From: Enterobacteria phage GEC-3S | Reading direction: 5' to 3' (one strand) | Sequence record: HE978309 | Length of the DNA stretch: 64,000 bases | Shown: positions 1 to 64,000 of the stretch, in pieces | How the letters are laid out: the number at the start of each line of letters is the position of its first letter | Numbering within the stretch: position 1 is the stretch's first letter | The notes under the pieces: model-generated | What the model saw: only the letters and a program-made list of their open reading frames with translations | Databases searched by the model: none | What the model was told of the DNA's origin: nothing | Made by a program: the position numbers and the translations under genes

Positions 1-237
1 CCAAAACCACACACCGGAACAGCCAATAGGGGATTCTTTTAACGTCATAGAGTCGTAACCACTGCCGATAATAGTAATTTCTCTAACATCACCATCATCG
101 TCAATGTCTTCTACCCTAAACGGGCGACCAGCCAACAGGTCAACAATACATCTGTTAATAGACGACGAAAATTTAGTCAGTTCGGCTTTCGACGCTTCGC
201 ATTCAATCTTGTAAGTTTTACCAACTTCCCATTCCAT
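1..237 (-). CDS. hypothetical protein, N-terminal part only (gene runs off the window start)
   Basis: ATG at 235-237 preceded by GAGGTG; frame stays open to position 1; not in the ORF track because no stop lies in the window. Confidence 0.4.
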   Translation of the reverse strand, partial: MEWEVGKTYKIECEASKAELTKFSSSINRCIVDLLAGRPFRVEDIDDDGDVREITIIGSGYDSMTLKESPIGCSGVWFW

Positions 238-247
238 AATAATCACC

Positions 248-751
248 TCAAATAATTTTCACTGGAATACTATTAACAATCTTGTATTGTACTTGATTGT
301 CAGACCCCCGCCACGGCTTCTTCGTTGGCATATCTTTAATATAACGACCATCGATGAACATGTCAACTGATTCTACAATTTTTCTTTGCTCATCATTCAA
401 TTGGTCAAGGGTATAACCAGACCATAGCCAAATATCTTTATTTGGCATCCATGATTTTACTTCATCGATGATCCGCTGTACACCCTTTAAATTGCGTTTA
501 TACAGTGGATCGCCACCTAAGAATGTTAGCCCCTGAATAAAATCAGGTCTAAGCAGATCCAGAATCAATCCCATTGTATCATCGGTGAATGGTTTCCCGT
601 TCTTAGGATTGAGTATACTGGAATTAAAGCAACCATCACATGCGTGTGAACATCCGGTAACGTAAAGGGAGACTCTCACTCCCTCACCGTTAACCATATC
701 ACAATCTTTAATATCGGCATAGCGTAGTTTGCCGTATGTATCAGAACTCAT
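248..751 (-). CDS. nrdG: anaerobic ribonucleotide reductase activating protein NrdG (radical SAM)
   Basis: Cys cluster GCSHACDGC, GGDPL and WRGS.NQV motifs like NrdG; track ORF begins with TTG, first ATG taken at 751; next to nrdD. Confidence 0.85.
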   Translation of the reverse strand: MSSDTYGKLRYADIKDCDMVNGEGVRVSLYVTGCSHACDGCFNSSILNPKNGKPFTDDTMGLILDLLRPDFIQGLTFLGGDPLYKRNLKGVQRIIDEVKSWMPNKDIWLWSGYTLDQLNDEQRKIVESVDMFIDGRYIKDMPTKKPWRGSDNQVQYKIVNSIPVKII

Positions 752-893
752 ATTCAATTACCCCGAACTCGTTTACAATCTGCGCTTTATAGTAACCACC
801 GCGAGATGCCAATAGATAAGCTGGGCTTAGGTATTCGTATTCACGGATTTCTACTTGTGCGTTTTCAGTTTCCCAAATCAGTAAAGTCCACAT
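741..893 (-). CDS. small hypothetical protein (about 50 aa)
   Basis: AGGAGA 7 nt before ATG; stop overlaps the nrdG start; below the ORF-track size cutoff. Confidence 0.3.
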   Translation of the reverse strand: MWTLLIWETENAQVEIREYEYLSPAYLLASRGGYYKAQIVNEFGVIEYEF

Positions 894-935
894 ATTTGAT
901 TCTCCTGTAAAGTTGTATCTCGTCTTGATGAATAT

Positions 936-964
936 AGTATAGGGGATCTCGCGATCCCCGTCAA
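936..964 (-). promoter_or_regulatory. sigma70-type early promoter (-35 TTGACG, 17 bp, -10 TATACT) with GGGGATC/GATCCCC inverted repeat in the spacer
   Basis: hexamers read directly on the minus strand upstream of nrdG. Confidence 0.5.
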
Positions 965-968
965 GCGT

Positions 969-1496
969 TTATTTTAAATTTTTTCGAATGTATTCAGACC
1001 ATTCCTTCCCTGTCATTTCGGACCCGTTCTGGAAACTGAAATATTCATACGGCATCGAGTCAAGATAAAACAGGATCATACATCGCGCCATATAATACCA
1101 ATCACGATTAAAGTAAACTACGTTATCACCAGTACCATCAACCCCTTTATCATAACCATCGCGGGTACGGGCAACCCATTGAATAGTATCATTTTTCTCA
1201 CGGATAGTAACAGGTTCCCAATATCCAGCACATCCAGCATGACCACACGAACAAGTAAGGAAATATTGTCCTTTTGCTTTGTTGTCATCCCATTCACGAT
1301 GGATTGGTTCGATCTCGTGAAACAGTGCCAAACAATCATGATTATGCAACACTGGCTTACCATCAATCAATGCATGGAATGTATACAAACGACCAGTAGA
1401 CAAATAGCTATCCTCACGCTCAACCAGTTCAATAGCAATCTTTTTAGCTCGTTCTTTGTGTCGCTGTGCTTTACGCTTACGGTTTAATGATTTCAT
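969..1496 (-). CDS. hypothetical protein (Cys/His-rich)
   Basis: track ORF; start moved to the ATG preceded by GAGGTG (MKSLNRK...). Confidence 0.6.
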   Translation of the reverse strand: MKSLNRKRKAQRHKERAKKIAIELVEREDSYLSTGRLYTFHALIDGKPVLHNHDCLALFHEIEPIHREWDDNKAKGQYFLTCSCGHAGCAGYWEPVTIREKNDTIQWVARTRDGYDKGVDGTGDNVVYFNRDWYYMARCMILFYLDSMPYEYFSFQNGSEMTGKEWSEYIRKNLK

Positions 1497-1513
1497 ATTC
1501 ACCTCACACATTA

Positions 1514-2059
1514 TCAAATGTCGCGATATAGTACATTATGAAAATGAGAACTTGCATTACCAATATTGTAGATAATAAATTCTTCATCCGGCGCTTGCGC
1601 TACAAATTGAGTATGAGCAACCGCCACAACCTTAAAAATACGATCCGTGATCTTGTGTTTAATTTCTGCTCCTACTTCCATAGGAACATATTCATTTGTT
1701 TCTGTTTCAGTCGCAAAACAGCCATCTTCTTCATAAGCACGAACAAATCGATCGCAATCAGTACGCTTAACAAATTCAAGAGTATACAATTCTCGCGAAT
1801 TGTCGGTATAGACCAATACAGAATTATTCTGATAGCGAATCACATACAGGTTATTATCATCGTCAATTACGCAAAAGCTACGGATTTGTGTTCCTTCTCC
1901 TTTACTCCAGCAGATATTAACCACCGTTCCTCTAATAAAAAAACTTTCCTTTAAATTAAAACTAGCCAATGTGCTAGCGTGCATTTTAACAACAACACCA
2001 TCGCCAATTTCCAGTTTACGAAGTTTAACTTCTTTGCTCAGTACACAAAACATCATCAT
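1514..2059 (-). CDS. hypothetical protein
   Basis: track ORF; GAGAGGA before ATG; promoter immediately upstream. Confidence 0.6.
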   Translation of the reverse strand: MMMFCVLSKEVKLRKLEIGDGVVVKMHASTLASFNLKESFFIRGTVVNICWSKGEGTQIRSFCVIDDDNNLYVIRYQNNSVLVYTDNSRELYTLEFVKRTDCDRFVRAYEEDGCFATETETNEYVPMEVGAEIKHKITDRIFKVVAVAHTQFVAQAPDEEFIIYNIGNASSHFHNVLYRDI

Positions 2060-2091
2060 TATGTTGTCCTCTCGTTGTTTTCGATGTGAGC

Positions 2092-2120
2092 ATTATACAT
2101 TAGCTAATCATGTTGTCAAC
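2092..2120 (-). promoter_or_regulatory. sigma70-type early promoter (-35 TTGACA, 17 bp, -10 TATAAT)
   Basis: exact consensus hexamers on the minus strand. Confidence 0.65.
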
Positions 2121-2124
2121 ACCC

Positions 2125-2157
2125 CAAAACGAAAAAGCCGACCCTTTCGGATCGGCT
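2125..2157 (-). terminator. rho-independent terminator after nrdD
   Basis: AGCCGAtCC-gaaa-GGgTCGGCT hairpin followed by TTTTTCGTTTT on the minus strand. Confidence 0.65.
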
Positions 2158-2162
2158 GAAAA

Positions 2163-4025
2163 TTACATGTGCTTAACGCGGTTTACCATCTCGGAGTGTT
2201 TCCCGTGGTTGAATGGACGCAGATCAACAGATCCAAGATATCCACTAACGCGACGGATAACATTCATCTTTTCCAGATTGTCATTGCCGCAATCAGGGCA
2301 AACAAAACCAGACTCGGTCGCTCTCATTTCCTTAGTAGATCCGCATACATGACATACATCAGAAGGAGTATTAACACCGAAGTAGTGCAATTTATCCATT
2401 GCATAGTCTACTACAGTTTCAAGACCTTTCAGGTTGTTTTTCATGTCTGGGAACTCAACATAAGAGATCATGCCCCCGGACGCCAGCCAGTGATAATCTT
2501 TCTCAAAGTCGATTTTCTCAAATGGAGTGACTTTCCGGTCTACGTCAAGGTGGAATGAGTTGGTGTACCAGTCTTTATCGGTAGCACCCTTAACAATACC
2601 AAATTGCTCTCGGTCCAGTCGATTAAATCGATAGCAAAGGCTCTCGGCTGGCGTACCGTAAAGACTAAACCCAAGTCCAGTTTCGTCCTTCCATTTTTCA
2701 GTATAATGACGCAAGATCTTAAGAATATGTTTACCGTATCGCTGCGCAACTTCCGAATCAAACGGATGAACACCAAACAGGACGCTCAATACCTCATGTA
2801 AACCAATATATCCAAGAGAGATACTAGCTCGACCATCTTTCAACACTTCCAAAATTTCATCGTTTTGATGAATACGGAAAAATGCACCTTCGGTATACAG
2901 TACAGGAGCAACATTGGCTTTAGCCCCTTTTAAAGCGTCTACGCGACTCATGAGCGCATCAAAGCAAATAGGCAGACGATTAGCTAGCTCTTGTTCGAAT
3001 AGCTCAATTCTGCGCATTACAGACGCTTTACCAGCACGACGCGCGGCAATAAGGGCAATACGCGGAAGATTCAGAGTAACAACACCTAAGTTATTACGTC
3101 CGTCTAATACTTCTTCGCCTTTCTCATTATGCCACACACCCAGGAAGCTACGACAACCCATCGGGCTAACCGGAACACTAGATCCAGTGATACTACGGTT
3201 ATTCTTTGCAGAGATATAATCAGGGTAAAGACGCTTACTAGAACATTCCAATGCAAGTTGCTTAATGTCGTAGTTCGGATCTTCCGGTTTAAGGTTTAAT
3301 CCTTCTTCTAAGAACATCACCAGCTTAGGAAACACCGGAGTGATACCATCTTTACCTAAACCTTTAGTTCGAACTTTCAGGATCGCTTTCTGAATCAGTT
3401 TTTCTTCCCAGCTAGTACCCATACCAAATGTTAAAGTCACAAAAGGTGTTTGACCGTTGGTGGAGAACAAAGTGTTGATTTCATATTCTAACGCTTGATA
3501 CCCGTCTAGCGTTTCTTTTTCTGTCTTCTCTTGTGCATAGAGAGTATCAGCTTTGATTCCGTAGGTTTCGGCATCAGCAAGGTGTTTATGATATGTTTTC
3601 TCAACATACGGTGCTAACACCTGATCGATGTTTGCAATTGTGGTCCCGCCATATTGATGACTTGCCACCTGTGCGATAATTTGAGCGGTTACAGCACAAG
3701 CAACGCCGATTGATTTCGGACTTTCGATTTGTGCGCTACCCAATTTAAAACCATTCTCTAGCATGTCTTTTAGATTAACAAGACAGCAGTTAGTAAACGG
3801 CATAGCGGGTGCATAATCCATATCATGATAATGAATATCACCGTCTACATGCGCTTTATAGATGTGCTCAGGTAACACGGTTTTAGCAATCTGTTTAGAC
3901 ACAGCGCCAGCAATCAGATCTCGACGTGTCGGGAATGTTCGCGCGTCTTTGTTCGCGTTCTCTTTGCTTACTTCGTTTTCTTTACCCGTTGCGATCTCTG
4001 TAATGTCTTTGATTAGTTTTTCCAT
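2163..4025 (-). CDS. nrdD: anaerobic ribonucleoside-triphosphate reductase NrdD (glycyl radical enzyme)
   Basis: 620 aa; C-terminal glycyl-radical motif RVSGYLG; Zn-ribbon CHVCG...CPDCG; AGGTGA before ATG; no intron interruption. Confidence 0.95.
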   Translation of the reverse strand: MEKLIKDITEIATGKENEVSKENANKDARTFPTRRDLIAGAVSKQIAKTVLPEHIYKAHVDGDIHYHDMDYAPAMPFTNCCLVNLKDMLENGFKLGSAQIESPKSIGVACAVTAQIIAQVASHQYGGTTIANIDQVLAPYVEKTYHKHLADAETYGIKADTLYAQEKTEKETLDGYQALEYEINTLFSTNGQTPFVTLTFGMGTSWEEKLIQKAILKVRTKGLGKDGITPVFPKLVMFLEEGLNLKPEDPNYDIKQLALECSSKRLYPDYISAKNNRSITGSSVPVSPMGCRSFLGVWHNEKGEEVLDGRNNLGVVTLNLPRIALIAARRAGKASVMRRIELFEQELANRLPICFDALMSRVDALKGAKANVAPVLYTEGAFFRIHQNDEILEVLKDGRASISLGYIGLHEVLSVLFGVHPFDSEVAQRYGKHILKILRHYTEKWKDETGLGFSLYGTPAESLCYRFNRLDREQFGIVKGATDKDWYTNSFHLDVDRKVTPFEKIDFEKDYHWLASGGMISYVEFPDMKNNLKGLETVVDYAMDKLHYFGVNTPSDVCHVCGSTKEMRATESGFVCPDCGNDNLEKMNVIRRVSGYLGSVDLRPFNHGKHSEMVNRVKHM

Positions 4026-4070
4026 TGTATCACCTATGAAAAAGCGGGATTTTCTCCCGCTCGTTGATAG

Positions 4071-4565
4071 TTATTTTACCAGTTCTGCTAATTCTTTTTC
4101 TTTAGCTTCCAGTTCAGCCTTAAGCTGTTTAATCTCTTGTCGCTTCTTATTAGCGGCTTCTTGCTTACTATTTCGGATAACCTGATCTAGATACAACTCC
4201 CAATCCTGAATATTTTTGATAATATAACCGTCAACATTAATTGGTCGGATATTTAGTACAGCTTCCAGTTTAGTCGCAAAAACTTTAATTGCTGGGGTGA
4301 AGTATTCATATTCGTTATCTTCAAACCAATAACCTAGACTTGCATTATCAATACGAAGACGAAGTTCAAGATCAAGGTCTTTATCTTCGGTGTAAAGATC
4401 TTTCACCTGACCCAGCGAACTAACAACAACTTTAAAACGAATTTTATCTACACCACCAAACACATCAGTAAGTATACCAGCAATTGAGCTATTAGCGCAA
4501 GATTGGTCGCTGAATGCGTCAAGGTTTTCTTTAGTTACAGTATACCAAACATCTTGTACCCACAT
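4071..4565 (-). CDS. hypothetical protein (C-terminal coiled coil)
   Basis: track ORF; GAGGATTATATTATG leader. Confidence 0.6.
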   Translation of the reverse strand: MWVQDVWYTVTKENLDAFSDQSCANSSIAGILTDVFGGVDKIRFKVVVSSLGQVKDLYTEDKDLDLELRLRIDNASLGYWFEDNEYEYFTPAIKVFATKLEAVLNIRPINVDGYIIKNIQDWELYLDQVIRNSKQEAANKKRQEIKQLKAELEAKEKELAELVK

Positions 4566-4595
4566 AATATAATCCTCTCGTTGTTAAGTGGGAGT

Positions 4596-4623
4596 ATTAT
4601 AGCATACTCCCTTCGCATGTCAA
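4596..4623 (-). promoter_or_regulatory. sigma70-type early promoter (TTGACA, 16 bp, TATAAT) with -10 embedded in GGGAGTAT/ATACTCCC inverted repeat
   Basis: hexamers and 8-bp inverted repeat (4590-4611) read directly. Confidence 0.6.
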
Positions 4624-5798
4624 GCACTAACTTTTTTCTTTACTGCTTTCACCTTCTGGCGAATTGCTCGAATCTCTTCGATCTCTTTTTCAGTATCTTT
4701 AACAATTTCTTTGCGATTCTGAATATCTTTATCGAGATTATCATCAAGTTTAGGCAGCATGTCAATCAAGAACTTTTTAAGGTCTTTCAGGTTGCGAATA
4801 ACAGTACCTTCACCCATTACCGCCACGCCTACACCATCCGGCAGATCACCAAACAGTTTAACCAGTTCAGACAGATGATCATGATCTTCTAGTGCTTCTT
4901 CCGGTTCAGATGGCAGTTCAACAAAGTAATAACGTTCATCATTGCTGATCAGGTGATACCAGCAAAGCCCAAAAGATTTAGGAGTATATTCTACACCACC
5001 AACTTCAACTGCGTCAACACTTCCGAAAGAATCTACTTTAGTTACCTTAAATCCATGTTCCAGCGTTTTAATAATTTCAATAACATGACTGGATACGGTT
5101 TCAGTATTAAACCAATGAGGCAAATTATGTGGATTTGGCTTGTATCGTTCGCCTACTTTAAATCTCTGACCACGCTCTTGCATACGGACATATTCAACTC
5201 GCGTGATTTCCGCGAAGTATTCAAATTCGCTACCGTCAAACAAGCAATTCCATTGATCACAAAAACGATCCGCCTTGACGGTTTCACCTTTCGCGGTGAT
5301 CATGGTAGCTGATCCGTGCAATTCTTCTTCAACTAAAAAGCCATATTCTACAAAATCAACAAGTTTCATGGCTTCTTTGTGCTCTGGGTCATGCTCTCCC
5401 CAGAATCGCTTAAATTCTTGCAAACCTTCTGGGGTAAACGAATAACATTTACCTTTTTCAAAGTAAGTCGGCATTGCATCCTCTTTCTTGTTCATCGCTT
5501 CGTATGCCTCTTTTGAGATACGTTTAAAGTATTTGCGCTCATTGTGCATAATCATAGTAGCCCAATAATAAACGATATCCTCAGCGGAATAAACTACATC
5601 TCCAGCTTCAATAGTAATAACATGACCGTTGTCATCTTTTTCTAATACTTTAAAGCCCTTTTCTACGATTTCAGCAACCCGAATATGACCACGGCGCGAA
5701 GCATCGGTCAGAATAATTGAATAGCGAGAAAAGTCTAGAAACTCATCTTTACCACCTTCACGGAATGCATAGTAATGACCTTCAAAGAATTTAGCCAT
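4620..5798 (-). CDS. hypothetical protein, paralog family member with two internal GFKV-type repeats
   Basis: track ORF; shares NGFKVL...ERKYFKRI(S/T)K with the two downstream paralogs; GAGGATTATATTATG leader. Confidence 0.65.
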   Translation of the reverse strand: MAKFFEGHYYAFREGGKDEFLDFSRYSIILTDASRRGHIRVAEIVEKGFKVLEKDDNGHVITIEAGDVVYSAEDIVYYWATMIMHNERKYFKRISKEAYEAMNKKEDAMPTYFEKGKCYSFTPEGLQEFKRFWGEHDPEHKEAMKLVDFVEYGFLVEEELHGSATMITAKGETVKADRFCDQWNCLFDGSEFEYFAEITRVEYVRMQERGQRFKVGERYKPNPHNLPHWFNTETVSSHVIEIIKTLEHGFKVTKVDSFGSVDAVEVGGVEYTPKSFGLCWYHLISNDERYYFVELPSEPEEALEDHDHLSELVKLFGDLPDGVGVAVMGEGTVIRNLKDLKKFLIDMLPKLDDNLDKDIQNRKEIVKDTEKEIEEIRAIRQKVKAVKKKVSA

Positions 5799-5829
5799 AA
5801 TATAATCCTCTCGTTGTTTAGATGGGAGT

Positions 5830-5858
5830 ATCTTACTACTCCCGTTTCATCATGTCAA
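5830..5858 (-). promoter_or_regulatory. sigma70-type early promoter (TTGACA, 17 bp, TAAGAT) with GGGAGTAG/ACTCCC inverted repeat around the -10
   Basis: read directly; near-identical copy at 6740-6768 and 28571-28599. Confidence 0.55.
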
Positions 5859-6421
5859 GCGTTAAATGACTTTTGGATCTCTTTCAGTTCAGCTACTTTA
5901 TAGGCGCTGAATTTAGCGTAGGTATCATGTCGAATAATTTCACTTTCAAGAAAGGTTTCCAGCCGAGATCTATTTTCAATAAGGAACTCTTTCAGGTCTT
6001 CCGCGTTCTTGATAAAGATTTTATTGTCAGTAATGTCATCTTCAATCGCAAAGGAGATAGAGCGAACTTTACCAAACAAGTTAATCAGATCTTCCAGAGA
6101 TTCTTCTTTCTTAACTGGTTTCATTTCTTCAAACTGCTTTTTAGTGATGCGTTTAAAGTATTTGCGCTCGTTTGCAGCAATCAGAACAGATGCACCTTCA
6201 TACCCATGAGTTTCTACCAGATACACACGCCCCATCGCATCAACAGTGAGAACTTTAAAGCCGTTACAAAGCACGTCATACAAGAACTTATTATGTTGCG
6301 GACATCGTTTGATAAATTCTGCGGCTGTTTCTGCACTACGGAAAGTATAGTAACGACCTCGTTCAAAAACAGCATCATTTGAAGACTTAGCCGGATACAC
6401 TTTATACATTTTCTGTACCAT
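5855..6421 (-). CDS. hypothetical protein, paralog family member (one GFKV-type repeat)
   Basis: track ORF; start moved to the ATG behind GAGGATTATATT. Confidence 0.6.
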   Translation of the reverse strand: MVQKMYKVYPAKSSNDAVFERGRYYTFRSAETAAEFIKRCPQHNKFLYDVLCNGFKVLTVDAMGRVYLVETHGYEGASVLIAANERKYFKRITKKQFEEMKPVKKEESLEDLINLFGKVRSISFAIEDDITDNKIFIKNAEDLKEFLIENRSRLETFLESEIIRHDTYAKFSAYKVAELKEIQKSFNA

Positions 6422-6435
6422 AATATAATCCTCTA

Positions 6436-6708
6436 TCATTTCACTAATTGAACAGCACGAAACAGAATGCGGTCACACGGAAGCAGCATAAATTCCCAAC
6501 GCGGATCAAAGTCTTTAGCGGTATATGTTTTCCCATCAACCGAGATTTCACTTACATAACCAATAGGTGACACTTTAAGAACAGTAAATCCATTCTTGAT
6601 TGCTTCGTAGGTATCTTTCAGACCTTCGTAGTCGTCCTCTAAGAAGTCTTTATGTGCTTGCTCAGATTTAAAAACATAGGCCACACCGGATTTAAACATC
6701 TTACGCAT
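6436..6708 (-). CDS. hypothetical protein, short paralog family member
   Basis: track ORF begins with TTG; start moved to ATG behind AAGGAGAATCAACA. Confidence 0.55.
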   Translation of the reverse strand: MRKMFKSGVAYVFKSEQAHKDFLEDDYEGLKDTYEAIKNGFTVLKVSPIGYVSEISVDGKTYTAKDFDPRWEFMLLPCDRILFRAVQLVK

Positions 6709-6739
6709 TGTTGATTCTCCTTCTTGATTAGATGGGAGC

Positions 6740-6768
6740 ATTTTACTACTCCCATTTCTTATTGTCAA
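6740..6768 (-). promoter_or_regulatory. sigma70-type early promoter (TTGACA, 17 bp, TAAAAT) with GGGAG/CTCCC inverted repeat around the -10
   Basis: read directly. Confidence 0.55.
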
Positions 6769-6771
6769 CTA

Positions 6772-7245
6772 CTATCTTAATCTTTGTATGAATTGTTTCT
6801 TATACTTCTTCGTGATTTCTTCTCGTGTATCAGCGTCGCAGTAATCGAAACCTTCTGCGTCCATAATAGCAACCATCTCCGCTCGTGTCAAGCGTGAAAA
6901 TCGTTTTACTTTATCAACAGCATATTGAGGATGTAAATGATTGTTGGTGTAGTCTCCTTTGATGTAATTAACATAGTTTGTAGCCCAAACAACGAAATCA
7001 GCACCTAAAGCACCAACACCAAACCGTTTAAAGTCTCCGGTCAACGATCCTTCTAGGCGGTTGCAACACGAATGAAGCAATCCCCTTACGCGGCCTTGCC
7101 CTTTCCCATCTAGATCGTGGTCGTGGTCAAGATGGTTTTTGCTCATATCCTCAAAAAGTGGCAATTGACAAAGGGGGCAAATGCCCCCCTGTTTTTCGAA
7201 TAGTTCTTGTTTGTACTCTTTAGCACTCTTAGCAGTCAGTAACAT
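6772..7245 (-). CDS. 49: endonuclease VII (Holliday junction resolvase, T4 gp49)
   Basis: N-terminus MLLTAKSAKEYKQ and Cys/His motifs CPLCQ, NHLDHDHD match my recollection of T4 endonuclease VII; 157 aa from the ATG behind GGAGGGTG. Confidence 0.9.
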   Translation of the reverse strand: MLLTAKSAKEYKQELFEKQGGICPLCQLPLFEDMSKNHLDHDHDLDGKGQGRVRGLLHSCCNRLEGSLTGDFKRFGVGALGADFVVWATNYVNYIKGDYTNNHLHPQYAVDKVKRFSRLTRAEMVAIMDAEGFDYCDADTREEITKKYKKQFIQRLR

Positions 7246-7269
7246 AAATTCACCCTCCAAAGAAGGTAT

Positions 7270-7551
7270 TTAACCATTAATCTTGTTTTTGACTACAAAG
7301 GATCGGAACTCATCAAAACCACCGATATAATCACCATCATAGAAAATCTGCGGCATGGTGGCAATAACTTCTACCCCTGCGCGATCCTGAATATCGGCAA
7401 TGATAGAATCAATCTTTACCGGGCGACCGTTTTCGTCCACACCATCATTAACCGGAATGTAGATGTAAGGGATCTTACGCGCTTCACAAAGGCGCTTTGC
7501 ATTCTGGCAATACTTACAGTTGTAACCTTCAAAACCAAAAATTTCTACCAT
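7270..7551 (-). CDS. nrdC: glutaredoxin/thioredoxin-like protein (T4 NrdC-like)
   Basis: CKYC redox motif, TMPQIF and GGFDEF motifs; start moved to ATG behind GAGGT. Confidence 0.8.
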   Translation of the reverse strand: MVEIFGFEGYNCKYCQNAKRLCEARKIPYIYIPVNDGVDENGRPVKIDSIIADIQDRAGVEVIATMPQIFYDGDYIGGFDEFRSFVVKNKING

Positions 7552-7552
7552 G

Positions 7553-8308
7553 TTATACCTCATTCAGTTCTATATCAAGTTCATTTTCAATAATATAGGC
7601 ATTAACTGCCCGTGCCGCATCATCTTCTGTGTCAAATCTTCCTATATACACACCGCGAACTTTAGCACCGTAATTACCTTGTTTTGGTACTTTGTAAACG
7701 TATCTATGACGGGAACTTGCTGCTTTTTGGAGCTTCTTGCCATATTCAGACTTTGCATATTCTATATCATCAATCTCGTTTATACAAGACCTATCACCAA
7801 AATGTTTCAACGCTGCAAGATTATATGCATACGCCGCACCGATCTCGGAGGGAAAATATCCTAAATGTATAGACTTCCCATCCAACATTATTGCACCAGT
7901 CCAATAACCTTTATTCTTATTAAACGACACACCTTTATACTTCGAATATGTTTTGCATTTGGTCTTGCTCATATTCATATTATTTTGTTTGCTTGTCGTC
8001 TCTCTAAGGTTTTCAATGCGGCTATTATAACGATCTCGGTCTTTATGATCTATATACTTAGGACAATGACCATGAAACATATGATAGATAACACGGTGCA
8101 TACGTTCGTATCGCTCGCCAGTCCATACAATACGATACCCATCGGGGGTATCACTTCCAGCTAATCCGTTTATAACACCTTTTCGGTGCGGGTGAATCTT
8201 CCACCTAAGAAAACCATCATCATAATAAAACCGTGAATGATATAAATCATATAAACGTTTATCTTCTGGAGTCTTGTGTATAACCTCATATTTTAACATT
8301 GGTGACAT
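7553..8308 (-). CDS. HNH homing endonuclease with two AP2-type DNA-binding domains (Mob-like)
   Basis: HNH core IDHKDRDRYNSRIENLRETT; AP2-like YKGVSF...GAAYAYN and GAKVRG...EDDAARAVN; paralog of the ORF at 35956-36696. Confidence 0.8.
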   Translation of the reverse strand: MSPMLKYEVIHKTPEDKRLYDLYHSRFYYDDGFLRWKIHPHRKGVINGLAGSDTPDGYRIVWTGERYERMHRVIYHMFHGHCPKYIDHKDRDRYNSRIENLRETTSKQNNMNMSKTKCKTYSKYKGVSFNKNKGYWTGAIMLDGKSIHLGYFPSEIGAAYAYNLAALKHFGDRSCINEIDDIEYAKSEYGKKLQKAASSRHRYVYKVPKQGNYGAKVRGVYIGRFDTEDDAARAVNAYIIENELDIELNEV

Positions 8309-9101
8309 AAACTTCCTTAGTATCGGATTTTTTACCCCCGCTACGATCTAAACAATATGTTTTATCCAGTTCAACAACAGAAACATCATTACGTTCGATA
8401 AAATCAAGCAAATGGTTGTTAACTTTCCCTTTGTGGTGAGTAACATTGCTTAATCCAAACTTAGCACCGCTAGACATTAATGATTCTATCCACATGTAGA
8501 ATTTAATCTCTTCTTCTTCACTCCAGAACTTATTATATTCTGCCGACGTGATCCAATATGGCGGATCAAGGAAAACGAAATCACCTGGCAAGATCTCGAT
8601 CTCGTCATAGCGACCAGACGTAAAACTGATTCGACCGTCTTTGTTTTCTTCCTTAAAATTCAGGACACGCTCTACCGCGTTTTCGTTAAAAGTCCGGCGA
8701 CCAAAATTAGCATTAAATTCTCCCTTTCGGTTATGGCGGTTAATGTTGCTAAAACTGTGCTGAATCAACACAAACAGCGATAGCGGATCTGGATTCTCGT
8801 TATACTTCTTACGGAATGTCATGTAAGCGTCTTTATCTTCGCGAGACAAACCATTTTCGGCAATAATACGCTTGATCGTAGAAACCGGATCAGGACACTC
8901 GTCAATCGCTTTGTACGCGTCAATTAAGCGGTGATCATAGTCATTAGCCAGCACATCACCTTCGACGTACAGAGACACGCTCAAGCCTCCACAGAAGGCA
9001 TCAACAAAGCGGTTATAGCGCTTAGGGAAATACTTACTAACACCTGGCAATAGCTTTTCCTTATTGCCAGTATAGGGAATTAAACCTAATGCTTTCTTCA
9101 T
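8286..9101 (-). CDS. dam: DNA adenine methyltransferase (T4 Dam-like)
   Basis: SAM motif FVDAFCGGLSV and catalytic FLDPPY; resembles T4 Dam as I recall it. Confidence 0.9.
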   Translation of the reverse strand: MKKALGLIPYTGNKEKLLPGVSKYFPKRYNRFVDAFCGGLSVSLYVEGDVLANDYDHRLIDAYKAIDECPDPVSTIKRIIAENGLSREDKDAYMTFRKKYNENPDPLSLFVLIQHSFSNINRHNRKGEFNANFGRRTFNENAVERVLNFKEENKDGRISFTSGRYDEIEILPGDFVFLDPPYWITSAEYNKFWSEEEEIKFYMWIESLMSSGAKFGLSNVTHHKGKVNNHLLDFIERNDVSVVELDKTYCLDRSGGKKSDTKEVYVTNVKI

Positions 9102-9532
9102 TATCCCTTCCTCAAATAAGTTCGCTCAATCTCTACCCGTTCGAAAAAATCTTGCCAGTCGCAAGGAAAATTGCAGTTTCCGAAATGATCCTCTTTGTAA
9201 AGTTCTTTACCGGATGGCAGCTTAATATCTGTTACGCTGTAGTATCCGCAACAATCGCAATCACCATCTGTATATTCTGTTTTGGTAGGAATATCCATCA
9301 TTGCCAGATACAAAGGTACATCGTCTTGCTCAAAGTTCATGTAACCTTCATGGTCGAATGAAACAAAGTTATCATCGCCACCGAAAGGGATATAATGGTC
9401 ATAATCGGTTACAGGTTGACCGTGCAATTCCCATTCTACAATTTTAACATTACCGCTAAACTTGATACCCATAATTTCAACAAGAAAATGAGTATCGTCA
9501 ATGTAAATCTTACTAGGAGTTGGATAACCCAT
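9101..9532 (-). CDS. hypothetical protein
   Basis: track ORF; GAGGATTATATAATG leader. Confidence 0.6.
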   Translation of the reverse strand: MGYPTPSKIYIDDTHFLVEIMGIKFSGNVKIVEWELHGQPVTDYDHYIPFGGDDNFVSFDHEGYMNFEQDDVPLYLAMMDIPTKTEYTDGDCDCCGYYSVTDIKLPSGKELYKEDHFGNCNFPCDWQDFFERVEIERTYLRKG

Positions 9533-9542
9533 TATATAATCC

Positions 9543-9839
9543 TCATATCTCAGAGAATAGAATCTCTGTTAGCTTCACTGACTGCTCTCTGAATGTTAGC
9601 GTATACTCGAAAGGAAAGTCAACACCCAACTTCAAAAGAGAATAGCCTACCGCCTCTTTATGCTTATCGGTTAGGGCGATCCTAACCAATTCCCGTTGAA
9701 TCTCTTTAGGCGGTGAATGGATAGTAACACGGGTATCATGTAATGTCCAGTCACCATTTCGAATTAAGATTAACGGTTTATCATCATTGAAGATCACCGA
9801 CCCCTTTCCGGTCGGTGAGTGTTTTATACTAATCATCAA
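9543..9839 (-). CDS. hypothetical protein
   Basis: track ORF on the coding strand; start overlaps the upstream gene. Confidence 0.5.
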   Translation of the reverse strand: MMISIKHSPTGKGSVIFNDDKPLILIRNGDWTLHDTRVTIHSPPKEIQRELVRIALTDKHKEAVGYSLLKLGVDFPFEYTLTFREQSVKLTEILFSEI

Positions 9840-10050
9840 ATTCTAAGAAATATTCTGGAACGATATAACCGTTAAAGTCATTGCACTTATAAAAATGTGG
9901 TGCATTTAATGCTGGATGAGCATTAGTAAAGAGTTTACCCTCTAGAAACAGAATGTAATTAATCGGTCTAATACCGACAGAATCAGGGTCTAAACCTTTT
10001 TCTTTCAGTTCAGCCAGCGTTAAAACTCGTCCAGATCTTAACTTAGCCAT
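9829..10050 (-). CDS. hypothetical protein
   Basis: track ORF; GGGGGT before ATG. Confidence 0.55.
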   Translation of the reverse strand: MAKLRSGRVLTLAELKEKGLDPDSVGIRPINYILFLEGKLFTNAHPALNAPHFYKCNDFNGYIVPEYFLEFDD

Positions 10051-10336
10051 GATTTACCCCCAATTCATCAAGATTATGTCGCAGCATTTCAGAGTATTTT
10101 TCTACTTCCTTAATCTTAGTGTGGATCTCCACGATCTCATCCACACTATCAGAAATTTTAATGGCATTCGCGAGCGTGCTTTTACCCGCTTTCACAGTCT
10201 CTTTCATTTCAACCAACATGTCCGCGTGTTTCAATAGTAATTCTTCACGTCGAACATAAGCGGCGGTCAAAGCCTCATCAGCGATTTCTAAAGCATTTTC
10301 AGCGACACCAACAACCATTTTACGAGTAGACAGCAT
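10043..10336 (-). CDS. hypothetical protein (predicted coiled coil)
   Basis: track ORF; GAGGTG before ATG. Confidence 0.55.
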   Translation of the reverse strand: MLSTRKMVVGVAENALEIADEALTAAYVRREELLLKHADMLVEMKETVKAGKSTLANAIKISDSVDEIVEIHTKIKEVEKYSEMLRHNLDELGVNHG

Positions 10337-10350
10337 AAATTCACCTCACA

Positions 10351-10659
10351 TTATTTCACGTTAACGCCGTCATCAATCCAGCCGACGCTATTTGGTTTAA
10401 CAGTTTTACCATAGGATGCATACTTAATCAAGCATGGTTTAACATCATTATCAAATCTTCCTAAACGTACTCCCAAATCAGGAATATCCATGTATGCGGC
10501 TTTATATCCCCATGTGCCATATTCAGAATCAATCTCAACCGGACGGCCTTTAAAAGCATACACTACACCGTGACGGTCAACGATAACATAGCAATAGCCA
10601 GCCGGAAGATACACCGTTTCTCCGTAAACTTTAACTGGAGTAGCAGAAGAGATAAACAT
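10351..10659 (-). CDS. hypothetical protein
   Basis: track ORF; GAGGATTATATTATG leader; promoter upstream. Confidence 0.6.
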   Translation of the reverse strand: MFISSATPVKVYGETVYLPAGYCYVIVDRHGVVYAFKGRPVEIDSEYGTWGYKAAYMDIPDLGVRLGRFDNDVKPCLIKYASYGKTVKPNSVGWIDDGVNVK

Positions 10660-10693
10660 AATATAATCCTCACATCGTTCATTTGATGCGGTT

Positions 10694-10722
10694 ATTATAG
10701 GATAACCGCATTTTCATGTCAA
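10694..10722 (-). promoter_or_regulatory. sigma70-type early promoter (TTGACA, 17 bp, TATAAT) with -10 inside GCGGTTAT/ATAACCGC inverted repeat
   Basis: read directly. Confidence 0.6.
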
Positions 10723-10729
10723 CAGTTTT

Positions 10730-11038
10730 TTAAAAATCTTCTTCCGGTTTATATCGACCGTCATCGACTGGTTTTGGACTGAATCCTTTATGCGTGCGCG
10801 GCTTCGCTTCCGGTTTCCCCGCGATCGACAGTCCAAGCCATTTAAGAAGTTTGTATGAGTAAGCGATGATCACAACTACCCACGTTAAAGGCCATACAAT
10901 AGAACAAATGGCATATGCTCCGGTATCGACCTCTTTGGTGTCCTTGTCGAATCTGGCATACAAGCAAATTATAAGATAGGTGATCATTGCACCAGTAGGC
11001 CAAATATAAAGCACATTAACAATATCTTGTGTTGTCAC
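10730..11038 (-). CDS. small membrane protein (GTG start)
   Basis: AAGGAGG 6 nt before GTG at 11036-11038; hydrophobic segments; the track ORF extends further upstream into the preceding gene. Confidence 0.5.
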   Translation of the reverse strand: MTTQDIVNVLYIWPTGAMITYLIICLYARFDKDTKEVDTGAYAICSIVWPLTWVVVIIAYSYKLLKWLGLSIAGKPEAKPRTHKGFSPKPVDDGRYKPEEDF

Positions 11039-11048
11039 GTTATCCTCC

Positions 11049-11327
11049 TTACATGTCTTGCAGTGCATAAAAGCATTTTTCTTCGTAGTCATAGAAAATG
11101 TCAAAGTATGCTTTTTCTACATACTCACCATTGATCCAAGCGGCAGTAACAATCAGAGTGGTCCAGTTAGATCCGCTCTCAACGGTAAAGGTTTTAATAC
11201 CCAGCTTCGCTGCTAAGTCGAACGCAAACCGGACACAACCACGGCAGGAAGTGATATTGGAAGTTTTGATTTTAATGCCACCGCGAGTTTTAGAAATTTC
11301 TACTTTAGCGAAAGACAGGTTGCTCAT
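11049..11327 (-). CDS. hypothetical protein
   Basis: track ORF; AAGGAGAATCAAAATG leader. Confidence 0.6.
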   Translation of the reverse strand: MSNLSFAKVEISKTRGGIKIKTSNITSCRGCVRFAFDLAAKLGIKTFTVESGSNWTTLIVTAAWINGEYVEKAYFDIFYDYEEKCFYALQDM

Positions 11328-11369
11328 TTTGATTCTCCTTAAGAAAGTGTGTTTCGTTTTGATGTGTTT

Positions 11370-11398
11370 AGTATAGGGGATACGTGATCCCCTGTCAA
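11370..11398 (-). promoter_or_regulatory. sigma70-type early promoter (TTGACA, 17 bp, TATACT) with GGGGAT/ATCCCC inverted repeat in the spacer
   Basis: read directly. Confidence 0.55.
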
Positions 11399-11414
11399 CA
11401 ACTTTTTTATGATT

Positions 11415-11735
11415 TTAGTGAATTAACTCTACACCAAAATGAGGCACAGAGAACGCCTTACGAAACACATATTCATCATGTTTAGGAATCGCCCCTAACC
11501 GCTCTATTTCGCTCGCTGACACGATAAACCGCTTATCTGGTGCATTTACCTTATATGCTTCAACAACGCACGGAAAACGCGTTTTATCGAGTTCTGGATA
11601 GTTTTCCGAATCCATCAGGACAATGAATACCCTATTACATTGATTGTAGAATCCTGTTTTTGATTTCATCAAGTTTTCTTCTATGTTCAAGTCGTGCAAT
11701 CTTCTTTTCATGATTTCGTTGGTTCTTGTCTTCAC
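11415..11735 (-). CDS. hypothetical protein; start uncertain, overlaps upstream ORF out of frame (possible frameshift)
   Basis: track ORF with GTG start; no ribosome-binding site at any in-frame ATG. Confidence 0.35.
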   Translation of the reverse strand: MKTRTNEIMKRRLHDLNIEENLMKSKTGFYNQCNRVFIVLMDSENYPELDKTRFPCVVEAYKVNAPDKRFIVSASEIERLGAIPKHDEYVFRKAFSVPHFGVELIH

Positions 11736-11973
11736 AGTTTACCCACTCAACAAGATCTTTACCTAACTCGAAAGCCCATTCTCGGTCCTGCTTTACGTTT
11801 TGTAGGTATGGACTTTCCGACACTCGACGAAGTGATGTTGTCGTAACAAGAATGATCCCAGGAATGTTCGGATGTTCCTTTCCATATACAATAGGACGCG
11901 AGTCACTATCAATACCTTGTAAGAAGGTGTATCCTGAATCACTTAGAATCATATACTTTTTCATTTCACACAT
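11635..11973 (-). CDS. hypothetical protein (possibly 5' part of a frameshifted gene)
   Basis: track ORF; GAGGAAA before ATG at 11973. Confidence 0.45.
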   Translation of the reverse strand: MCEMKKYMILSDSGYTFLQGIDSDSRPIVYGKEHPNIPGIILVTTTSLRRVSESPYLQNVKQDREWAFELGKDLVEWVNCEDKNQRNHEKKIARLEHRRKLDEIKNRILQSM

Positions 11974-12230
11974 CACAGTTTCCTCAACCAGTTATTAAAG
12001 CTAGCAAACCATGATGCTTTTCGTGCTTCTTTGACTTTATGTGCACGTAAACCACTGAAACACCATTCATAATCATCACTGAAACATGATTCAACAGGAA
12101 CACCCGCATTTCGTAGTTCTCTGGTCGTTATCATGAATCCTTGACATAATGGGCGACCTTCAACAATGATAGGAAGTTTAACTTTTTCCATGAAAGTATA
12201 CCCAGCACGGTCAATAATTTCAATCTTCAT
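11973..12230 (-). CDS. hypothetical protein, MKIEIID paralog A
   Basis: track ORF; GAGGATTATATTATG leader; similar to the adjacent ORF over the N-terminal 60 aa. Confidence 0.6.
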   Translation of the reverse strand: MKIEIIDRAGYTFMEKVKLPIIVEGRPLCQGFMITTRELRNAGVPVESCFSDDYEWCFSGLRAHKVKEARKASWFASFNNWLRKL

Positions 12231-12248
12231 AATATAATCCTCAATTAG

Positions 12249-12446
12249 TTATACCGCCCAGGCTTCATTTGCACGAAAACACCATTCATATTCAGGAAAA
12301 TAACCTTTAATTGGTACGCCAGCTTTTTGTAGTTCCTGCGTTTCTACAAGATAATCAAGCCCATAACGACGACCTTCCACGATGATCGGAAGTTTAACGC
12401 CATTCATGAAAGAAAATCCACCGTCATCAATAATTTCAATTTTCAT
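12249..12446 (-). CDS. hypothetical protein, MKIEIID paralog B
   Basis: track ORF; GGAGA before ATG; tandem paralog of 11973-12230. Confidence 0.6.
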   Translation of the reverse strand: MKIEIIDDGGFSFMNGVKLPIIVEGRRYGLDYLVETQELQKAGVPIKGYFPEYEWCFRANEAWAV

Positions 12447-12690
12447 TTACATTATCTCCATAGATCTTTCCAGCAATATCAATTTCACCAGCGCGAACAT
12501 CTAGGATAAGATGCGGTAGGTGTATGCAGTTTTCCCACCCCACGCGCTTCATTTCTTCTACGGTAACGTAAGCCCACCCGTTCGCTGTAATAAAGTCTAC
12601 TTCAACCTTGAGAGGAAAGCAAGACTTTTCTATGTCTTCGAATCCGACAATATGTTTTGTTGTTGAATATGGAATATATCCGGTGATCAT
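12436..12690 (-). CDS. hypothetical protein
   Basis: track ORF; AAGGAGA before ATG. Confidence 0.6.
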   Translation of the reverse strand: MITGYIPYSTTKHIVGFEDIEKSCFPLKVEVDFITANGWAYVTVEEMKRVGWENCIHLPHLILDVRAGEIDIAGKIYGDNVNEN

Positions 12691-13121
12691 TTTGTGATCT
12701 CCTTATACTCAACACACCATAAGCGGGTAGCCCATGATAAACGCTCATAACGCTGGCAGAAATCGGACCATAGATATTGTGTACCGTCTTGCATAGTTGA
12801 AATATGCGTTTTCTCGCCCACTTTCACGAAAGATGTATTTGACTTCGTGATCACGACCGGAGTATATCCGAAAGCGGGTTCCAACTCAACATCTGAACTA
12901 AATGCCAATTTAACAGAATTTGTTTTTCTGACCGCTGTCCGGTTTCCTTCTGGGTATAGCACAGCAGGTTTAGCTCCTAAGCGGATAAACTCAGTGTTTT
13001 TAATGAACAGAATATCATGATAACCGTCATATTCCGACACTTCCATAGTAACAGGAAAATCGATATGTGCTAAACCTGGTAGATCTCGCATATCATGAAA
13101 TGTAGCCATAATCTTTTTCAT
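12687..13121 (-). CDS. hypothetical protein
   Basis: track ORF; start moved to the ATG behind GAGTGAGGA (MKKIMATF...). Confidence 0.55.
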   Translation of the reverse strand: MKKIMATFHDMRDLPGLAHIDFPVTMEVSEYDGYHDILFIKNTEFIRLGAKPAVLYPEGNRTAVRKTNSVKLAFSSDVELEPAFGYTPVVITKSNTSFVKVGEKTHISTMQDGTQYLWSDFCQRYERLSWATRLWCVEYKEITK

Positions 13122-13131
13122 TCTATATTCC

Positions 13132-13329
13132 TCACTCTTCTGTTTCATTTCTTTTATATGGTACTATAACAGGATTAATACAGCAAGCACCAATTACGTT
13201 ATGAGCACCACAATTTAAGCATTTATAATCATGGAACTTATTAAGGAATCGACCAAACTCATAACCGACTAGCGCCGCTTGTACTTGAGTCTCGATCTCA
13301 TCCATATCAGCCAATGTTTTAACCTTCAT
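13132..13329 (-). CDS. small Cys-rich protein (zinc-ribbon-like, CLNCG...GACC)
   Basis: track ORF; GAGGATTATACTATG leader. Confidence 0.6.
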   Translation of the reverse strand: MKVKTLADMDEIETQVQAALVGYEFGRFLNKFHDYKCLNCGAHNVIGACCINPVIVPYKRNETEE

Positions 13330-13339
13330 AGTATAATCC

Positions 13340-13624
13340 TCAAATGGTAGTTTTGCGAAGATGGTCGTTACATGCTTTTAATGCATCAGTCGCGGTGTCA
13401 TAGCGAGTATTATCATAGCACCAGTAACCATCTGTCAACTGATAAATCAATCCATCTTTTTTAGCTTCGATGAAAGATAACTCTTTGAAAGTTTCTACTT
13501 TCTTTGCTGATACTCCACGGCGTTTATAGAGTTTAGCTAAAATGCGTTCAGCTTGTTCCTCTTTATCACCAGACAGATCCCAGATGATGTTTCGGATATG
13601 CTTGATTAATTGTTCAGTGGTCAT
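13340..13624 (-). CDS. hypothetical protein
   Basis: track ORF; AAGGAGAATCAAAGATG leader; promoter upstream. Confidence 0.6.
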   Translation of the reverse strand: MTTEQLIKHIRNIIWDLSGDKEEQAERILAKLYKRRGVSAKKVETFKELSFIEAKKDGLIYQLTDGYWCYDNTRYDTATDALKACNDHLRKTTI

Positions 13625-13653
13625 CTTTGATTCTCCTTAGTTGGTATGCGTGC

Positions 13654-13681
13654 ATTATAGCATTGTGATTATCTTTGTCAA
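13654..13681 (-). promoter_or_regulatory. sigma70-type early promoter (TTGACA, 16 bp, TATAAT)
   Basis: read directly; sits immediately downstream of the terminator at 13687-13718. Confidence 0.6.
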
Positions 13682-13686
13682 CACCC

Positions 13687-13718
13687 AAAAACAAAAAAGG
13701 CTACCCCGAAGGATAGCC
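13687..13718 (-). terminator. rho-independent terminator after the gp38-like gene
   Basis: GGCTAtCC-TTCG-GGgTAGCC hairpin followed by TTTTTTGTTTTTG on the minus strand. Confidence 0.65.
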
Positions 13719-13725
13719 CATAAAA

Positions 13726-14505
13726 TTACACGCGAGCACCGTAGATCGTGCCTACTTTATCCCAGCGAGGGGCATTGCCAGTAACAGCCTTACCAGCCGC
13801 ACCACCGTTATATTCCGATCCCTGTCCACGGATATTACATTTACCACCAGCACCACCAGCATCACCACCGTTACCGCCATTATATACACCGTTTACAGAC
13901 CCTTTACCTGGCGCGGAAATAGTACCAGCAGTAGCACCCTGTTCCATATTAGCAGACCCACCGGCAGCACCAAACGGACGCCCACCGCCACCGCCAAAGG
14001 TTAATCTCATTTGTGAAAAAGGAGAATAATACCCACCGCCGCCGCCGCCACCACCACCGCAAATAGCGCCGTTATTTGTGATGCGTAAGCGTGTGCCTAT
14101 ACCGTTGTTAATTGCATTACCACCAGCGCCACCAGCGGAGTTATTGCCACCATTACCACCACGCCCCCAAACATGAACACCTGGGTTAATGATCAATGTT
14201 ACATATTCGTTTGTTAACGAGCTAGGGAAGTCAAGACAAGGAACTCCAGTAGATTGGGAAACAATATTACCCGTGATAGTAATTACTACCGGAGTAGATC
14301 CCTGTGCTTTCATCCAGTTAATAAGAGTGTCTTTATTGTAAGAGTTACTAGCACCAATGCTATAATGAATCTCTTTAGAGCGTCCGACCATTGCCGACAT
14401 ATACGCCGGACGACCTAAGCGAACAGCTTGCATTGCGGCGCTCATCCACCGTTGACCAGTCTCGGACACCGCAGATGATCCTACCCATCCAGAAGATATT
14501 GCCAT
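13726..14505 (-). CDS. gp38-like receptor-binding adhesin (distal tail-fibre tip) with five glycine-rich motifs
   Basis: N-terminus WVGSSAVSETGQRWMS, GRGGNGGN, GGGGGGGGGYY, C-terminus VGTIYGARV recall T2-type gp38; GAGGAAA before ATG; located in the early region, not beside gene 37. Confidence 0.6.
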   Translation of the reverse strand: MAISSGWVGSSAVSETGQRWMSAAMQAVRLGRPAYMSAMVGRSKEIHYSIGASNSYNKDTLINWMKAQGSTPVVITITGNIVSQSTGVPCLDFPSSLTNEYVTLIINPGVHVWGRGGNGGNNSAGGAGGNAINNGIGTRLRITNNGAICGGGGGGGGGYYSPFSQMRLTFGGGGGRPFGAAGGSANMEQGATAGTISAPGKGSVNGVYNGGNGGDAGGAGGKCNIRGQGSEYNGGAAGKAVTGNAPRWDKVGTIYGARV

Positions 14506-14520
14506 AAAATTTCCTCACAA

Positions 14521-14541
14521 GAAAAGCCCCAATTAAGGGGC
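14521..14541 (-). terminator. short hairpin terminator upstream of the gp38-like gene
   Basis: GCCCC-ttaatt-GGGGC followed by TTTT on the minus strand. Confidence 0.45.
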
Positions 14542-14559
14542 ATTGATTGATAATATTAC

Positions 14560-14781
14560 TTAGATGACCTCTGCTTCACCATCCAGGAAGAAAGACCATG
14601 TTTTGTTAGGATAGCGAAGCGCCCATGATTCAGCAGTTTTAACACCAGCTTCGAACAATTGACGGCTGGTTACTTTAGCCATACCATCTTCGATGGCAAC
14701 GTTTTCAATAATCATCGGGTACTTAGCGCCACGCATGAAACCGAAACCAGCGGAAGATTTGATAATTTTAACAGTTGCCAT
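14560..14781 (-). CDS. hypothetical protein, distant MKIEIID-family paralog
   Basis: track ORF; AGGAGAATCAAAAATG leader; shares FM.G.K.P.I.E...AGV pattern. Confidence 0.55.
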   Translation of the reverse strand: MATVKIIKSSAGFGFMRGAKYPMIIENVAIEDGMAKVTSRQLFEAGVKTAESWALRYPNKTWSFFLDGEAEVI

Positions 14782-14822
14782 TTTTGATTCTCCTAGAAAG
14801 TGTATCTCGTTTCGATGTGTGT

Positions 14823-14851
14823 ATTATGCAATAACACCGGAACGCTGTCAA
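14823..14851 (-). promoter_or_regulatory. sigma70-type early promoter (TTGACA, 17 bp, CATAAT)
   Basis: read directly. Confidence 0.55.
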
Positions 14852-14869
14852 CACTTTCTAAGAAAAATT

Positions 14870-15154
14870 TTAAACTAATCGAATGTAACCCAAAATTTCA
14901 GCACTTTTAGCCAGATCTAAAATTTCCCATTCAAGATCGCCGTAGTCATAATTTGCAACCATCAACTGACCATTTTTCATGCAGCAATCATGAGAGAAAA
15001 TTTGCCCCGCATAAACTACGATAGTGATAAACTTTCCTGATTCTGGCGGTGTGGAAGACAAAGCGACCATATGACCATTCAGCTTAGTCACCAGTGATGG
15101 AACAATAAAATTCGGGCTTACCTTAATACCGTTAAATTCGTTTGTGTCTTTCAT
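14870..15154 (-). CDS. hypothetical protein
   Basis: track ORF; coupled to upstream gene. Confidence 0.55.
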   Translation of the reverse strand: MKDTNEFNGIKVSPNFIVPSLVTKLNGHMVALSSTPPESGKFITIVVYAGQIFSHDCCMKNGQLMVANYDYGDLEWEILDLAKSAEILGYIRLV

Positions 15155-15501
15155 GCCAGACCTCGCAAAACACTAATAGCATAATCATGCTGGTTATTCA
15201 TAATATCAATTGCATTGTGATAACGAGCTAAACCATCAAGGATAAATTCTTGTTTATCCTGTTTCAGTTTGGTATCACGCGCAGCCATAAGAGCATCGAG
15301 AACAGGTCCAAAGTGATTATCTAATTCATCTTCGGTTGCAATGTTTCCTATTGCCTCGTCGATCCGTGATTCTAATGCTTGCTTTTCGTTGATCACTTGC
15401 TGGGTATATTCCAACACATCAAGAATATCGCGGGTAACGTCGCCATGATAAGGTATTCCCGCATGAAGATGATCAATTAATCGCTGAATATCAATGTTCA
15501 T
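15151..15501 (-). CDS. hypothetical protein
   Basis: track ORF; GAGGAGGG before ATG. Confidence 0.55.
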   Translation of the reverse strand: MNIDIQRLIDHLHAGIPYHGDVTRDILDVLEYTQQVINEKQALESRIDEAIGNIATEDELDNHFGPVLDALMAARDTKLKQDKQEFILDGLARYHNAIDIMNNQHDYAISVLRGLA

Positions 15502-15836
15502 TTGTAACCCTCCTCTGAAAGCACATCCCAGATCGTTGAGTCAAGGTGCATTAAATTCCACATAATAGAGTCATAACTACCGAAGCCAGAAGTAAAAATT
15601 ACATCACACTGGCGATAGGTCTTATGAAAATCGGTGGCTGTCTCTGCATCAATCGGCATATCGTCACCAGAAAGCACCAGACATTTAAGAATCATAACTC
15701 TGTTAGCCGTTGGCGCTTGCTTAGTCTTTTCAGCATATTTTTCGATGATCCGTTTTGCCTTTTCTTCTTTGATACGTCCAGACCAAATCCGGTTTCGGTA
15801 TTGATTCATAATAATTTCAATCACATCATTTTGCAT
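15498..15836 (-). CDS. hypothetical protein
   Basis: track ORF; GGAGA before ATG. Confidence 0.55.
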   Translation of the reverse strand: MQNDVIEIIMNQYRNRIWSGRIKEEKAKRIIEKYAEKTKQAPTANRVMILKCLVLSGDDMPIDAETATDFHKTYRQCDVIFTSGFGSYDSIMWNLMHLDSTIWDVLSEEGYK

Positions 15837-16035
15837 TCTTCACGGTCTCCATAATTGTTTTGTAAGCCAGCTTAAGATGATCGCCGAAAAACTTTGCGGT
15901 GTTACCCTTCGGATCGCGGAGCATGGTTTCTACGATCTCATCGGCAGTAACAATTTCTCCTTTCTTTGCTGCATGTTCTACCATATACTTCAAAGTTTCT
16001 TCGGAAGCAAGTGCTGCGGCTACTGGATTAATCAT
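15826..16035 (-). CDS. hypothetical protein
   Basis: track ORF; AAGGAGAATCAAAATG leader. Confidence 0.6.
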   Translation of the reverse strand: MINPVAAALASEETLKYMVEHAAKKGEIVTADEIVETMLRDPKGNTAKFFGDHLKLAYKTIMETVKNAK

Positions 16036-16064
16036 TTTGATTCTCCTTTGTTGTCGATGTGTGC

Positions 16065-16093
16065 ATTATGCTATACTACGATCCGGTTGTCAA
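16065..16093 (-). promoter_or_regulatory. sigma70-type early promoter (TTGACA, 17 bp, CATAAT)
   Basis: read directly. Confidence 0.55.
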
Positions 16094-16098
16094 CACCT

Positions 16099-16133
16099 AA
16101 AAACGAAAAAGCCACCCTTTCGGGTGGCTTTTT
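16099..16133 (-). terminator. rho-independent terminator, potentially bidirectional
   Basis: AGCCACCC-tttc-GGGTGGCT hairpin flanked by an A-tract and a T-tract. Confidence 0.65.
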
Positions 16134-16363
16134 GATTATATTTTATTCACGTCCATTTGTATAGTAGTGTTTGAATCGACCTTTGCTAAACTAGTTAAAC
16201 ATAGTAACCAATTCACCATCCCTTTCCAATGATAACACTTCCTCGTCTTAGACGGGTCTTCTGATTCGGCAGTAATTGAACACGCGAAAGTATGAGGAAG
16301 CCAAATAGTTGTGTTGATGCTAGTATTCTTTTACTTCTGGTATGTATCCCAATGTGACTAACA
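16134..16363. other. about 230-bp non-coding interval; candidate structured RNA or long 3' UTR
   Basis: no ORF over about 30 aa on either strand; contains CTTCCTC...GAGGAAG inverted repeat; boundaries approximate. Confidence 0.25.
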
Positions 16364-16762
16364 TTAAGCCAATCGAGTGAGTTTATAAATTGTTTTAAAG
16401 CATAGAGCTTTGATATCGTCTAAAACGCTCTGTAACGAGCTATCAACATCATTATAAATCTCACTAGCCATTTGCGTTAACTCTTGCAAATAGGCAATTT
16501 CGCTCATCTCCTTGCGGACGACCAACGTTGGCTGATAACGACCAGTGATCCCAATATTGGTTTCAGTGAAATTATCAACCAATTCTTGCATTTCAAGATA
16601 GAACTCTTCTAGAGCCTTATGTTTTGCATAAGATCCCGGACCAGTTACCCCAAAATGCGCAGAATGCATATAAGTAACACTCATCAGACATTCACCGATA
16701 AAGCGGTCAACTTTATTAGCTTTCCCCTCTTCGGACGTCTTTAGAAAATCAATGAATTTCAT
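16364..16762 (-). CDS. hypothetical protein
   Basis: track ORF; start moved to ATG (MKFIDF...) behind GGAGA. Confidence 0.5.
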   Translation of the reverse strand: MKFIDFLKTSEEGKANKVDRFIGECLMSVTYMHSAHFGVTGPGSYAKHKALEEFYLEMQELVDNFTETNIGITGRYQPTLVVRKEMSEIAYLQELTQMASEIYNDVDSSLQSVLDDIKALCFKTIYKLTRLA

Positions 16763-17051
16763 GTTCTCTATTCTCCATATTATGCAACATAACAAACTGT
16801 TGTGCGGCATATTCCCCCATAATAAAACACTGCTTAGAATCCATACATTTACTACGAGCGTACATCTTCATAACGTGGGCATGAAATTTCTGGCTGGTTT
16901 CAATGGAAGGAGATATTTTGTTTACATATACTATCATTGCACCGTCGAAATAATCAGTAAAGTCACCAGTTGGATCATATTGATCAGCACTGACACTTCC
17001 GACCGCAGTCAAGCATATTGCCGCTGTTAGAGTTTTACGAATAAATGACAT
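16749..17051 (-). CDS. rI: lysis-inhibition regulator rI-like periplasmic protein
   Basis: N-terminal signal/anchor MSFIRKTLTAAICLTAVGSVSA; about 100 aa; sits next to tk as rI does in T4; Cys spacing resembles T4 RI as I recall it. Confidence 0.6.
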   Translation of the reverse strand: MSFIRKTLTAAICLTAVGSVSADQYDPTGDFTDYFDGAMIVYVNKISPSIETSQKFHAHVMKMYARSKCMDSKQCFIMGEYAAQQFVMLHNMENREHEIH

Positions 17052-17120
17052 AAGTCATTCCCCCAGATTTAAAAATATTCAGTTATATTTATAATCTGGG
17101 GCTTTATTTATGATTAACTC

Positions 17121-25310: not shown

Positions 25311-25516
25311 GTCACCGTTTTGTAAAGAAACACAATAAAATCCAAGACAAGAAAGACAGTGTAAATGATCATCGTCAAGACAGTAAACATTGTCAAATTT
25401 TCATCGTTAGTTAATTCATAGTCGCCCATCCATACAATCACAAGATATAGCATTGAAAGAATGGAAGCACCTACGAAGTTAAAAAACATATTCTTGAGCG
25501 TCATATTAACAACCAT
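25307..25516 (-). CDS. small membrane protein
   Basis: track ORF; hydrophobic. Confidence 0.5.
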   Translation of the reverse strand: MVVNMTLKNMFFNFVGASILSMLYLVIVWMGDYELTNDENLTMFTVLTMIIYTVFLVLDFIVFLYKTVT

Positions 25517-25688
25517 CGCGGCTTAAGTCAACAGCAATTGCATACAGCATAATGAATATGCTAGCAGATCCAAGAATCAATACACCCTCACATTTTGAAA
25601 CTCGCTCATCAAAATGTAACATTATCCATCCGAGGATGTTAAAGGCGCAGACCGCGCCTATGTTCGCTAACCAATTAATCTTTTTCAT
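25506..25688 (-). CDS. small membrane protein
   Basis: track ORF; hydrophobic. Confidence 0.5.
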   Translation of the reverse strand: MKKINWLANIGAVCAFNILGWIMLHFDERVSKCEGVLILGSASIFIMLYAIAVDLSRDGC

Positions 25689-25696
25689 AATATACC

Positions 25697-26023
25697 TTAG
25701 AAAGAAACAGTTTTCAAGAAATCCAGATTTTCAGTACCGAAAACAGAAAAGTAGTGTTTTCCTTTTTCGGTTTTAGAGAAAGCGATTGTCTTCTCTACAT
25801 GGTGACGGAAGCCCGACAGACGATCACCCAGGTCAAGGCGGCAAGCGTAAGTAGTGCCGTTTTCGAAAGTAACCTCGATTTGAGTTTTGTCATATTCGCT
25901 TTCATAGGCTTTTGCTGCCGCGTCCTGTGCTTTACGCTCGAAGTCTTCGAAGTGGAATACTTCGTTTGCGTTAGCGAATACAGAAGATTCAGAGAAGATA
26001 ACTTTAACAGATACTGGTTTCAT
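25697..26023 (-). CDS. hypothetical protein
   Basis: track ORF; promoter upstream. Confidence 0.6.
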   Translation of the reverse strand: MKPVSVKVIFSESSVFANANEVFHFEDFERKAQDAAAKAYESEYDKTQIEVTFENGTTYACRLDLGDRLSGFRHHVEKTIAFSKTEKGKHYFSVFGTENLDFLKTVSF

Positions 26024-26065
26024 TTTGATACTCCTTAGTAGTTCGTGTTTCGTTTCGATGGGTGT

Positions 26066-26094
26066 ATTATGCTATACACCCTCTCGCGTGTCAA
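26066..26094 (-). promoter_or_regulatory. sigma70-type early promoter (TTGACA, 17 bp, CATAAT)
   Basis: read directly; conserved leader ACACCCATCGAAACGAAACAC. Confidence 0.55.
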
Positions 26095-26102
26095 CAACTT
26101 TT

Positions 26103-26291
26103 TTAGTCTTTTTTCATAATTTCTAGAGCAGTTTCTACAGCACCTTTCCAACCCTCCCACATAATGGACATAGTAATGAAGTTAAAGCACCCGCAGGAAT
26201 CAACCTTTTTAGAGATAAACCATTCTACAAACGCTTCGCTCATACCATGCTCTTTAGCGGATTCGCGTAATTGTTCAATTTGGTCTTCCAT
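26103..26291 (-). CDS. hypothetical protein
   Basis: track ORF. Confidence 0.55.
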   Translation of the reverse strand: MEDQIEQLRESAKEHGMSEAFVEWFISKKVDSCGCFNFITMSIMWEGWKGAVETALEIMKKD

Positions 26292-26300
26292 AGTATCACC

Positions 26301-26501
26301 TCAACACTTAACGTTATTCAAACGATTTTGAAAGTACATATAGCAAGCATAATTTTGTTTTGGCTGTACCGTATCAGATAAGCACGCTTTTACAGCCTCG
26401 CGGTCCGATGGATCTACGCCCTCAGCGTTAAGCAATGCTAAGATCTGATAATAGCGTACTCTCAGTTGCGTTAATGGTTTCTCTCCCATAAAACCCTCCA
26501 A
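26301..26501 (-). CDS. hypothetical protein
   Basis: track ORF. Confidence 0.55.
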   Translation of the reverse strand: MEGFMGEKPLTQLRVRYYQILALLNAEGVDPSDREAVKACLSDTVQPKQNYACYMYFQNRLNNVKC

Positions 26502-26729
26502 TTAAAGTTGTTCTGCAATGTATGCGGTGCATTTACGGAGTTTAGCCATCGCACCACCTTTCATGTCGCTTGCACCTACAAGGTTCATGATCTCTAAGCG
26601 GTCAGTCGGATTCAGTCTAGTAGCCCAGATCTGGTTAGCCAGTTCCATTTTACCCATCTGCGGTTCCATCTCAAACAGTTCGCGCTCAAAGTCGATAATT
26701 TCTTTTGCTGCGTCTTTAAAGTTAATCAT
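26502..26729 (-). CDS. hypothetical protein
   Basis: track ORF; GGAGAATCAAAATG leader. Confidence 0.55.
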   Translation of the reverse strand: MINFKDAAKEIIDFERELFEMEPQMGKMELANQIWATRLNPTDRLEIMNLVGASDMKGGAMAKLRKCTAYIAEQL

Positions 26730-26758
26730 TTTGATTCTCCCGTTTCGTTGATGGTTGT

Positions 26759-26787
26759 ATTGTAGGGGAGTTATCCTCCCCTGTCAA
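26759..26787 (-). promoter_or_regulatory. sigma70-type early promoter (TTGACA, 17 bp, TACAAT) with GGGGAG/CTCCCC inverted repeat in the spacer
   Basis: read directly. Confidence 0.5.
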
Positions 26788-26795
26788 CACTTTTA

Positions 26796-26981
26796 TCAGA
26801 AATATGCAATATAGTTTGCCAGTCCTACAGAGTCATCATTCGGCATTGCTTTTACTGCCAGTTCAAACCCTGCTTCAACTTTCTGTTTAGCGGATTCTTC
26901 GTTATAACCCCAGATTACCAGAATAGCTACTACGTTTTCTTTGCTTACTGCTTTCAGTGCTTTAGTGATGCGACGTGCCAT
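26796..26981 (-). CDS. hypothetical protein
   Basis: track ORF; GGAGAATCAAATT before ATG. Confidence 0.55.
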   Translation of the reverse strand: MARRITKALKAVSKENVVAILVIWGYNEESAKQKVEAGFELAVKAMPNDDSVGLANYIAYF

Positions 26982-27027
26982 AATTTGATTCTCCGTTTAA
27001 GAAAGTGTGTTTCGTTTCGATGGGTGT

Positions 27028-27056
27028 ATTATGCTATAGGCCGGATCTGGTGTCAA
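27028..27056 (-). promoter_or_regulatory. sigma70-type early promoter (TTGACA, 17 bp, CATAAT) with A/T-rich upstream element
   Basis: read directly. Confidence 0.55.
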
Positions 27057-27080
27057 CAACTTTTTTAAAAAATTTTAGGC

Positions 27081-27110
27081 AATAAAAAAGCCACTCCGAA
27101 GAGTGGCTTA
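27081..27110 (-). terminator. rho-independent terminator
   Basis: AGCCACTC-ttcg-GAGTGGCT hairpin followed by TTTTTTATT on the minus strand. Confidence 0.65.
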
Positions 27111-27258
27111 TAGGGAAGGTAGCGAATCTTCCTTGTCTCCAACCTGCTAGCGGCCTAGCAAGTGAATGCTTTAGCGTACCGGATCGCCCACATACGCTGT
27201 AATAAATGCGGCTAGGTGACGTCCAAATCATTCTAACCGCGCTGTCTTTAGTTCACTA
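27111..27258. other. about 150-bp non-coding interval between a gene end and its terminator; candidate small RNA or structured 3' UTR
   Basis: the only track ORF here (27034-27231) spans the terminator and looks spurious; local stems GGAAG...CTTCC and GCGGCTAG...CTAACCGC. Confidence 0.3.
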
Positions 27259-27477
27259 TTATTTATATCGCTTTCTCTCGCGACGTTTTTGATCTTCTTC
27301 CTTGATAGAGTTAAATGCATCAAAAAGACACATGACACTGATAATGAACATAACCGTATTTTCTACGATATCCCACGGCTTCGCATCAGTACAGATCCCC
27401 CAAACGGTAAGAAATGCAAATAAGGCAGAAGAGATCACAAGCATGATACTTGCTAAGATATAAAAAGTCATTTTCAT
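27259..27477 (-). CDS. small membrane protein
   Basis: track ORF; hydrophobic. Confidence 0.5.
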   Translation of the reverse strand: MKMTFYILASIMLVISSALFAFLTVWGICTDAKPWDIVENTVMFIISVMCLFDAFNSIKEEDQKRRERKRYK

Positions 27478-27668
27478 GGTTTTACCTCAATTCTTCGATA
27501 TTCATCACACATCCACGCAGTAAGCAAGAATCCCAACACATAAGCAACAAAATACGTTAATGCTTCTTCTGGTTCGGTGCTATGCGCCATCATCAGACCA
27601 GCGAGAAAGGTCTTAACAATTACATTTAAAATAATTAGCCACGCAAATAATTTCATCGTTTGCCCCAT
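27474..27668 (-). CDS. small membrane protein
   Basis: track ORF; hydrophobic. Confidence 0.5.
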   Translation of the reverse strand: MGQTMKLFAWLIILNVIVKTFLAGLMMAHSTEPEEALTYFVAYVLGFLLTAWMCDEYRRIEVKP

Positions 27669-27892
27669 TTCGGACGAGTCTTTTCAAACTTATACATTAC
27701 GCAACAATCTCGAATCATCCACGTAACAAGAGCACCAGTCAACACAGACAACACACAGAAGAAGTAAAACGGTCCGGTTGCATTATCAACATGAGCAAGC
27801 CATGTAAAGAAAACACATGCAAGGAATGTAAAGAACATCATAAAACACAAGAAAGCAAAATATTTTATGCTACTCATAGCGCCACCATACAA
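27653..27892 (-). CDS. small membrane protein
   Basis: track ORF; hydrophobic. Confidence 0.5.
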   Translation of the reverse strand: MYGGAMSSIKYFAFLCFMMFFTFLACVFFTWLAHVDNATGPFYFFCVLSVLTGALVTWMIRDCCVMYKFEKTRPKWGKR

Positions 27893-27980
27893 CAGATCAT
27901 AAGAAAACCCAACGCAATAAGAATTGCATCAAATTTAGTGAACTCCGGTCCACCTATCAACATCATTCGTTCCTGTTCAG

Positions 27981-28223
27981 TCATAGATCACAGAGCCATC
28001 TTAAAGCACCACATAAAGCGAGCAGAATACTAGGTATAAACGAGATCAAAACAAGTTGGCAAAAATCATCTAAGGTAACACCGGAATAGCTACCTACTGT
28101 AACAACACCGATCATCAGACACAGAAAGAAAACAAATGCAACCAGAAACAAAGTATTGCTAAACAGTTTAGTGATCATTAGACACCCCACGACGATCAAT
28201 TTCAAAAACTTTTTTATCATCAA
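27981..28223 (-). CDS. small membrane protein
   Basis: track ORF; hydrophobic. Confidence 0.5.
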   Translation of the reverse strand: MMIKKFLKLIVVGCLMITKLFSNTLFLVAFVFFLCLMIGVVTVGSYSGVTLDDFCQLVLISFIPSILLALCGALRWLCDL

Positions 28224-28371
28224 CGAAGCATGTCACAACTGCCTCGTTGACTTCCGCAAATTGTTGTGTTACCCACTTAAGGTCAGAGCGAAACAATGTT
28301 CTATTAATAACAAATGCTTTACCGATCTTATCCTTACCCATAAATTTTGCTTTAACCATATCCAATTCCAT
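28168..28371 (-). CDS. hypothetical protein
   Basis: track ORF. Confidence 0.45.
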   Translation of the reverse strand: MELDMVKAKFMGKDKIGKAFVINRTLFRSDLKWVTQQFAEVNEAVVTCFVDDKKVFEIDRRGVSNDH

Positions 28372-28380
28372 ATTATCACC

Positions 28381-28539
28381 TTATTTGCTAATCGCTAAAC
28401 CCAATCCGAAGAGAGCACCCGATGCTACAGTATACCCGAAAGTTTCAAATGCAGTAAAGATATCTAAGCCACCAGCTAACAGAGTTGCAGTAAACAGAGT
28501 ACCAGCTACGAACATAAAAGTTTTACCGATAAATTTCAT
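28381..28539 (-). CDS. small membrane protein (about 52 aa)
   Basis: GGAGAATCAAAATG leader directly downstream of promoter 28571-28599; hydrophobic; below the ORF-track cutoff. Confidence 0.45.
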   Translation of the reverse strand: MKFIGKTFMFVAGTLFTATLLAGGLDIFTAFETFGYTVASGALFGLGLAISK

Positions 28540-28570
28540 TTTGATTCTCCTTTCGTTTGTTTGTGGGGGT

Positions 28571-28599
28571 ATCTTACTACCCCCGTTTCATGTTGTCAA
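28571..28599 (-). promoter_or_regulatory. sigma70-type early promoter (TTGACA, 17 bp, TAAGAT) with GGGGGTAG/ACCCCC inverted repeat around the -10
   Basis: read directly; near-copy of the promoter at 5830-5858. Confidence 0.55.
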
Positions 28600-28605
28600 C
28601 TATTT

Positions 28606-28980
28606 TTAAGAATATTTTACTTCGTCTACAATGTCTTTCATGACATTGATTTCCATTCCGGTCAGAACACGTTGGAACATGTGCTGCACATACGCTTTCA
28701 GGTATTCATTTGATGGCTTGCTATCGAAAGTCTTTTTAGTGTAGTAGTCATCACCGAAAGCTACTGTAATTATATTTTCGTCGTCGTTCCAAGCGATATA
28801 AGCAAATTTGCCGTTATCCCAGAAGCGAGCACTAATTGCTACTTTTGTTGAATCGAATCCTACTTCGCTGTGAGATTCAAGAACTACTTGCGTGCCAGTT
28901 TCTTTATGAATGTAGTAGCGGGATACTAAGTCAAAGTTACGGGTGTAGTGACATTCGAATTTATCTTTAAACATCATCAT
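28606..28980 (-). CDS. hypothetical protein
   Basis: track ORF runs upstream through the promoter with a GTG start; start moved to the ATG behind AGGAGAATCAAA. Confidence 0.55.
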   Translation of the reverse strand: MMMFKDKFECHYTRNFDLVSRYYIHKETGTQVVLESHSEVGFDSTKVAISARFWDNGKFAYIAWNDDENIITVAFGDDYYTKKTFDSKPSNEYLKAYVQHMFQRVLTGMEINVMKDIVDEVKYS

Positions 28981-29017
28981 TTTGATTCTCCTAAGTGTGT
29001 TTCGTTTCGATATGTGC

Positions 29018-29046
29018 ATTATTCTATAGTCGTTTATGGTTGTCAA
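29018..29046 (-). promoter_or_regulatory. sigma70-type early promoter (TTGACA, 17 bp, AATAAT)
   Basis: read directly; weaker -10. Confidence 0.45.
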
Positions 29047-29051
29047 CACCT

Positions 29052-29082
29052 AAAAACAAAAAACCCCGAAAAATTTTCGGGG
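29052..29082 (-). terminator. rho-independent terminator after the 57B-like gene
   Basis: perfect CCCCGAAAA-a-TTTTCGGGG hairpin followed by a T-tract on the minus strand. Confidence 0.7.
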
Positions 29083-29089
29083 TATAAAA

Positions 29090-29554
29090 TTACAGTTTGG
29101 TCGTCCACTCCAGGTCTAGATCTTCGACATACTCATGAGATCGGACAATCTCTAAATCGAACTCTAGGTCAGTGCCAAATTTACGCGCACCAACATCATA
29201 AGAAAGCGTGATATGCGGTACATATTCAGGATAATCCCACGTCGCACCTAAAGCAGTTCCGATATCGTGTCTGAATTGCATGTAGTCGCTTTCAAATGCC
29301 AACACAAGCGCATTAGTACCGGATTGAGTTTCAAACACTTTCAGATGACACAGAGAGCCTAAAAACTTTTCACCCTCTTCCGGGATAAACGGAACATAGA
29401 CACGAGAATATAAGATAGTGCTATGCAGTTTATCACGAGGAACAGCATTAGGCAGATCGTAGAACTCCTGCAATTTTTCAATGCGGTCTAGTGTATCCTC
29501 AGTGAATTTAACCGCAGCATATGTACCTTTAACGGATTCTCGAAACGGGGTCAT
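29090..29554 (-). CDS. 57B: 2H-phosphoesterase-fold protein at the T4 57B position (Acb1-like anti-CBASS candidate)
   Basis: two H-x-T motifs (HSTI, HITL) about 75 aa apart; immediately upstream of 57A and gene 1; start moved to the ATG behind ACGGAGG. Confidence 0.6.
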   Translation of the reverse strand: MTPFRESVKGTYAAVKFTEDTLDRIEKLQEFYDLPNAVPRDKLHSTILYSRVYVPFIPEEGEKFLGSLCHLKVFETQSGTNALVLAFESDYMQFRHDIGTALGATWDYPEYVPHITLSYDVGARKFGTDLEFDLEIVRSHEYVEDLDLEWTTKL

Positions 29555-29556
29555 AA

Positions 29557-29817
29557 TCAAGCCTCCGTGATCAGTTCTACTTCCTCTTTAGCGTCTTCCG
29601 CTGCTTCGTCTTTAGGGAGAAGTGCTTTCACTTCTTCGACAATAGCATCAAGGGAAACAGTGCCGTTTTCGTCTGGCTGAATACCCAGAATGCGTACCAG
29701 TTCCATCAATACACGCTCACGATCTTTCAGTTGGCCTTCTAAGAATGCGGCCTTTTCTTGAGTGTCAAACAGACGTACTTTCAGGACATTAATCATTTGT
29801 TCATGCTGATTGGACAT
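29557..29817 (-). CDS. 57A: gp57A-like tail-fibre assembly chaperone (coiled coil)
   Basis: about 86 aa coiled-coil protein between 57B and gene 1; start moved to the ATG behind AGGAG. Confidence 0.6.
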   Translation of the reverse strand: MSNQHEQMINVLKVRLFDTQEKAAFLEGQLKDRERVLMELVRILGIQPDENGTVSLDAIVEEVKALLPKDEAAEDAKEEVELITEA

Positions 29818-29849
29818 ATTCACATCTCCTACTTGTTGATAACTTTTTA

Positions 29850-30506
29850 TTAAATGTTCGCGAGAATCGCGCTTTCAAATTCTTCTAATGTGCCATTATT
29901 TATAATGATGGTTTCACCGTCAATAGGCAAAATTCCTTTTTCGGTGGAGTGAGTCGATACAATACCAGTATCACGCTGAATATGCAACACCTTAGCACCC
30001 ATAGCACGCATGAGAGCAATTTCAATAGGCTGACGCACATCAACCACTACAAAATACCCTTCTTCATTTTTGCGCTTCATAAACTCATCCACAAATAGAT
30101 TACACCAATAAAGCGGATTGATCAAGTTAACCATTATATCAGTACCGAGAGTGGTTAACATGAGACGAATAGACCAGACGTTATTATGTTTTTCGCCGAT
30201 CTCATTAACGACCTTGTAAATCTCAGCCAGACGATCACAAGTAAAGGAGCTACCGCCATACTTCGAATCTAGCATAAGCAGACACTGAATAAACCACTTA
30301 TGCGCGGTGTAGGTATCAATACCTAGATCGGCTTCTCTGTCACGCCCTAACCCGTCAAAGTCAAGATAAGTCAGACCTAAGTCTGGTTGACATTCGCATA
30401 AGATTTCTTTGATCGGCGCTGCCAGTTGATAACTGTGTCCATCAATGATTAACGCGGCAGTGTCTTTTCCTACTCGCTTTTTACCACAAAGTGCAATCAA
30501 TTTCAT
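29850..30506 (-). CDS. 1: deoxynucleoside monophosphate kinase (gp1)
   Basis: P-loop CGKKRVGKDT; N-terminus MKLIALCG and TLGTD, RQ..E motifs as in T4 gp1; AGAGG before ATG. Confidence 0.85.
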   Translation of the reverse strand: MKLIALCGKKRVGKDTAALIIDGHSYQLAAPIKEILCECQPDLGLTYLDFDGLGRDREADLGIDTYTAHKWFIQCLLMLDSKYGGSSFTCDRLAEIYKVVNEIGEKHNNVWSIRLMLTTLGTDIMVNLINPLYWCNLFVDEFMKRKNEEGYFVVVDVRQPIEIALMRAMGAKVLHIQRDTGIVSTHSTEKGILPIDGETIIINNGTLEEFESAILANI

Positions 30507-30521
30507 TATATAAGCCTCTTA

Positions 30522-31112
30522 TTACTTTCTAAAAGCAGGGTGCATAGCTTTAATACCTTCCACCCGCTGACGATCCGCCGCCTGAATTGCTGGGCGAGGA
30601 ACGATCAGTTGGCCATCACGTTCAATGCTCATTGTTTTAAATGGAAGAATTGCAGTACACACCAGAGATTCATGCATATCATCGGTGTATGTTAACTCAA
30701 GTTCCCCCAATTGTGAACACCAACAACCATAAAAGTTAAAGGTGCAAACAATGTTACGGCGTTCATTGTCCATCATGTGAACTTGAACGGCTTCCGGCAT
30801 TGAATCCTTCCACGCTGTGGAGTTACCGTTATTGTAGTCTACTATAGAAAGCATCCATGTGTAAAGGTTTAGATAACTTTCCAAATGCTCATCGACAATA
30901 AACCGGACTACCAACGGGTCAAACTCCACATGACTAGAAGGATAATCAGCAACCGCCAAACCATATTGGCCAGCAACTTGCTTAGTCGGTGGAATGGTTA
31001 TAGCAGGAAGTGTAACACCTTGAGCATTTAAAGTAAAGCCTTTTGTTAGTTGTCCATCTGGAATATTGATCTGCCAGTTGCTAGGGTTAGCATAGTTAAA
31101 GAGATTAGACAT
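30522..31112 (-). CDS. 3: tail completion / sheath stabiliser protein gp3
   Basis: position between genes 1 and 2; about 196 aa; late-promoter-like AATAAATA about 22 bp upstream. Confidence 0.65.
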   Translation of the reverse strand: MSNLFNYANPSNWQINIPDGQLTKGFTLNAQGVTLPAITIPPTKQVAGQYGLAVADYPSSHVEFDPLVVRFIVDEHLESYLNLYTWMLSIVDYNNGNSTAWKDSMPEAVQVHMMDNERRNIVCTFNFYGCWCSQLGELELTYTDDMHESLVCTAILPFKTMSIERDGQLIVPRPAIQAADRQRVEGIKAMHPAFRK

Positions 31113-31301
31113 TACTGATTCCTCAAATGAAAATATTTATTAACAATTGTCGCTTTGCGACGTGCCGTAGGCACTGACTACTTTTTAACCGAAACAAATT
31201 TTTATTATTCTAAAGATCTTTCTTCGTTTTGGTTATGTTTTAACCAATAACTATATTTTTATACAGTAATAAATAAAACGGGTACTATACGAGGACTTCT
31301 T

Positions 31302-31556
31302 ATGACAGAAGACATTTTGTTAAAACTCTATGATCGTTTGGATAACGAATTAGCAACATTGCGGGGTGAAGTTCTCTATTTGTCTAAATGCAATACAGAT
31401 CTGCTTAAGCAGATTGCAGAAAGGGATGATCAAATAAAATCCCTTTCAGGTGCATTACGTGATCGCGACAAGGCATTAGAGATTTTACAGCGTGTTACCA
31501 ATAAGGAAGAATTAAAAGACTTCTTACATGGTTATGCTCATGCCATCGATCTATAA
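31302..31556 (+). CDS. small coiled-coil protein on the opposite strand between genes 3 and 2
   Basis: track ORF; GAGGA 7 nt before ATG; AATAAATA late-promoter-like box at 31268-31275. Confidence 0.4.
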   Translation: MTEDILLKLYDRLDNELATLRGEVLYLSKCNTDLLKQIAERDDQIKSLSGALRDRDKALEILQRVTNKEELKDFLHGYAHAIDL

Positions 31557-31582
31557 TAAAAAAGCCCGTCATTGACGGGCTT
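31557..31582 (-). terminator. hairpin terminator after gene 2 (may also stop the plus-strand small ORF)
   Basis: AGCCCGTC-att-GACGGGCT hairpin flanked by A6 and a T-rich stretch. Confidence 0.55.
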
Positions 31583-31586
31583 AATC

Positions 31587-32408
31587 TTATGCATCCTTCC
31601 AAACTTTCCTTGCGTCGTATTTCTTGCCTTTTGACATAAACTGATATGTAGGCATATAGATAATATTGCTCCAGTCTTTCGGGCTAATCTCAACAAGTTT
31701 TGTTTTAATGTGTCCCGGTAGATATGCTTTGATCATGTGGTCACTACCACGCATACCTTTTACATCGCTCCATTTGATTTTTAAGCGTGTTTTATTGCTC
31801 AAGGTAGGAGTAGATGCATATTGCTTTAAAAGTGCCTCTAAAAACTGCTGACGGGCTTTAGGAGTTACATAGTGTAAGTTAAGACCCAACATTACAGTAT
31901 TACCCGCCTTTGTCTTAGAATCACCCAGACAAATGATCAGCGGGAAAACATCCCAATATGGCAAAGTGTCTTTATACTTCGCATCATACATAAAGGTATA
32001 GATTCGCCCTACTTGCGGTTTTACAATCTGGTGTCCCTTTATTCCCGCTTTTATTGTTTTAGTAAACCACTCCTGTGATTTTTCTTTAGGACGACTCTTT
32101 GATACAGCACGCATAGACGCACGAAAATCATTAATCATCATCATTGCGCGTTGCTGCTTATTGAGACCCTTTGCGCCTTTCCCTTTTAGTTTTTCAACTT
32201 CTATTGCTGTTTTAATTTCGCTGGCATAACGAGACATACTTTTAGTGAAAGTCGCATAGGCTATTCCCTTAGAATCTGCAAATGCTTTAGCTGTCATTCC
32301 TTTGGCTTTTGCTTTCGCAAATTCTACACCCAATTCGACCCACTGTTTAGACTTTCGTTTTTGGGGAGACGGCTTTTCGTCTTCGGTGATTATTTCAAAT
32401 ACGCTCAT
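31587..32408 (-). CDS. 2: DNA end protector protein gp2
   Basis: position between genes 3 and 4; 273 aa; AGAGGATAATATTATG leader. Confidence 0.75.
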   Translation of the reverse strand: MSVFEIITEDEKPSPQKRKSKQWVELGVEFAKAKAKGMTAKAFADSKGIAYATFTKSMSRYASEIKTAIEVEKLKGKGAKGLNKQQRAMMMINDFRASMRAVSKSRPKEKSQEWFTKTIKAGIKGHQIVKPQVGRIYTFMYDAKYKDTLPYWDVFPLIICLGDSKTKAGNTVMLGLNLHYVTPKARQQFLEALLKQYASTPTLSNKTRLKIKWSDVKGMRGSDHMIKAYLPGHIKTKLVEISPKDWSNIIYMPTYQFMSKGKKYDARKVWKDA

Positions 32409-32419
32409 AATATTATCCT

Positions 32420-32893
32420 CTATTTGTTAAGCCCTTTAAAACCGAACACTTTCTTTAATGCATGTTCGGTTATGATCTTAAACTCCATGTTATGCTTTTG
32501 GCATAATTTCACGGCAGCTAACCATTTTTCAGTATTTTTTGTGTATGTCCATACTTCATGCATATATCGTTGCTTTGTCTTCGCGGTCATTCTTTTTGGC
32601 TTTTCCGGTGGCCTTGTCTCTTTAGCTGGTTTAACTTCCCATAAATGCTCCTTGCCATCATCAAACTTAACGTAAAAATCCATAAAGTATCTGTGTCTTT
32701 TTCCGTCTGTTGATGACTCATAAGGAATTACTACGGTCTCAGATCCCCATTTTGCAACTCTAGGATTGCGGTCTAGCCACTGCATGATCCATCTTTCCCA
32801 GCTTGAACGGTATGTGATCTTACGTATATCCCCTTTATACTTTTCCTTATTCTCAGGAACATACTTGCCCTTATAAGTGTTAGATCCTCCCAT
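32420..32893 (-). CDS. 4: head completion protein gp4
   Basis: position; 157 aa; leader AGGGTGCTAAAATG identical to the gene 53 leader. Confidence 0.75.
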   Translation of the reverse strand: MGGSNTYKGKYVPENKEKYKGDIRKITYRSSWERWIMQWLDRNPRVAKWGSETVVIPYESSTDGKRHRYFMDFYVKFDDGKEHLWEVKPAKETRPPEKPKRMTAKTKQRYMHEVWTYTKNTEKWLAAVKLCQKHNMEFKIITEHALKKVFGFKGLNK

Positions 32894-32908
32894 TTTAGCA
32901 CCCTTTAT

Positions 32909-32916
32909 TATAAATA
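32909..32916 (+). promoter_or_regulatory. T4-type late promoter TATAAATA for gene 53
   Basis: exact TATAAATA 33 bp upstream of the ATG; a 7/8 match (GATAAATA) on the minus strand at 32925-32932 faces gene 4. Confidence 0.65.
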
Positions 32917-32948
32917 CATAATACTATTTATCAATTGAGGGTGCTAAA

Positions 32949-33503
32949 ATGCTCTTTTCTTTCTTCCCTGCCATTGAATACAACGGCAAGATGATTACTG
33001 ACATTGTGCGCAATTACCGCGCATATTTCAACGCAATAATTTCTGATTATAACATACAAACATATTACATTCAAGGTAGTCCACGACCGGAACAAGTTGC
33101 ATATGAAGTATACGGAAACCAACAACTTTACTGGATCTTGCTGATGCTTAATGACGTATACGATCCGTTCCATGACTGGATCACCGATCAAGAGACAGCA
33201 TATGAATCAGCCGAACAACGATATGCAAATGTAGGAGGAAATCAAGTATTATACCATGTTGATATTGACGGAAACAAGTATTGGAATCTTACCGAATATC
33301 CGAAAGGATCAAGCAATTGGTATGATAAAGGGGATATTCATCACCGTCATTTGCAGTTTCAAGGTGCATTATCGGCGGTAGACACACTGGAAGATGCGAT
33401 CCTCCGCAATGAGGAACGACGCAAGATCAAGATCATAGATCCTACACAAATTAAACAATTTATTAACGCATTCATACGAGAAATGGAAAAGGCTGATGTG
33501 TAA
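32949..33503 (+). CDS. 53: baseplate wedge protein gp53
   Basis: position before gene 5; 184 aa. Confidence 0.75.
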   Translation: MLFSFFPAIEYNGKMITDIVRNYRAYFNAIISDYNIQTYYIQGSPRPEQVAYEVYGNQQLYWILLMLNDVYDPFHDWITDQETAYESAEQRYANVGGNQVLYHVDIDGNKYWNLTEYPKGSSNWYDKGDIHHRHLQFQGALSAVDTLEDAILRNEERRKIKIIDPTQIKQFINAFIREMEKADV

Positions 33504-33514
33504 GGTGATTAATT

Positions 33515-35314
33515 ATGCTAATGTTTAATAACTCCGTTAAATGGTTTACCGGAATTGTAGAAAACAGGGAAGACCCATTAATGTTGGGGCGTGTTCAGGT
33601 TAGGATTCATGGTATACATCCCTCGCTATCCGCACACGGTGACATTCAAGGTCTTCCAACCGAAGATCTATTATGGATTACGCCAGTACAAGATATTACA
33701 AGCGCGGCGATCTCCGGTATAGGTCAAAGCCCTACTGGTATTGTTGAAGGTTCAATGGTATTTGGTTTGGCTTTAGATGAACGTTATTTAAACTGCGTTA
33801 TTCTTGGTACTATTGCCGGACAATATACAGAGAAACCACTCACTACAGAGGGTTTTTGCGACCCTTCTGGTGCATATCCTCGTTATATTGGTAATGATGT
33901 TAATATTCTTGCTCGTGGCGGTATTAACCCAGAAACCGGACAAACAACAAAACCTGATAGTGTCTATATTCGAGATGAAAACACTGGAGTTGCAGTAAAT
34001 CCAGACGACGAGCCATTAGACCAAATTCCGGTTGATGATAATCCTGATTTTACAATAGAAAAAATGCTGCGTGGCGATGAGGGATATCGCGAGAAATGGT
34101 ATCTTGATTCAGAAGGATATCCGACAATAGGCATCGGGCATTTGATCATTTATAAGAAAACCAGCGATCTGGGTATTATCAATAATGAACTTTCTAAGCT
34201 GGTAGGGCGTGAAGTTACAAACGGAAGACTTACCGCCGAAGAAGTTAGTAAAGTATTTGCCGACGATATAGAAAAGACTCGTCGTGATATGCGCAAACAT
34301 CCACGAATTGCACCTGTCTATAATAAATGTAATGCCTCACGTCGTATGGCATTAGAAAATATGGCGTTTCAAATTGGTGTTGGTGGATTGGGTAAATTTA
34401 AGAATAGTCTTGCTGCGATGTTAGCGGAAGAATGGAAACAAGCCTATGATGGATTACGTCAATCGGTATGGGCTAACCAAACTCCAGGACGTTCAAGCCG
34501 TGTTTCTAAAATTATTTTAACTGGTAACTTAGAATCATATGGCGTAATTGCTCCAAAGAAAGAGGAATCGATTTCTGATGATCCGCGAGCACGTTTGAGA
34601 AATGCCCGTATTGCTGCCTATAAGACGCAGAGAGCAGAAGAAGACCCAGAAGCACCGTTTACCCCACAAGACACACGAATCATGTTTAAAGAGCCTAAGA
34701 GTTCGTATTCTGCGAGGTATCCTTATAACCATGTTTACGAGTCAGAGAGCGGTCATATTATCGAGATTGATGATACTCCTTCTCATGAGCGTTATCACCG
34801 CAAACATCCTTCTGGTACATTTGAAGAAACCAGGCCGGACGGAACGAGGGTAGAAAAGATTGAAGGCGATGATTATCTGATCGTTAAACAAGGCCGGAAA
34901 GTAAACGTTAAGGGTAATTTGCAAGTTGTTGTTGAAGGTGACGCGCAAGTTTATTATATGGGTAATGTGATGCAAACCGTTGATGGTAACGTCACGGAAT
35001 TTATTCGTGGTAATGTTAATCAGACCGTTGAGGGTACAGCTAATATGCATGTTGTAGGTGATGTTACCGCTCAGCTTGACGCTAATTTGACGGCTAACGT
35101 CAAGGGTAATGCTGAATTAATGATCGAGGGTAACACTACCGAAACAATTAAAGGTAACTATGATTTAACCGTTGAGGGTAATTTTAATATGACCGTCAAT
35201 GGCACTAAATCAGATCAGGTTAATGGTGACTGGTCCCGTAATTGTGGTGCAAGCGTTAAAGATATTGCATCTGGTACAGTTAAAATTGATGGTAGCCGTA
35301 TTGATCTTGGGTGA
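33515..35314 (+). CDS. 5: baseplate hub and tail lysozyme gp5
   Basis: T4-lysozyme-like core YLDSEGYPTIGIGHL; C-terminal VxGxxxxxx beta-helix repeats; 599 aa. Confidence 0.9.
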   Translation: MLMFNNSVKWFTGIVENREDPLMLGRVQVRIHGIHPSLSAHGDIQGLPTEDLLWITPVQDITSAAISGIGQSPTGIVEGSMVFGLALDERYLNCVILGTIAGQYTEKPLTTEGFCDPSGAYPRYIGNDVNILARGGINPETGQTTKPDSVYIRDENTGVAVNPDDEPLDQIPVDDNPDFTIEKMLRGDEGYREKWYLDSEGYPTIGIGHLIIYKKTSDLGIINNELSKLVGREVTNGRLTAEEVSKVFADDIEKTRRDMRKHPRIAPVYNKCNASRRMALENMAFQIGVGGLGKFKNSLAAMLAEEWKQAYDGLRQSVWANQTPGRSSRVSKIILTGNLESYGVIAPKKEESISDDPRARLRNARIAAYKTQRAEEDPEAPFTPQDTRIMFKEPKSSYSARYPYNHVYESESGHIIEIDDTPSHERYHRKHPSGTFEETRPDGTRVEKIEGDDYLIVKQGRKVNVKGNLQVVVEGDAQVYYMGNVMQTVDGNVTEFIRGNVNQTVEGTANMHVVGDVTAQLDANLTANVKGNAELMIEGNTTETIKGNYDLTVEGNFNMTVNGTKSDQVNGDWSRNCGASVKDIASGTVKIDGSRIDLG

Positions 35315-35322
35315 GGTAACTA

Positions 35323-35889
35323 ATGGTTGAAATTCTTCCGATGAGTTCAAAATTGGAGGATATCAGCGAGCGAGAAATCTTTGAGGTGGTGTTCTCTTAT
35401 AAAGCAACGCCACCGGATGCAAATACCACATACACGATTAAAGAGTTTAAGATCAGCGAGTATCGCCCTAATAAGGGCGTTACCGTTGAAGAAACTAAAA
35501 TATCTGGTGAGTATCTGGATAGTTTTTCGCTTGGCGCGGATTCTCTTAAATATATAACGAAAGATCGAATTAAAAAATCTGCCGGAAGTTTTGATGATTT
35601 ACCAGATCCAACTACCGCAGATCTATATTATTTTAACGCTCCTACACGTCTACAGGAGGTTTATACTTATAAAGTAACCCTAACCTATATCCAATCTGTT
35701 TCAGAGTCTTCTGGGGGGTCTGGTGAAGGAAATAGTGGTGGTTCCAATAGCCGAGAGGGTTCTGGTGAAACTAATCCTCCTCCGGTAGTAACCGAGCACA
35801 CAATAGAGAAAGTTTATACTCAAACCGTTTTTGGAAATTGGGATGTGTGGAGTAAACAGTTAAGAGATTATGTACATAGGGGTGTTTAA
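35323..35889 (+). CDS. hypothetical protein at the T4 5.1 position
   Basis: track ORF; ATG overlaps the gene 5 stop region. Confidence 0.6.
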   Translation: MVEILPMSSKLEDISEREIFEVVFSYKATPPDANTTYTIKEFKISEYRPNKGVTVEETKISGEYLDSFSLGADSLKYITKDRIKKSAGSFDDLPDPTTADLYYFNAPTRLQEVYTYKVTLTYIQSVSESSGGSGEGNSGGSNSREGSGETNPPPVVTEHTIEKVYTQTVFGNWDVWSKQLRDYVHRGV

Positions 35890-35955
35890 TGGCTGGCGGG
35901 TGTCGATGCCCCGCCGTCATAAATAGTTATATAATGATTTAATATGAGGTGTTTT

Positions 35956-36696
35956 ATGATTAAAGTGCATGACGATTTCAAAGAACTTTATAATGTATGC
36001 TCTGAACGTTTTTATTATGATGAAACGAGCGGAACAATTAGACGAAAATATGATTGTAAGAGCAATCATTATAAAGCGGGTGATGTAGTAGGATATAAAA
36101 GAAAACAAAAAAGAACAAATAGTGAAGATGGTGTGTTCTATCTGTTTACTAAGATTGATGGAGTTTCTTATTCAATTCAACAAATTGTCTTCTTGCTTAC
36201 CGAAGGGTATATACCCAATTGCATCGATCATATTAACAGAGACACACTAGATAATCACCGTGAAAATCTTCGTGATGCATCGCGAAGCGGAAATTCTCGC
36301 AATAAATGCAAGGTATATAAAAATGGTTTCGCCTCTTCCGATTACATTGGTGTGTCTAAGCGGGGTTCTGGATTTAGGTGTCGTATTAGAATAGACCATG
36401 TTATTGCATATGATGAAACGTTCGAAAATGAAACATCTGCTGCATATGCATATAACGTAGAATGTATAAAATTAGGTGTCAGTGAGTATACCAACTTTAA
36501 TAAATTTGAAGACGAAGAATCTGTTAGGAAACTTTACGAAAAAGAGAAAGAAAATAAAGAGTTTCAAGAATATTGGAAGGGAACACATAAACAGGGTAAA
36601 AGATGGGGTGCTAAAGTTAAGAGTGTGCGTTTGGGTACATTCGAAACAAGGGAAGAAGCTAGACTAGCTATAATTCGCTACAAAGAGGGGGTTTGA
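35956..36696 (+). CDS. HNH homing endonuclease with AP2-type domains, inserted between 5.1 and 5.4
   Basis: HNH core [20 protein letters not shown]; AP2-like YIGVS...SAAYAYN and GAKVKS...EEARLAI; start taken at second ATG behind GAGGTG; stop overlaps 5.4 start (TGATG). Confidence 0.75.
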
Positions 36697-36989
36697 TGGC
36701 TGGTTTATCATATGACAAAGCAAAAACTACTGGACATGGTAATTACGGTCCGACAATAATTAATGCAACTCAATCTAAGGTATTTGTTGAGGGTATCCCT
36801 GTATTAGTCGAAGGAGACCCAATTACACCACACACAAAAACAACAAAGCCTTATGATACACACGGGGGAACTACGGTCGCCAGTACCCCGAAAGTATTTG
36901 TTACCGGAAAGAAAGCAATTCAAATGGCAGATCGTATTAGCTGTGGCGATACCGTCGCTATGGCATCACCGAAGGTATTCATAAAATGA
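36696..36989 (+). CDS. 5.4: PAAR-repeat baseplate spike tip protein gp5.4
   Basis: 97 aa, as T4 gp5.4; position before gene 6; track ORF begins one codon earlier at TTG. Confidence 0.7.
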
Positions 36990-38890
36990 CAAAGCAAAAG
37001 ATTACACAAATTCCTGATATTTTTAATGCTGCTACATTCGATGAAATTAAAAGCGCATTAACAGACTGGATGAGAAACCAGGAAGAATTTAAAGATTTTG
37101 ATTTTAATGGTGCTGGTATTAACGTATTGATGGACTTGCTCGCATATAACACTCTGTATATTCAGCAATTCGCTAACGCCGCGCTATATGAATCTTTTAT
37201 CAGAACGGCAATTAAGCGTAGTTCAGTTGTTCAAGCCGCGCAAGATTTAGGATATTTGCCAGCAAGTAAAACTAGTGCATCGACTACAATTATGTTGCAC
37301 GTAACACATCCGCGAAATCCGGCAAGTATTCGAATCCCACGAGGAACTAAATTTATTGCAAGTGTGGACCGCCAGACGTCTTATCCGTTTGTGACTACAG
37401 AAGACGTTGTGAGCGTTTTAGGTTCAAATGGTTTATATACTCCTATGCTTAAAGTCGCACAAGGTCGTATTGTTCGTACAGAAATGTTATTTGATCCGAA
37501 GAAACAAATTCTGATCCGCGATCCAGATATTGACCGCGCTCAGGTTAAGTTGTGGGTAGACGGTGCTGAATGGAAAGACTGGACGCGAGAAAGTATTGTT
37601 AATGCAACTGGCGCTAGTAATATTTTCTATATGCGTGAAACCGTAGACGGACATACTGAAATTTTCTTTGGTGAGGGTGAATCAACTTTATCTGCTGCTG
37701 GCGGTGCACTGGAAGCAAATTATATTGGTGGACTTAAGCCGTCAACTGGCGCTAATATTGTTATCGAATATATCAGCACTAAAGGCGCGGAAGCAAACGG
37801 ATCTGTCAATTTCACATACGCGGATACCCTTGCATCTATCTCTATTGTTAAAATTATTGAGAATCCGACAAATGATCGTGATTATGTCGGTGCAGATGGT
37901 GGTGGTGACCCTGAATCAATCGAACGTATCCGTGAACTTGCTCCGGTAATGCGTGAATCTCAGCGTCGTTGTGTTACTGCTTCTGACTATGAGGCTTTTG
38001 TGTCTAGCCGTTTTGGTAGTATTGTTCAGGCGGTACAATGTTTCACCGACCGAGAAAAACCGGGTTATGCTTTTGTTGCTGTTAAGCCTAAATCTGGCTT
38101 GCGTTTGACAACTGTTCAAAAAGAAGATATGCGGGATTATCTGGCAAAATATAATCTTGCCCCTATCACGCCGAGCATCATTGACCCTAACTATCTGTAT
38201 ATTAAACAGAATATTAAAGTTTCCTATTCAATCAATGACTTGTCAGAATCAGAGCAGTGGTTGCGCGGTGCGGTTATTGATCAGATTGATGCATATTATA
38301 CCGACGAAGTGGAAATTTTTAACCAGACATTTAGTAAGTCTAAAATGCTTGCTCGTATTGACAAAGCTGATGTATCTGTGATAGGTTCTAGTGCAGAAAT
38401 CGAGATGGTGCGAGAGATCGACAACTTCTATAAAGCGCCTATGGCTGGAATCAAGTTTTTAAACCAGTATAAGAGCGGAATCAAGTCTAGTTCATTCAAC
38501 TTCGAAAAGGACGACAAGCAATATCCGATCCATTATGTAAGTACAGAAATGAACAAAGAATCCGGTTTAGCTAAATTGCTGGTTGGACCTTTCCCTGTTG
38601 ATTCTACAATCGCTTTACCGCACTATTCCGGCACTGATTTTGATAAAGAGGTTATTGACGGTGCGGACCTATACTTTGAGGTTGGAGAGGTTCAGCATTA
38701 TGACGACCTTATTTCATGGGATCTGGGTAAACTGAATATCAATAGCGATCGCTTTACTGGTTCATATATTGAGTTGACAGCTAAACCGATTGCTGATAAC
38801 ATCTTTACTAAAGACGGTTCTTTGATCGTGTTTGAAAACGATCTCCGTCCTCAGTACACAACTATTAGTCTGGAGGCAATTGCTCAATGA
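36986..38890 (+). CDS. 6: baseplate wedge protein gp6
   Basis: 634 aa; position and size as T4 gp6; ATGA overlaps with both neighbours. Confidence 0.85.
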
Positions 38891-41800
38891 TTAAAGCGCC
38901 TAGTGTAACTAGCTTGACAATAGAAAAATTGTCTGCTAATCAGGCGTATATCACATGGGATGACGTAGGCGAAAACTTCTTTTATTTTGTGGAGTTAGCC
39001 GAAACCAGAACACGAGACGGGGAGATCATCCCCGTCGATGAGTTAAGCTGGGTAAACCTGGGATATACTGCCGAACAAAACTGGTTTGAGGATAAAAACC
39101 TTTTTCCAGAATATTATTACAAGTTTCGTGTAGCAGTAGCCGCAGAAGGATTTGAACAAAGTAAATGGGTTGAGACAGAAGAGTTTCAGACATTTAAAAC
39201 AAACGCATATAATTTTTCTATGATGCGAGAGTTCAACCTTGCAAACGAGTTTATAAAGGAAAAATTTACATACGATAATCGAGAGTATGTCAAGTTTAAT
39301 ACCGACCTTATTCAAGCATCATTGATGAAGGAAGATTTTGTCTTTAGTCCTGAATATGCAAACATGACAAATATCTCAAACTACATTGTAGTTGATGAGA
39401 ACTTTCATGAAATACAGGATCACATAGAAAAAGTTTGTACTGATATAAACCGCACTATGTTAGCGGAAATGAACGGTGTTTTGTACCTTTTCGAACGGTT
39501 CCAGCCGATCGTGAAAGTGTCAAATGATAAAGGTCAATCATGGAAAGCATACAAGGCTTTTAATGACCGTGTAGGCAATCCGGTTTCCCGCACATGCGTT
39601 TATCAGTCTAAAACCACTACTTACGTTTTAGGATATGACCGAATCTTTTACGGACGACAAGCTAGCGATACTCGATGGAGCGCGGACGATGTTCGATTTA
39701 GTGATGATACGATCACTTTTGCAAAGGTTGGTGACGAAAACGACTTAGGGTTTGATGTTGAGGTCTTTGGTGTATTTTCCAGATTAACAGGTGATACCAC
39801 AAAATACGCCGAAGCTATGGCGTGCAGTGATGACTATTTGTGGGTTGGTGCTAAAGATGTTATTCGCCGGATTCGTCTTAAGAATACTCCTGTTGATACC
39901 GTACAGGGTTCGCCTACGTTTGGAGAAAAAATATTCGATCCTGATGTTATCCGAGTAACAGGAAATGATAAAGCTGTCATTCAGAAAATGGATGTGATCG
40001 ACGGTAAATTGCTTGTATTTGTTACGGGTGAAGTTAAACAGCGTTATCAAGATCCAACTAAACCAGAAAACGTTGTTCCGTCAGATGATGCGGGTGTATA
40101 CTTAATAGGGAGTGATGGTCTGTCTTTTCAGAGAGTATTTGGCAACACTCCGCAGGAAAGGGAATATATTCAGCATGGGTTCAGTAATATGTCAACCAAT
40201 GGTGATGAGGTGTTCATAAGCCATTATAATCATCACTTCGAAAGCATTTTACCTGATCCAGAAACTGCCGCGAAATATGAATTAGGCGAAGCTGTGAAAT
40301 ATTCTCAGGAGCCAACTTATCTAACTGATAAGAAAATACATCAAACTACTTTCAGAGCAAGTTATGATGATTTGCGTATTTGGGAGTTAGGACCGCAAGC
40401 GTATTATAATGAGGCCGATTATACATGGATGCGTCGAAACGGTGTCCGTGTGTGGATCACAAATGATAATCGCCCGTTGGTTGTTTATCCAGAGGTTATC
40501 TATACTCAAGAAGTTGATACTTCTGGCATTCTTGATCAAAATAGGGTCAACCGAGAAGTTTATGATAAAGGGACCGTGACCTGTTATCTTAACAATGTTA
40601 AATTTGAAGGATTCAAACAATATGCATCCGGTGTAATGTTCCATAAAAACACGGGAGAGATCATTGGATTCTATCAATTTAACTATCGCGTTCGTGATCA
40701 GGTTGGTGTATATTGGAAACCAACAAATGTAGCATTTGTTGCTGAATTGCAAAATCAGGTTCGAGAGGTTCCCTGGGTTCCGGTTCACTACGATCGAGAG
40801 CAAGACCCAGATTTGCGACCTTTACTGAATAAGATGACACCGGATAGCTTTTTACTTGAGAACGAAAATTTCAGAAAATTCTCTGAATATTATCTGCAAT
40901 TCTTAAGTGATGGTTCTGGAACATATTATAATAAACTAAAAAATCTGATTAAAAACAAATATCCACGCGAGCAAGATGCATATGAGTATCTTTGGTCAGA
41001 GATGAACAAACGAAACATCTATGCAGATAAAAACAAGCGAGATGCGGTCGTAAGATTCTTCGAATCCCGCAAATCAGATTTTTATTCCACTAAGGGCGTG
41101 GAGGCTTCTTACAAGTTCTTGTTTAAGTTACTTTATAATGAAGATGTGGAAATTGAGGTTGAATCACAAGCCGGACTAGAGTATGATATTGTTGTTAGTT
41201 CAACGAACATTGACGAGGATATCGTAGGTCGCACGATCTATACTCCAACCGGACGGGCTAACGTGACTTATCTTGAAAGGGAATATGAAGGTGGACGTCT
41301 ACGCTGGCGAGTAACCATTCATAACCTGATCGGGCGGTTCGAAGAAGGTCAAGTGATCAAATCAGAGAAAACAGCGTTTGAGGGGATGATCCTTGTTGGT
41401 GTACGTGGTAAAGAGTTGTTGAGTAGTTCAATCGACTATATCAACCGCTCACGAAGCCAATACACCATGAAGATTAAAAGTGCATTGCCAGTTTCGCGCT
41501 ATGCAAATGATGTAATGCGATTCGTTCATCCTGTCGGCTTTGGGTTTATCGGTGTTACCCTGCTTACGATGTTCATTAACAGCGGGTTAAGCATGAAACA
41601 CACAGAGACGATAATTCAATCTCTAAAAAATTATAAGTTTGACAGCGGATTGCCTAGCGTGTATCCTGATCGGGTGGCAGACCTTGACGTTGACGGAAAC
41701 ATTAAAAAAGACCCGCTTACCGGAAAAGCATTATACTTAACGTCACCGACAATGGGCGAAGAGTTCCCCGTTCCTCCTGAATATGATCAGGAGAACAGCG

Positions 41801-41973
41801 AATTGTTCCACGGACTTAAAGCAAGCGAACGAAGATTTGCAATGAGTCCACTGTTTGACCAGTCGGCGGTAACATTCTCTATGTTCCGTGAACTTGTAGA
41901 TCAACGGTTGAAGGATAATATAGGGAATCCACGCGATCCGAAGAATCCGACACAGAGGAAAATTAATGGCTAA
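38887..41973 (+). CDS. 7: baseplate wedge protein gp7
   Basis: 1028 aa; position and size as T4 gp7. Confidence 0.85.
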   Translation: MIKAPSVTSLTIEKLSANQAYITWDDVGENFFYFVELAETRTRDGEIIPVDELSWVNLGYTAEQNWFEDKNLFPEYYYKFRVAVAAEGFEQSKWVETEEFQTFKTNAYNFSMMREFNLANEFIKEKFTYDNREYVKFNTDLIQASLMKEDFVFSPEYANMTNISNYIVVDENFHEIQDHIEKVCTDINRTMLAEMNGVLYLFERFQPIVKVSNDKGQSWKAYKAFNDRVGNPVSRTCVYQSKTTTYVLGYDRIFYGRQASDTRWSADDVRFSDDTITFAKVGDENDLGFDVEVFGVFSRLTGDTTKYAEAMACSDDYLWVGAKDVIRRIRLKNTPVDTVQGSPTFGEKIFDPDVIRVTGNDKAVIQKMDVIDGKLLVFVTGEVKQRYQDPTKPENVVPSDDAGVYLIGSDGLSFQRVFGNTPQEREYIQHGFSNMSTNGDEVFISHYNHHFESILPDPETAAKYELGEAVKYSQEPTYLTDKKIHQTTFRASYDDLRIWELGPQAYYNEADYTWMRRNGVRVWITNDNRPLVVYPEVIYTQEVDTSGILDQNRVNREVYDKGTVTCYLNNVKFEGFKQYASGVMFHKNTGEIIGFYQFNYRVRDQVGVYWKPTNVAFVAELQNQVREVPWVPVHYDREQDPDLRPLLNKMTPDSFLLENENFRKFSEYYLQFLSDGSGTYYNKLKNLIKNKYPREQDAYEYLWSEMNKRNIYADKNKRDAVVRFFESRKSDFYSTKGVEASYKFLFKLLYNEDVEIEVESQAGLEYDIVVSSTNIDEDIVGRTIYTPTGRANVTYLEREYEGGRLRWRVTIHNLIGRFEEGQVIKSEKTAFEGMILVGVRGKELLSSSIDYINRSRSQYTMKIKSALPVSRYANDVMRFVHPVGFGFIGVTLLTMFINSGLSMKHTETIIQSLKNYKFDSGLPSVYPDRVADLDVDGNIKKDPLTGKALYLTSPTMGEEFPVPPEYDQENSELFHGLKASERRFAMSPLFDQSAVTFSMFRELVDQRLKDNIGNPRDPKNPTQRKING

Positions 41974-42961
41974 TGAAAATAGTGTGATCTATCGCTCAAT
42001 CATTACTAGTAAATTCAGAACGGAAAAACTTCTGAATTTCTATAATTCTGTAGGCGATGGGGCAAATCAAATTACAATTTATGGAACGTTTGGACGTTCA
42101 GAGCCGTGGTCAGAAAACGAAAAAGAGGTGGGCTTTGCCCCACCTTATCCGACCGATTCAACGGCTGGTGTTGTTGACATGTGGACCCATATGATGGGGG
42201 CGGTTAAGATTAACAAATCACTTCTTGATGCGGTTATCCCTCGTAAAGATTGGGGTGATACCGGACAGGATAACCCGCGCACATTCTTTATCAATGACAT
42301 TGTTGTTGTCAACTCAGCACCATATAACCGAACTGATGTTGGTAGCGGCTGGATGGTGTATCGCGTAACCGATGTTCCTGATCGCGGTTACTGCTCGATT
42401 TCAAGCATTGACGCTAAAGTAGAGTGTTTGAAGTTGGGCGGAAAGTGGACACCTACCCATGAATCAATCGCGCCACCTGTAGGAAAGGGCGATTCTATTG
42501 ATATGGGTGATGGGTATCGTTGGGAATATCTGTACACAATTCCACCTGATGCGGCGATCAACCGTTGCACCAATGAACATATTGTTGTACCGTTCCCCGA
42601 TGAACTGCGACAAGATCCGGCGCGTTGGGGCTATGACAATGTGATCACCTGGTATAATGACTATAATCTGCTTTATCGGCTGAAAGTAGTAACTTTGCGT
42701 TTTCAGGCTTATATGGACTCTGCGCAATTCCCAACTACCGCGTTAGTGGGTAATACTGGTTTCCGTCAGTTAAGCATTATCCTTAACCCATTGGAAAAGA
42801 AAGCACGCCCTAGCGATCCAGACGTTAAAGCGGTTCAAGATAAGTACCGTCCGCAAGACTTAGAGCCACACTCAGGCGAAATGATCTACATGGAAAACCG
42901 ACAACCTATCGTTCGGTCATTAGATCAAACAGAACTTGTTTCTGTATTGTTTGAGTTCTAA
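41966..42961 (+). CDS. 8: baseplate wedge protein gp8
   Basis: 331 aa; position and size as T4 gp8. Confidence 0.85.
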   Translation: MANENSVIYRSIITSKFRTEKLLNFYNSVGDGANQITIYGTFGRSEPWSENEKEVGFAPPYPTDSTAGVVDMWTHMMGAVKINKSLLDAVIPRKDWGDTGQDNPRTFFINDIVVVNSAPYNRTDVGSGWMVYRVTDVPDRGYCSISSIDAKVECLKLGGKWTPTHESIAPPVGKGDSIDMGDGYRWEYLYTIPPDAAINRCTNEHIVVPFPDELRQDPARWGYDNVITWYNDYNLLYRLKVVTLRFQAYMDSAQFPTTALVGNTGFRQLSIILNPLEKKARPSDPDVKAVQDKYRPQDLEPHSGEMIYMENRQPIVRSLDQTELVSVLFEF

Positions 42962-42974
42962 GTGTATGATTTAA

Positions 42975-43009
42975 AAGCCAATTCGAGAGAGTTGGCTTTT
43001 TCTATTTTT
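42975..43009 (+). terminator. rho-independent terminator after gene 8
   Basis: AGCCAA-ttcgagagag-TTGGCT hairpin followed by TTTTTCTATTTTT. Confidence 0.65.
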
Positions 43010-43013
43010 GGTG

Positions 43014-43041
43014 TTGACAATCTTGTCTGATAAGGTATAAT
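43014..43041 (+). promoter_or_regulatory. sigma70-type early-class promoter (TTGACA, 16 bp, TATAAT) inside the late gene cluster
   Basis: exact consensus hexamers; leader ACATCTAAACAACGGAGGATAAATTATG resembles the minus-strand early leaders. Confidence 0.65.
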
Positions 43042-43070
43042 GCTCACATCTAAACAACGGAGGATAAATT

Positions 43071-43328
43071 ATGGCACGTCGTAAATTTACAGATAATTGT
43101 GAAGCAATTCAGGTATCCCCTTGCGGTTGGGATGTGATCGCGAACGGTGAAAAGATCGGAGAGATCATCGATCATACTCATTCATCACTAGCCGATTACA
43201 CCGATGAACTATGGGAGGGTATCAACTTCATGAATGACACTAAACGATTCAAGACTATCGACGAAGCTATCTATTTTGTGTATAATCCAACTTTCGGTAT
43301 GTGGAGTGATAGAAAATGGCACGCGTAA
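43071..43328 (+). CDS. hypothetical protein (cassette gene 1, 85 aa)
   Basis: track ORF; GGAGGA before ATG; begins MAR like the two following genes. Confidence 0.6.
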   Translation: MARRKFTDNCEAIQVSPCGWDVIANGEKIGEIIDHTHSSLADYTDELWEGINFMNDTKRFKTIDEAIYFVYNPTFGMWSDRKWHA

Positions 43329-43645
43329 ATATTAAACTGCATTATACAATGGGTAAACCAAAACATCCAATGCATAAAGTGTTTTGGGGCTTACATCTTC
43401 AAGAAAAATGGCATGATAACTATTGGTTTTGTGACCATGATAAGAAGTGGCATTCTCAAGATGAAGTTAATGCGATGATGGAACAGGGTATAAAATTTAA
43501 TTACTCTAATTATGACCATAGCATTACTTGTATTCGAAAATTGAAACGGTTTATTCGAAAGAATCCGCAATTTAAAAACTTTGTGTTCTTTATGTCTCAT
43601 GTTTATTTGGGGCATAGCGTTACAGTAACAGCAAAGGTTAAATAA
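43316..43645 (+). CDS. hypothetical His/Trp-rich protein (cassette gene 2, 109 aa)
   Basis: track ORF; overlaps both neighbours (translational coupling). Confidence 0.6.
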   Translation: MARVNIKLHYTMGKPKHPMHKVFWGLHLQEKWHDNYWFCDHDKKWHSQDEVNAMMEQGIKFNYSNYDHSITCIRKLKRFIRKNPQFKNFVFFMSHVYLGHSVTVTAKVK

Positions 43646-44484
43646 TGGCACGACTTTCTAAACAAGAACAAAAATTACACGATCTGGCGATGGAGCTAAT
43701 CAATTCAGATCGCCCATTGACCTATGAAGAAAAAGAATTTTGCTATAATAACTATCAGGGCGATGGTCTAGGCGGTTCAGGTGCATTCTTTACCCCAGAA
43801 GGGCTTGCATGGGATTTTACCATCGATGCACATTGCACAGGAAAAGTATTAGATCTTTGTGCTGGGATCGGTCGCTTATCTTTTTGTATGTTACATCGTT
43901 GTAAGCCAGAAAAGATCGTATGCATCGAACTCAATCCAGAATTTGCGCGGATTGGCAAGAGACTATTACCGGAGGCAGAATGGATCACCAGCGATGTATT
44001 CGAATTTGAGTCAAACGAAAAATTCGATGTGGTGATCAGCAATCCACCTTTCGGGAAAATCAATACAACCGACACAAAGGATGTATTTGAGTACACTGGC
44101 GGCGAATTTGAATTTAAGGTTATGACATTAGGCCAGAAGTTTGCCGATGTAGGTTATTTTATTGTTCCTACTGGTTCTGCTGGTTTTGCCTATTCTGGTA
44201 GACCTTATTATGACGGGACCATGAAGTCTAATAAATATCTAAAATGGAGCAAACAAACTGGTTTGGTGACTTATGCCGGATGTGGGATCGATACATCAAT
44301 CTATCGCGATGAATGGCATAGTACCAACGTTTTAACAGAAGTGGTTGAGGTTCGGTATTACGAGAAAGAAGCCGTAGAAGCGCCTAAATCGCGTCCTAAC
44401 GAACAAATAGAAGAAAGTAAGGAGATTACCTTACCGAAACAGGAAAGCGAGTCTGGGACGCTCTCAGATTTGTTTGACATTTAA
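43645..44484 (+). CDS. SAM-dependent methyltransferase (N6-adenine or N4-cytosine-type NPPF motif; target unknown)
   Basis: motif I VLDLCAGIGRL then motif IV VISNPPFG about 45 aa later; TAATG overlap with the upstream gene. Confidence 0.7.
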   Translation: MARLSKQEQKLHDLAMELINSDRPLTYEEKEFCYNNYQGDGLGGSGAFFTPEGLAWDFTIDAHCTGKVLDLCAGIGRLSFCMLHRCKPEKIVCIELNPEFARIGKRLLPEAEWITSDVFEFESNEKFDVVISNPPFGKINTTDTKDVFEYTGGEFEFKVMTLGQKFADVGYFIVPTGSAGFAYSGRPYYDGTMKSNKYLKWSKQTGLVTYAGCGIDTSIYRDEWHSTNVLTEVVEVRYYEKEAVEAPKSRPNEQIEESKEITLPKQESESGTLSDLFDI

Positions 44485-44489
44485 TTATA

Positions 44490-44515
44490 AGCCGTCCTTG
44501 TGGGCGGCTTTTTTG
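44490..44515 (+). terminator. rho-independent terminator closing the cassette
   Basis: AGCCGTCC-ttgt-GGgCGGCT hairpin followed by TTTTTT. Confidence 0.65.
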
Positions 44516-44524
44516 TATGTATTT

Positions 44525-44532
44525 TATAAATA
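44525..44532 (+). promoter_or_regulatory. T4-type late promoter TATAAATA for gene 9
   Basis: exact TATAAATA 28 bp upstream of the ATG. Confidence 0.65.
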
Positions 44533-44559
44533 ATACATCATAACATGAGGAATTAAACA

Positions 44560-45414
44560 ATGGCACAAGTTCCAAAGAAAAGAATAGACACAGGTACTGT
44601 CGGCAATCCATCGACTGGCGATATCTTATATGATGGTGGTAATAAAATTAACGATAACTTTGATTCAATCTATGACGCATTCGCTGATCAACGGTTTAAA
44701 GACGTAGACCACGGCGTAGGAAGAATGGTTATTCATGCAACCGGATACTATCAGAAGCATCCACGTCAAAGCTACGCTGGTTCCGCTGTTGAGATTGGGA
44801 GTCTACACGATATCGATACAACTCAAGGCGCACTTATTGCTATTCTACCTAAAGCAAAGGTCGGTGAGGGTGTTGTATTCATAAATAGTAACGGTAGCCT
44901 TTCAACGACGACACCGCTCAATATTCGAACTCAAGCAGGTGATTCTATTAGCGGGTATTCCGGTGATGCTACAATAACACAACCATTTTCAAAAGTCACT
45001 GTTTGGTGTACTGCCGTTGAAGGTAGTCGCGTAACATGGCGATTGGGTATCGAAAGTATGTTTACCGATACAACAACGCCATTAGATAAAACAGTTAACG
45101 TAACTGGAGTAGCAACAAACGTTGCTATTGCCGCAAAAACAGAATACGTTTCCATCAAATTATTAACTACCGCTAGCAATACATCCGGTTCAAAAATGCG
45201 TTCAAGTGAAACGCTACTGATGATTGATTCTAAAGCCGGAAAAGTTTATGCGACGGAATATGCAGTTTTGCAGAAGACAGAAGATGAACTATACACGGTT
45301 CGTTATTTCATCGGTTCCGGCGATAAAGTATATGCAGAGTATAAGGCTACTGGCGAAAATATTCGTTTAGCAGTTAAAGCCGTAGACACTATTAAAATCG
45401 GGGTTGCTACATGA
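44560..45414 (+). CDS. 9: baseplate wedge / long-tail-fibre socket protein gp9
   Basis: 284 aa; position and size as T4 gp9. Confidence 0.8.
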   Translation: MAQVPKKRIDTGTVGNPSTGDILYDGGNKINDNFDSIYDAFADQRFKDVDHGVGRMVIHATGYYQKHPRQSYAGSAVEIGSLHDIDTTQGALIAILPKAKVGEGVVFINSNGSLSTTTPLNIRTQAGDSISGYSGDATITQPFSKVTVWCTAVEGSRVTWRLGIESMFTDTTTPLDKTVNVTGVATNVAIAAKTEYVSIKLLTTASNTSGSKMRSSETLLMIDSKAGKVYATEYAVLQKTEDELYTVRYFIGSGDKVYAEYKATGENIRLAVKAVDTIKIGVAT

Positions 45415-47213
45415 AACAATTAATTAATATCGGTAACGTTGTTGATGACGGTACAGGTGATTATCTAAGAAAAGGCGGTCAAAAGATTAATGACAACTTT
45501 TCTGAACTTTATACTAAGCTGGGGGATGGTGATATCCCTCATGCATCCGGCGCGTGGAAAACTCACACACAACCAGTATTAAAACCAAATTTTGGTGATG
45601 CATGGGCGATTAATACAACGAACAACGCTGTTTCTGTTGAATTGCCTAAAGGAAGCGCGAGTGATTACAATAAAACAATTAAACTTCGTGATGTTTGGCG
45701 CTCATGGGCTGCACATAACGTAACATTGAAGCCAGCACAAGGTGATACCATTAAGGGATCTCCAATCGACCGTGAGTTGTATAAAGATTTCATGGATGTT
45801 GAATTGGTTTATTGTGCGCCAGGACGTTGGGAATATGTCGAAAATAAACGAGTAGATACTATCACCACTTCCGATTTAAGCACAGTCGCTAAGGAAGTTT
45901 ATATTGCAACCGAAGGACAAACAGACTTCCCTAATGTGTTTGGTTCCAATACTTACAATATTCGAAATGTTGAAGTGTATTATCGCGGTAACTTGCTTTA
46001 TTATGGCAAGGATTTAACCGATGATTCTAACTATGGTTCAATCGGTGAAAACGGTGATATTGTTCCGCTGGACGGTAAAAGCATTAAATTACGCTTCCCT
46101 TGTTCGGCGGGTGATACCATTCAAATCATCACTTATATGGACGGTATCGCATCCTTCCGGTCAAGCTATATTACTTATACAATCCGCGTTTATGAAACAG
46201 GAATGACCACTTTGGAATCCATCCCAGGTGAAGTTTGGGTTGGTGAACTAGCTAATAAGAAAGAATTTACTAATGCGGAATTAGGCGTAAGTAAGAGAGA
46301 TCTTATTAATCCAAATTCATTTGAATTGCTGATCAACGGCACACAAATGATTAAAGCGGGTGATGCTGATTTACCTTCCTTTATTTGTGAAGGTGCTGAC
46401 GGTGAAACGGAAGAAACCTGCGTACTTGCTGGCGGTCAATGGGTGGAATCTGGGGAAGATTATTCATTGATGTTCGACGAAAACAGCGTGGTGACTGGTC
46501 TTAAATTATCTAAAGCACTAGATAACCGAGACACTATCACAATTCGCTGGTTTAATAATGATATCGGAACATTAATGGAATGGGACGGTGTAGGCGGTAT
46601 TAAAGAAAAAGCAGATAAAATCTATCTTAATAACGAAGATGAAGTTACTCTGACAAATCGAATTGAATATACCGATTTCCAGAATCCAAGCCAAGCAACT
46701 AAACGCCCAATGGAAGATTATACAGGTCGTGTGATGGATATCTATTCCATCTTTGATATTTTCCATCCTATAGGCACAATTTATGAAAACGCGCATAACC
46801 CAGCTAACCCGGCGACCTATATGGGAATTGGTACATGGGTACGTTATGCGGAAGGAGAATTTCTGGCTGGTTGGTCTTCTGACGCAAGCGATCAAAACTT
46901 CGCACTAAACAACAACGATCTTGATACACATGGTCAACCTACACACACCGCAGGTGGTAACGGTGGTGATGTTGCATACCAGATCAAGAAAAATATGATT
47001 CCTGAATTACAGAGCAACGATCGAGTTCTTGTAAAAGATGATAACGGAAATATTATTATCGGTGGTTGTCAGGTAGACCCTGATGCAGTAGGTCCAGCGT
47101 TTACCAAATATCGAGAAGATAATGTTAAAGTTAATCAGGGAAATACCGACCCATCAATGATGGGTATTCTTCCTCCATATAGAACTGTCTATCGTTGGCT
47201 AAGGGTAGGTTAA
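45411..47213 (+). CDS. 10: baseplate wedge protein gp10
   Basis: 600 aa; position and size as T4 gp10. Confidence 0.85.
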   Translation: MKQLINIGNVVDDGTGDYLRKGGQKINDNFSELYTKLGDGDIPHASGAWKTHTQPVLKPNFGDAWAINTTNNAVSVELPKGSASDYNKTIKLRDVWRSWAAHNVTLKPAQGDTIKGSPIDRELYKDFMDVELVYCAPGRWEYVENKRVDTITTSDLSTVAKEVYIATEGQTDFPNVFGSNTYNIRNVEVYYRGNLLYYGKDLTDDSNYGSIGENGDIVPLDGKSIKLRFPCSAGDTIQIITYMDGIASFRSSYITYTIRVYETGMTTLESIPGEVWVGELANKKEFTNAELGVSKRDLINPNSFELLINGTQMIKAGDADLPSFICEGADGETEETCVLAGGQWVESGEDYSLMFDENSVVTGLKLSKALDNRDTITIRWFNNDIGTLMEWDGVGGIKEKADKIYLNNEDEVTLTNRIEYTDFQNPSQATKRPMEDYTGRVMDIYSIFDIFHPIGTIYENAHNPANPATYMGIGTWVRYAEGEFLAGWSSDASDQNFALNNNDLDTHGQPTHTAGGNGGDVAYQIKKNMIPELQSNDRVLVKDDNGNIIIGGCQVDPDAVGPAFTKYREDNVKVNQGNTDPSMMGILPPYRTVYRWLRVG

Positions 47214-47214
47214 T

Positions 47215-47859
47215 ATGATTTCGAAAACACGTTCAAAAGCTAGTGTATTTTCCAGCGATGCGGCGTTTATTTCATACGATCCAGGATCGAAAGATCCTGT
47301 TATCGGTGGTTCTCGTCCTATTGGTGGTGTTAATGTCGATCAATCAAGAAAAGGTTCCTATGTAAGCAACGTTCAATCTGCAATTGATGACCTTTATTCA
47401 TTGTCAATGATCCGAATTGGTGATGTGTTGGTTACAACCAACTCAACTCCACCACAAGCCGCAGGACAGATTGAAACTCTGTCATTTTCTGGTTCTGTTA
47501 ACAATCAGCATAATCCAGACGCAAACAAAGTATTCATTGATGTTTTGGGTTATCCATTTATTGTTGATGTTGGGTCTTCCGGCGTTTCTCTATGTGAAAA
47601 AGTAACGGAAAAATTTACCGAACTAATGAATAAAAACATTATGTTCAAAGAAGTAAAAAGAAAAGGAAGTAGCAACGACCAATTAGAAATTCATTATATC
47701 GATTCTCTTGAACACCCACCAACCGATATTAACAAGTACGGAATTACAATTACAGGAAATGTTGATTCTCCTGCTCGTGTTGGTTATGGTTCATGGTCTC
47801 GAATGGGTACAGAAGAGAAATTTGGAACTACCCTATATTATTTCAAACGTATTGCATAA
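47215..47859 (+). CDS. 11: baseplate wedge protein gp11
   Basis: 214 aa; position and size as T4 gp11. Confidence 0.8.
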   Translation: MISKTRSKASVFSSDAAFISYDPGSKDPVIGGSRPIGGVNVDQSRKGSYVSNVQSAIDDLYSLSMIRIGDVLVTTNSTPPQAAGQIETLSFSGSVNNQHNPDANKVFIDVLGYPFIVDVGSSGVSLCEKVTEKFTELMNKNIMFKEVKRKGSSNDQLEIHYIDSLEHPPTDINKYGITITGNVDSPARVGYGSWSRMGTEEKFGTTLYYFKRIA

Positions 47860-47870
47860 GGTGATGTATA

Positions 47871-49271
47871 ATGGCAAACAATACTATTAACCATGTAAAA
47901 GACGATGCTCAATACGTCAAGTTTAACCCTGTAAATGATTGGCCTCAAAGCATTACCAACGTACAAGCGGCTTTAGCCGCTATTAATGGCTTTGCCGTAA
48001 ATGGATTACCGGACGCTACGGAAGATACAGCCGGGATCGCTGCAATCGCAACTCAGGAAGAAGTAAACGACGGGACAGTAGACAATAAGATCGTGACTCC
48101 AAAAACACTGGCTGTTAAAATGTCACGTCCAGATGCTACAAAAGAAGTAAAAGGCATTACCCGATTTGCCACGATGGAAGAATCGCTGCAAGAGAGCAAC
48201 GAGAACATGGCAATCGGTCCAGACACACTAAATCATTACTTCACCACTAAAAAGGCGTCAGAGAGCGTTCAGGGGACTATTAAGATATGTTCTCTTGAGG
48301 CGGCAAAGATTGGCAGTGATGACACAATGGCAGTAACACCGAAAAAGATGCACACTGCCATTGCACAGATTGTACCTGGATTAATTCCAGATCAAAACAC
48401 AGCAACCGAAAGCGCACAGGGTTTAGTTCAGTTAGCAACCAGTGCGCAGGTTTTACAAGGCCAGATTCGAGAAGGTTTTGCAATTAGCCCTTATGCATTT
48501 GCAAATGCTCGCGCCAATGAGAATCAGGCGGGTACTGTTAAGATCGCCAGCCAGTCACAGATGAATGCTGGTTCAGATGATACTGTAGTTGTTTCTGCTA
48601 AGAAGTTTGCAAGCACTAAGGCAACAACGTCTCAATACGGCATTGTTAAACTACGAGACACCGTAGGAAGTGAGGCTAACGCTGCATTATCAGCAAATGC
48701 TAAGGTTCTTCCTAGCACTGGCGGTACGGTAAGCGGAAACGTCTATAAAGGTTCAAACTCAGACGGCAACCAGTTTGTTACTAAAAATGAATTAGCGAAT
48801 CACGCAATGCCAATTGGTGGTATTATCCTTTCTGGATTCAATGCCGATCGAGGTGACTTTCTGATCTGTAATGGTCGTTCACTGAATAAAAATCAATATC
48901 CGCAATTATTTTCTGCGATTGGTTATACCTTTGGTGGTTCAGGTGACAATTTTAATCTTCCTGATATGCGCGGTTTAGTTGCTCGTGGTTGCGATCATGG
49001 AAGAAACCTTGATCCAGGTCGTCGATTTGGTTCTTATCAAGAAGACGCAATGCAGAGAATTACTGGTAAATTCCCTGTAGCTGACCGCTGGCGCGGTTGG
49101 TATGGTGGTGCATTTACTGCACAGCGCGGTCAATGGAGCACGAACTATAAAAACGGTGGTGGTGATGATTGGGGTACTACTGTTAACTTTGACTCAGGAA
49201 GATCCGTAAGAACGGCTAACGAGACTCGCGTCAAGAGTCTGGCATTAAACTATATCATAAGGGTGCGCTAA
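47871..49271 (+). CDS. 12: short tail fibre protein gp12
   Basis: position before wac; repeated ...GT(V/I)K(I/L)... segments typical of gp12. Confidence 0.8.
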   Translation: MANNTINHVKDDAQYVKFNPVNDWPQSITNVQAALAAINGFAVNGLPDATEDTAGIAAIATQEEVNDGTVDNKIVTPKTLAVKMSRPDATKEVKGITRFATMEESLQESNENMAIGPDTLNHYFTTKKASESVQGTIKICSLEAAKIGSDDTMAVTPKKMHTAIAQIVPGLIPDQNTATESAQGLVQLATSAQVLQGQIREGFAISPYAFANARANENQAGTVKIASQSQMNAGSDDTVVVSAKKFASTKATTSQYGIVKLRDTVGSEANAALSANAKVLPSTGGTVSGNVYKGSNSDGNQFVTKNELANHAMPIGGIILSGFNADRGDFLICNGRSLNKNQYPQLFSAIGYTFGGSGDNFNLPDMRGLVARGCDHGRNLDPGRRFGSYQEDAMQRITGKFPVADRWRGWYGGAFTAQRGQWSTNYKNGGGDDWGTTVNFDSGRSVRTANETRVKSLALNYIIRVR

Positions 49272-51040
49272 TGATTGAACAATTAAACATCCACGAGATC
49301 CCACATGTTGACGGTGTACCAAGCGAAGGACAGCACCGTATTATTTGGATCAAGAATGGCGAATGTTTAAGCGCAGCAACGACACAGACTGGCAATGACG
49401 GGACGCTTAACCGCGCCCCGGTTGCAATTCAAGAAAACGTTGCACGCGTAAACGAAAACGCAAAATCAACCGTCGCTAAAGTTAACGAGGTTGTAACAGC
49501 GGTTAACGATATTAAAACAACTTTAGGGGTAATTTCTGACGGAAGTATCATTGATGTGGTTAACCAGACTGTCGCAAAAGTTGAATCCGTCGAAGAGAAC
49601 TTAGGAGAAACAGCAAGAACTCTGCAAACAACGGTAGACGCTGTATCAGAAATTAACATCAAGATTGGTGATCGCCCCGCTGCCGATCCGAGCACAAGAA
49701 CAATCTATGATGACATTTCTTTCATCAAACAAGAAATGGGTTCTTATCCTAACTTTAATATCAATGGTTCCCCTGATGCTGGCAGTTCCGGTTCTGGTAT
49801 CAAATACCGAGTTATTCAGAATACCGCAGCATTAAATGACCACGGTCGCCGAATCGTTCAGCTTGAAAACGACTGGCAAGATTCTGACGTAGGCGAGTTA
49901 ACAAGACAAGTTAACAAAATGCGCAGTGAGATCGGCGACACGTCTCTTGCAACACAAGAAAATGTGTATGTTCGTCTCCGCACCAACGCAAGAAACATTG
50001 CTAACATATCAAACGAAGTTCTAGAAGTCAAGAAAGCAATTTTGTTTGATTCAATCCCTGATATCGGGACTAAAGTCACTACGCTGGGAACTAATTATGA
50101 ACTTCTAAACAATGATGTTAATGGTGTAGATTCCGGTATTCGTCCTCGTCTTCTGGCTGTCGAGAATAAGATCGGAACGCCTCAATCGGCTGGAAGCATT
50201 GACTATCGATTAACCAACACAGAGCGAGAATTTTTAGATCTTAAACAGGTTGTTGGTGTAAGCGGTGCTGACGGTTTGCGCGGTGAAGTTGTTCGACTTT
50301 CCAATGAGATTGGCACTGACAGCGATCGACATACTCTAGCCGGACGTCTTAAAGTTGTAGAAAACACTCAGGGTCGGTTAGAAGCAAGCGTACAGGACAT
50401 GGAACAGATTGTAGGTGATCGCGAATCAGGTTTGACCGCTGGCGTTATTAAACTATCAAGTGATATCTATGGCGATGATGGTTCAGAAGATCCATTTACT
50501 CAGAAAGGCGTGATTAAAATCGTCAAAGAGCTACAAACATCTAACGGAAACAAAGTAGATGATGTACCTGATGACGGTTTCCATTATCTGCGTAAGCGCG
50601 GAGAATGGGTGCAAGTTGCATATGCTGCTGGAGCATTTAAAAATACCGCAGATATTACGGTTGAACTTGACGAACAGGATGTTTATAAACCGATTCCGCT
50701 TAACGACATGGCGGCAGAAGTTAATGCGCGTCAAATGGTGAAAAGTGAATCTGTTGTTACCGTTCAGGACAAAGGTTTATTCCGTTGTGTATTCCGTTGT
50801 GCTGTACAAGCTCAACATAATGCAACATTCACTGTTGCGATTTTCAAAAATGGACAGATGGTATATGAAGCGAAAAATGGTCATTACGGCACAGACGAAT
50901 TGATCAGCTATTCTACCAGTGCTTTCCTAAATATTGAAAAGGGCGATCAAATTAACATCCGTATTAAGGGTGTATCTGCCGAAGCAGTAGCACAGCCAGT
51001 ACAAATTAAAGAGTTCCTCTTTGGGATTTCTCCGGTATAA
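49271..51040 (+). CDS. wac: fibritin (whisker) Wac
   Basis: N-terminus ...IPHVDGVPSEGQHRIIWIKNGE resembles T4 Wac; coiled-coil body. Confidence 0.85.
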   Translation: MIEQLNIHEIPHVDGVPSEGQHRIIWIKNGECLSAATTQTGNDGTLNRAPVAIQENVARVNENAKSTVAKVNEVVTAVNDIKTTLGVISDGSIIDVVNQTVAKVESVEENLGETARTLQTTVDAVSEINIKIGDRPAADPSTRTIYDDISFIKQEMGSYPNFNINGSPDAGSSGSGIKYRVIQNTAALNDHGRRIVQLENDWQDSDVGELTRQVNKMRSEIGDTSLATQENVYVRLRTNARNIANISNEVLEVKKAILFDSIPDIGTKVTTLGTNYELLNNDVNGVDSGIRPRLLAVENKIGTPQSAGSIDYRLTNTEREFLDLKQVVGVSGADGLRGEVVRLSNEIGTDSDRHTLAGRLKVVENTQGRLEASVQDMEQIVGDRESGLTAGVIKLSSDIYGDDGSEDPFTQKGVIKIVKELQTSNGNKVDDVPDDGFHYLRKRGEWVQVAYAAGAFKNTADITVELDEQDVYKPIPLNDMAAEVNARQMVKSESVVTVQDKGLFRCVFRCAVQAQHNATFTVAIFKNGQMVYEAKNGHYGTDELISYSTSAFLNIEKGDQINIRIKGVSAEAVAQPVQIKEFLFGISPV

Positions 51041-51047
51041 GAAATTA

Positions 51048-51074
51048 AAGGGGCGTTAAGCCCCTTTTTCGTTT
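51048..51074 (+). terminator. rho-independent terminator after wac
   Basis: GGGGC-gttaa-GCCCC hairpin followed by TTTTTCGTTT. Confidence 0.6.
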
Positions 51075-51086
51075 ATAGGTGATATT

Positions 51087-52019
51087 ATGTCAGGATATGT
51101 AACCAACAACCCAAGAGAATTAAAAGACGCTATTCTGCGTCGTTTAGGCGCACCAGTAATTAACGTAGAAGTAACAGAAGACCAGATTTACGATTGTATT
51201 CAGAGAGCACTAGAACTCTATGGGGAATATCATTTCGATGGTGTGAATAAAGGATATAAAGTATTTCGTGTTAGTGCAGAGCAAGCTCAACACGGTGTAT
51301 TTGATTTAAGCGATTCTGGTGTATTCGCAGTAACTAAAATAATTAGAACAAACGTAGGTAGCGCGGCTACGATGGATGGTACTGCCGTTTATCCGTGGTT
51401 TACTGACTTTCTGTTGGGTTTAGCGGGTGTAAATGGCGGTTTAGGATCTGGCTGTAGTAAATTTTATGGTCCAAATGCAATGGGCGGTGATCTAGGATAT
51501 TTCGAACAGCTTATGAGCTATCGAGCCACCATGCAAAATATGCTTAATCCTCTTCCCGATTACTGGTATAACAGCGCAAACGGACAACTTAAGATTACAG
51601 GAAACTTCCGAGAAGGTGATCTCATTGTTGTTGAATTATATGTTAAAAGCTATGTAGACGTTCCTGATATGATCGGCGCGGTTGCTGGTTATGCTCATGC
51701 TGGAGGATGTTCTACCGCTGGCGGGATTAGCGCCGTTTATGATAATCCAACTGCTGGTTTAAGCGGGATTGTTGCTGGCATGGGACCGATCAGTGAGAAC
51801 AAGCAGGGCGCATATAATAACCGTTGGGTGAAAGATATGGCCACCGCCTTCACTAAGGAGGTTTGGGGGTCCATCATGGCTAAACATCAAGGTCTGCAAT
51901 TACCCGGTGGTGTCACTGTTGATGGTATCCGAATCATTGAAGAAGCACGCGCCGACATTGAGAAATTGCGTCAAGAACTAGAATTATTAGATCCTCCGTT
52001 CGGCATCCTCATGATTTGA
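51087..52019 (+). CDS. 13: neck protein gp13
   Basis: 310 aa; position and size as T4 gp13. Confidence 0.8.
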
Positions 52020-52055
52020 TTTATTGGGGGAGTATTCCCCCATTTGGAGTAACAT

Positions 52056-52796
52056 ATGTTTAACAACACTCTTTTTGCTCGCCTTGAATCGCAAAAGGAT
52101 TATGAGAATACACGACAAACAGAGATTCTTAATCCTTATGTAAACTTTCACAAATATACAAATACTCAGACGTTAGCCGACGTTATGGTCGCCGAAGCTA
52201 TTCAGATGCGAGGTGTAGAATTATATTACATCCCTCGTGAATTTGTCAAACCAGATATGATCTTTGGTGAGGATGTTCAAAGCAAATTTACTAAAGCATG
52301 GAAATTTGCGGCTTATATTAACTCATTTGATGGGTATGAAGGAGCGGGTAATTTCTTCTCTAGTTTCGGGTATCAAGCTAATGATGAACTAACTTTTACG
52401 GTTAACCCCAACCTATTCAAGCATCAAGTAGATGGTCAAGAGCCAAAATCAGGTGACTTAATTTATATTCCGATGAGTAATGATCTCTTTGAAATTAATT
52501 ACGTTGAGCCATATCAGCCGTTTTTTCAGGCTGGCAAAAATGCCATGCGTAAAATTATTGCAGAGAAATTCGTATATAGCGGCGAGGAATTGCGACCAGA
52601 ATTACAACGCAATGAGGGAATTAATGTTGATGAGTTTGCGGATCTGGATCTTGCACCGATCACTAATCTGGACGGGTTAACAGATATCAACTTAGATCAG
52701 TACAAAGAAGATAAGCAATTCAGAAGCGAAGGACAAGATTTTATTGATCAGTTTGATCCTATTAATGGCAAGGGTTCACCTTTCGCCGATTTTTGA
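52056..52796 (+). CDS. 14: neck protein gp14
   Basis: 246 aa; position and size as T4 gp14. Confidence 0.8.
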
Positions 52797-52822
52797 TAAA
52801 TACTCATAAACAAGGGGGTCAA

Positions 52823-53656
52823 ATGTTCGGTTGGCACTATAATTCGTCAATTAGACGGTATATTGTATTGCTGGGTAATTTATTCTCCGGCGTACAAATT
52901 AAAAGGGTGCGTAGCGACGGTGAGCGTTTTATTAAAGTTCCTATCACCTACGCAAAGAAAGAAAAATTCATGATGAGTCTGGACAAATATAACAATATCT
53001 CAAGCGAGGAAGACGTAGCAAAGGTAGAAACTATTTTACCGCGTATGTGTCTTTCTTTGATTGATATGACATACGCCCAGAACTTTAAAACAAATATTGC
53101 AAATAAGACAGTACCAAAATATACGGCTGATGGAATCAGGAGTGTGACACAATATAATCCTGTACCATATAAGTTTACCTTCGAGTTGGGGATTTATACA
53201 CGTAACGAAGATGATATGTTTCAGATAATTGAACAGATTCTTCCTTACTTCCAGCCTCATTTTAACTGTAAGATTAAAGAACTACACGGTAATGATGTAT
53301 GGATTGATCGAGATATTCAGGTCACAATTAGTTCTATTACTCCAGATGAACAGGTAGGCGAAGATAAGTTTTCTCGTCGTCGTCTTGAGTGGACCATTAT
53401 GTTCGAATTTATCGGCTTTATATATCCTCCAGCTACCGACGTTAAGGGGGAAATTAGAACGATTTATCTTGATTTTCATGCCAATTCTCGTGAATTGAAT
53501 CCTAGCGGTAATTTTGAATCAGTGGATCACGAGGTCGTTAAACGTGACGTCGAGCAAGAAGATTGGGACGGAACTATCAAAGAATCATATTCTAGTGATA
53601 TTCCAATACCAGTTGCACCGACTCCACCGGGTCCACGTATTGTAAGAGAATTTTAA
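52823..53656 (+). CDS. 15: tail sheath terminator / connector protein gp15
   Basis: start moved to ATG behind AGGGGG (MFGWHYNSSIRRY...), resembling the T4 gp15 N-terminus; track ORF starts at an upstream TTG. Confidence 0.85.
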   Translation: MFGWHYNSSIRRYIVLLGNLFSGVQIKRVRSDGERFIKVPITYAKKEKFMMSLDKYNNISSEEDVAKVETILPRMCLSLIDMTYAQNFKTNIANKTVPKYTADGIRSVTQYNPVPYKFTFELGIYTRNEDDMFQIIEQILPYFQPHFNCKIKELHGNDVWIDRDIQVTISSITPDEQVGEDKFSRRRLEWTIMFEFIGFIYPPATDVKGEIRTIYLDFHANSRELNPSGNFESVDHEVVKRDVEQEDWDGTIKESYSSDIPIPVAPTPPGPRIVREF

Positions 53657-53669
53657 GAGGTAATTTATT

Positions 53670-55990
<2,321 letters not shown>

Positions 55991-56021
55991 CGATAATGCA
56001 TAAAAAGATGAGGAAATTCTA

Positions 56022-58022
56022 ATGACTCTATTATCACCGGGTTTCGAAACGAAAGAAACTACTCTCTCCACTACCATTGTGCAATCTGCGACTGGTCGCG
56101 CGGCACTGGTAGGTAAATTCCAATGGGGTCCAGCTTTCCAGATTATTCAAGTAACTAATGAAGTTGAATTAGTTAATAAATTTGGTCAGCCGGATAATAA
56201 CACCGCAGACTATTTCATGAGCGGGGCTAACTTCCTCCAGTACGGTAATGATCTGCGTGTTGTTCGTGTATTGAATAAAGAAAAAGCGAAAAACGCAACC
56301 GCACTGGCTGGTAACGTCGAGTTTGAAATCACAAACGAAGGTTCAAACTATGAAGTAGGCGATACCATCAAGATTAAACATAACCGTCAAGATATTGAAA
56401 CGGCGGGTAAAGTAACTAAAGTTGATGGTGATGGTAAAGTTAAGGGCGTATTTATCCCAACTGGTAAAATTATCGCTCACGCTAAAGCAATCGGTGTATA
56501 TCCAGAACTTGGTGGCGATTGGACGGCAGAGTTCACTTCTTCGTCGGGTAACGGTAGTGCGGCGCTGTCAATAACGAAAATTGTTACTGATTCCGGTCTT
56601 CTGTTAACGGATCTGGAAACTTCCCGCGCCAATATCACAAATCAAACTTTCTTGACTAAACTCCAGAAGTATGATATGCCAGCGGTAAGCGCGATCTATG
56701 CTGGTGAGATTGGCAACTCGCTGGAAGTTGAAATTCTGGCACGTAGTGCGTTTAAGAACACAGCACCGGATCTGACCATGTATCCTTATGGTGGCGAGCG
56801 CACCGCAGCACGCAACCTGATTCCATATGCACCGCAGAATGATAATCAATATGCATTTATTGTTCGTCGCGATGGTGTTGTGGTAGAATCCTATGTACTG
56901 TCTACTCTGAAAGGGGATAAAGACGTATATGGCAATTCTATCTACATGGACGACTTCTTTGGTCGTGGTTCTAGCCAGTACATCTATGCAACCGCTCAAG
57001 GGTGGGTAGATGGTTTCAGTGGTATTATCTCTCTTGCCGGTGGTGTTTCTGCTAACGAAGCAACGACGGGTGGAGTTGGTGCTGATCCGTTCATCGGTGC
57101 GATGATGCAAGGTTGGGATCTGTTTGCTGAACGAGAATCTATTCACGTAAACCTGTTGATCGCTGGTGCATGTGCTGGCGAAGGCGATGCGTTCTCTACC
57201 GTACAGAAACATGCTGTTTCCATCGGTGATGAGCGTCAGGATTGCTTAGTAATGGTTTCTCCTCCGCGTAGCACTGTTGTTAATATTCCGGTGACTACTG
57301 CAATTGATAACCTGATTGCATGGCGCGAAGGTTCAGGAAACTATAATGAAAACAACATGAACATTAATACCACTTACGCGGTTATTGATGGTAACTACAA
57401 ATATCAGTATGACAAATACAACGACGTAAACCGTTGGGTTCCGTTGGCTGCTGATATTGCTGGTTTGTGCGCTCGTACTGATGCTGTATCCCAGCCGTGG
57501 ATGAGTCCGGCAGGTTATAACCGTGGTCAGATCATGAACGTGGTTAAACTGGCAATTGAGCCTCGCAAGGCGCACCGCGATCGTCTGTATCAGGCCGCAA
57601 TTAACCCGGTGATCGGTGCTGGCGGTGAAGGGTTTATCCTGATGGGTGATAAAACCGCTACGACTGTTCCTAGCCCGTTTGACCGCATTAACGTTCGTCG
57701 TCTGTTTAACATGCTGAAAAAGAATATCGGTGATTCAAGCAAATACAAACTGTTTGAAAACAACGATAACTTTACTCGCGCTTCCTTCCGTATGGAGGTT
57801 TCGCAATATCTCAGCACGATTCGCTCTCTGGGTGGCATTTATGACTTCCGAGTACAATGCGACACCACGAATAACACGCCGGATGTAATTGATCGTAACG
57901 AATTTGTTGCTAGTATGTTCATTAAACCAGCAAAATCGATCAACTATATCATGCTCAATTTCACTGCTGTTGCAACTGGTTCTGATTTTGACGAAATTAT
58001 CGGTCCAGCTAACCAGGCATAA
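56022..58022 (+). CDS. 18: tail sheath protein gp18
   Basis: 666 aa; position and size as T4 gp18. Confidence 0.95.
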   Translation: MTLLSPGFETKETTLSTTIVQSATGRAALVGKFQWGPAFQIIQVTNEVELVNKFGQPDNNTADYFMSGANFLQYGNDLRVVRVLNKEKAKNATALAGNVEFEITNEGSNYEVGDTIKIKHNRQDIETAGKVTKVDGDGKVKGVFIPTGKIIAHAKAIGVYPELGGDWTAEFTSSSGNGSAALSITKIVTDSGLLLTDLETSRANITNQTFLTKLQKYDMPAVSAIYAGEIGNSLEVEILARSAFKNTAPDLTMYPYGGERTAARNLIPYAPQNDNQYAFIVRRDGVVVESYVLSTLKGDKDVYGNSIYMDDFFGRGSSQYIYATAQGWVDGFSGIISLAGGVSANEATTGGVGADPFIGAMMQGWDLFAERESIHVNLLIAGACAGEGDAFSTVQKHAVSIGDERQDCLVMVSPPRSTVVNIPVTTAIDNLIAWREGSGNYNENNMNINTTYAVIDGNYKYQYDKYNDVNRWVPLAADIAGLCARTDAVSQPWMSPAGYNRGQIMNVVKLAIEPRKAHRDRLYQAAINPVIGAGGEGFILMGDKTATTVPSPFDRINVRRLFNMLKKNIGDSSKYKLFENNDNFTRASFRMEVSQYLSTIRSLGGIYDFRVQCDTTNNTPDVIDRNEFVASMFIKPAKSINYIMLNFTAVATGSDFDEIIGPANQA

Positions 58023-58095
58023 TCAGTAAATTAGCATAGATTAAAAGTTAAATCAAGCGGGGAGAAAATCCCCGCTCTATTAAGGAATATCAATT

Positions 58096-58590
58096 ATGGC
58101 ACTCGATTTGAATGATATTACACGCGGTTTCGAGTCTGGCGATTTTGCTCGTCCTAACCTGTTTGAAGTTGAGATCCCGTATTTGGGGCAAAACTTTAAG
58201 CTGATGTGTAAGGCTGCGACTGTCCCGGCTGCTACCGTAGAAAAAATTGCTATAGGCTATCAAAACCGTAAAATTAACATCGCTGGCGACCGTGTATACG
58301 ACGACTGGACCATCACTGTATTCAACGATGACGCACACAAGATCCGTGATGCTATCGTTGCGTGGAGCGATCAGACACATGGCACAGGTTCGGCGATCAC
58401 TGGTGCAACTCCTGCACAATATAAGAAACAAGCTATTGTTCGTCAACTTAACCGCAACACCGAATCAACTAGCGAAAAAACATTGTACGGTATTTTCCCG
58501 ACCAACGTTGGTGAAGTAACCCTCGATTGGGAACAAAACAACGAAGTTGAAACGTTTGAAGTTACTTTTGCTATCGATTGGGTAGAATAA
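58096..58590 (+). CDS. 19: tail tube protein gp19
   Basis: 164 aa; N-terminus RGFESGDFARPNLFEVEIPYLGQNF resembles T4 gp19. Confidence 0.95.
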   Translation: MALDLNDITRGFESGDFARPNLFEVEIPYLGQNFKLMCKAATVPAATVEKIAIGYQNRKINIAGDRVYDDWTITVFNDDAHKIRDAIVAWSDQTHGTGSAITGATPAQYKKQAIVRQLNRNTESTSEKTLYGIFPTNVGEVTLDWEQNNEVETFEVTFAIDWVE

Positions 58591-58648
58591 ATATATTATC
58601 ATGCGGGGAGAAGTTCCCCGCCTAATTTCTCCCAATTCGAGGTGAATA

Positions 58649-60214
58649 ATGTTTAGTAGATTAAAAATGCTTGCGCGTTGGGCTGATTTTGACAACGACA
58701 AATACGAAGAACAAATTAAAGATAAAGCAGAGTCTATCGCCGCACCTAAAAACAATGATGGTGCTACGGAAGTAGAAATTAATGATAATTTACCTGCTAG
58801 CGCGTGGAACTCTCTTACCCAGCAATTTTACAGCACCGACCAGAAAATCAGCACAACTAAGCAATTAGTTAACACATATCGCGGTTTGATGAATAACCAT
58901 GAAGTCGAAAACGCTGTACAAAATATCGTTAACGATGCGATTGTATTTGAAGAAGGTCATGAAGTTGTTTCATTAAATCTTGAGGCGACTGGCTTTAGTG
59001 AATCTGTAAAAGAGCGCATTCATGAAGAATTTAAAGATCTTTTAAACACTATCCAGTTTGATAGGCGCGGTCAGGATATGTTCCGTCGCTGGTATGTCGA
59101 TTCGCGTATTTTCTTCCATAAAATCATCGGCAAAAATCCAAAAGATGGTATCGTAGAATTGCGCCAGCTTGACCCACGTAATCTTGAATATGTTCGCGAG
59201 ATCATTACAGAAGACACACCGGAAGGTAAAATTTATAAAGCAACGAAAGAATATTTCATTTACACCGTAGGCAATAGTTCTTATTGCGCGGGTGGTCAAG
59301 TATTCTCTCCTAATAGTCGCGTTAAAATCCCTCGTAGTGCTATTACATACGCTCACAGCGGCTTGATGGATTGTGATGATAAATATATCATTGGTTATTT
59401 GCATCGGGCTGTTAAGCCAGCAAACCAGCTTAAATTGTTGGAAGACGCAATGGTCGTTTATCGTATCACGCGTGCACCGGAACGCCGAGTGTTCTTTATT
59501 GATACCGGAAACATGAACAACCGCAAGGCTGCACAGCACATGAACTCAGTGGCACAGTCTTTTAAAAACCGCGTTGTTTATGATGCATCGACTGGTAAAC
59601 TTAAAAACCAGCAAGCAAATCTATCAATGACAGAGGACTACTGGTTACAGCGTCGAGATGGTAAAGCAATCACCGACGTTACTACTTTACCAGGTGCATC
59701 CGGTATGAGTGATATCGATGATATTCGCTACTTTAACCGTAAATTGTATGAAGCGTTGCGTGTGCCATTGTCACGCAGCAATCTCTCCGATGCTAATATG
59801 GTGATCGGTGGTGATGGTTCAGAAATTACTCGCGATGAGTTGGAATTTTCGAAATTCATTAGAACTCTGCAATCACAGTTTTCGGAAGTATTGCGCGATC
59901 CTCTGAAATATAATCTGATTCTCAAAAATGTAATTACGGAAGATGATTGGGATCGTGAAATAAATAATATCAAGGTGGTTTTCCATCGGGACTCTTACTA
60001 TACAGAAGTTAAAGACGCGGAAATTTTAGAACGTCGAATCGGTCTAATCGAACGTATTACACCTTACATTGGTAAGTATTTCTCTAACCAGACAGTGATG
60101 CGTGACATTCTGAAATATACCGATGACCAGATGGACACCGAGAAGAAACAGATCGAAGAAGAAGCGAACGATCCGCGCTTTAAACAAACTCCCGATGAAA
60201 TAGAGGATTTTTAA
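58649..60214 (+). CDS. 20: portal vertex protein gp20
   Basis: 521 aa; RRWYVDSRIFFHKII and MTEDYWLQRRDGKA resemble T4 gp20. Confidence 0.95.
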   Translation: MFSRLKMLARWADFDNDKYEEQIKDKAESIAAPKNNDGATEVEINDNLPASAWNSLTQQFYSTDQKISTTKQLVNTYRGLMNNHEVENAVQNIVNDAIVFEEGHEVVSLNLEATGFSESVKERIHEEFKDLLNTIQFDRRGQDMFRRWYVDSRIFFHKIIGKNPKDGIVELRQLDPRNLEYVREIITEDTPEGKIYKATKEYFIYTVGNSSYCAGGQVFSPNSRVKIPRSAITYAHSGLMDCDDKYIIGYLHRAVKPANQLKLLEDAMVVYRITRAPERRVFFIDTGNMNNRKAAQHMNSVAQSFKNRVVYDASTGKLKNQQANLSMTEDYWLQRRDGKAITDVTTLPGASGMSDIDDIRYFNRKLYEALRVPLSRSNLSDANMVIGGDGSEITRDELEFSKFIRTLQSQFSEVLRDPLKYNLILKNVITEDDWDREINNIKVVFHRDSYYTEVKDAEILERRIGLIERITPYIGKYFSNQTVMRDILKYTDDQMDTEKKQIEEEANDPRFKQTPDEIEDF

Positions 60215-60457
60215 ATGAAACAATTTATCGAAGCAATTAAAACTCGCGATCTAACGCTGATCGAAAAAGAATTTGATAAGATCATGGAGGCTAAAAAAGC
60301 CCAGATCATCGAATCCCAGCGTGTCGAAATCGCATCCAGTATCATGATCGAAGGTGAAGAAGAAAAAGACCGCGATGATGAAAAAGATATGGATGATGAG
60401 GACGACGAAGACGAAGATCGCAAAGACGATAAAAAAGACAAAGAAGACGACGAATAA
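60215..60457 (+). CDS. 67: prohead core protein gp67
   Basis: 80 aa with acidic C-terminal tail; position after gene 20. Confidence 0.75.
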   Translation: MKQFIEAIKTRDLTLIEKEFDKIMEAKKAQIIESQRVEIASSIMIEGEEEKDRDDEKDMDDEDDEDEDRKDDKKDKEDDE

Positions 60458-60469
60458 TAGGAAGCCAAC

Positions 60470-60877
60470 ATGATTAAAGATTTTACTCCTAAAGCTGACT
60501 TAGAAACTTTTCTGCCGGAAGCACAGGAAAAATTGGACATGTTGGCTATGTTTGAGTCAGAAGAACTATTGAAAATCGTTGAAGGTATCTCCGAGGATGA
60601 GCCGGAACTGGCGGTAGCAATGCTGTCTATCATCGACGGAATTACTGTAAATGAAGCAATGGTTAAACATGTAAACGCACGCGGGGAAGTTGCACGTAAG
60701 AAAGATCGCAAAACCCGTGAGCGTAATGCTTACATGACTACTGGCCTAAGCAAAGCTAAACGCCGTCAAATTGCCCGTCGTGCTGCAAAAACCAAACGTG
60801 CAAATCCATCTATCGAACGTTATGCGGAACGTAAGCGCAAAAAAGCAATGCGTAAACGTAAGGCGTTAGGATTATAA
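60470..60877 (+). CDS. 68: prohead core protein gp68
   Basis: 135 aa with basic C-terminal tail; position before gene 21. Confidence 0.75.
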   Translation: MIKDFTPKADLETFLPEAQEKLDMLAMFESEELLKIVEGISEDEPELAVAMLSIIDGITVNEAMVKHVNARGEVARKKDRKTRERNAYMTTGLSKAKRRQIARRAAKTKRANPSIERYAERKRKKAMRKRKALGL

Positions 60878-60888
60878 CAGGAAACAAC

Positions 60889-61584
60889 ATGGAAAAGAAC
60901 GAATTACTGATCGAACAATGGGGCGTTCCTTGTGCTCGCGGTAGTTCGTCATTGCTTGAATCATTTGATGATAAGGCTACAGGAAATCTCTATATTCAAG
61001 GGATTTTCCTGCAAGCCGAAACAGTAAACCGTAATAAACGCTGGTATCCTCGCAGTGTTCTAGAAAATGCGGTTACTAAATACATACATGAACAAGTTGA
61101 GACACATCAAGCTCTAGGCGAACTTAATCACCCAGCAAGAGCAATGCCAGATCCATCTAATGCTTGCATCATAATTGAAAAATTATGGTGGGAAGGTAAT
61201 AACGTGATGGGTAAAGCCCGTGTTATTGAAGGGGATAAAGGCGCAGGTGATAAACTTGCTGCACTGATTCGCGCTGGCTGGATTCCTGGCGTTTCATCCC
61301 GTGGATTGGGTCGTTTGAAAGACTCAGGTCGCGGATACAATATTGTACAGGAAGGTTTTGTGTTGACGGTTGGTGTTGATGTTGTATGGGGTCCGAGCGC
61401 ACCAGATGCGTGGGTAACTCCGGTGGTTGAGTCAACGGATAGCGATTCTAGCGCGTCAGACGCACCAGAAAGCGATAAAACCGAAAAAGTGACTAACCCT
61501 ACAGCCTCACAACAAAACATCGTAGAATCGAATAATAGCGCGTTTATGGCGCTCGCAGAAGCGTTATCTAAACGCTATAAATAA
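60889..61584 (+). CDS. 21: prohead core protease gp21
   Basis: GIFLQAE.VNRNKR, ALGELNHP, IRAGWIPGVSSRGLG resemble T4 gp21. Confidence 0.95.
   Translation: MEKNELLIEQWGVPCARGSSSLLESFDDKATGNLYIQGIFLQAETVNRNKRWYPRSVLENAVTKYIHEQVETHQALGELNHPARAMPDPSNACIIIEKLWWEGNNVMGKARVIEGDKGAGDKLAALIRAGWIPGVSSRGLGRLKDSGRGYNIVQEGFVLTVGVDVVWGPSAPDAWVTPVVESTDSDSSASDAPESDKTEKVTNPTASQQNIVESNNSAFMALAEALSKRYK
61576..61583 (+). promoter_or_regulatory. T4-type late promoter TATAAATA for gene 22
   Basis: exact TATAAATA overlapping the gene 21 stop. Confidence 0.65.
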
Positions 61585-61615
61585 TAACGTCGTTATCAAC
61601 AAGAAGGTTATAACC

Positions 61616-62410
61616 ATGCTTAAAGAAATGCTGCTCGAAGAAGCAAAACAGATCACCGTAGACGTTGCTCTCGATGACCTGTTTGAATCCGTCGAACTGT
61701 CGCCGGAAGTAAAAGAAAATTTTGGTACTATCTACGCTCAGGCGGTAAAAGCTAATGCTGTTGCACTGGCAGAAAGCCACATTGAAAAAATCGCCGCTAA
61801 AGCCGATGAACTGGTAGAATCAAAGGTCGAAGAAGCACGCACCGAGATTGAAACCAAACTGTACGAAGATGCAGATAAATTCCTGAATCACTTAGGCGCT
61901 AAATGGCTGGCAGAAAATAAAGAAGCCGTCACCCGTAATATTAAAGCGGATCTGTGCGAATCCCTGATTGGTTCTCTGAAAGATGTTTTCGTTACTCACA
62001 ATGTTGTAGTACCGGAAGAATCTGTAGACGTTGTTGCTGAACTTGACGAAGCACTCAAAGAAGAAAAAGAAAAAACCTCTGAACTCTTTGATGCCAAACT
62101 GCAACTTGAAAGCGAAATTCGTGGCATGAAGCGCGAACAAGCGATCAATGAAAGCACTCGTGATCTTTCCGATACTCAGAAAGAAAAAGTAACCGCGCTG
62201 ATTGAAGGTTTGGAATATAGCGAAACTTTCGATAAGAAATTAACTGCAATTGTCGAAATGGTTGCTAAGAAAGAAGACAAACCAGCGAAGATTGAAGAAT
62301 CACTAAATACTGATGCCGACAAGCTGAATGTTATTGCAGAAGCTGTCGAAGAATCAGAGAAAAAGGCAACTGTAGATTCCGGCGTATCCCGCTACCTGAA
62401 TTTCATCTAA
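61616..62410 (+). CDS. 22: prohead core scaffold protein gp22
   Basis: 264 aa acidic coiled-coil protein between genes 21 and 23. Confidence 0.85.
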   Translation: MLKEMLLEEAKQITVDVALDDLFESVELSPEVKENFGTIYAQAVKANAVALAESHIEKIAAKADELVESKVEEARTEIETKLYEDADKFLNHLGAKWLAENKEAVTRNIKADLCESLIGSLKDVFVTHNVVVPEESVDVVAELDEALKEEKEKTSELFDAKLQLESEIRGMKREQAINESTRDLSDTQKEKVTALIEGLEYSETFDKKLTAIVEMVAKKEDKPAKIEESLNTDADKLNVIAEAVEESEKKATVDSGVSRYLNFI

Positions 62411-62428
62411 TGTAATTCAAATCTACTT

Positions 62429-62436
62429 TATAAATA
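62429..62436 (+). promoter_or_regulatory. T4-type late promoter TATAAATA for gene 23
   Basis: exact TATAAATA 33 bp before the gene 23 ATG. Confidence 0.7.
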
Positions 62437-62469
62437 CTTTAGGTTAACAACAAACAAGGTTTAAAGAAC

Positions 62470-64000
62470 ATGAAAACTACCAAAGAACTGATGGAAAAAT
62501 GGTCCCCGCTGCTGGAGAACGAAAAACTGCCGGAAATCGCAACTGCGTCTAAGCAGAAACTGGTTGCTAAAATTCTGGAATCTCAGGAAGCGGATTTTGC
62601 TGTAGACCCGATCTATAAGGATGAAAAAGTTGTTGAAGCATTCGGTGGCTTTATCGCAGAAGCCGAAGTTGCTGGCGACCACGGTTATGACGCATCTCAG
62701 ATCGCGGCTGGTCAGACTACTGGTGCAATCACTAACGTAGGTCCGGCTGTTATCGGTATGGTTCGCCGTGCTATCCCTAACCTGATCGCATTTGATATTT
62801 GTGGTGTTCAGCCGATGAGCACTCCGACTAGCCAGATCTTTGCAATCCGTTCTGTATACGGTCCAGATCCGCTGGCAGGTGGCAATGCTCAGAATGTTCG
62901 TGAAGCATTCCATCCGATGTATGCACCTGATGCGTTCCATAGCTCTCTTGCTGCTAAAGGTGCAGCTGTAGGTTCTCCGACCGGGACTCCGTTTGCTAAA
63001 CTAACTATCAATACTCAGATTGAAGCAGGTGATATTGTACACCACACCTTCGCAGAAACTGGCATTGCATATCTGCAAAACGTTACCGCTGGCGCAGTAA
63101 CCCCGACCAAAGCTGGCAGCGAGTCAGATGATGAAGTTGTCATGAAGCTGATGGAAGAAGGTAAACTGGCTGAAATCGCTTTCGGTATGGCGACTTCCAT
63201 TGCCGAAATTCAGGAAGGCTTTAACGGTTCCAGCAATAACCCGTGGGCTGAAATGTCAATGCGTATTGACAAACAGGTTGTTGAAGCGAAATCTCGCCAA
63301 TTGAAAGCCCGTTACTCTATCGAAGTTGCGCAGGATCTGCGTGCTGTACACGGTATGGATGCTGACGCTGAACTGAATGCTATCCTGGCTAACGAAGTTC
63401 TGCTTGAAATCAACCGTGAAATCGTTGACGTCATCAACTTTACCGCTCAGGTTGGTAAGACTGGTATGACTCAGACCGTTGGTTCTAAAGCTGGTGTATT
63501 TGACCTGCAAGACCCGATTGATACTCGCGGTGCTCGTTGGGCTGGTGAATCCTTCAAATCTCTGATCTACCAGATCGACAAAGAAGCTGCTGAAATCGCT
63601 CGTCAGACTGGTCGCGGTGCTGGTAACTTTGTTATCGCTTCCCGTAACGTTGTAAACATTCTGGCTTCTGCTGATCAGGGTATCAGTCTTGCTATGCAGG
63701 GTGCTGCAAAAGGTCTGAATACCGACACCACTAAAGCTGTTTTCGCTGGTGTTCTGGCTGGTAAGTACAAAGTATTCATCGACCAGTATGCTCGTCAGGA
63801 CTACTTCACCGTAGGTTACAAAGGCGATAACGAAATGGATGCTGGTATCTACTATGCTCCGTATGTTGCTCTGACTCCGCTGCGTGCAACTGATCCGCAG
63901 TCTTTCCACCCGGTTCTGGGCTTCAAGACTCGCTATGGCATCGGTATTAACCCGTTTGCAGACAGCAAATCCCAGGCACCGTCCGCTCGCATCACCTCCG
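62470..64000 (+). CDS. 23: major capsid protein gp23 (3' end truncated by the window)
   Basis: ATG at 62470 behind AAGG; VRRAIPNLIAFDICGVQPM, NEMDAGIYYAPYVALTPLR resemble T4 gp23; frame open to the window end; absent from the ORF track. Confidence 0.95.
   Translation, partial: MKTTKELMEKWSPLLENEKLPEIATASKQKLVAKILESQEADFAVDPIYKDEKVVEAFGGFIAEAEVAGDHGYDASQIAAGQTTGAITNVGPAVIGMVRRAIPNLIAFDICGVQPMSTPTSQIFAIRSVYGPDPLAGGNAQNVREAFHPMYAPDAFHSSLAAKGAAVGSPTGTPFAKLTINTQIEAGDIVHHTFAETGIAYLQNVTAGAVTPTKAGSESDDEVVMKLMEEGKLAEIAFGMATSIAEIQEGFNGSSNNPWAEMSMRIDKQVVEAKSRQLKARYSIEVAQDLRAVHGMDADAELNAILANEVLLEINREIVDVINFTAQVGKTGMTQTVGSKAGVFDLQDPIDTRGARWAGESFKSLIYQIDKEAAEIARQTGRGAGNFVIASRNVVNILASADQGISLAMQGAAKGLNTDTTKAVFAGVLAGKYKVFIDQYARQDYFTVGYKGDNEMDAGIYYAPYVALTPLRATDPQSFHPVLGFKTRYGIGINPFADSKSQAPSARITS

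Follow-up and report, generated by a model that had tools for sequence, protein, structure and literature searches.

A probable Krischvirus ortholog of the T4 anti-CBASS gene 57B (acb1) in an RB49-type coliphage genome

The last gene of a minus-strand block that also carries genes 3, 1 and 57A is very probably the Krischvirus (RB49-group) ortholog of T4 57B/acb1, and its product is predicted, by homology to characterized enzymes, to act as a compact 2H phosphoesterase against CBASS. The gene was examined within a window of 64,000 nucleotides (the whole stretch of DNA that was analysed, from Enterobacteria phage GEC-3S, record HE978309), which belongs to the genus Krischvirus (RB49/Phi1/JSE-like coliphage) and is 98-99% identical at the DNA level to RB49, Phi1, JSE and approximately 55 other members of that genus. 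An initial annotation of this DNA had placed an Acb1-like 2H phosphoesterase at the 57B position, and that assignment is supported by the Acb1 profile, by sequence identity, by the predicted fold and by synteny. Nothing in the identification is new, in that the Acb1 family, its mechanism, its structure and even the naming of this very sequence are publicly documented: UniRef lists the identical sequence as 'Anti-CBASS protein Acb1' (n=16, Krischvirus, Q7Y455_BPRB4; Q7Y455, RB49), and it is present under accessions for RB49, Phi1 and JSE.

Family membership, functional residues and predicted fold

The Pfam profile for Acb1 (PF23474) matched the acb1 product across profile positions 1-143 of 144, with a score of 174.4 bits where the cutoff is 27, and the same family is carried by all 64 of its 64 database homologs. 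A phmmer search of the PDB returned Acb1 (7T26/7T27) as the sole match (E = 1.8e-43, residues 10-153, approximately 54% identity), and a BLASTP comparison with T4 57B/Acb1 (NP_049750) gave 47% identity with E = 3e-47. The protein search that had been proposed as a check thus led to Acb1 by way of Pfam, of the sequence of the FBB1 structure and of T4 57B, and the resemblance, which the initial annotation had allowed might end at the generic 2H fold, decisively extends beyond it. NCBIfam returned no family for the acb1 product or for its three downstream neighbours.

The assignment had originally been argued from two HxT motifs, HSTI and HITL, in the spacing typical of 2H phosphoesterases. Both are present in the sequence and its translation (residues 44-47 and 114-117), with their histidines separated by 70 residues as compared to 69 in T4 Acb1. 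By themselves, such motifs are weak evidence of Acb1 identity: of the frames in the window that run for 100 amino acids or more from stop to stop, which number 116, six contain two or more HxT motifs, and two contain two Hx[TS] motifs separated by 55-95 residues. Because paired HxT motifs are not rare, the argument from motifs alone was set aside, and the case for Acb1 rests upon the profile, sequence and structure matches.

Hobbs et al. 2022 named nine catalytic or ligand-contacting residues in Acb1 (Y12, W74, F107, W147, E141, H44, T46, H113 and T115), of which those in the two HxT motifs form the catalytic tetrad, while Y12, W74, F107 and W147 stack on the bases of the ligand (PMC9117128). 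The same study reported that E141 of the T4 enzyme contacts the adenine N6, which accounts for the need for an adenosine, and that catalysis requires a C-terminal lid (residues 145-152 of the T4 and FBB1 proteins), which shuts over the ligand (PMC9117128). Alignments to T4 and FBB1 identified the equivalent positions here as Y12, F74, Y108, W150, E144, H44, T46, H114 and T116, such that all nine are either kept or conservatively replaced. The tetrad (H44, T46, H114 and T116) is invariant in 62 of 62 aligned homologs, and position 74 is F or W in every one of them; Y12 is found in 61 of the 62, E144 in 56 and W150 in 47. F74 and Y108 are together the states of the crystallised FBB1 Acb1, and E144, which corresponds to the T4 residue that contacts adenine N6, is located just ahead of the lid segment. 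The residue beside the stacking position Y108, W106, represents a minority state, with Y in most of the Acb1 family and H in T4.

An AlphaFold2 model of the protein, built on 62 homologs, displayed a mean pLDDT of 91.6 and a pTM of 0.84. Foldseek aligned this predicted model to 7T26 with a TM score of 0.97 and an rmsd of 0.9 A over 138 columns (52% identity), and to 7T27 with a TM score of 0.93. The next-best matches were to a divergent phage PDE (9Q2Y/9Q2G; TM ~0.7, 16-18% identity), and the distant matches included LigT and CPDase structures, with E. coli LigT aligned at a TM score of ~0.5, an rmsd of 6-7 A and 11% identity. The model therefore predicts a compact 2H fold that can be superposed on the solved Acb1 structure. 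The pLDDT values fall below 50 at residues 151-154, which fits the behavior expected of a flexible lid that would become ordered only upon binding of a ligand.

Table 1. Coordinates of acb1, its sequence motifs and its flanking features in the window
Feature	Position	Strand	Basis
acb1 (gene 57B) CDS, 154 codons (154 aa) from ATG (29554-29552) to TAA stop (29092-29090)	29090..29554	minus	ORF, Pfam, PDB, T4 identity, UniRef name
Shine-Dalgarno GGAGG, 7 nt before acb1 ATG, within last 57A codons	29562..29566	minus	sequence
First catalytic motif, H44-S45-T46-I47 (CAT AGC ACT ATC; = T4 H44/T46)	29414..29425	minus	read from sequence and translation
Second catalytic motif, H114-I115-T116-L117 (CAT ATC ACG CTT; = T4 H113/T115)	29204..29215	minus	read from sequence and translation
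C-terminal lid segment, residues 148-154 (L148-E-W150-T-T-K-L154; W150 = T4 W147)	29093..29113	minus	alignment to T4, FBB1
Gene 57A, tail-fibre chaperone, directly 5' of acb1	29557..29817	minus	Pfam GP57 27.4 bits, phrog_1002 3e-26, Phi1 annotation
Gene 1, dNMP kinase	29850..30506	minus	Pfam DNMK 230 bits; Phi1 and T4 annotation
Intrinsic-terminator-like hairpin ACCCCGAAAATTTTTCGGGGT then TTTTTGTTTT, directly after acb1 stop	29053..29083	minus	sequence
Candidate 57A-acb1 promoter, within 3' end of gene 1	29895..29923	minus	consensus matches

Gene structure, neighbourhood and selection

The ATG start at position 29554 is preferred on the basis of the GGAGG sequence located 7 nucleotides upstream and of its use in every annotated relative; a longer reading from a TTG at 29560 was rejected on the same grounds. 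The stop codon of 57A (29559-29557) is separated from this ATG by a gap of 2 nucleotides, such that translational coupling between 57A and acb1 is likely.

The claim that the gene order of T4 is retained proved exact: genes 4-2-3-1-57A-57B are matched throughout, with the minus-strand order being 4, 2, (a short plus-strand ORF), 3, 1, 57A and 57B. The description of the ORF as lying immediately upstream of 57A and gene 1 was correct in its adjacency, and holds in plus-strand coordinates, but the coding-strand order, 3 > 1 > 57A > 57B, puts 57B downstream of both, as the final gene before a terminator. The corresponding stem-loop and T-run span 29083-29063, and phage G2494 has an annotated terminator at the matching site. 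At the other end of this gene pair, a T4-type late promoter consensus, TATAAATA (29904-29897), lies approximately 80 nucleotides before 57A and overlaps a sigma-70-like element (TTGACG-17-AATAAT, 10/12); TATAAATA is also found within gene 1 of T4, but approximately 360 nucleotides before 57A. These candidate promoters suggest that 57A and acb1 may be made both early and late in infection. An Rfam scan of 27000-32000 detected no RNA element.

Additional features of the surrounding DNA were noted. The next gene downstream of acb1 (28606-28980, phrog_15253) encodes a 124-aa protein of unknown function at the place where T4 has ipI, and is followed by a hydrophobic ORF of 52 aa (28381-28539) and then by a homolog of Dmd (28168-28371, minus strand; Pfam PF17587, 57 bits), located 0.7 kb downstream of acb1. 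Dmd serves as the antitoxin to RnlA and LsoA, so the neighbourhood of acb1 again contains a counter-defence gene. Below dmd, at 27474-28223 on the minus strand, is a series of four small ORFs for strongly hydrophobic products (64, 79, 36 and 80 aa), with overlapping or abutting stops and starts; none has a match to a Pfam family, and the Phi1 annotation calls them hypothetical. At 31557-31586, gene 2 begins 30 nucleotides past the end of ORF130, and the window does not contain the endonuclease gene ORF130.1 that lies between those two genes in Phi1 (1 kb, 7090-8121 of the Phi1 locus used for comparison); G2494 also lacks it, and members of the genus are thus polymorphic for this mobile homing endonuclease. 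A macro-domain protein encoded at 18402-18857 on the minus strand (PF01661, 29.9 bits; 44% identical to T4 Tk.4) is possibly an ADP-ribose-removing enzyme.

Comparisons within the genus indicate that acb1 is under purifying selection, and that it is maintained and not decaying. The gene differs from that of Phi1 at seven codons, with seven synonymous and no non-synonymous changes, and from that of G2494 at 12 nucleotide positions in 12 codons, with 11 synonymous changes and one non-synonymous change; its product is conserved at 99% identity or more across 54 phage records. In phage Cognac (MZ504877), the equivalent region (593-1056 of the Cognac locus used for comparison, corresponding to window 29090-29554) carries two annotated ORFs, of 64 and 82 aa: a T5 run at codon ~64 (window ~29361-29365) is shorter by 1 nucleotide, which puts the two HxT motifs in different frames. 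Either Acb1 has been lost naturally in this phage, or the homopolymer was misread in sequencing.

Proposed activity and alternative readings

A mechanism can be proposed by homology to the T4 and FBB1 Acb1 enzymes. The protein would capture a 3'-5'-linked cyclic di- or trinucleotide that is produced by a CBASS CD-NTase and contains at least one adenosine (3'3'-cGAMP, cUA, cAAA or cAAG), and would hold it in a U-shaped beta-sheet pocket, where Y12, F74, Y108 and W150 would stack on the ligand bases, E144 would read the adenine N6, and the C-terminal lid would shut over the ligand. The ligand would be strained in this state, such that the 2'-OH of the adenosine could attack the adjacent 3'-5' phosphodiester bond, with metal-independent acid-base catalysis provided by the tetrad of H44/T46 and H114/T116. 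The resulting 2',3'-cyclic phosphate intermediate would then be hydrolysed to a linear 3'-phosphate product (for example, GpAp). Upon destruction of the signal, the CBASS effector would stay off, and abortive infection and cell death would be averted before the end of the phage cycle. Metal-independent cleavage of 3'3'-cGAMP, cUA, cAAA and cAAG is most likely the activity of the acb1 product.

The initial annotation had also stated that T4 57B is reported to degrade the cyclic-oligonucleotide signals of CBASS, in agreement with the literature: Acb1 activity was discovered in T4 gp57B, and nine of nine additional homologs assayed by Hobbs et al. cleaved both 3'3'-cGAMP and cAAA (PMC9117128). 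Deletion of acb1 from T4, which is the only phage for which protection has been shown in vivo, results in a defect of more than 300-fold on a CBASS host, and Acb1 is dispensable for the growth of T4 where CBASS is absent (Hobbs et al. 2022). Searches of the available literature found no publication that pairs Acb1 with RB49 or Krischvirus with CBASS, and no published biochemical or genetic assay of a Krischvirus acb1 ortholog. The RB49-like phage vB_EcoM-G2494, whose 57B protein is identical to the acb1 product at 153 of 154 residues, is named in the list of phages whose lysates were screened by Hobbs et al.

It is improbable that the gene encodes an Acb1-family enzyme with a substrate range that is shifted relative to T4 Acb1: for example, one that spares 2'3'-c-di-AMP and so does not trigger Panoptes, or one that acts mainly against type III CRISPR systems that signal through cA3 and not against CBASS. 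The specificities of related viral 2H PDEs differ as a result of small changes in the protein core (Doherty et al. 2025, bioRxiv 10.1101/2025.08.21.671373), and the exact substrate list of the acb1 product is therefore not certain. T4 Acb1, unlike PDE-9, degrades 2'3'-c-di-AMP, which is the signal of Panoptes, and sets off that defence upon over-expression (10.1101/2025.08.21.671373; PMC12657218); the acb1 product shares just 47% identity with T4 Acb1, and carries W106 beside Y108; and Hobbs et al. indicated that cleavage of cAAA could also blunt type III CRISPR (PMC9117128). However, the residues published as stacking on the bases, reading the adenine or taking part in catalysis are all kept, the protein is nearer (54%) to the FBB1 Acb1 that was crystallised with 3'3'-cGAMP bound, and the nine homologs that were tested, which are diverse, all cleaved cGAMP and cAAA.

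An identity as a generic 2H phosphoesterase that acts on RNA ends, in the manner of a LigT-like 2'-5' RNA ligase or a 2',3'-cyclic phosphodiesterase, would agree with the 'RNA ligase' label applied to the Acb1 family in RefSeq and PHROGs, with weak matches to the corresponding profiles, and with the appearance of LigT and CPDase structures among the distant Foldseek matches. Those profile matches fall below their gathering cutoffs (2_5_RNA_ligase2, PF13563, 19.4 bits versus 27; LigT_PEase, PF02834, 14.1 bits versus 23.3), as compared to 174 bits for Acb1, and the structural match to LigT is poor beside that to Acb1; on these grounds the identity was rejected as highly improbable. The term 'RNA ligase' describes this family at the level of the fold, whereas those of its members that have been assayed (T4 57B and nine others) are nucleases of cyclic oligonucleotides. 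It is scarcely credible, in turn, that the gene is an inactive relic, retained just for its place in the 57A operon. The split gene of phage Cognac and the ability of T4 to grow without Acb1 when CBASS is absent (Hobbs et al. 2022) would be in keeping with such a relic, but the gene is full-length with its catalytic and binding residues all intact, the ratios of synonymous to non-synonymous changes (7/0 and 11/1) and the near-identity of the protein across 54 genomes speak against decay, and the Cognac frameshift, being located in a homopolymer, may be a sequencing error.

With the T4 anti-CBASS sponge Vs.4 (Acb2) as its single query, a tblastn search at E <= 1 returned no homolog, either from the window or from the other 100 kb of the closely related Phi1 genome, and Pfam searches of the ORFs beside regB, where vs.4 is located in T4, found no Acb2-type family. 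A single-query search of this type is insufficient to claim the absence of Acb2, and Acb1 may be the only known anti-CBASS gene of the lineage. An ORF located immediately past regB, at approximately the place of vs.3 and vs.4 in T4 (21196-21894, minus strand), encodes a 232-aa RlaP-family nucleotidyltransferase (PF10127, 53.6 bits; 'RNA repair pathway DNA polymerase beta family'). To defend against T4, Panoptes relies on Acb2 but not on Acb1 (PMC12657218); given that dependence and that no Acb2 was detected, an arsenal limited to Acb1 could evade Panoptes. The broader conjecture, that RB49-group phages counter cyclic-nucleotide immunity with Acb1 alone and could defeat CBASS without tripping Panoptes, possibly with a range tuned through W106, is speculative and unlikely, but such a lineage, if real, would constitute an interesting natural test.

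More immediately, the presence of an intact gene for an anti-CBASS nuclease in an RB49-type coliphage is useful for predicting host range among E. coli strains that carry CBASS, as in the design of phage therapy cocktails, and its recognition helps to correct the misleading labels 'RNA ligase' and 'hypothetical protein' found in most GenBank and RefSeq records of Krischvirus.

Comparison with known systems

Cellular enzymes of the LigT, 2'-5' RNA ligase and CPDase type (such as E. coli LigT, 5LDI) share with the acb1 product the superfamily fold and an HxT/S tetrad; they differ in being larger and acting on RNA-end substrates, and are related to it at only ~11% identity, with a TM score of ~0.5, an rmsd of 6-7 A and sub-threshold Pfam matches. 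A closer viral counterpart is PDE-9 of Burkholderia phage BCSR5 (9Q2G/9Q2Y; Doherty et al. 2025), which has the 2H fold and two catalytic histidines and cleaves cGAMP for immune evasion (Doherty et al. 2025), a function that the acb1 product would share by homology. The two proteins differ in sequence and structure (16-18% identity, TM ~0.7) and in the position of the lid, which is N-terminal in PDE-9 and of the C-terminal Acb1 type here.

The closest solved structure is that of Acb1 from Erwinia phage FBB1 (7T26, apo; 7T27, with the 3'3'-cGAMP product), with which F74 and Y108 are held in common. That phage infects a different host genus, and the two proteins are further distinguished by a two-residue insertion before the last strand (at ~129-130 here) and by nine additional N-terminal residues here that are absent from the crystal construct.

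T4 Acb1 (gp57B, NP_049750.1) provides the reference for both the gene and its setting. Relative to it, the protein described here carries the conservative replacements of W74 by F74 and of F107 by Y108, the replacement of H105 by W106, and one 1-residue and one 2-residue indel. At the level of gene organization, 57A and 57B overlap by 4 nucleotides in T4 and are 2 nucleotides apart here, and 57B is followed by ipI in T4 and by the 124-aa protein of unknown function here. In both phages, the gene is the last of a 3-1-57A-57B block on the same strand, and encodes proteins of similar length (154 aa here and 152 aa in T4) that are 47% identical over their full length and have in common the two HxT motifs, the stacking aromatics, the adenine-reading glutamate, and a C-terminal lid that contains a tryptophan.

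Follow-up and report, generated by a model that had tools for sequence, protein, structure and literature searches.

The gene 4 / gene 53 intergenic region

The stretch of DNA analyzed here, a 64-kb window from Enterobacteria phage GEC-3S (HE978309), is a Krischvirus sequence (RB49/Phi1 group). On its minus strand, gene 4 (32420..32893) encodes the head completion or head closure protein gp4 (157 aa; Pfam PF08722), with an ATG that is the complement of CAT at 32891-32893. Gene 53 (32949..33503), on the plus strand, starts at the ATG at 32949-32951 and encodes the baseplate wedge subunit gp53 (184 aa; PF11246, E 1e-58). The translation-initiation regions of these divergent genes form a perfect 14-bp inverted repeat, in which the left arm CATTTTAGCACCCT (32891..32904) and the right arm AGGGTGCTAAAATG (32938..32951) are exact reverse complements, 33 nt apart, and the outer triplets of the arms are the two start codons. 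Read on the minus strand, the left arm is likewise AGGGTGCTAAAATG, with an SD-like GGGTG, a spacer CTAAA and ATG; gene 4 and gene 53 share the same 14-nt translation-initiation leader.

Two late-promoter boxes lie between the arms, as the initial annotation had also pointed out. The plus-strand box TATAAATA (32909..32916) faces the rightward unit, with genes 53 and 5 first, and corresponds to the predicted RB49 late promoter Pl:64518 (Nolan et al., 2006; PMC1524935). The minus-strand box GATAAATA (32925..32932; TATTTATC on the plus strand) faces the leftward unit of genes 4 and 2. They are separated by a central 8 nt, CATAATAC (32917..32924), in which none of the four possible pairs is complementary. 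The order of elements is thus CAT, anti-SD, TATAAATA, 7-8 nt, TATTTATA, SD and ATG. The leftward gene 4 / gene 2 late unit ends at an intrinsic terminator on the minus strand (31562..31582), which is the RB49 terminator 63199-63215 (PMC1524935 supplement) and is convergent with the plus-strand ORF130w homologue.

Both boxes share the 8-bp sequence, the position and the conservation in orthologous places of T4-type late promoters. The start codon follows the end of the box by 32 nt at gene 53 and by 31 nt at gene 4, and the six other exact boxes that lie within 60 nt before an ORF in the window are 27-34 nt from that ORF. The minus-strand gene 4 box is absent from the 2006 list of RB49 predictions (PMC1524935), to which the predicted Krischvirus gene 4 late promoter (GATAAATA) is an addition; in RB49 the T at -13 of the late-promoter box is reported to be poorly conserved (PMC1524935). 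The T4 GenBank records hold no promoter features for the gene 4 / gene 53 region. By the rule that the late box occupies -13 to -6 (PMC1524935), transcription is expected to start near 32922 on the plus strand and near 32919 on the minus strand. Since both of these starts lie in the central 8 nt, each late mRNA would carry its own arm alone.

A sigma70-like match on the minus strand (TTGATA-16-TATAAT, 11/12) was considered as an early promoter of gene 4 and rejected. Its start would fall inside the SD, the match is a product of the overlap of the two late boxes, and its -35 element is gone wherever the minus-strand box of relatives is AATAAATA or TATAAATA.

Taken together, the 61-bp stretch is best described as a putative late control region that serves genes 4 and 53 in both directions and has two ribosome-binding sites, its promoter activity being deduced from the boxes. 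The initial annotation placed it at an early/late strand switch point, which is a mislabel: the minus-strand genes 4, 2 and 3 belong to the late virion genes, and the region parts two divergent late transcription units. A permissive Rfam scan of 32600-33250 returned no known RNA family, its matches being generic hairpins only (plant miRNA precursors, a CRISPR repeat; E 0.26-0.64) that score far under the gathering scores.

Rarity of the repeat and variation within Krischvirus

The palindrome is the sole perfect inverted repeat of at least 14 bp with a loop of at most 100 nt in the 64-kb window. As 200 dinucleotide-preserving shuffles gave a mean of 0.04 such repeats, its presence goes beyond chance. 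No further copy of the 14-mer was found in the window apart from the two arms, with two mismatches allowed. Leaders that agree over all 14 nt are also rare in the close relative Whisky: of the 3240 pairs that its 81 annotated gene leaders allow, 7 (0.2%) do so. Six of these pairs come from a single family of repeated early-gene cassettes, and the remaining one is gene 4 / gene 53.

We assigned the alleles of 57 Krischvirus records by identity and length, 20 of them being read base by base, and three alleles of the 61 nt cover all records. Only two sites vary. Each of them is located in an arm and disrupts the palindrome, with no compensating change in the other arm. At position 32945, in the right arm, the C of the window is replaced by A in 14 of the 57 records, including RB49, JSE and ECD7, whereas phiS and three other records (4/57) carry an insertion of one T in the left arm. 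The A allele gives a stronger SD, with a predicted duplex with the 3' end of 16S rRNA of -9.9 kcal/mol versus -6.3 for the window leader, and weakens the hairpin by ~6.7 kcal/mol. Nevertheless, the variant palindromes, with one mismatch or one bulge, are still predicted to fold (-19 to -23 kcal/mol), so that a structural role is compatible with these variants.

Near-identical genomes differ in whether they have the C or the A allele, and the two are scattered among them (Phi1, with C, is sister to ECD7, with A), which fits recurrent change or recombination at 32945. The spacer identity between the arms is not stably kept within the genus. As the Krischvirus genomes are ~98% identical around the site, conservation within the genus says little either way, and we dropped it as a sign of constraint.

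Conservation of the layout in T4-type lineages

Intermediate lineages (designated by L numbers below) were obtained by protein search and contig look-ups. In 13 of 14 lineages, T4 included, both strands have a NATAAATA box at the corresponding site, and the minus-strand position holds G, A or T followed by ATAAATA in 13/14. The dyad layout, with the plus-strand NATAAATA box to the left of the minus-strand one, is thereby found in T4 and 12 further lineages, and the anti-SD can pair with the SD in 13/13 of these. The distance from box to start codon is 26-39 nt in 12 of the 13 box-bearing lineages, the exception being L124, with 90 nt to the gene 4 start. Scanning IMG/VR with a gp4 alignment gave 80 loci, and none of these distant T4-like contigs held a comparable intergenic region, gp53 being in nearly all of them 0.9-1.3 kb from gp4 with another gene between them; a metagenome scan with gp53 returned two near-identical relatives only.

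In T4, the orthologous locus has the same gene order and the same interleaving of boxes 7-8 nt apart, with boxes ~26-34 nt from the ATGs and the anti-SD facing the SD. In contrast to the window, the two T4 leaders differ (CATTGGATTCTCC versus GGAGGGCCCATG), and the T4 region folds no better than shuffles (z +0.69 and -1.53). The window departs from T4 in having identical SD-to-ATG spacers, and thus perfect 14-bp arms, and in the G at -13 of its minus-strand box.

The extent of the perfect run from the start codons is variable: 14 nt in the window, 11 in L125, 6-7 in L119, L120, L121 and L124, and 2-4 in L122, L126-128, T4, L003 and L006. The arm sequences themselves are not conserved in L119, L122, L124 or remoter relatives, and gapped similarity of the two leaders is null-like in L119, L122 and L124. 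In L125, both arms contain GGTTCAAAATG, which differs from the window at four positions in each arm. Compared with the common two-way layout, the identity of the SD-to-ATG spacers is the sole special feature of this locus.

The initial annotation had proposed conservation of the palindrome in related phages as a check on its interpretation, and absence from close relatives with the same gene order as evidence against that interpretation. The outcome goes largely against it, as the palindrome has uncompensated variants within the genus and is degraded (L119, L124) or missing (L122) in the nearest relatives outside it that share the gene order; what is conserved is the pair of NATAAATA boxes. 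Arms taken from one genome form pairs more often than arms reassigned among genomes (73.8% versus 67.5% of cells paired). The corresponding covariation scores are 0.272 and 0.177; none of 500 shuffles reaches either observed value, but sliding the partner by +1 gives 0.264, near the observed score. In these alignments, the better pairing within genomes indicates concerted evolution of the arms.

Origin of the perfect palindrome and alternative explanations

We propose, with a probability of roughly 0.55, that the perfect palindrome is a by-product of a mirror-like control region in which the arms have been homogenized, and that it has no dedicated function. Two interleaved gp55-type late promoters would drive transcription outward, rightward from TATAAATA and leftward from GATAAATA. 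Both mRNAs would begin in the non-symmetric centre, each with a 5' leader of ~26-27 nt at the end of which lie the SD and AUG of its own gene. The mirror arrangement of two promoters, two SDs and two start codons makes the region a quasi-palindrome, and such a quasi-palindrome would be imposed by function in every T4-type phage that has these genes in the same order. In the ancestry of Krischvirus, the free positions, which are those of the SD-to-AUG spacers only, would then have become identical between the arms, through intramolecular template switching (one arm being corrected from the other) or an inverted duplication of the promoter-leader module. On the comparative data, one of these two mechanisms is the likely route of homogenization. 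As a consequence, both genes would have the same, rather weak ribosome-binding site, and an RNA or single-stranded DNA spanning the region would form a stable hairpin.

Template switching that perfects quasi-palindromes was first described in T4 rIIB and has been proposed to keep short bacterial inverted repeats perfect (PMC7202029; PMC5941160). The palindrome resembles the cases of quasi-palindrome correction (Ripley, 1982, for T4 rIIB; thyA and lacZ reporters in E. coli) in being a short, spaced inverted repeat, with single changes in an arm that toggle between perfect and imperfect and with arms that evolve in concert (PMC7202029; PMC5941160). As expected for template switching, the variants are confined to the arms, they toggle the palindrome, and the arms are more alike within than between genomes. 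However, concerted change of the arms is equally expected from selection for pairing. The known cases are laboratory mutation hotspots or genome-wide statistics, whereas the process at this locus is deduced from comparative data only; unlike in those cases, the quasi-palindrome would be imposed by promoter and ribosome-binding-site function.

The mobile PeSL cassettes of Phi1 and RB49 offer a parallel within the same phage group, as duplicated regulatory cassettes that end in identical SD and ATG leaders (Arbiol et al., 2010; PMC2839356), for example GGAGAATCAAAATG at four early ORFs; such cassettes were also found in the leaders compared here. Like the pair in the window, these are repeated regulatory modules with an identical SD and start codon at the end. 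In contrast, PeSLs combine a sigma70-type early promoter with a stem-loop, exist in dozens of direct copies in hyperplastic regions and mediate gene shuffling (PMC2839356), while the locus described here has just one pair, inverted, whose promoters are late and whose neighbors are core virion genes. With late-type promoters and a 14-mer that occurs only twice, and inverted, the region is not a PeSL cassette. If the by-product explanation is correct, the locus is an ordinary control region, though a clean natural case of a symmetry imposed by function that mutation has sharpened to a perfect palindrome, and it warns against taking every perfect palindrome between divergent genes for an operator.

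An unlikely alternative is that the repeat acts as a symmetric translational lock of the type known for T4 e, soc, 49 and I-TevI. Read-through RNA would fold into a hairpin (~-26 kcal/mol) that hides the SD and AUG of the downstream gene, which is gene 53 if the RNA is plus-strand and gene 4 or an inserted endonuclease gene if it is minus-strand, and the late mRNAs would be translated as they start in the loop and lack the 5' arm. Such control has been established for e, soc, 49 and I-TevI of T4 and also for free-standing endonuclease genes (PMC3014915; PMC2988022). The geometry of the locus fits the known cases, with the SD and AUG in the 3' arm, a late promoter in the loop and the expected start between the arms; in T4 e, soc, 49 and I-TevI, and in Aeh1 mobE, the SD and AUG likewise lie in the 3' arm of a helix of which late transcripts lack the 5' arm (PMC3014915; PMC2988022). 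The predicted folds are strong on both strands (-28.5 and -27.7 kcal/mol; z -5.9 and -4.7), with a 14-bp helix that covers the SD and AUG. Further points in favor are the recurrence of the lock layout at a second site of the window, where it precedes the antiholin gene that follows tk, the covariation of arms within genomes with an 11-bp helix of different sequence in L125, and the T4 genes repEB and repEA, minus-strand genes inside gene 5 that point toward gene 4.

A source of read-through RNA, however, was not found in the published predictions for RB49, which place no minus-strand early promoter at 60694-98401 and no plus-strand one upstream. On either strand, the region is preceded by the antisense of late genes, and the ORF130w unit, the only read-through candidate, ends at a hairpin. 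Known RBS-sequestering hairpins are situated downstream of same-strand early or middle genes, and hence on long read-through mRNAs, which is not the situation between genes 4 and 53. Moreover, genes 4 and 53 are late and have no obvious need for a lock. Upkeep of the helix in relatives gives a mixed picture: pairing exceeds that of all 500 shuffles but the +1 slid control is nearly as high, and the helix is not kept in L119, L122 and L124, being degraded to -9.1 kcal/mol in L119, the closest outgroup, and absent from L122, T4, L003 and L006. Within Krischvirus, the uncompensated mismatch of 14 records argues against a lock.

[quoted passage not shown] The region could accordingly be modelled as a two-way translational lock and insulator, in which only loop-started mRNAs are translated and each RBS is the anti-RBS of its divergent neighbor; we consider this form doubtful and less likely still. 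Should a lock exist, it would extend the T4 mechanism of late promoters within RBS hairpins to a shared, two-way form, which would be of moderate specialist interest for phage gene regulation. We also discarded the hairpin as a terminator. On the plus strand, the U-richness that follows the 3' arm is accounted for by the start of gp53, a conserved stretch rich in Leu and Phe (MLFSFF, likewise in other genera); the stem has an AT-rich base, and there is no U tract on the minus strand.

Coincidence, by which a constrained SD, ATG and A-rich spacer reached 14/14 by chance, is improbable. In its favor, 15 of 81 leaders in this phage group end in AAAATG and 3.2% of random leader pairs have at least 11/14 identities, but agreement at all 14 positions is, outside the early cassettes, confined to this pair. 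The low number of such inverted repeats expected per window and the better pairing of arms within than between genomes also weigh against it.

We regard it as slightly less probable again that the arms are half-sites of a phage or host DNA-binding protein, or that the leaders are an operator for an RNA-binding repressor of gp4 and gp53. The dyad symmetry is perfect, the promoters lie between the arms, and with identical leaders a factor that recognizes one mRNA would recognize the other. Yet the 14-mer has no other copy in the window, and hence no regulon, and the arm centres are 47 bp (~4.5 helical turns) apart, which is atypical for a dimeric operator. The symmetry of such an operator is present at the locus, while its spacing, recurrence and conservation outside the genus, where the arm sequences are not kept, are not. 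T4-type late transcription depends on gp55, gp33 and the sliding clamp, and sequence-specific activators or repressors have no place in it as described in two sources (PMC1524935; PMC3014915); head-completion and baseplate wedge proteins also have no functional link that calls for shared control. Overlapping divergent late-promoter pairs are known elsewhere (RB69 Pl:80613/Pl:80684 and RB49 Pl:144977/Pl:145030; Nolan et al., 2006; PMC1524935), and when we looked for a comparable palindrome at the second divergent late pair of RB49, none was found. The suggestion in the initial annotation of a dedicated regulatory role, as coordinated translation or a protein-binding palindrome, thus found no evidence in its favor, given the lack of other copies of the 14-mer and of symmetry at the second RB49 pair.

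Least probable of all, and in our view remote, is that the palindrome is part of the recognition or cleavage site of the homing endonuclease inserted at gene 4 in some relatives, or a scar or product of double-strand-break repair at this hotspot. In its favor, six of the 57 records and one metagenome contig have a 231-aa NUMOD3 endonuclease gene directly after the start codon of gene 4, a sharply bounded and highly divergent allele of gene 4 adjoins the region, and further endonuclease genes lie next to gene 2 in Phi1, Skers, PHB13 and Makalu_002. Against it, the arms are identical with and without the endonuclease gene and therefore do not distinguish cut from immune alleles, the differences between the two kinds of genome fall in the first gene 4 codons, and the dyad architecture, present in T4 and distant lineages, is older than the insertions. 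The inserted NUMOD3 gene takes its SD and ATG from the left arm. Takeover of the left arm by a homing endonuclease gene is thus possible with the region unchanged, an observation that we count in favor of the by-product explanation.

Organisation of the gene 4/gene 53 intergenic region

The divergent starts of gene 4 (minus strand; left arm, 32891-32904) and gene 53 (plus strand; right arm, 32938-32951) lie in a perfect 14-bp inverted repeat. The arms, start codons and boxes are located exactly where the initial annotation placed them, and its reading of identical leaders accompanied by promoter boxes (32909-32916 on the plus strand, 32925-32932 on the minus strand) is correct. The 61 bp consist of an arm (14 bp), TTAT, TATAAATA, CATAATAC, TATTTATC, AATTG and the second arm (14 bp), and the central 8 nt (CATAATAC) have no self-complementarity. 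The 1.1 kb around the site is matched by 57 phage records (80-99.5% identity), all from Krischvirus, the RB49/Phi1/JSE group of T4-type coliphages; their annotations name the two ORFs gene 4, for head completion or closure, and gene 53, for the baseplate wedge. Residues 43-143 of the gene 4 product (32423-32893, minus) match PF08722, the TnsA-like endonuclease N-terminal domain of Pfam (E 4e-21). In the Phi1 annotation the local order is 57B, 57A, 1, 3 (minus), ORF130 (plus), 2, 4 (minus) and 53, 5, 5.1, 5.4, 6, 7 (plus). Since the virion genes 4, 2 and 3 are all late, the site parts two divergent late units and is not the early/late strand switch point that had been proposed. The leftward unit is closed by a terminator at 31562-31582, the counterpart of the RB49 terminator at 63199-63215.

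In T4-type late promoters the box occupies positions -13 to -6 (PMC1524935), so that transcripts should start near 32922 (plus) and near 32919 (minus), with late mRNA leaders of 26-27 nt that each contain their own arm only. The boxes end 32 nt (gene 53) and 31 nt (gene 4) from the ATG; among the remaining exact TATAAATA boxes of the window, six have an ORF at most 60 nt downstream and lie 27-34 nt from it. The plus-strand box corresponds to Pl:64518, one of the late promoters that Nolan et al. predicted for RB49; their list contains no minus-strand promoter for gene 4, and they report poor conservation of the -13 T in this phage (PMC1524935). A near-consensus sigma70-type promoter on the minus strand (32907-32934, TTGATA-16-TATAAT, 11/12) is probably fortuitous, since its -35 element is lost in relatives with a AATAAATA or TATAAATA minus-strand box; the match arises from the overlap of the two late boxes, and its start would fall inside the Shine-Dalgarno element (SD) of gene 4.

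The window holds a single perfect inverted repeat of at least 14 bp with a loop of at most 100 nt, where shuffled sequences would give 0.04, and no third copy of the 14-mer was found there with two mismatches allowed. A stricter null came from the related phage Whisky, where 81 annotated genes give 3240 pairs of 14-nt leaders. Seven of these pairs are identical: six represent one repeated early-cassette family (GGAGAATCAAAATG), and the 4/53 pair is the remaining one. The identity of the two leaders is thus not due to chance. The leader GGAGAATCAAAATG recurs at four early Whisky ORFs (CDS starts 1706, 13323, 15131 and 15572, minus) and, with a 1-nt difference, at a fifth; these probably represent the early regulatory PeSL cassettes known from Phi1/RB49. 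Identical leaders through duplication of regulatory modules, as in PeSL cassettes, are a known habit of Krischvirus-type phages (PMC2839356). The only other perfect inverted repeat of at least 12 bp in the window (16106-16133, AAAAAGCCACCC/GGGTGGCTTTTT, 4-nt loop) looks like a bidirectional intrinsic terminator.

Conservation of the layout and of the arms

The layout recurs in T4, where it spans 53 nt (CAT, N, CTCC, TATAAATA, 7 nt, TATTTATA, GGAG, N, ATG). Intermediate relatives, gathered by gp53 protein search and contig look-ups (with L003 and L006 from IMG/VR), range in gp53 identity from 89% (contig L119) through 85% (L120), 81% (L121), 79% (L122), 77% (L124) and 72% (L125) to 61-63% (L126-128). 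Of 14 lineages, 13 carry two NATAAATA boxes, a left-hand one on the plus strand and a right-hand one on the minus strand, each at a distance of 26-39 nt from the start it serves; only the minus-strand box of L124 departs from this range. There the 4/53 intergenic region (840-954) measures 113 nt compared to the usual ~55, and an extra segment with its own hairpin separates the gene 4 start from the promoter pair and puts this box 90 nt from the ATG. A two-way late promoter between facing SDs is therefore an ancient trait. Such an arrangement is quasi-palindromic by necessity, and every version folds with promoter-promoter and anti-SD/SD pairing.

The unusual feature is solely the identity of the SD-to-ATG spacers. 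Counted from the start codons, the arms pair perfectly over 14 nt in the window, 11 nt in L125, 6-7 nt in L119, L120, L121 and L124, and 2-4 nt in L122, L126-128, T4, L003 and L006. By gapped score against the Whisky leader null, the window pair lies at the 0.6% tail and L120, L121 and L125 at 3.7%; L119, L122 and L124 are null-like (33-93%). The region of L119, the closest outgroup, folds at only -9.1 kcal/mol, compared to -25.9 kcal/mol for the window. With the arms of 15 lineages anchored on their start codons, pairing holds in 73.8% of cells, versus 67.5% with right arms dealt among genomes (73.8% is reached in 0/500 shuffles). The covariation score is 0.272 versus 0.177 shuffled (0/500), with a control slid by +1 giving nearly as much (0.264) owing to A/T runs. 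In L125, GGTTCAAAATG is present in both arms, with four differences from the window that are the same in each. These comparisons point to a moderate signal of concerted evolution, compatible both with selection for pairing and with mechanical homogenisation.

Conservation within the genus carries little weight, as the genomes are ~98% identical around the site. Three alleles of the region cover the 57 records by identity and length (20/57 read base by base): the perfect form (39 records), C to A at 32945 (14, including RB49, JSE, ECD7, KFS-EC, ELT3 and ELT4) and an extra T in the left arm (4; phiS, FL15, Delraymugoa and Aragogtheria). Both variant sites fall inside an arm and disrupt the palindrome, with no compensating change; beyond these records, the metagenome contig L117 carries an extra A in the right arm. 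The A allele at 32945 has a longer SD match to 16S rRNA (-9.9 vs -6.3 kcal/mol), and its hairpin loses ~6.7 kcal/mol. C and A alleles are intermixed in a right-flank tree (Phi1, C, is sister to ECD7, A), a scatter compatible with recurrent change or recombination at 32945.

An exception to the ~98% identity is gene 4, which has two very different alleles: a divergent one with sharp borders (32504-32862) is 58-77% identical in Whisky, with flanks 98-100% identical. JK32, ELT3, phiS and FL04 match at ~88-90% over a wider 451-nt query, similar to Whisky. As the border lies ~30 nt inside gene 4, the intergenic region and first gene 4 codons look like a recombination junction.

Origin of the perfect palindrome

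We favor, at a probability of roughly 0.55, that this is the Krischvirus version of the known two-way late control region with secondarily homogenised arms, a by-product without dedicated function. A function-imposed quasi-palindrome is the classic substrate of template-switch correction, which renders inverted repeats more perfect; this process was first described in T4 rIIB and is the proposed keeper of perfect short inverted repeats in bacterial genomes (PMC7202029, PMC5941160). The spacers, exactly the positions identical here, would be the only ones that can be overwritten without harm. Inverted duplication of one promoter-leader module would lead to the same outcome. Consistent with a by-product, relatives show a patchy distribution of perfect arms, an allele that disrupts the palindrome is common (type phage included), the other RB49 divergent late pair (ORF247/gene 34) lacks symmetry of this kind, and a homing endonuclease gene can adopt the left arm unchanged. 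Conservation of the palindrome among relatives, the test put forward with the initial annotation, largely fails, with alleles including that of RB49 breaking it; a dedicated regulatory role for the palindrome is unsupported and partly contradicted by this test.

The main alternative, which we regard as considerably less likely, is a translational lock as in T4 e, soc, 49 and I-TevI, where the late promoter lies inside the hairpin, the 3' arm holds SD and AUG, and late mRNAs lack the 5' arm (PMC3014915, PMC2988022). The geometry here is the same, and both strands are predicted to fold at ~-28 kcal/mol (z-scores -5.9 and -4.7). However, known locks act on long early or middle transcripts, for which no source was found here: upstream DNA on each strand is antisense to late genes, and the published RB49 predictions contain no minus-strand early promoters in 60694-98401 and no plus-strand early promoters upstream. 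The sole candidate source is the small plus-strand ORF130w unit (AATAAATA box at 31268-31275), which ends at a hairpin. Its 84-aa ORF (31302-31556; RB49 ORF130w homologue, no family) stands alone among minus-strand genes, 26 nt downstream of the box, and converges with gene 2 at the terminator hairpin 31562-31582, which on the plus strand has no U tract. In T4, repEB and repEA inside gene 5 do point at gene 4, yet the T4 hairpin here is not significant. A second such arrangement in the window (16752-17120, minus) does favor a lock: the gene for a 100-aa antiholin (RI family, Pfam PF24205, E 2e-23), directly downstream of tk, has its TATAAATA box (17093-17086) in the loop of a 9-bp hairpin (CCCCAGAUU/AAUCUGGGG) with the SD under the 3' arm (fold z -5.9). 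Here, as at T4 e and soc, a late promoter lies within a hairpin that hides the ribosome-binding site, and a true early gene is present upstream on the same strand. A symmetric lock of both ribosome-binding sites, which would be modestly novel, is possible at rather long odds.

Pure coincidence is unlikely given the shuffle and leader-null numbers. A protein operator or shared translational operator, for which the symmetry itself and nothing further speaks, is if anything less plausible, the element being single-copy, with centres 47 bp apart and a sequence that is not conserved; no Rfam family matches the region. A link between the palindrome and homing endonucleases is improbable, since presence or absence of the endonuclease gene makes no difference to the arms.

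Homing endonuclease genes around gene 4

A 231-aa NUMOD3 homing endonuclease gene directly follows the gene 4 ATG, immediately left of window position 32891, in 6/57 Krischvirus records (MIZ6, L017 794-1489; Brandy, ELT4, MIZ2/3 and PTE-Eco09) and in the metagenome contig L117. It takes the left arm for its own SD and ATG, and gene 4 has a new leader (GAAGGTGGTATAATG), a TAATG stop/start overlap and first codons MGNCN versus MGGSN. Varied endonuclease genes, missing from the window, surround genes 2 and 4 in relatives, including Phi1 ORF130.1 (L022 4926-5957) and those of Skers (L028 1-209, GIY-YIG), PHB13 (L026 24-1046) and Makalu_002 (L018 1-32, HNH). Homing endonuclease genes have a hotspot in the segment between genes 3 and 53.

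Follow-up and report, generated by a model that had tools for sequence, protein, structure and literature searches.

The locus considered here raises the question of how an endonuclease gene came to stand between two baseplate hub genes of a T4-type phage, and where in its neighbourhood the enzyme might act. The window, by which we mean the whole stretch of DNA analysed, comprises 64,000 nt of Enterobacteria phage GEC-3S (HE978309), a member of the Krischvirus group of RB49-like T4-type coliphages. The original prediction was of a free-standing HNH-AP2 homing endonuclease inserted between genes 5.1 and 5.4, and this is supported by the domains of the protein, by empty alleles in relatives and by the constancy of the site. 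The open reading frame (ORF) is intact, the gene upstream being identified by phrog_1168 and that downstream by a PAAR match in Pfam (Table 1). The gene, referred to here as HEG-W, is a free-standing homing endonuclease cassette of known type and an ordinary example of it; two GenBank records already label it as an HNH homing endonuclease. The ORF listing places it at 35944-36696 (250 aa), but the ATG at 35956 is the better start, having an SD motif 5 nt upstream, and the resulting 246 aa is also the length annotated in phages W115, Skers, JEP8, G2494 and Whisky.

Table 1. Positions of the features discussed in the text (nucleotide numbering of the window).
Feature	Position	Strand	Evidence or remarks
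Second endonuclease gene, HNH plus two AP2 domains, 251 aa, between nrdC and dam	7553-8308	-	AP2 35.6 bits, above cut-off
TATAAATA, perfect T4-type late promoter box upstream of gene 53	32909-32916	+	Putative promoter
Gene 5.1 homologue, 188 aa	35323-35889	+	phrog_1168, 5e-53; PF26906 Phage_T4_Y07E
Imperfect direct repeat, left copy	35880-35896	+	Made up of the 3' end of 5.1 and the first 8 nt of gene 5.4, now orphaned
Vestigial 17-codon mini-ORF, MAGGCRCPAVINSYIMI followed by a stop	35889-35942	+	Read from sequence; opens at the orphaned 5.4 start
G+C-rich hairpin, left edge of insert	35894-35916	+	-13.8 kcal/mol, z -2.95
CATAAATA, 7/8 match to late promoter box	35918-35925	+	Candidate only; 30 nt before ATG
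HEG-W endonuclease gene, 246 aa	35956-36696	+	SD GAGGT 35946-35950; stop TGA 36694-36696 overlapping 5.4 ATG
HNH core, residues ~75-116	36178-36303	+	D91, H92, N104, N113, N116 conserved
First AP2-like domain, residues ~129-175	36340-36480	+	AF2 model, family profile
Second AP2-like domain, residues ~205-244	36568-36687	+	AF2 model, family profile
Predicted RNA hairpin	36660-36707	+	-18.2 kcal/mol, z -4.4, 0/200 shuffles
Direct repeat, right copy	36687-36703	+	Provides gene 5.4 with a rebuilt SD/stop/start junction, GGGGGTTTGATGGCTGG
Gene 5.4, PAAR spike tip, 97 aa	36696-36989	+	Pfam, 2e-10
Recoded patch, codons 3-21 of gene 5.4	36704-36756	+	16 substitutions relative to every insert-free genome

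Comparison with insert-free relatives, which had been proposed as a way to define the target site, gave the exact boundaries of an insert of 807 bp and also brought to light the block of 16 substitutions in gene 5.4 that is discussed below. At the empty site of RB49 (...GGGGTGTTTAATGGCTGG/ATTATCC) the stop of 5.1 overlaps the start of 5.4. The 5.1 homologue of GEC-3S ends at a TAA stop (35887-35889), its 3' end being the ordinary allele as in RB49, and alignment with the empty RB49 site identifies the 8 nt that follow from the last base of that stop (ATGGCTGG, 35889-35896) as the orphaned beginning of gene 5.4. A 17-nt repeat, with 88% identity between copies and a spacing of 807 nt (repeat D6), brackets the insert. 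The cassette rebuilds the stop/start overlap and the SD needed by gene 5.4, and leaves the orphaned 5.4 start codon on its own left side. The rebuilt overlap, TGATG at 36694-36698, had been predicted and is read directly in the sequence. From the orphaned start a short reading frame runs to 13 nt before the endonuclease ATG; its start overlaps the 5.1 stop (TAATG) and its sequence is identical in all carriers. It may be translated and might have some part in coupling. The junctions too are identical in all 10 HEG-W sequences.

Presence of the gene in all related genomes would have counted against the original prediction. Insert-free alleles, in which 5.1 directly abuts 5.4 (TAATG), are in fact the large majority, being found in about 45 of the 57-58 Krischvirus records, RB49, JSE and Phi1 among them. 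HEG-W itself is present in five of these records and in four SRA/ENA metagenome contigs, always at the same site. Six phages have a different HNH-AP2 gene (HEG-K) a few bases upstream of the HEG-W site, and Whisky carries a third HNH-AP2 gene one gene further on. The phages that carry HEG-W are not nearest relatives of one another on either flank, and divergence among them is 1.0% in the cassette as against 3.4% and 2.1% in the flanks. The history of the element therefore differs from that of its flanks, which points to horizontal spread, although a single entry followed by frequent recombination could match the data too. No donor lineage of the gene was found: its nearest other relatives reach at most 46% identity over partial alignments (<40% by tblastn), a single 50%-identity cluster holds HEG-W in a search of 1.84 billion proteins, a scan of IMG/VR for a donor of the gene returned no relative, and the 5' leader of the cassette matches the five carriers and has no relative elsewhere.

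The protein has the features expected of a nuclease. HNH_3 (PF13392) is recognised by Pfam at residues 75-115 with 31.9 bits against a cut-off of 24.8, and the match to PHROG 99, 'HNH endonuclease', has an E-value of 4e-40. In a nine-sequence alignment of HEG-W and relatives (A3) residues D91, H92, N104, R106, N113 and N116 are invariant, and no variable site falls in the codons of this catalytic motif among the 10 HEG-W copies. Conserved columns were taken from A3, a larger set of 45 distant relatives having been set aside as misaligned; many distant relatives of HEG-W carry tandem modules, which gave rise to the misalignment. The AF2 model places strands at 89-92 and 105-108 and a helix at 110-116 in the HNH stretch (pLDDT 72-84), the arrangement of a beta-beta-alpha fold. 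A Foldseek match to the beta-beta-alpha-Me enzyme I-PpoI is weak (E 1.6), and when the A3 family profile was compared with PDB it found the I-HmuI structure 1u3e at 3.1e-6; a direct phmmer search of PDB with HEG-W gave only noise, and the family profile was required. The core is of the I-HmuI-type HNH (beta-beta-alpha-metal) nuclease, with its catalytic motif intact, and HEG-W is presumably active as a nuclease. All 10 copies are full length and pN/pS is ~0.16 (14 of 147 synonymous sites and 9 of 591 non-synonymous sites vary), which shows that the gene is under purifying selection.

The AP2-type domains of the original prediction hold good as a fold and as a profile match, but not at the Pfam threshold. 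Pfam AP2 (PF00847) is detected at residues 214-244 only, with 15.9 bits (E 0.016) where the cut-off is 33.3. In the AF2 model, for which pLDDT is 73.7 overall and 83-93 over the C-terminal half, strand-strand-strand-helix units lie at 133-173 and 210-243. Foldseek relates the model to the plant proteins WRI1, which has two AP2 domains (prob 0.99), and TEM1 (prob 0.98), and superimposes it on AtERF1 with an rmsd of 1.3 Å over 42 residues. The A3 profile likewise finds plant AP2/ERF structures in PDB, namely WRI1 (1.3e-15, in two stretches), TEM1 (3e-11) and AtERF1 (5e-8). The first of the two domains departs from the family consensus, with F for W, C for A and the 'LG' absent. Further support for the assignment comes from the homologue at 7553-8308, which is full-length, shares the architecture and is 30% identical (E 1e-13). 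That gene had been called a paralog of HEG-W; the homology stands, but duplication does not follow from it. It is found in six of 57 Krischvirus records, none of them among the five with HEG-W, and this distribution together with the low identity indicates that the two genes were acquired separately.

What the cassette may act upon is suggested by the beginning of gene 5.4. Over 7.8 kb carriers and non-carriers show 16 fixed differences, all of them within 53 nt that begin 8 nt after the endonuclease stop, and no other fixed carrier-specific difference occurs within +/-3.5 kb. Here 14 of 19 codons are changed, 12 of them synonymously, the two amino-acid changes being P18G and V21I. The patch is 100% identical in 10 of 10 carriers and ~80% identical to them in the other 50 records. 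The residue P18 is part of a 'PPT' motif that is kept in 50 of 53 clusters of gp5.4 homologues, none of which has the GNYGPTII allele, and blastn of the patch finds matches in Krischvirus only and no donor lineage. A 14-nt exact match between the patch and the start of gene 6 (repeat D2) raised the idea that the patch was templated from there; simulated random recodings equal this match in 33% of cases and the idea was dropped. A block of substitutions directly downstream of a homing endonuclease gene is the signature expected of the enzyme's protected target, and the patch is probably the immune version of that target. The P18G change in a near-invariant motif is then a side-effect of a selfish element, not an adaptation of host range.

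Phage KFS-EC is of particular value in this respect. It carries the rival gene HEG-K, and with it both the patch and 'GGGGTTTTGATGG', the last codons of HEG-W, whereas 5.4 is of the ordinary type in the five other HEG-K phages. This mosaic indicates a conversion tract of ~70 nt, centred on the patch and lacking the HEG-W gene. It is a single case, and the sole one that argues for the patch being of importance in its own right.

We therefore consider it likely that HEG-W cuts the ordinary 5' end of gene 5.4 and that the patch is an immune allele. In a mixed infection with a cassette-free relative the enzyme would recognise, and cut or nick, the ordinary 5.4 5' end (ATGGCTGGATTATCCTACGATAAAGCTAAAACTACAGGGCACGGAAACTACCCACCTACGGTA); the recombination-dependent repair of T4-type phages would mend the break from the carrier genome, and in doing so would copy in the endonuclease gene along with the recoded 60 bases, which amounts to 'intronless homing' with co-conversion. 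The patch would shield the carrier's own gene 5.4 from cutting. Marker exclusion around the baseplate genes, which the original prediction had put forward as a possibility, is plausible by analogy with T4 precedents (PMC2988022), but in present-day genomes linkage is kept over only ~60 nt.

The association of patch and gene could, on the other hand, be one of tight linkage to DNA from a diverged donor, and the real cut site of HEG-W could lie elsewhere than in the patch. The endonuclease would then be genuinely mobile, with its cut at the 5.1/5.4 junction, which the insert breaks up, or hundreds of bases away, and the patch would be a donor remnant that hitch-hikes with it. Gene and patch are separated by 8 identical bases and identity within the patch extends over no more than 8 nt, so that recombination would hardly unlink them; the change of so many codons, with all three bases replaced in one (CCA to GGT), has the look of ancient divergence and not of stepwise escape; and free-standing T4 endonucleases, the seg and mob enzymes included, often cut hundreds of bases from their own genes (PMC2988022). 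Nevertheless we regard this account as unlikely. KFS-EC gained the patch without HEG-W and at a site already occupied by another endonuclease, and so short a double exchange is not to be expected unless there was a break nearby or selection for the patch. Moreover, no other fixed difference in the 3.5 kb on either side marks a distant protected site, and no lineage with a 'GPTII' gp5.4 was found that could have been the donor.

The signals that might serve the expression of HEG-W were also considered. The late promoter box reported upstream of it is indeed present as CATAAATA at 35918-35925, but this octamer occurs three times in the window, where chance alone would give 4.9, and the match alone is thus not evidence of a promoter. 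Perfect TATAAATA boxes number 8 in the window (6.1 expected), and the one at 32909 is the only one on the + strand between 32909 and 44525. A scan for terminator-like sites between gene 5.1 and gene 6 found none, nor did a promoter scan find a sigma-70-like promoter upstream of the endonuclease gene. It is probable that a late transcript of the baseplate genes (53-5-5.1-HEG-5.4-6-7), with the endonuclease gene among them, starts at the 32909 box, and HEG-W may simply be a passenger on it. Its expression would probably be late, then, and from its own SD.

Two RNA structures are associated with the cassette, both of which may have a role. The hairpin predicted at 35895-35915 was recovered by folding and extends by one base on each side; it has a core of six G-C pairs, is equalled by 2 of 200 shuffled sequences, and has a longer form at 35880-35928 (-21.4 kcal/mol, z -2.6). 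It leaves the ribosome-binding site of the endonuclease uncovered. An intrinsic terminator was considered and rejected for this structure, as no T-run follows and the terminator scan is empty there. A hairpin sequestering the ribosome-binding site of the endonuclease, as in mobE and I-TevI, was likewise rejected, since 35920-35975 is unstructured (-3.9 kcal/mol, z +0.9). Nor does the element belong with the promoter-early stem-loop cassettes (PeSL; Arbiol et al. 2010), which have been described in RB49 and phi1 (PMC2839356): it has a stem-loop, but the sigma-70 promoter is absent and the location is late. Rfam has no match in 35000-37500. The second structure lies at the other end of the gene, where the last endonuclease codons (36660-36676) are predicted to pair with the start region of gene 5.4 (36689-36707), comprising its SD, AUG and first codons. 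The W115 version folds at -15.7 kcal/mol (z -3.1), the HEG-W copies being ~99% identical so that conservation of the hairpin is that of near-identical sequences, and no fold of this type is seen at the RB49 empty site or at the MIZ4 and KFS-EC junctions, which makes it specific to the HEG-W cassette.

A more speculative proposal, which we put forward tentatively and think unlikely, is that this hairpin, which takes in the SD, the start and the first recoded base of gene 5.4, restricts the synthesis of gp5.4 to ribosomes arriving directly from the end of the endonuclease frame, and that the 5.1/5.4 junction is an arena of competing endonucleases in which the rival in KFS-EC has captured the patch. 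If true, this would be a translational 'addiction' of gene 5.4, penalising the silencing or loss of HEG-W.

The same hairpin lends itself to another interpretation, in which the endonuclease is decayed or domesticated, has ceased to drive homing and has been kept as an AP2-type DNA-binding regulator, or because translation of 5.4 has come to depend on it by way of the hairpin and the stop/start overlap. Sequestering of the 5.4 SD and AUG in a hairpin goes with this cassette only, the first AP2-like domain is unusual, and the cassette is confined to ~10% of genomes with no sign of a sweep. I-TevI is an endonuclease that doubles as a repressor, and so offers a precedent. We think this distinctly improbable, however. 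The catalytic D-H...N...N residues are intact, every copy is full length with the low pN/pS given above, the carriers have differing genomic backgrounds, and the tract in KFS-EC suggests recent activity. Very improbable, finally, is a passive cassette moved by ordinary or repeat-mediated recombination (as a PeSL cassette, or through the 17-nt direct repeats) and not by its own nuclease: the left edge has a GGCGGG...CCCGCC stem-loop similar to those of PeSLs (PMC2839356), the insert lies between copies of a 17-nt direct repeat and T4-type phages recombine on short homologies (PMC2839356), but the stem-loop comes without a sigma-70-type promoter and without a second stem-loop on the right, PeSLs lie mainly in hyperplastic early regions (PMC2839356) and this insert among the late baseplate genes, nothing related to the 5' leader occurs elsewhere, the cargo is a nuclease from a family with known mobility, and the recoded patch would be left unexplained.

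On the reading that we prefer, in which the ordinary 5.4 allele is the target and the patch its immune form, this is an element of a textbook kind among T4-type phages, with nothing conceptually new in it. HEG-W is nonetheless an unusually clean natural example, with a candidate target pinned to ~60 bases of the PAAR spike-tip gene and with a baseplate junction that, in T4 and Krischvirus taken together, is used by three different endonuclease genes. As insert-free, rival-occupied and mosaic (KFS-EC) alleles are all present in cultured phages, the specificity of one enzyme of the HNH-AP2 class, for which there is little biochemistry, is directly testable with collection phages, and so are the competition of endonucleases at one site and the question of whether such elements shift baseplate alleles between therapeutic E. 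coli phages.

Comparison with known systems helps to place the cassette. The nearest in position is T4 segC, a mobile GIY-YIG gene whose promoter-less cassette uses upstream promoters (PMC2988022, Table 1). Like HEG-W it is free-standing, lies inside a late structural operon and occupies the gap after 5.1 and before the PAAR gene 5.4 of the baseplate hub cluster (5.1/5.3-5.4). The two enzymes differ in being GIY-YIG and HNH plus AP2, respectively, with no sequence relationship expected or seen between them, and segC has a 20-bp overlap with 5.1 and has 5.3 after it, whereas HEG-W has a 66-nt hairpin leader and abuts 5.4. The process envisaged resembles the intronless homing of the MobE/MobA-type and SegF/SegG enzymes of T4. 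These share with HEG-W a free-standing gene beside the gene thought to be its target, a sporadic occurrence among close relatives and carrier substitutions in the neighbouring gene, and the outcome expected is the same, a marker exclusion that is local and accompanied by co-conversion (PMC2988022; PMC2790892 for mobE). The Mob proteins, however, combine HNH with C-terminal regions other than AP2, and often cut at a distance of hundreds of bp from their own genes, whereas the candidate target of HEG-W begins 8 nt away; Mob and Seg activity has been shown, and HEG-W is known from sequence and model. The replacement of mobC/mobE by SegH/Hef is similar in that a single locus accommodates unrelated or distantly related endonuclease genes in sister phages (cited in PMC2988022, ref. 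41); the combination in KFS-EC of one endonuclease with the flanking patch of another is a difference, and is not known to have been described for SegH/Hef. The occupants of the locus considered here are HEG-W, HEG-K and, in T4, segC, with the third HNH-AP2 gene of Whisky one gene on. The protein itself belongs with the HNH-AP2 class of phages, cyanobacteria and Tetrahymena, members of which have been counted in RB49, JSE, RB43 and RB16 (Petrov et al. 2010; PMC2993671 Table 5) and which numbers 15,791 cluster representatives at E <= 1e-3. It shares with the class an HNH_3 core followed by one or more AP2 domains, and PHROG 99 is common to HEG-W, the other copies in the window and those of related phages. 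Within the class the HEG-W lineage is an isolated one, and it has two AP2-like domains where HEG-K and the Whisky gene have one.

The window is part of the genome of a Krischvirus (an RB49-like, T4-type coliphage): a query of 2.8 kb around its endonuclease gene, here called HEG-W, matched 58 phage records at 95-99% identity, and these were Krischvirus without exception. In RB49, JSE, Phi1, ECD7, Brandy, Cognac, Sf20 and AV108 the stop codon of gene 5.1 overlaps the start of gene 5.4 (TAATG) with no intervening DNA. The insertion between these genes that the original prediction had described is thus confirmed by insert-free alleles, for instance in RB49, JSE and Phi1, and alignment of both window junctions against the empty RB49 site gives an insert of 807 nt. 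Two imperfect direct-repeat copies flank it, GGGTGTTTAATGGCTGG (35880-35896) and GGGGGTTTGATGGCTGG (36687-36703), of which the right copy restores the SD sequence and the stop/start overlap serving gene 5.4, and the left copy holds an orphaned 5.4 start codon that retains its overlap with the 5.1 stop. A mini-ORF of 17 codons (35889-35942) opens at the orphaned start, spans the left-edge hairpin and stops 13 nt upstream of the HEG-W ATG; it may offer ribosomes a route from 5.1 to the HEG-W start.

Gene order around the insert in the window, and position of a different endonuclease gene (HEG-K) in loci from other Krischvirus phages
Feature	Position	Remark
Late-promoter box, perfect, TATAAATA	32909-32916	just upstream of gene 53
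Gene 53	32949-33503	first in local gene order
Gene 5, hub/lysozyme	33515-35314	
Gene 5.1	35323-35889	
HEG-W ORF	35944-36696	between gene 5.1 and gene 5.4
Gene 5.4, PAAR spike tip	36696-36989	
Gene 6	36986-38890	
Gene 7		after gene 6, last in local order
HEG-K, KFS-EC	L017:2948-3487	
HEG-K, MIZ4	L020:946-1485	
HEG-K, G37-3	L021:946-1485	

The likely start of HEG-W is the ATG at 35956, preceded by GAGGT at 35946-35950 and giving a 246-aa product, as annotated in five GenBank genomes. Its stop overlaps the gene 5.4 start as expected (TGA/ATG as TGATG, 36694-36698). The left-edge hairpin, originally placed at 35895-35915, lies at 35894-35916 and is stable given its base composition (-13.8 kcal/mol, z -2.95), with a longer form at 35880-35928 (-21.4 kcal/mol); no T-run lies downstream of the 35894-35916 stem and a terminator scan makes no call there. 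The late-promoter box that had been claimed, CATAAATA, is present at 35918-35925, but since 4.9 copies of the octamer would be expected in the window and three are present, it is a candidate promoter only. Every element of the original description was therefore found in the sequence, and its interpretation is supported overall, with the exception of this promoter. HEG-W is most likely expressed late as a passenger of the baseplate transcript; seven free-standing endonuclease genes of T4 have been described as promoter-less cassettes of the passenger sort (PMC2988022).

Within the protein, HNH_3 scores above its Pfam threshold (31.9 against 24.8 bits), PHROG 99 (HNH endonuclease) matches at 4e-40, and D91, H92, N104, R106, N113 and N116 are invariant in an alignment with relatives. 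AP2 falls under its Pfam threshold (15.9 against 33.3 bits), and was therefore tested by other routes. The homologue at 7553-8308 passes for AP2 and aligns with HEG-W from end to end (E 1e-13, 30% identity), and the C-terminal part of HEG-W can be aligned with the AP2 domain found in a third relative. A profile of the family, HEG-W included, matched the solved AP2/ERF domains of WRI1 (two stretches, 1.3e-15), TEM1 (3e-11) and AtERF1 (5e-8), and also the HNH homing endonuclease I-HmuI (3e-6). The AlphaFold model (mean pLDDT 73.7; 83-93 in the C-terminal half) folds residues 133-173 and 210-243 each into a strand-strand-strand-helix unit, and its top Foldseek matches were the double-AP2 protein WRI1 (prob 0.99), TEM1 and AtERF1 (rmsd 1.3 A, 42 residues). 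Homologue, relative, profile, model and structural matches together justify describing HEG-W as an HNH domain plus two predicted AP2-type domains, the first of which is atypical in sequence. All ten copies are full length, and their 23 variable sites (14 among 147 synonymous and 9 among 591 non-synonymous sites) give a pN/pS of ~0.16.

Comparison with insert-free relatives over 7.8 kb (the window, five carriers and eight non-carriers) yielded a candidate target: 16 positions have no allele common to carriers and non-carriers, and all lie at 36704-36756, a patch spanning codons 3-21 of gene 5.4. Fourteen of these 19 codons are altered, 12 synonymously and two with a change of protein, P18G and V21I; from 36757 onwards carriers and non-carriers are not distinguishable. 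All ten carriers share the patch at 100% identity, and the other 50 Krischvirus records match it at ~80%. P18G, in which all three bases at 36747-36749 differ (CCA to GGT), is unusual among gp5.4 homologues because P18 opens a PPT motif that 50 of their 53 clusters retain; no known lineage among these clusters could have supplied the change, and it may carry a structural cost for the PAAR spike tip. Adjoining the patch, a predicted hairpin pairs the last HEG-W codons (36660-36676) with the SD sequence, AUG and first codons of 5.4 (36689-36707). This fold reaches -18.2 kcal/mol (z -4.4; none of 200 shuffles folds as well) in the window and -15.7 kcal/mol (z -3.1) in the carrier W115; the unoccupied RB49 site, MIZ4 with its HEG-K junction and KFS-EC show no fold of this kind. 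The first recoded base, 36704, contributes an extra pair to the stem, for which the HEG-W copies are too alike to allow a covariation test. If the hairpin is real, 5.4 translation would hinge on ribosomes completing the HEG-W ORF, and it could thus couple gp5.4 translation to HEG-W.

HEG-W occurs at >98% protein identity only in five phage records (Whisky, JEP8, W115, Skers and G2494), with the next tblastn matches at <40%, and in identical context in four more SRA/ENA contigs; W115 and Skers already annotate it as a '(putative) HNH homing endonuclease'. In two very large protein searches a single cluster contains it and none other exceeds 50% identity, and the wider family comprises 15,791 cluster representatives at E <= 1e-3. 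In neither flank are the carriers one another's nearest relatives: on the left, for example, 42 sites separate the window from ECD7, which has no insert, and ~160 separate it from the carriers Whisky and JEP8. Divergence among carriers is 1.0% in the cassette against 3.4% and 2.1% in the flanks. Towards the 3' end of gene 5.1, close to the left edge of the insert, a short polymorphic block (35851-35861, SK or AQ) is unlinked to HEG-W, the window sharing its allele with the non-carrier ECD7 and the carriers JEP8 and G2494 being RB49-type (JEP8 one base off). Alleles that segregate independently of the insert in this way show that recombination has occurred no more than 40 nt from the left junction.

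The left flank of Brandy (corresponding to window 32300-35880) has >315 differences from every other Krischvirus locus over 3.6 kb and is ordinary right of the junction, which suggests a divergent gene 4/53/5 segment gained by recombination. The gene at 7553-8308 (minus strand, between nrdC and dam) also encodes HNH plus two AP2 domains and is likewise sporadic, being present in 6 of 57 Krischvirus records (ELT3, pEJ01, Sf20, KMB43, PHB13 and phiS). None of these six has the 5.1/5.4 insert, and the genome of the window therefore matches none of the records searched.

We propose that HEG-W is a free-standing homing endonuclease engaged in 'intronless homing', as defined for the T4 seg and mob genes (PMC2988022); its nuclease activity, cut position and expression timing are all inferred. 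The enzyme would cut the ordinary allele close to its own insertion site, the broken end would be resected, and UvsX-type strand invasion would copy HEG-W, together with the markers beside it, out of the carrier genome. In ordinary gene 5.4 the initial ~60 nt are the most likely target, with a putative cut there.

A rival endonuclease gene, HEG-K (179 aa, HNH_3 plus AP2, 30% identical to HEG-W), is found in KFS-EC, MIZ4, MIZ5, G37-3, G5211 and Makalu_003. It sits a few bases left of the HEG-W site, within the 3' end of gene 5.1, which gets a new C-terminus; five of the six phages keep the ordinary 5.4 allele, and HEG-K therefore needs no patch. In KFS-EC, however, HEG-K is followed by GGGGTTTTGATGG, an exact copy of the final codons plus stop and start codon of HEG-W in its common form, and then by the complete patch. 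The simplest history would be that a HEG-K phage took a ~70-nt tract from a HEG-W carrier, without HEG-W. Breakage at the 5' end of ordinary 5.4, followed by short-tract repair from a carrier, would give exactly this product, which selection for an allele resistant to a rival enzyme would likewise favour. That the patch has an importance of its own is indicated chiefly by this single genome; were it set aside, tight linkage could still account for the association, since only 8 identical bases separate HEG-W from the patch. A third HNH_3 plus AP2 gene was observed in Whisky between genes 5.4 and 6 (L003:2693-3247, equivalent to L008:4693-5247). Its product (184 aa) is 41% identical to that of the KFS-EC gene, and it alters the last four 5.4 codons (FIK* to YIR*) and restores the CATAAAATGAC junction for gene 6, so that in Whisky two endonuclease genes flank 5.4.

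Alternatively, the enzyme could cut elsewhere and the patch be a neutral leftover from a diverged donor; HEG-W could encode a decayed or co-opted protein; or the cassette could have moved passively. Purifying selection on HEG-W, its intact motif, the mosaic backgrounds and the KFS-EC genome make all three less likely. The PeSL idea (PMC2839356) fails for this cassette, as there is no sigma-70 promoter and the region is late.

The segC gene of T4, whose endonuclease has been shown to be mobile (PMC2988022 Table 1), also lies between 5.1 and 5.3/5.4, but belongs to the GIY-YIG family and not to HNH-AP2. HNH-AP2 genes have been counted as a class in T4-related genomes (one in RB49, two in JSE, three in RB43 and six in RB16; PMC2993671 Table 5). 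For differing endonuclease genes taking one another's place at a single locus there is a precedent in SegH/Hef against mobC/mobE, cited in PMC2988022. Given these systems HEG-W belongs to a known type, of which it is an uncharacterised member, and unrelated endonuclease families have landed repeatedly at the post-5.1 junction. HEG-W is thus a tidy yet ordinary case, with a candidate target that is well defined and testable.

Follow-up and report, generated by a model that had tools for sequence, protein, structure and literature searches.

The gap between baseplate genes 8 and 9 of Enterobacteria phage GEC-3S encodes a 279-aa methyltransferase, in which an N6-adenine methyltransferase fold is joined to a C-terminal tail that consists of a disordered, hypervariable linker and a terminal peptide resembling the clamp-binding peptide of the phage DNA polymerase, gp43. 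This combination is what is new here; the cassette that carries the gene is itself already known, as it is of the PeSL class published in 2010 and is annotated in every Krischvirus genome. On balance, we favour the reading that the protein is a DNA adenine methyltransferase which, as predicted from its sequence and that of its promoter, is expressed early and acts on phage DNA while tethered to the gp45 sliding clamp. We infer that the enzyme would be made early, bind the clamp, use DNA as its substrate, yield an N6-adenine product and serve in anti-restriction.

A PeSL-driven transcription unit between genes 8 and 9

The window, which is the whole stretch of 64,000 nucleotides that was analysed (record HE978309), belongs to Krischvirus and is 97.9% identical to RB49. 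The genes of the cassette correspond to RB49 ORF140-143 and are annotated as RB49p140-143 in 57 of 57 Krischvirus records, all of which contain the gp8/gp9 locus, and RB49ORF143w was already included as a methyltransferase-domain ORF in a list from 2006 (PMC1524935). The initial annotation described gp8 and gp9 as adjacent in T4, where the gap is indeed just 63 bp and contains no gene. All elements that it listed were recovered in the window, in the following order:

41966-42961, + strand: gene 8, baseplate wedge subunit, the late flank on the 5' side (Pfam PF09215, Phage-Gp8, E 2e-143; PHROG 977; gene 8 in the RB49 annotation)
42973-43000, + strand: intrinsic terminator hairpin, part of the PeSL stem-loop, predicted to end the gene 6-8 late transcript (12-bp stem, 4-nt loop, T-run)
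42976-43054, + strand: PeSL, a member of a repeat family (hairpin, T-rich tract, -35 box, -10 box and conserved leader)
43014-43041, + strand: sigma70 promoter, TTGACA-16 nt-TATAAT, predicted to be early (12/12 match to the consensus)
43071-43328, + strand: 85-aa ORF (RB49p140/141), accessory (PHROG 16603)
43316-43645, + strand: 109-aa ORF (RB49p142), accessory, rich in His, Trp and Lys (PHROG 12630)
43645-44484, + strand: 279-aa methyltransferase ORF
44489-44510, + strand: second intrinsic terminator, predicted to close the early unit (9-bp stem with 6 GC pairs, T-run; dG -15.9 kcal/mol, z -5.0)
44525-44532, + strand: exact match to the late-promoter motif TATAAATA, which would restart late transcription for gene 9
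44560-45414, + strand: gene 9, baseplate wedge tail-fibre connector, the late flank on the 3' side (Pfam T4_gp9_10_N, E 1e-40; PHROG 967; gene 9 in the RB49 annotation)

The 5' end of the unit has the features of the PeSLs (promoter-early stem-loops), the mobile regulatory cassettes of RB49 and phi1 (Arbiol et al. 2010, PMC2839356; Comeau et al. 2014, PMC4122927), namely a near-consensus sigma70 promoter, a promoter-associated stem-loop and repeat copies within the genome. The upstream terminator hairpin (dG -15.6 kcal/mol, z -3.8) is located 13 nt 5' of the -35 box, and a stem-loop placed 5' of this box defines one PeSL subclass (PMC2839356). Perfect TTGACA-N15-18-TATAAT sites occur six times in the window, compared with 0.11 expected, and the site at 43014-43041 is the only one on the + strand. 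The segment 42976-43054 forms an inverted repeat with 2079-2157 (79 nt, 77%), and further matches to the PeSL are found at 16087-16114 (89%), 29040-29066, 5812-5836 and 21932-21957. The resemblance of the promoter and leader to early-region cassettes on the opposite strand, which had been noted from the outset, thus reflects membership of the same repeat family.

As in the PeSLs of RB49 and phi1, the near-perfect promoter is combined with a stem-loop terminator and a T-rich tract 5' of the -35 box, a Shine-Dalgarno sequence and a start codon are located at the 3' end, and the element precedes non-core ORFs. The difference lies in the cargo, which here is a methyltransferase that is fixed in place beyond the genus and not a variable orphan ORF. 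Promoter and terminator activity in vivo, and recombination or mini-circle formation, have been demonstrated in experiments on other PeSLs (PMC2839356), and a few PeSLs are located within virion modules, beside genes of unknown function (PMC2839356, PMC4122927); neither paper discusses the gp8/gp9 locus or the methyltransferase.

In the metagenomic loci L007-L011, the order of gp8, terminator, promoter, methyltransferase, terminator, TATAAATA and gp9 is preserved, with zero or one extra ORF. The upstream terminator sequence AAAGCCA...TGGCTTTTT is kept in L007, L010, L011 and RB49, and the three metagenomic loci also contain a sigma70-like promoter at the matching position and an equivalent of the second terminator hairpin. 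The TATAAATA motif is placed 28 nt 5' of the gp9 ATG, a position that is likewise conserved in these three loci. Since the motif is not in excess of chance within the window (8 versus 6.1), the late-promoter call rests on its position and conservation. Taken together, the hairpins and the 12/12 promoter support the proposal that the locus is a PeSL-driven, terminator-insulated transcription unit nested in the late baseplate operon, and the promoter sequence suggests that the cassette is expressed early.

The methyltransferase core and its target

The core of the enzyme contains three motifs:

43645-44379, + strand: catalytic core, aa 1-245, with motifs X, I and IV
43780-43797, + strand: motif X, GAFFTP, aa 46-51
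43849-43878, + strand: motif I, LDLCAGIGRL, aa 69-78
44041-44052, + strand: motif IV, NPPF, aa 133-136

GAFFTP, LCAGIG (aa 71-76) and NPPF are invariant in 26 homologs, and the motifs follow the X-I-IV order of the gamma class. The fold is that of the N6-adenine nucleic-acid methyltransferase class, which agrees with the earlier identification of a SAM-dependent methyltransferase from LDLCAGIGRL and NPPF and specifies it as an amino-methyltransferase. At the sequence level, the matches of the 279-aa protein to DNA-methyltransferase models appear weak, with Pfam scores of 28.6 for Eco57I (cutoff 25.3) and 16.8 for N6_Mtase (cutoff 20.4), next to 37.7 for the generic MTS model (cutoff 23). The phage enzyme is much smaller than the gamma-class N6-adenine DNA methyltransferases (M.TaqI, Eco57I/MmeI, HsdM and lmo1582/YtxK-like), to which it is just 11-19% identical, and no target-recognition domain is recognisable in it.

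Several GenBank records name the protein PrmC, and a note in the RB49 annotation refers to RsmC. In an alternative that we consider unlikely, the enzyme is an RNA methyltransferase (METTL5-, RsmC- or KsgA-like, with rRNA or tRNA as its target) or a PrmC-like protein-glutamine methyltransferase that tunes early host translation; the tail would then either be non-binding or recruit the enzyme to clamp-bound late transcription complexes, with nascent RNA as the substrate. A profile search, which the initial annotation had proposed as a check, placed the protein far below the NCBIfam cutoffs of both PrmC (TIGR03534, 36.5 bits versus 199.1) and RsmC (NF007023, 28.8 bits versus 295), and both names were rejected. 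The PrmC profile matches the SAM/NPPx core only, and the match to PDB 2pjd (E 4e-4) covers 80 residues only. Among the rRNA N6-adenine methyltransferases, METTL5 and PH1948 align with the phage enzyme over only 172-173 residues, and METTL5, which requires TRMT112, lacks the N-terminal helical FFTP region found in the phage enzyme and in the DNA enzymes, and has no clamp peptide. The gamma-class DNA enzymes are favoured instead, both by GAFFTP and by structural alignments of greater length. Furthermore, Dickeya phage JA13 encodes a fusion of this core to a degenerate beta-class DNA-methyltransferase-like domain, with a DNA adenine methylase gene alongside, and an enzyme directed at the ribosome or a release factor would have little use for a clamp peptide of the polymerase type. 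The initial annotation held that the target could not be read from the sequence; the N6-adenine fold and the match of the tail to the polymerase clamp peptide together point to DNA.

A role in restriction-modification or defence (PADLOC mad2/type II) was also considered and is not indicated, as the mad2 profile is matched only in part (aa 44-139 against profile positions 269-370 of 492) and no partner nuclease was found in the cassette or adjoining the bacterial homologs, where the one candidate, an HNH ORF, is unlinked and 5 kb away. The RB49 genome also encodes a phage DNA adenine methyltransferase of the T4 type, Dam (RB49p063), which differs in that it belongs to another class and family and ends in ...EVYVTNVD, without a clamp-like peptide.

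The C-terminal tail resembles the clamp-binding peptide of gp43

The tail that follows the core consists of two parts:

44380-44454, + strand: disordered acidic linker, aa 246-270 (pLDDT <50), absent from bacterial homologs
44455-44481, + strand: C-terminal peptide GTLSDLFDI, aa 271-279, predicted from its likeness to gp43 to be a gp45 sliding-clamp-binding epitope

The methyltransferase ends in GTLSDLFDI (ESESGTLSDLFDI) and RB49 gp43 in ASLTDLFDI (KVASLTDLFDI), so that TLSDLFDI in the former corresponds to SLTDLFDI in the cognate polymerase, with strict identity in the last five residues only. The gp43 peptide occupies the site at which the T4 and RB69 polymerases have their gp45 clamp-binding peptide. 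When scored with a PSSM trained on 92 gp43 C-termini of other phages, with the RB49-like ones left out, the methyltransferase tail reaches 13.4 bits and ranks first among the 550 ORFs in the window, and genome-wide (n = 1630 ORFs) it ranks second after gp43 itself (16.1 bits). The matrix is narrow in scope and fails to capture every clamp binder, since the RB49 proteins gp33 (...TNTLDI) and gp55 (...SLDQFYEIEN), which are homologs of T4 clamp ligands, obtain low scores with it.

The known sliding-clamp ligands of the T4 family comprise the clamp loader, the polymerase and two late-transcription factors. The tail of the methyltransferase shares with the epitopes of gp43, gp55 and gp33 a hydrophobic and acidic peptide at the extreme C-terminus, placed after a variable, unstructured linker; in the AF2 model, residues 246-279 have a pLDDT <50 and a short helix is formed at 273-276 (SDLF). 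In the T4 family, these three epitopes are interchangeable, and that of gp55 follows a divergent unstructured linker (Geiduschek & Kassavetis 2010, PMC2988020). The difference is that the carrier here is a methyltransferase and not a polymerase or a transcription factor, and that its clamp binding is a prediction; no methyltransferase is among the gp45 ligands listed in the same study (PMC2988020).

Relative to P0002, the terminal 9-mer is 89% identical, the core 74% and the linker 34%. The stronger conservation of the terminal peptide than of the catalytic core, next to a hypervariable linker, counts against the alternative that the enzyme is a freely diffusing orphan anti-restriction DNA methyltransferase with a gp43-like tail that is irrelevant or has some other role, such as competing with gp43 or with gp33/gp55 for gp45 as a regulator, or the control of stability. 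We regard this alternative as distinctly unlikely, in spite of the strict match to gp43 being limited to five residues, and of phages commonly carrying orphan methyltransferases, with RB49 itself having RB49p189 in addition to Dam. The methyltransferase peptide is the sole non-polymerase top scorer in the genome, and its identity to gp43 has been kept despite synonymous divergence: the codons of the two tails differ synonymously and their flanks are unrelated, which indicates that the identity is maintained in the protein sequence. Recent copying of the 3' end of gp43 at the DNA level was rejected on the same grounds, as only 12 nt are identical.

In line with the reading that we favour, about 100 bacterial chromosomal homologs end in ...VTVEY and have no tail, while linker-plus-peptide tails are present in 13 phage-type clusters. 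On the side of a free enzyme, tail-less homologs, evidently functional, are also found in T4-like Aeromonas phage 65, phiM12 and a Yersinia jumbo phage, and thus the core can work without the clamp; with Aeromonas phage 65 lacking the tail, the idea that it is universal in T4-like phages was rejected. Against a freely diffusing enzyme, tails built in this way have arisen in no fewer than two forms, all of them confined to T4-like phages.

The second class of tails (…LFTF[RT]IE) bears a loose likeness to the cognate gp43 peptide, with PSSM scores from -0.4 to 6. In Slopekvirus, gp43 ends in SLNDLFGDW and the methyltransferase in KSDLFTFTIE, with the residue before LF shared, and in four Pseudotevenviruses the corresponding ends are SLNTLFGD(D/G)W and AQNLFTFTIE; cognate tail pairs in other genera are reported to share the residue before LF. 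In one metagenome sample, the ends are SLSDLFDF in gp43 and SLSMFDI in the methyltransferase. A strict one-to-one co-variation of the two tails, for which the comparison is based on few lineages, is only partly borne out, as the two tails are nearly identical in Krischvirus, while the Slopekvirus and Pseudotevenvirus pairs share only an x-LF core.

A parallel outside the phages is DNMT1-PCNA of eukaryotes, which in the form cited in PMC9690074 is a DNA methyltransferase tethered to the replication clamp by a short linear motif, the PIP box, and thereby methylates DNA that has just been replicated. By that account, the two systems would be analogous and not homologous, since DNMT1 is a C5-cytosine maintenance enzyme with an internal motif and another clamp family, whereas the phage protein is an adenine-type amino-methyltransferase with a C-terminal motif. 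A literature search for adenine methylation in RB49 or Krischvirus and for clamp-bound methyltransferases in phages or bacteria returned nothing relevant, and the paper on an "unknown DNA modification" in KP15/KP27 does not mention the methyltransferase gene.

A model for clamp-tethered methylation of phage DNA

In the reading that we favour, a methyltransferase core of ~245 aa would have acquired the disordered acidic linker and GTLSDLFDI, a mimic of the C-terminal peptide of gp43. The unit would be transcribed early in infection by the host sigma70 RNA polymerase, and at the start of phage replication the enzyme would dock, by way of its tail, on the gp45 sliding clamps that have been loaded onto phage DNA. 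The clamp may then provide both a tether to the DNA and one-dimensional sliding, and new, cytosine-containing phage DNA would be adenine-methylated at or just behind the fork and thereby protected from restriction. The family is missing from the hydroxymethylcytosine-containing Tequatrovirus and Mosigvirus records, and Escherichia-phage matches number 56 for the methyltransferase compared with 637 for gp43.

A bolder version, which we put forward as a speculation that is more likely to be wrong than right by a wide measure, is that in T4-like phages lacking hydroxymethylcytosine (Krischvirus, Slopekvirus and Pseudotevenvirus) the clamp-tethered adenine methyltransferase provides a replication-coupled "self" mark. 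Since only phage DNA that is replicating or nicked is loaded with gp45, processive methylation would be aimed at this DNA and would spare the host chromosome. If so, adenine methylation would replace the discriminating role of hydroxymethylcytosine in T4, and would guard the phage DNA against host restriction as well as against the phage's own host-DNA nucleases; RB49 retains denA. In this version, the enzyme would have no earlier counterpart to DNMT1-PCNA among prokaryotes or viruses, and it would represent a fourth class of gp45 ligands.

The cassette as such is ordinary, and it is the tail of the methyltransferase that would matter. If the clamp is bound as predicted, its "tool-belt" would be extended to epigenetic marking, through an enzyme that modifies DNA and docks by the same peptide, and the system would be a viral analogue of the replication-coupled methylation by DNMT1-PCNA. 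This would also offer a simple physical account of how so small a methyltransferase could find its substrate without a recognition domain, and it suggests a way in which T4-like phages with cytosine in their DNA may protect it while it is nascent. A report from 2026 describes unexplained DNA modifications in Krischvirus (PMC13390438).

The methyltransferase and the two small ORFs have separate histories

The initial annotation viewed the three genes as one translationally coupled functional module, for example a methyltransferase plus two subunits for specificity or regulation, and as having been transposed whole into the gp8/gp9 gap. The packing is as tight as it described, with overlaps of 13 nt between the 85-aa and 109-aa ORFs and of 1 nt (TAATG) between the 109-aa and methyltransferase ORFs, and all three open with ATGGCACG (Met-Ala-Arg), an octamer that occurs four times in the window when both strands are counted. 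A PeSL and a terminator flank the trio, which is present in all 57 Krischvirus records. However, the relatives of the locus do not keep the trio together, and we consider a single module very unlikely. L007 and L011 contain the methyltransferase without a small ORF in the gap, and in L010 it is accompanied by one 154-aa ORF that is unrelated to the 85-aa and 109-aa ORFs. The ribosome-binding region of the methyltransferase, AAGGTTAAATAATGGC, is common to L011 and the window; the two small ORFs were probably added in the interval from the promoter to this site, which belongs to the methyltransferase itself. Other T4-like genera have the methyltransferase in the gene 41-61 early region, beside non-homologous small ORFs. 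The small ORFs that adjoin it in KP15 and Lw1 were considered as homologs of the 85-aa and 109-aa ORFs and rejected (BLASTP E 0.64 and 7.7), and with these neighbours being non-homologous, a conserved three-gene module is rejected as well. The methyltransferase is thus the conserved occupant of the gp8/gp9 gap, in a clade that extends beyond Krischvirus, and its GC content (41.5%) is close to the genome average (40.8%) and gives no sign of a recent foreign origin.

The two small ORFs are also found without the methyltransferase. The rV5-like phage FV3 contains the pair at 76% nucleotide identity, with its own promoter and without any methyltransferase, and the 109-aa ORF occurs alone, in copies of ~77% nucleotide identity, in ~30 Vequintavirinae. 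Moreover, the RB49 record has an 11-nt deletion that shifts the frame of the 85-aa ORF, alleles of the small-ORF segment are 86-88% identical compared with 94-98% across the whole locus, and the GC content of the 109-aa ORF is 33% compared with 41% in its flanks. The 85-aa and 109-aa ORFs are therefore independent accessory passengers, with a history separate from that of the methyltransferase, and the locus illustrates layered gene gain at one PeSL, where two passenger genes, also found in an unrelated phage family, have been added to a resident one.

Neither of the two small proteins has a match in Pfam, NCBIfam or PADLOC, and the AF2 model of the 109-aa protein (pLDDT 53) is too poor for a fold search. 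An exhaustive HMMER search of 1.84 billion representatives yielded five matches to the 85-aa protein, including an artefact of low-complexity repeats (P0249), and a word-indexed search of 5.8 billion proteins placed the 109-aa protein in five protein clusters.

Organization of the locus between genes 8 and 9

The elements that the initial annotation described between gp8 and gp9 were all located in the window, including the terminators, the promoter, the three ORFs and the late-promoter motif.

Features of the gp8-gp9 region
41966-42961, + strand: gp8 (Pfam E-value 2e-143)
42973-43000, + strand: terminator hairpin (dG -15.6, z -3.8)
43014-43041, + strand: sigma70 promoter, 12/12 match
Between gp8 and gp9, + strand: three overlapping ORFs of 85, 109 and 279 aa
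43071-43645, + strand: pair of 85-aa and 109-aa ORFs
44489-44510, + strand: second terminator hairpin (dG -15.9, z -5.0)
44525-44532, + strand: late-promoter motif TATAAATA, 28 nt upstream of the gp9 start
44560-45414, + strand: gp9 (Pfam E-value 1e-40)

The gap between gp8 and gp9 in T4 is 63 bp and contains no gene. A region of 1.7 kb is 97.9% identical to positions 73731-75420 of Escherichia phage RB49, where the cassette genes are annotated as RB49p140-143 and p143 is called 'DNA methyltransferase'. RB49ORF143w was included among the ORFs with a methyltransferase domain as early as 2006 (PMC1524935). Each of the 57 Krischvirus records in the phage collection contains the cassette region, and each also has an RB49-type DNA polymerase, gp43.

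The window contains six perfect sigma70 sites versus 0.11 expected, and the cassette promoter is the only one on the + strand. The segment 42976-43054, which comprises the hairpin, a T-tract, the -35 and -10 boxes and the leader, is an inverted copy of 2079-2157 (79 nt, 77%), with further matches at 16087-16114 (89%), 29040-29066, 5812-5836 and 21932-21957. All of these repeat partners sit in the leftward early region. The segment belongs to the 'promoter-early stem-loop' (PeSL) family of RB49 and phi1, in which a near-perfect sigma70 promoter is combined with a transcription-terminating stem-loop, an AT-rich upstream tract and a Shine-Dalgarno sequence with start codon (PMC2839356; PMC4122927). 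Each genome has about 51 copies; 'a few' are located inside virion modules, beside genes of unknown function, and there keep early and late transcription from spilling over into each other (PMC2839356; PMC4122927). The cassette is thus very probably a PeSL early unit, and no discussion of the gp8/gp9 locus was found in these two papers. Dense PeSL-type repeat families (D1-D7, with units of 61, 47 and 26 nt) are also present on the - strand of positions 1-30000, and some of these repeats include the start-codon/Shine-Dalgarno block CATAATATAATCCTC, in eight copies.

The small ORFs and the methyltransferase gene have separate histories

The initial annotation proposed that the three genes had arrived as one unit. 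In more distant metagenomic T4-like relatives, identified by a homolog search and contig look-up, the methyltransferases are 64-68% identical and are placed in the same frame: the gp8 stop codon, an AAAGCCA...TGGCTTTTT hairpin, a sigma70-like promoter, the methyltransferase gene, a hairpin, the late-promoter motif and gp9. Four of these contigs (L007-L009 and L011) contain no passenger ORF, and L010 contains one unrelated ORF of 154 aa; the placing of the methyltransferase gene between gp8 and gp9 is conserved in all of them. The ribosome-binding region of the methyltransferase gene, AAGGTTAAATAATGGC, is common to L011 and the window, but follows directly after the promoter in L011 and is located at the end of the 109-aa ORF in the window, so that the small ORFs must have been inserted between the promoter and a pre-existing methyltransferase gene. 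Conversely, the unrelated rV5-like phage FV3 carries the 85/109-aa pair (FV3_00023/24; L021, NC_019517, 2501-3076, aligned to window 43071-43645) at 75.8% nucleotide identity, behind its own TTGACA...TATTCT promoter and with no methyltransferase gene. Since the relatives keep the methyltransferase without the pair and FV3 keeps the pair without the methyltransferase, arrival as a three-gene module is very improbable.

The 109-aa ORF is also found without its 85-aa partner in about 30 Vequintavirinae, at about 77% nucleotide identity, and such sharing indicates that two myovirus families have recently exchanged these sequences horizontally. Within Krischvirus, the small-ORF segment occurs as two alleles (18 records at 95-99% and 39 records at 86-88% identity), while the locus as a whole is 94-98% identical. 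The GC content of the 109-aa ORF is 33%, compared with about 41% in its neighbours. In the RB49 record, an 11-nt deletion (GGTATCAACTT; window 43218-43228, L001 ~3319) frameshifts the 85-aa ORF and splits it into RB49p140 and p141, so that either the 85-aa gene is dispensable or the record contains a sequencing error. The two alleles, the low GC content and this deletion mark the small ORFs as accessory genes. Searches against Pfam, NCBIfam and PADLOC profiles gave no functional assignment for the 85-aa and 109-aa proteins.

The sequence ATGGCACG, encoding Met-Ala-Arg, occurs four times in the 64 kb, on both strands and always at a gene start: in the three consecutive cassette genes (43071, 43316 and 43645, + strand) and at 26981 (- strand). 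Among the 105 likely genes of the window, 14 start with MA and four with MAR. Simple inheritance does not explain the shared start, since the FV3 copies of the two small ORFs begin with MSLRK and MAHVN; it could reflect selection on the translation-initiation context, or chance.

In Slopekvirus (KP15) and Pseudotevenvirus (Lw1, GAP161 and others), a methyltransferase homolog is located in the early gene 41-61 region, beside small ORFs that are not homologous to the 85/109-aa ORFs. The Lw1 protein (L003 4001-4786) is annotated from an internal methionine (MDLVESDK...), and its N-terminus is probably mis-annotated because the tblastn match begins 45 nt upstream of the annotated start.

The enzyme class of the methyltransferase

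The 279-aa protein was described as a SAM-dependent methyltransferase, and this assignment is borne out. It contains the motifs GAFFTP, LDLCAGIGRL and NPPF, and the scores for Pfam MTS (37.7 bits) and Eco57I (28.6 bits) each exceed their own cutoffs, while the N6_Mtase score is below cutoff. The sequence profiles cover just the SAM-binding and NPPF core, and the PADLOC mad2 and type II methyltransferase models align to residues 44-145. The names PrmC (36.5 against a cutoff of 199) and RsmC (28.8 against 295), given in some GenBank records, are unsupported. The motif order FFTP, LCAGIG, NPPF is that of the gamma-class amino-methyltransferases and is invariant across the family. The protein has the fold of an N6-adenine methyltransferase, which makes it an enzyme of the adenine-N6 type. 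In Dickeya phage JA13 (L014 1501-2670), a fusion protein joins this methyltransferase core to a C-terminal domain of about 140 aa that resembles a degenerate DNA methyltransferase of the beta class, with SVDLIVFS replacing the DPPY region and with VLDPYMLRGYTG...IGIEQDP; a DNA adenine methylase is encoded by the next gene but one.

The fold by itself does not separate DNA from RNA or protein methyltransferases. An enzyme acting on RNA or protein, similar to METTL5, RsmC or PrmC, would also agree with the tail-less bacterial homologs that have no restriction partner, but we consider it unlikely in view of the C-terminal tail described below. One such homolog, P0040, is present in more than 800 contigs, among them Citrobacter freundii chromosomes (L017-L019, 9001-9717). 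It is located at the edge of an island with small ORFs, an HNH protein and IS elements, adjoining the core genes bssR/yliH, yliI, gst and dacC; no restriction enzyme was evident in the L017-L019 neighbourhoods.

The C-terminal tail resembles the clamp-binding peptide of the DNA polymerase

The nearest non-phage relatives have no counterpart of residues 246-279. These comprise about 100 clusters of 236-242 aa from Citrobacter, Enterobacter, Salmonella and Klebsiella chromosomes, which are 53-61% identical and all end in ...VTVEY. In the structure model, residues 246-279 are disordered except for a one-turn helix over SDLF. The methyltransferase ends in ...ESESGTLSDLFDI and the RB49 polymerase gp43 in ...EKVASLTDLFDI. 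The RB69 sliding clamp has been crystallised with the last 11 residues of the polymerase (PMC2988020; also PMC9690074), the clamp epitopes of T4-family ligands are interchangeable, and in gp55 a divergent, unstructured linker precedes the epitope (PMC2988020).

The consensus of 120 T4-like polymerase C-termini is [KR]A[ST]L-x-D-[LMIF]-F-[DG]-[FI]-COOH. With a position matrix from 92 unique gp43 9-mers, from which RB49-like sequences were left out, the methyltransferase tail scored 13.4 bits and ranked first among 550 window ORFs, followed by a spurious 35-aa ORF (7.9 bits). Among 1630 six-frame ORFs of a whole RB49-type genome it ranked second to gp43 (16.1), and no other annotated protein scored above 8.8. 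In a comparison with P0002, a homolog of 68% identity, identity is highest in the final nine residues (89%), ahead of the core (74%) and the linker (34%), a pattern that a short linear motif under selection should show. In nucleotide sequence, gene 43 and the methyltransferase gene have only TTTGACATTTAA in common; the codons before it carry synonymous differences (gac/gat, ctg/ttg, ctt/ctc), and the flanking sequences are not related, which rules out a recent DNA copy from gene 43 and indicates that the identity is held at the protein level. The tail thus matches the clamp epitope of the cognate polymerase in architecture and almost matches it in sequence.

Similar tails are present in other relatives (...GTLTDLFDI in P0002, ...GSLSMFDI in P0004 and ...KTLDFVDFSEI in P0003), and a gp43 from the sample of P0004 ends in ...ASLSDLFDF. 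The methyltransferases of Slopekvirus and Pseudotevenvirus have a second form, in which a Pro/Glu-rich linker is followed by ...DLFTFTIE, ...NLFTFTIE or ...NFTFRIE. The likeness of this form to the cognate gp43 peptide is confined to the stretch around x-LF, and the residue preceding LF tracks the polymerase (D/D in KP15, T/N in four Pseudotevenviruses). The tail is not universal among the homologs, being absent in Aeromonas phage 65, phiM12 and a Yersinia jumbo phage. In several Krischvirus-like phages (L016 879-4020; kvi, PTE-Eco09), gp43 is encoded by two genes that are separated by a small ORF or insert, and many metagenomic T4-like polymerases appear as C-terminal subunits of about 390 aa (e.g. 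P0121, 391 aa).

The cassette is already known as a kind of object, since the PeSL family has been published; the clamp-peptide tail on its methyltransferase is, as far as could be determined, new. In the parts of the literature available to us, no methyltransferase of a phage or bacterium was described as having a clamp-binding motif, and the nearest concept is DNMT1-PCNA.

A putative clamp-tethered methyltransferase and phage DNA chemistry

We suggest that the unit would be transcribed early by the host sigma70 RNA polymerase, with the hairpins separating it from the late transcripts of genes 6-8 and gene 9. The tail would dock the methyltransferase on gp45 clamps loaded on phage DNA, giving a DNA tether otherwise missing in a small methyltransferase with no recognition domain. 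Nascent cytosine-containing phage DNA could then be adenine-methylated at or behind the fork, and so be protected from restriction. We hold this reading as a whole to be somewhat better than an even bet, and it yields a concrete prediction that is cheap to test. That the protein is instead a free orphan DNA methyltransferase, with a tail that is irrelevant or regulatory, seems rather doubtful given the match to gp43, and slightly less probable than an RNA or protein substrate. No Krischvirus adenine-methylation data were found in our literature search.

Consistent with the proposed role on cytosine-containing DNA, the enzyme family occurs in genera reported to have no hmC pathway. Among the Escherichia-phage records, 56 carry the methyltransferase versus 637 with gp43, and none was found in the hmC-containing Tequatrovirus and Mosigvirus. 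The other genera that carry the methyltransferase are not known to have an hmC pathway. Krischvirus is reported to have no such pathway (PMC13390438), despite which RB49 retains denA (endonuclease II) and a homolog of the gene 56 dCTPase. Three DNA methyltransferases are annotated in RB49, namely Dam, p143 and the unrelated p189 (RB49 record: L004 25923-26735; L022 21891-22607 and 36529-36990; L024 9490-10008). A 2026 study reported glucosylated-methyl-cytosine-type modifications in Krischvirus SAP, in which the known pathway genes are absent, and plain cytosine in TB34, which is 99.96% identical to SAP (PMC13390438). An amino-methyltransferase with an NPPF motif would not be an obvious source of the cytosine modifications in SAP, and both SAP and TB34 carry the cassette, with 94.3% identity to the window.
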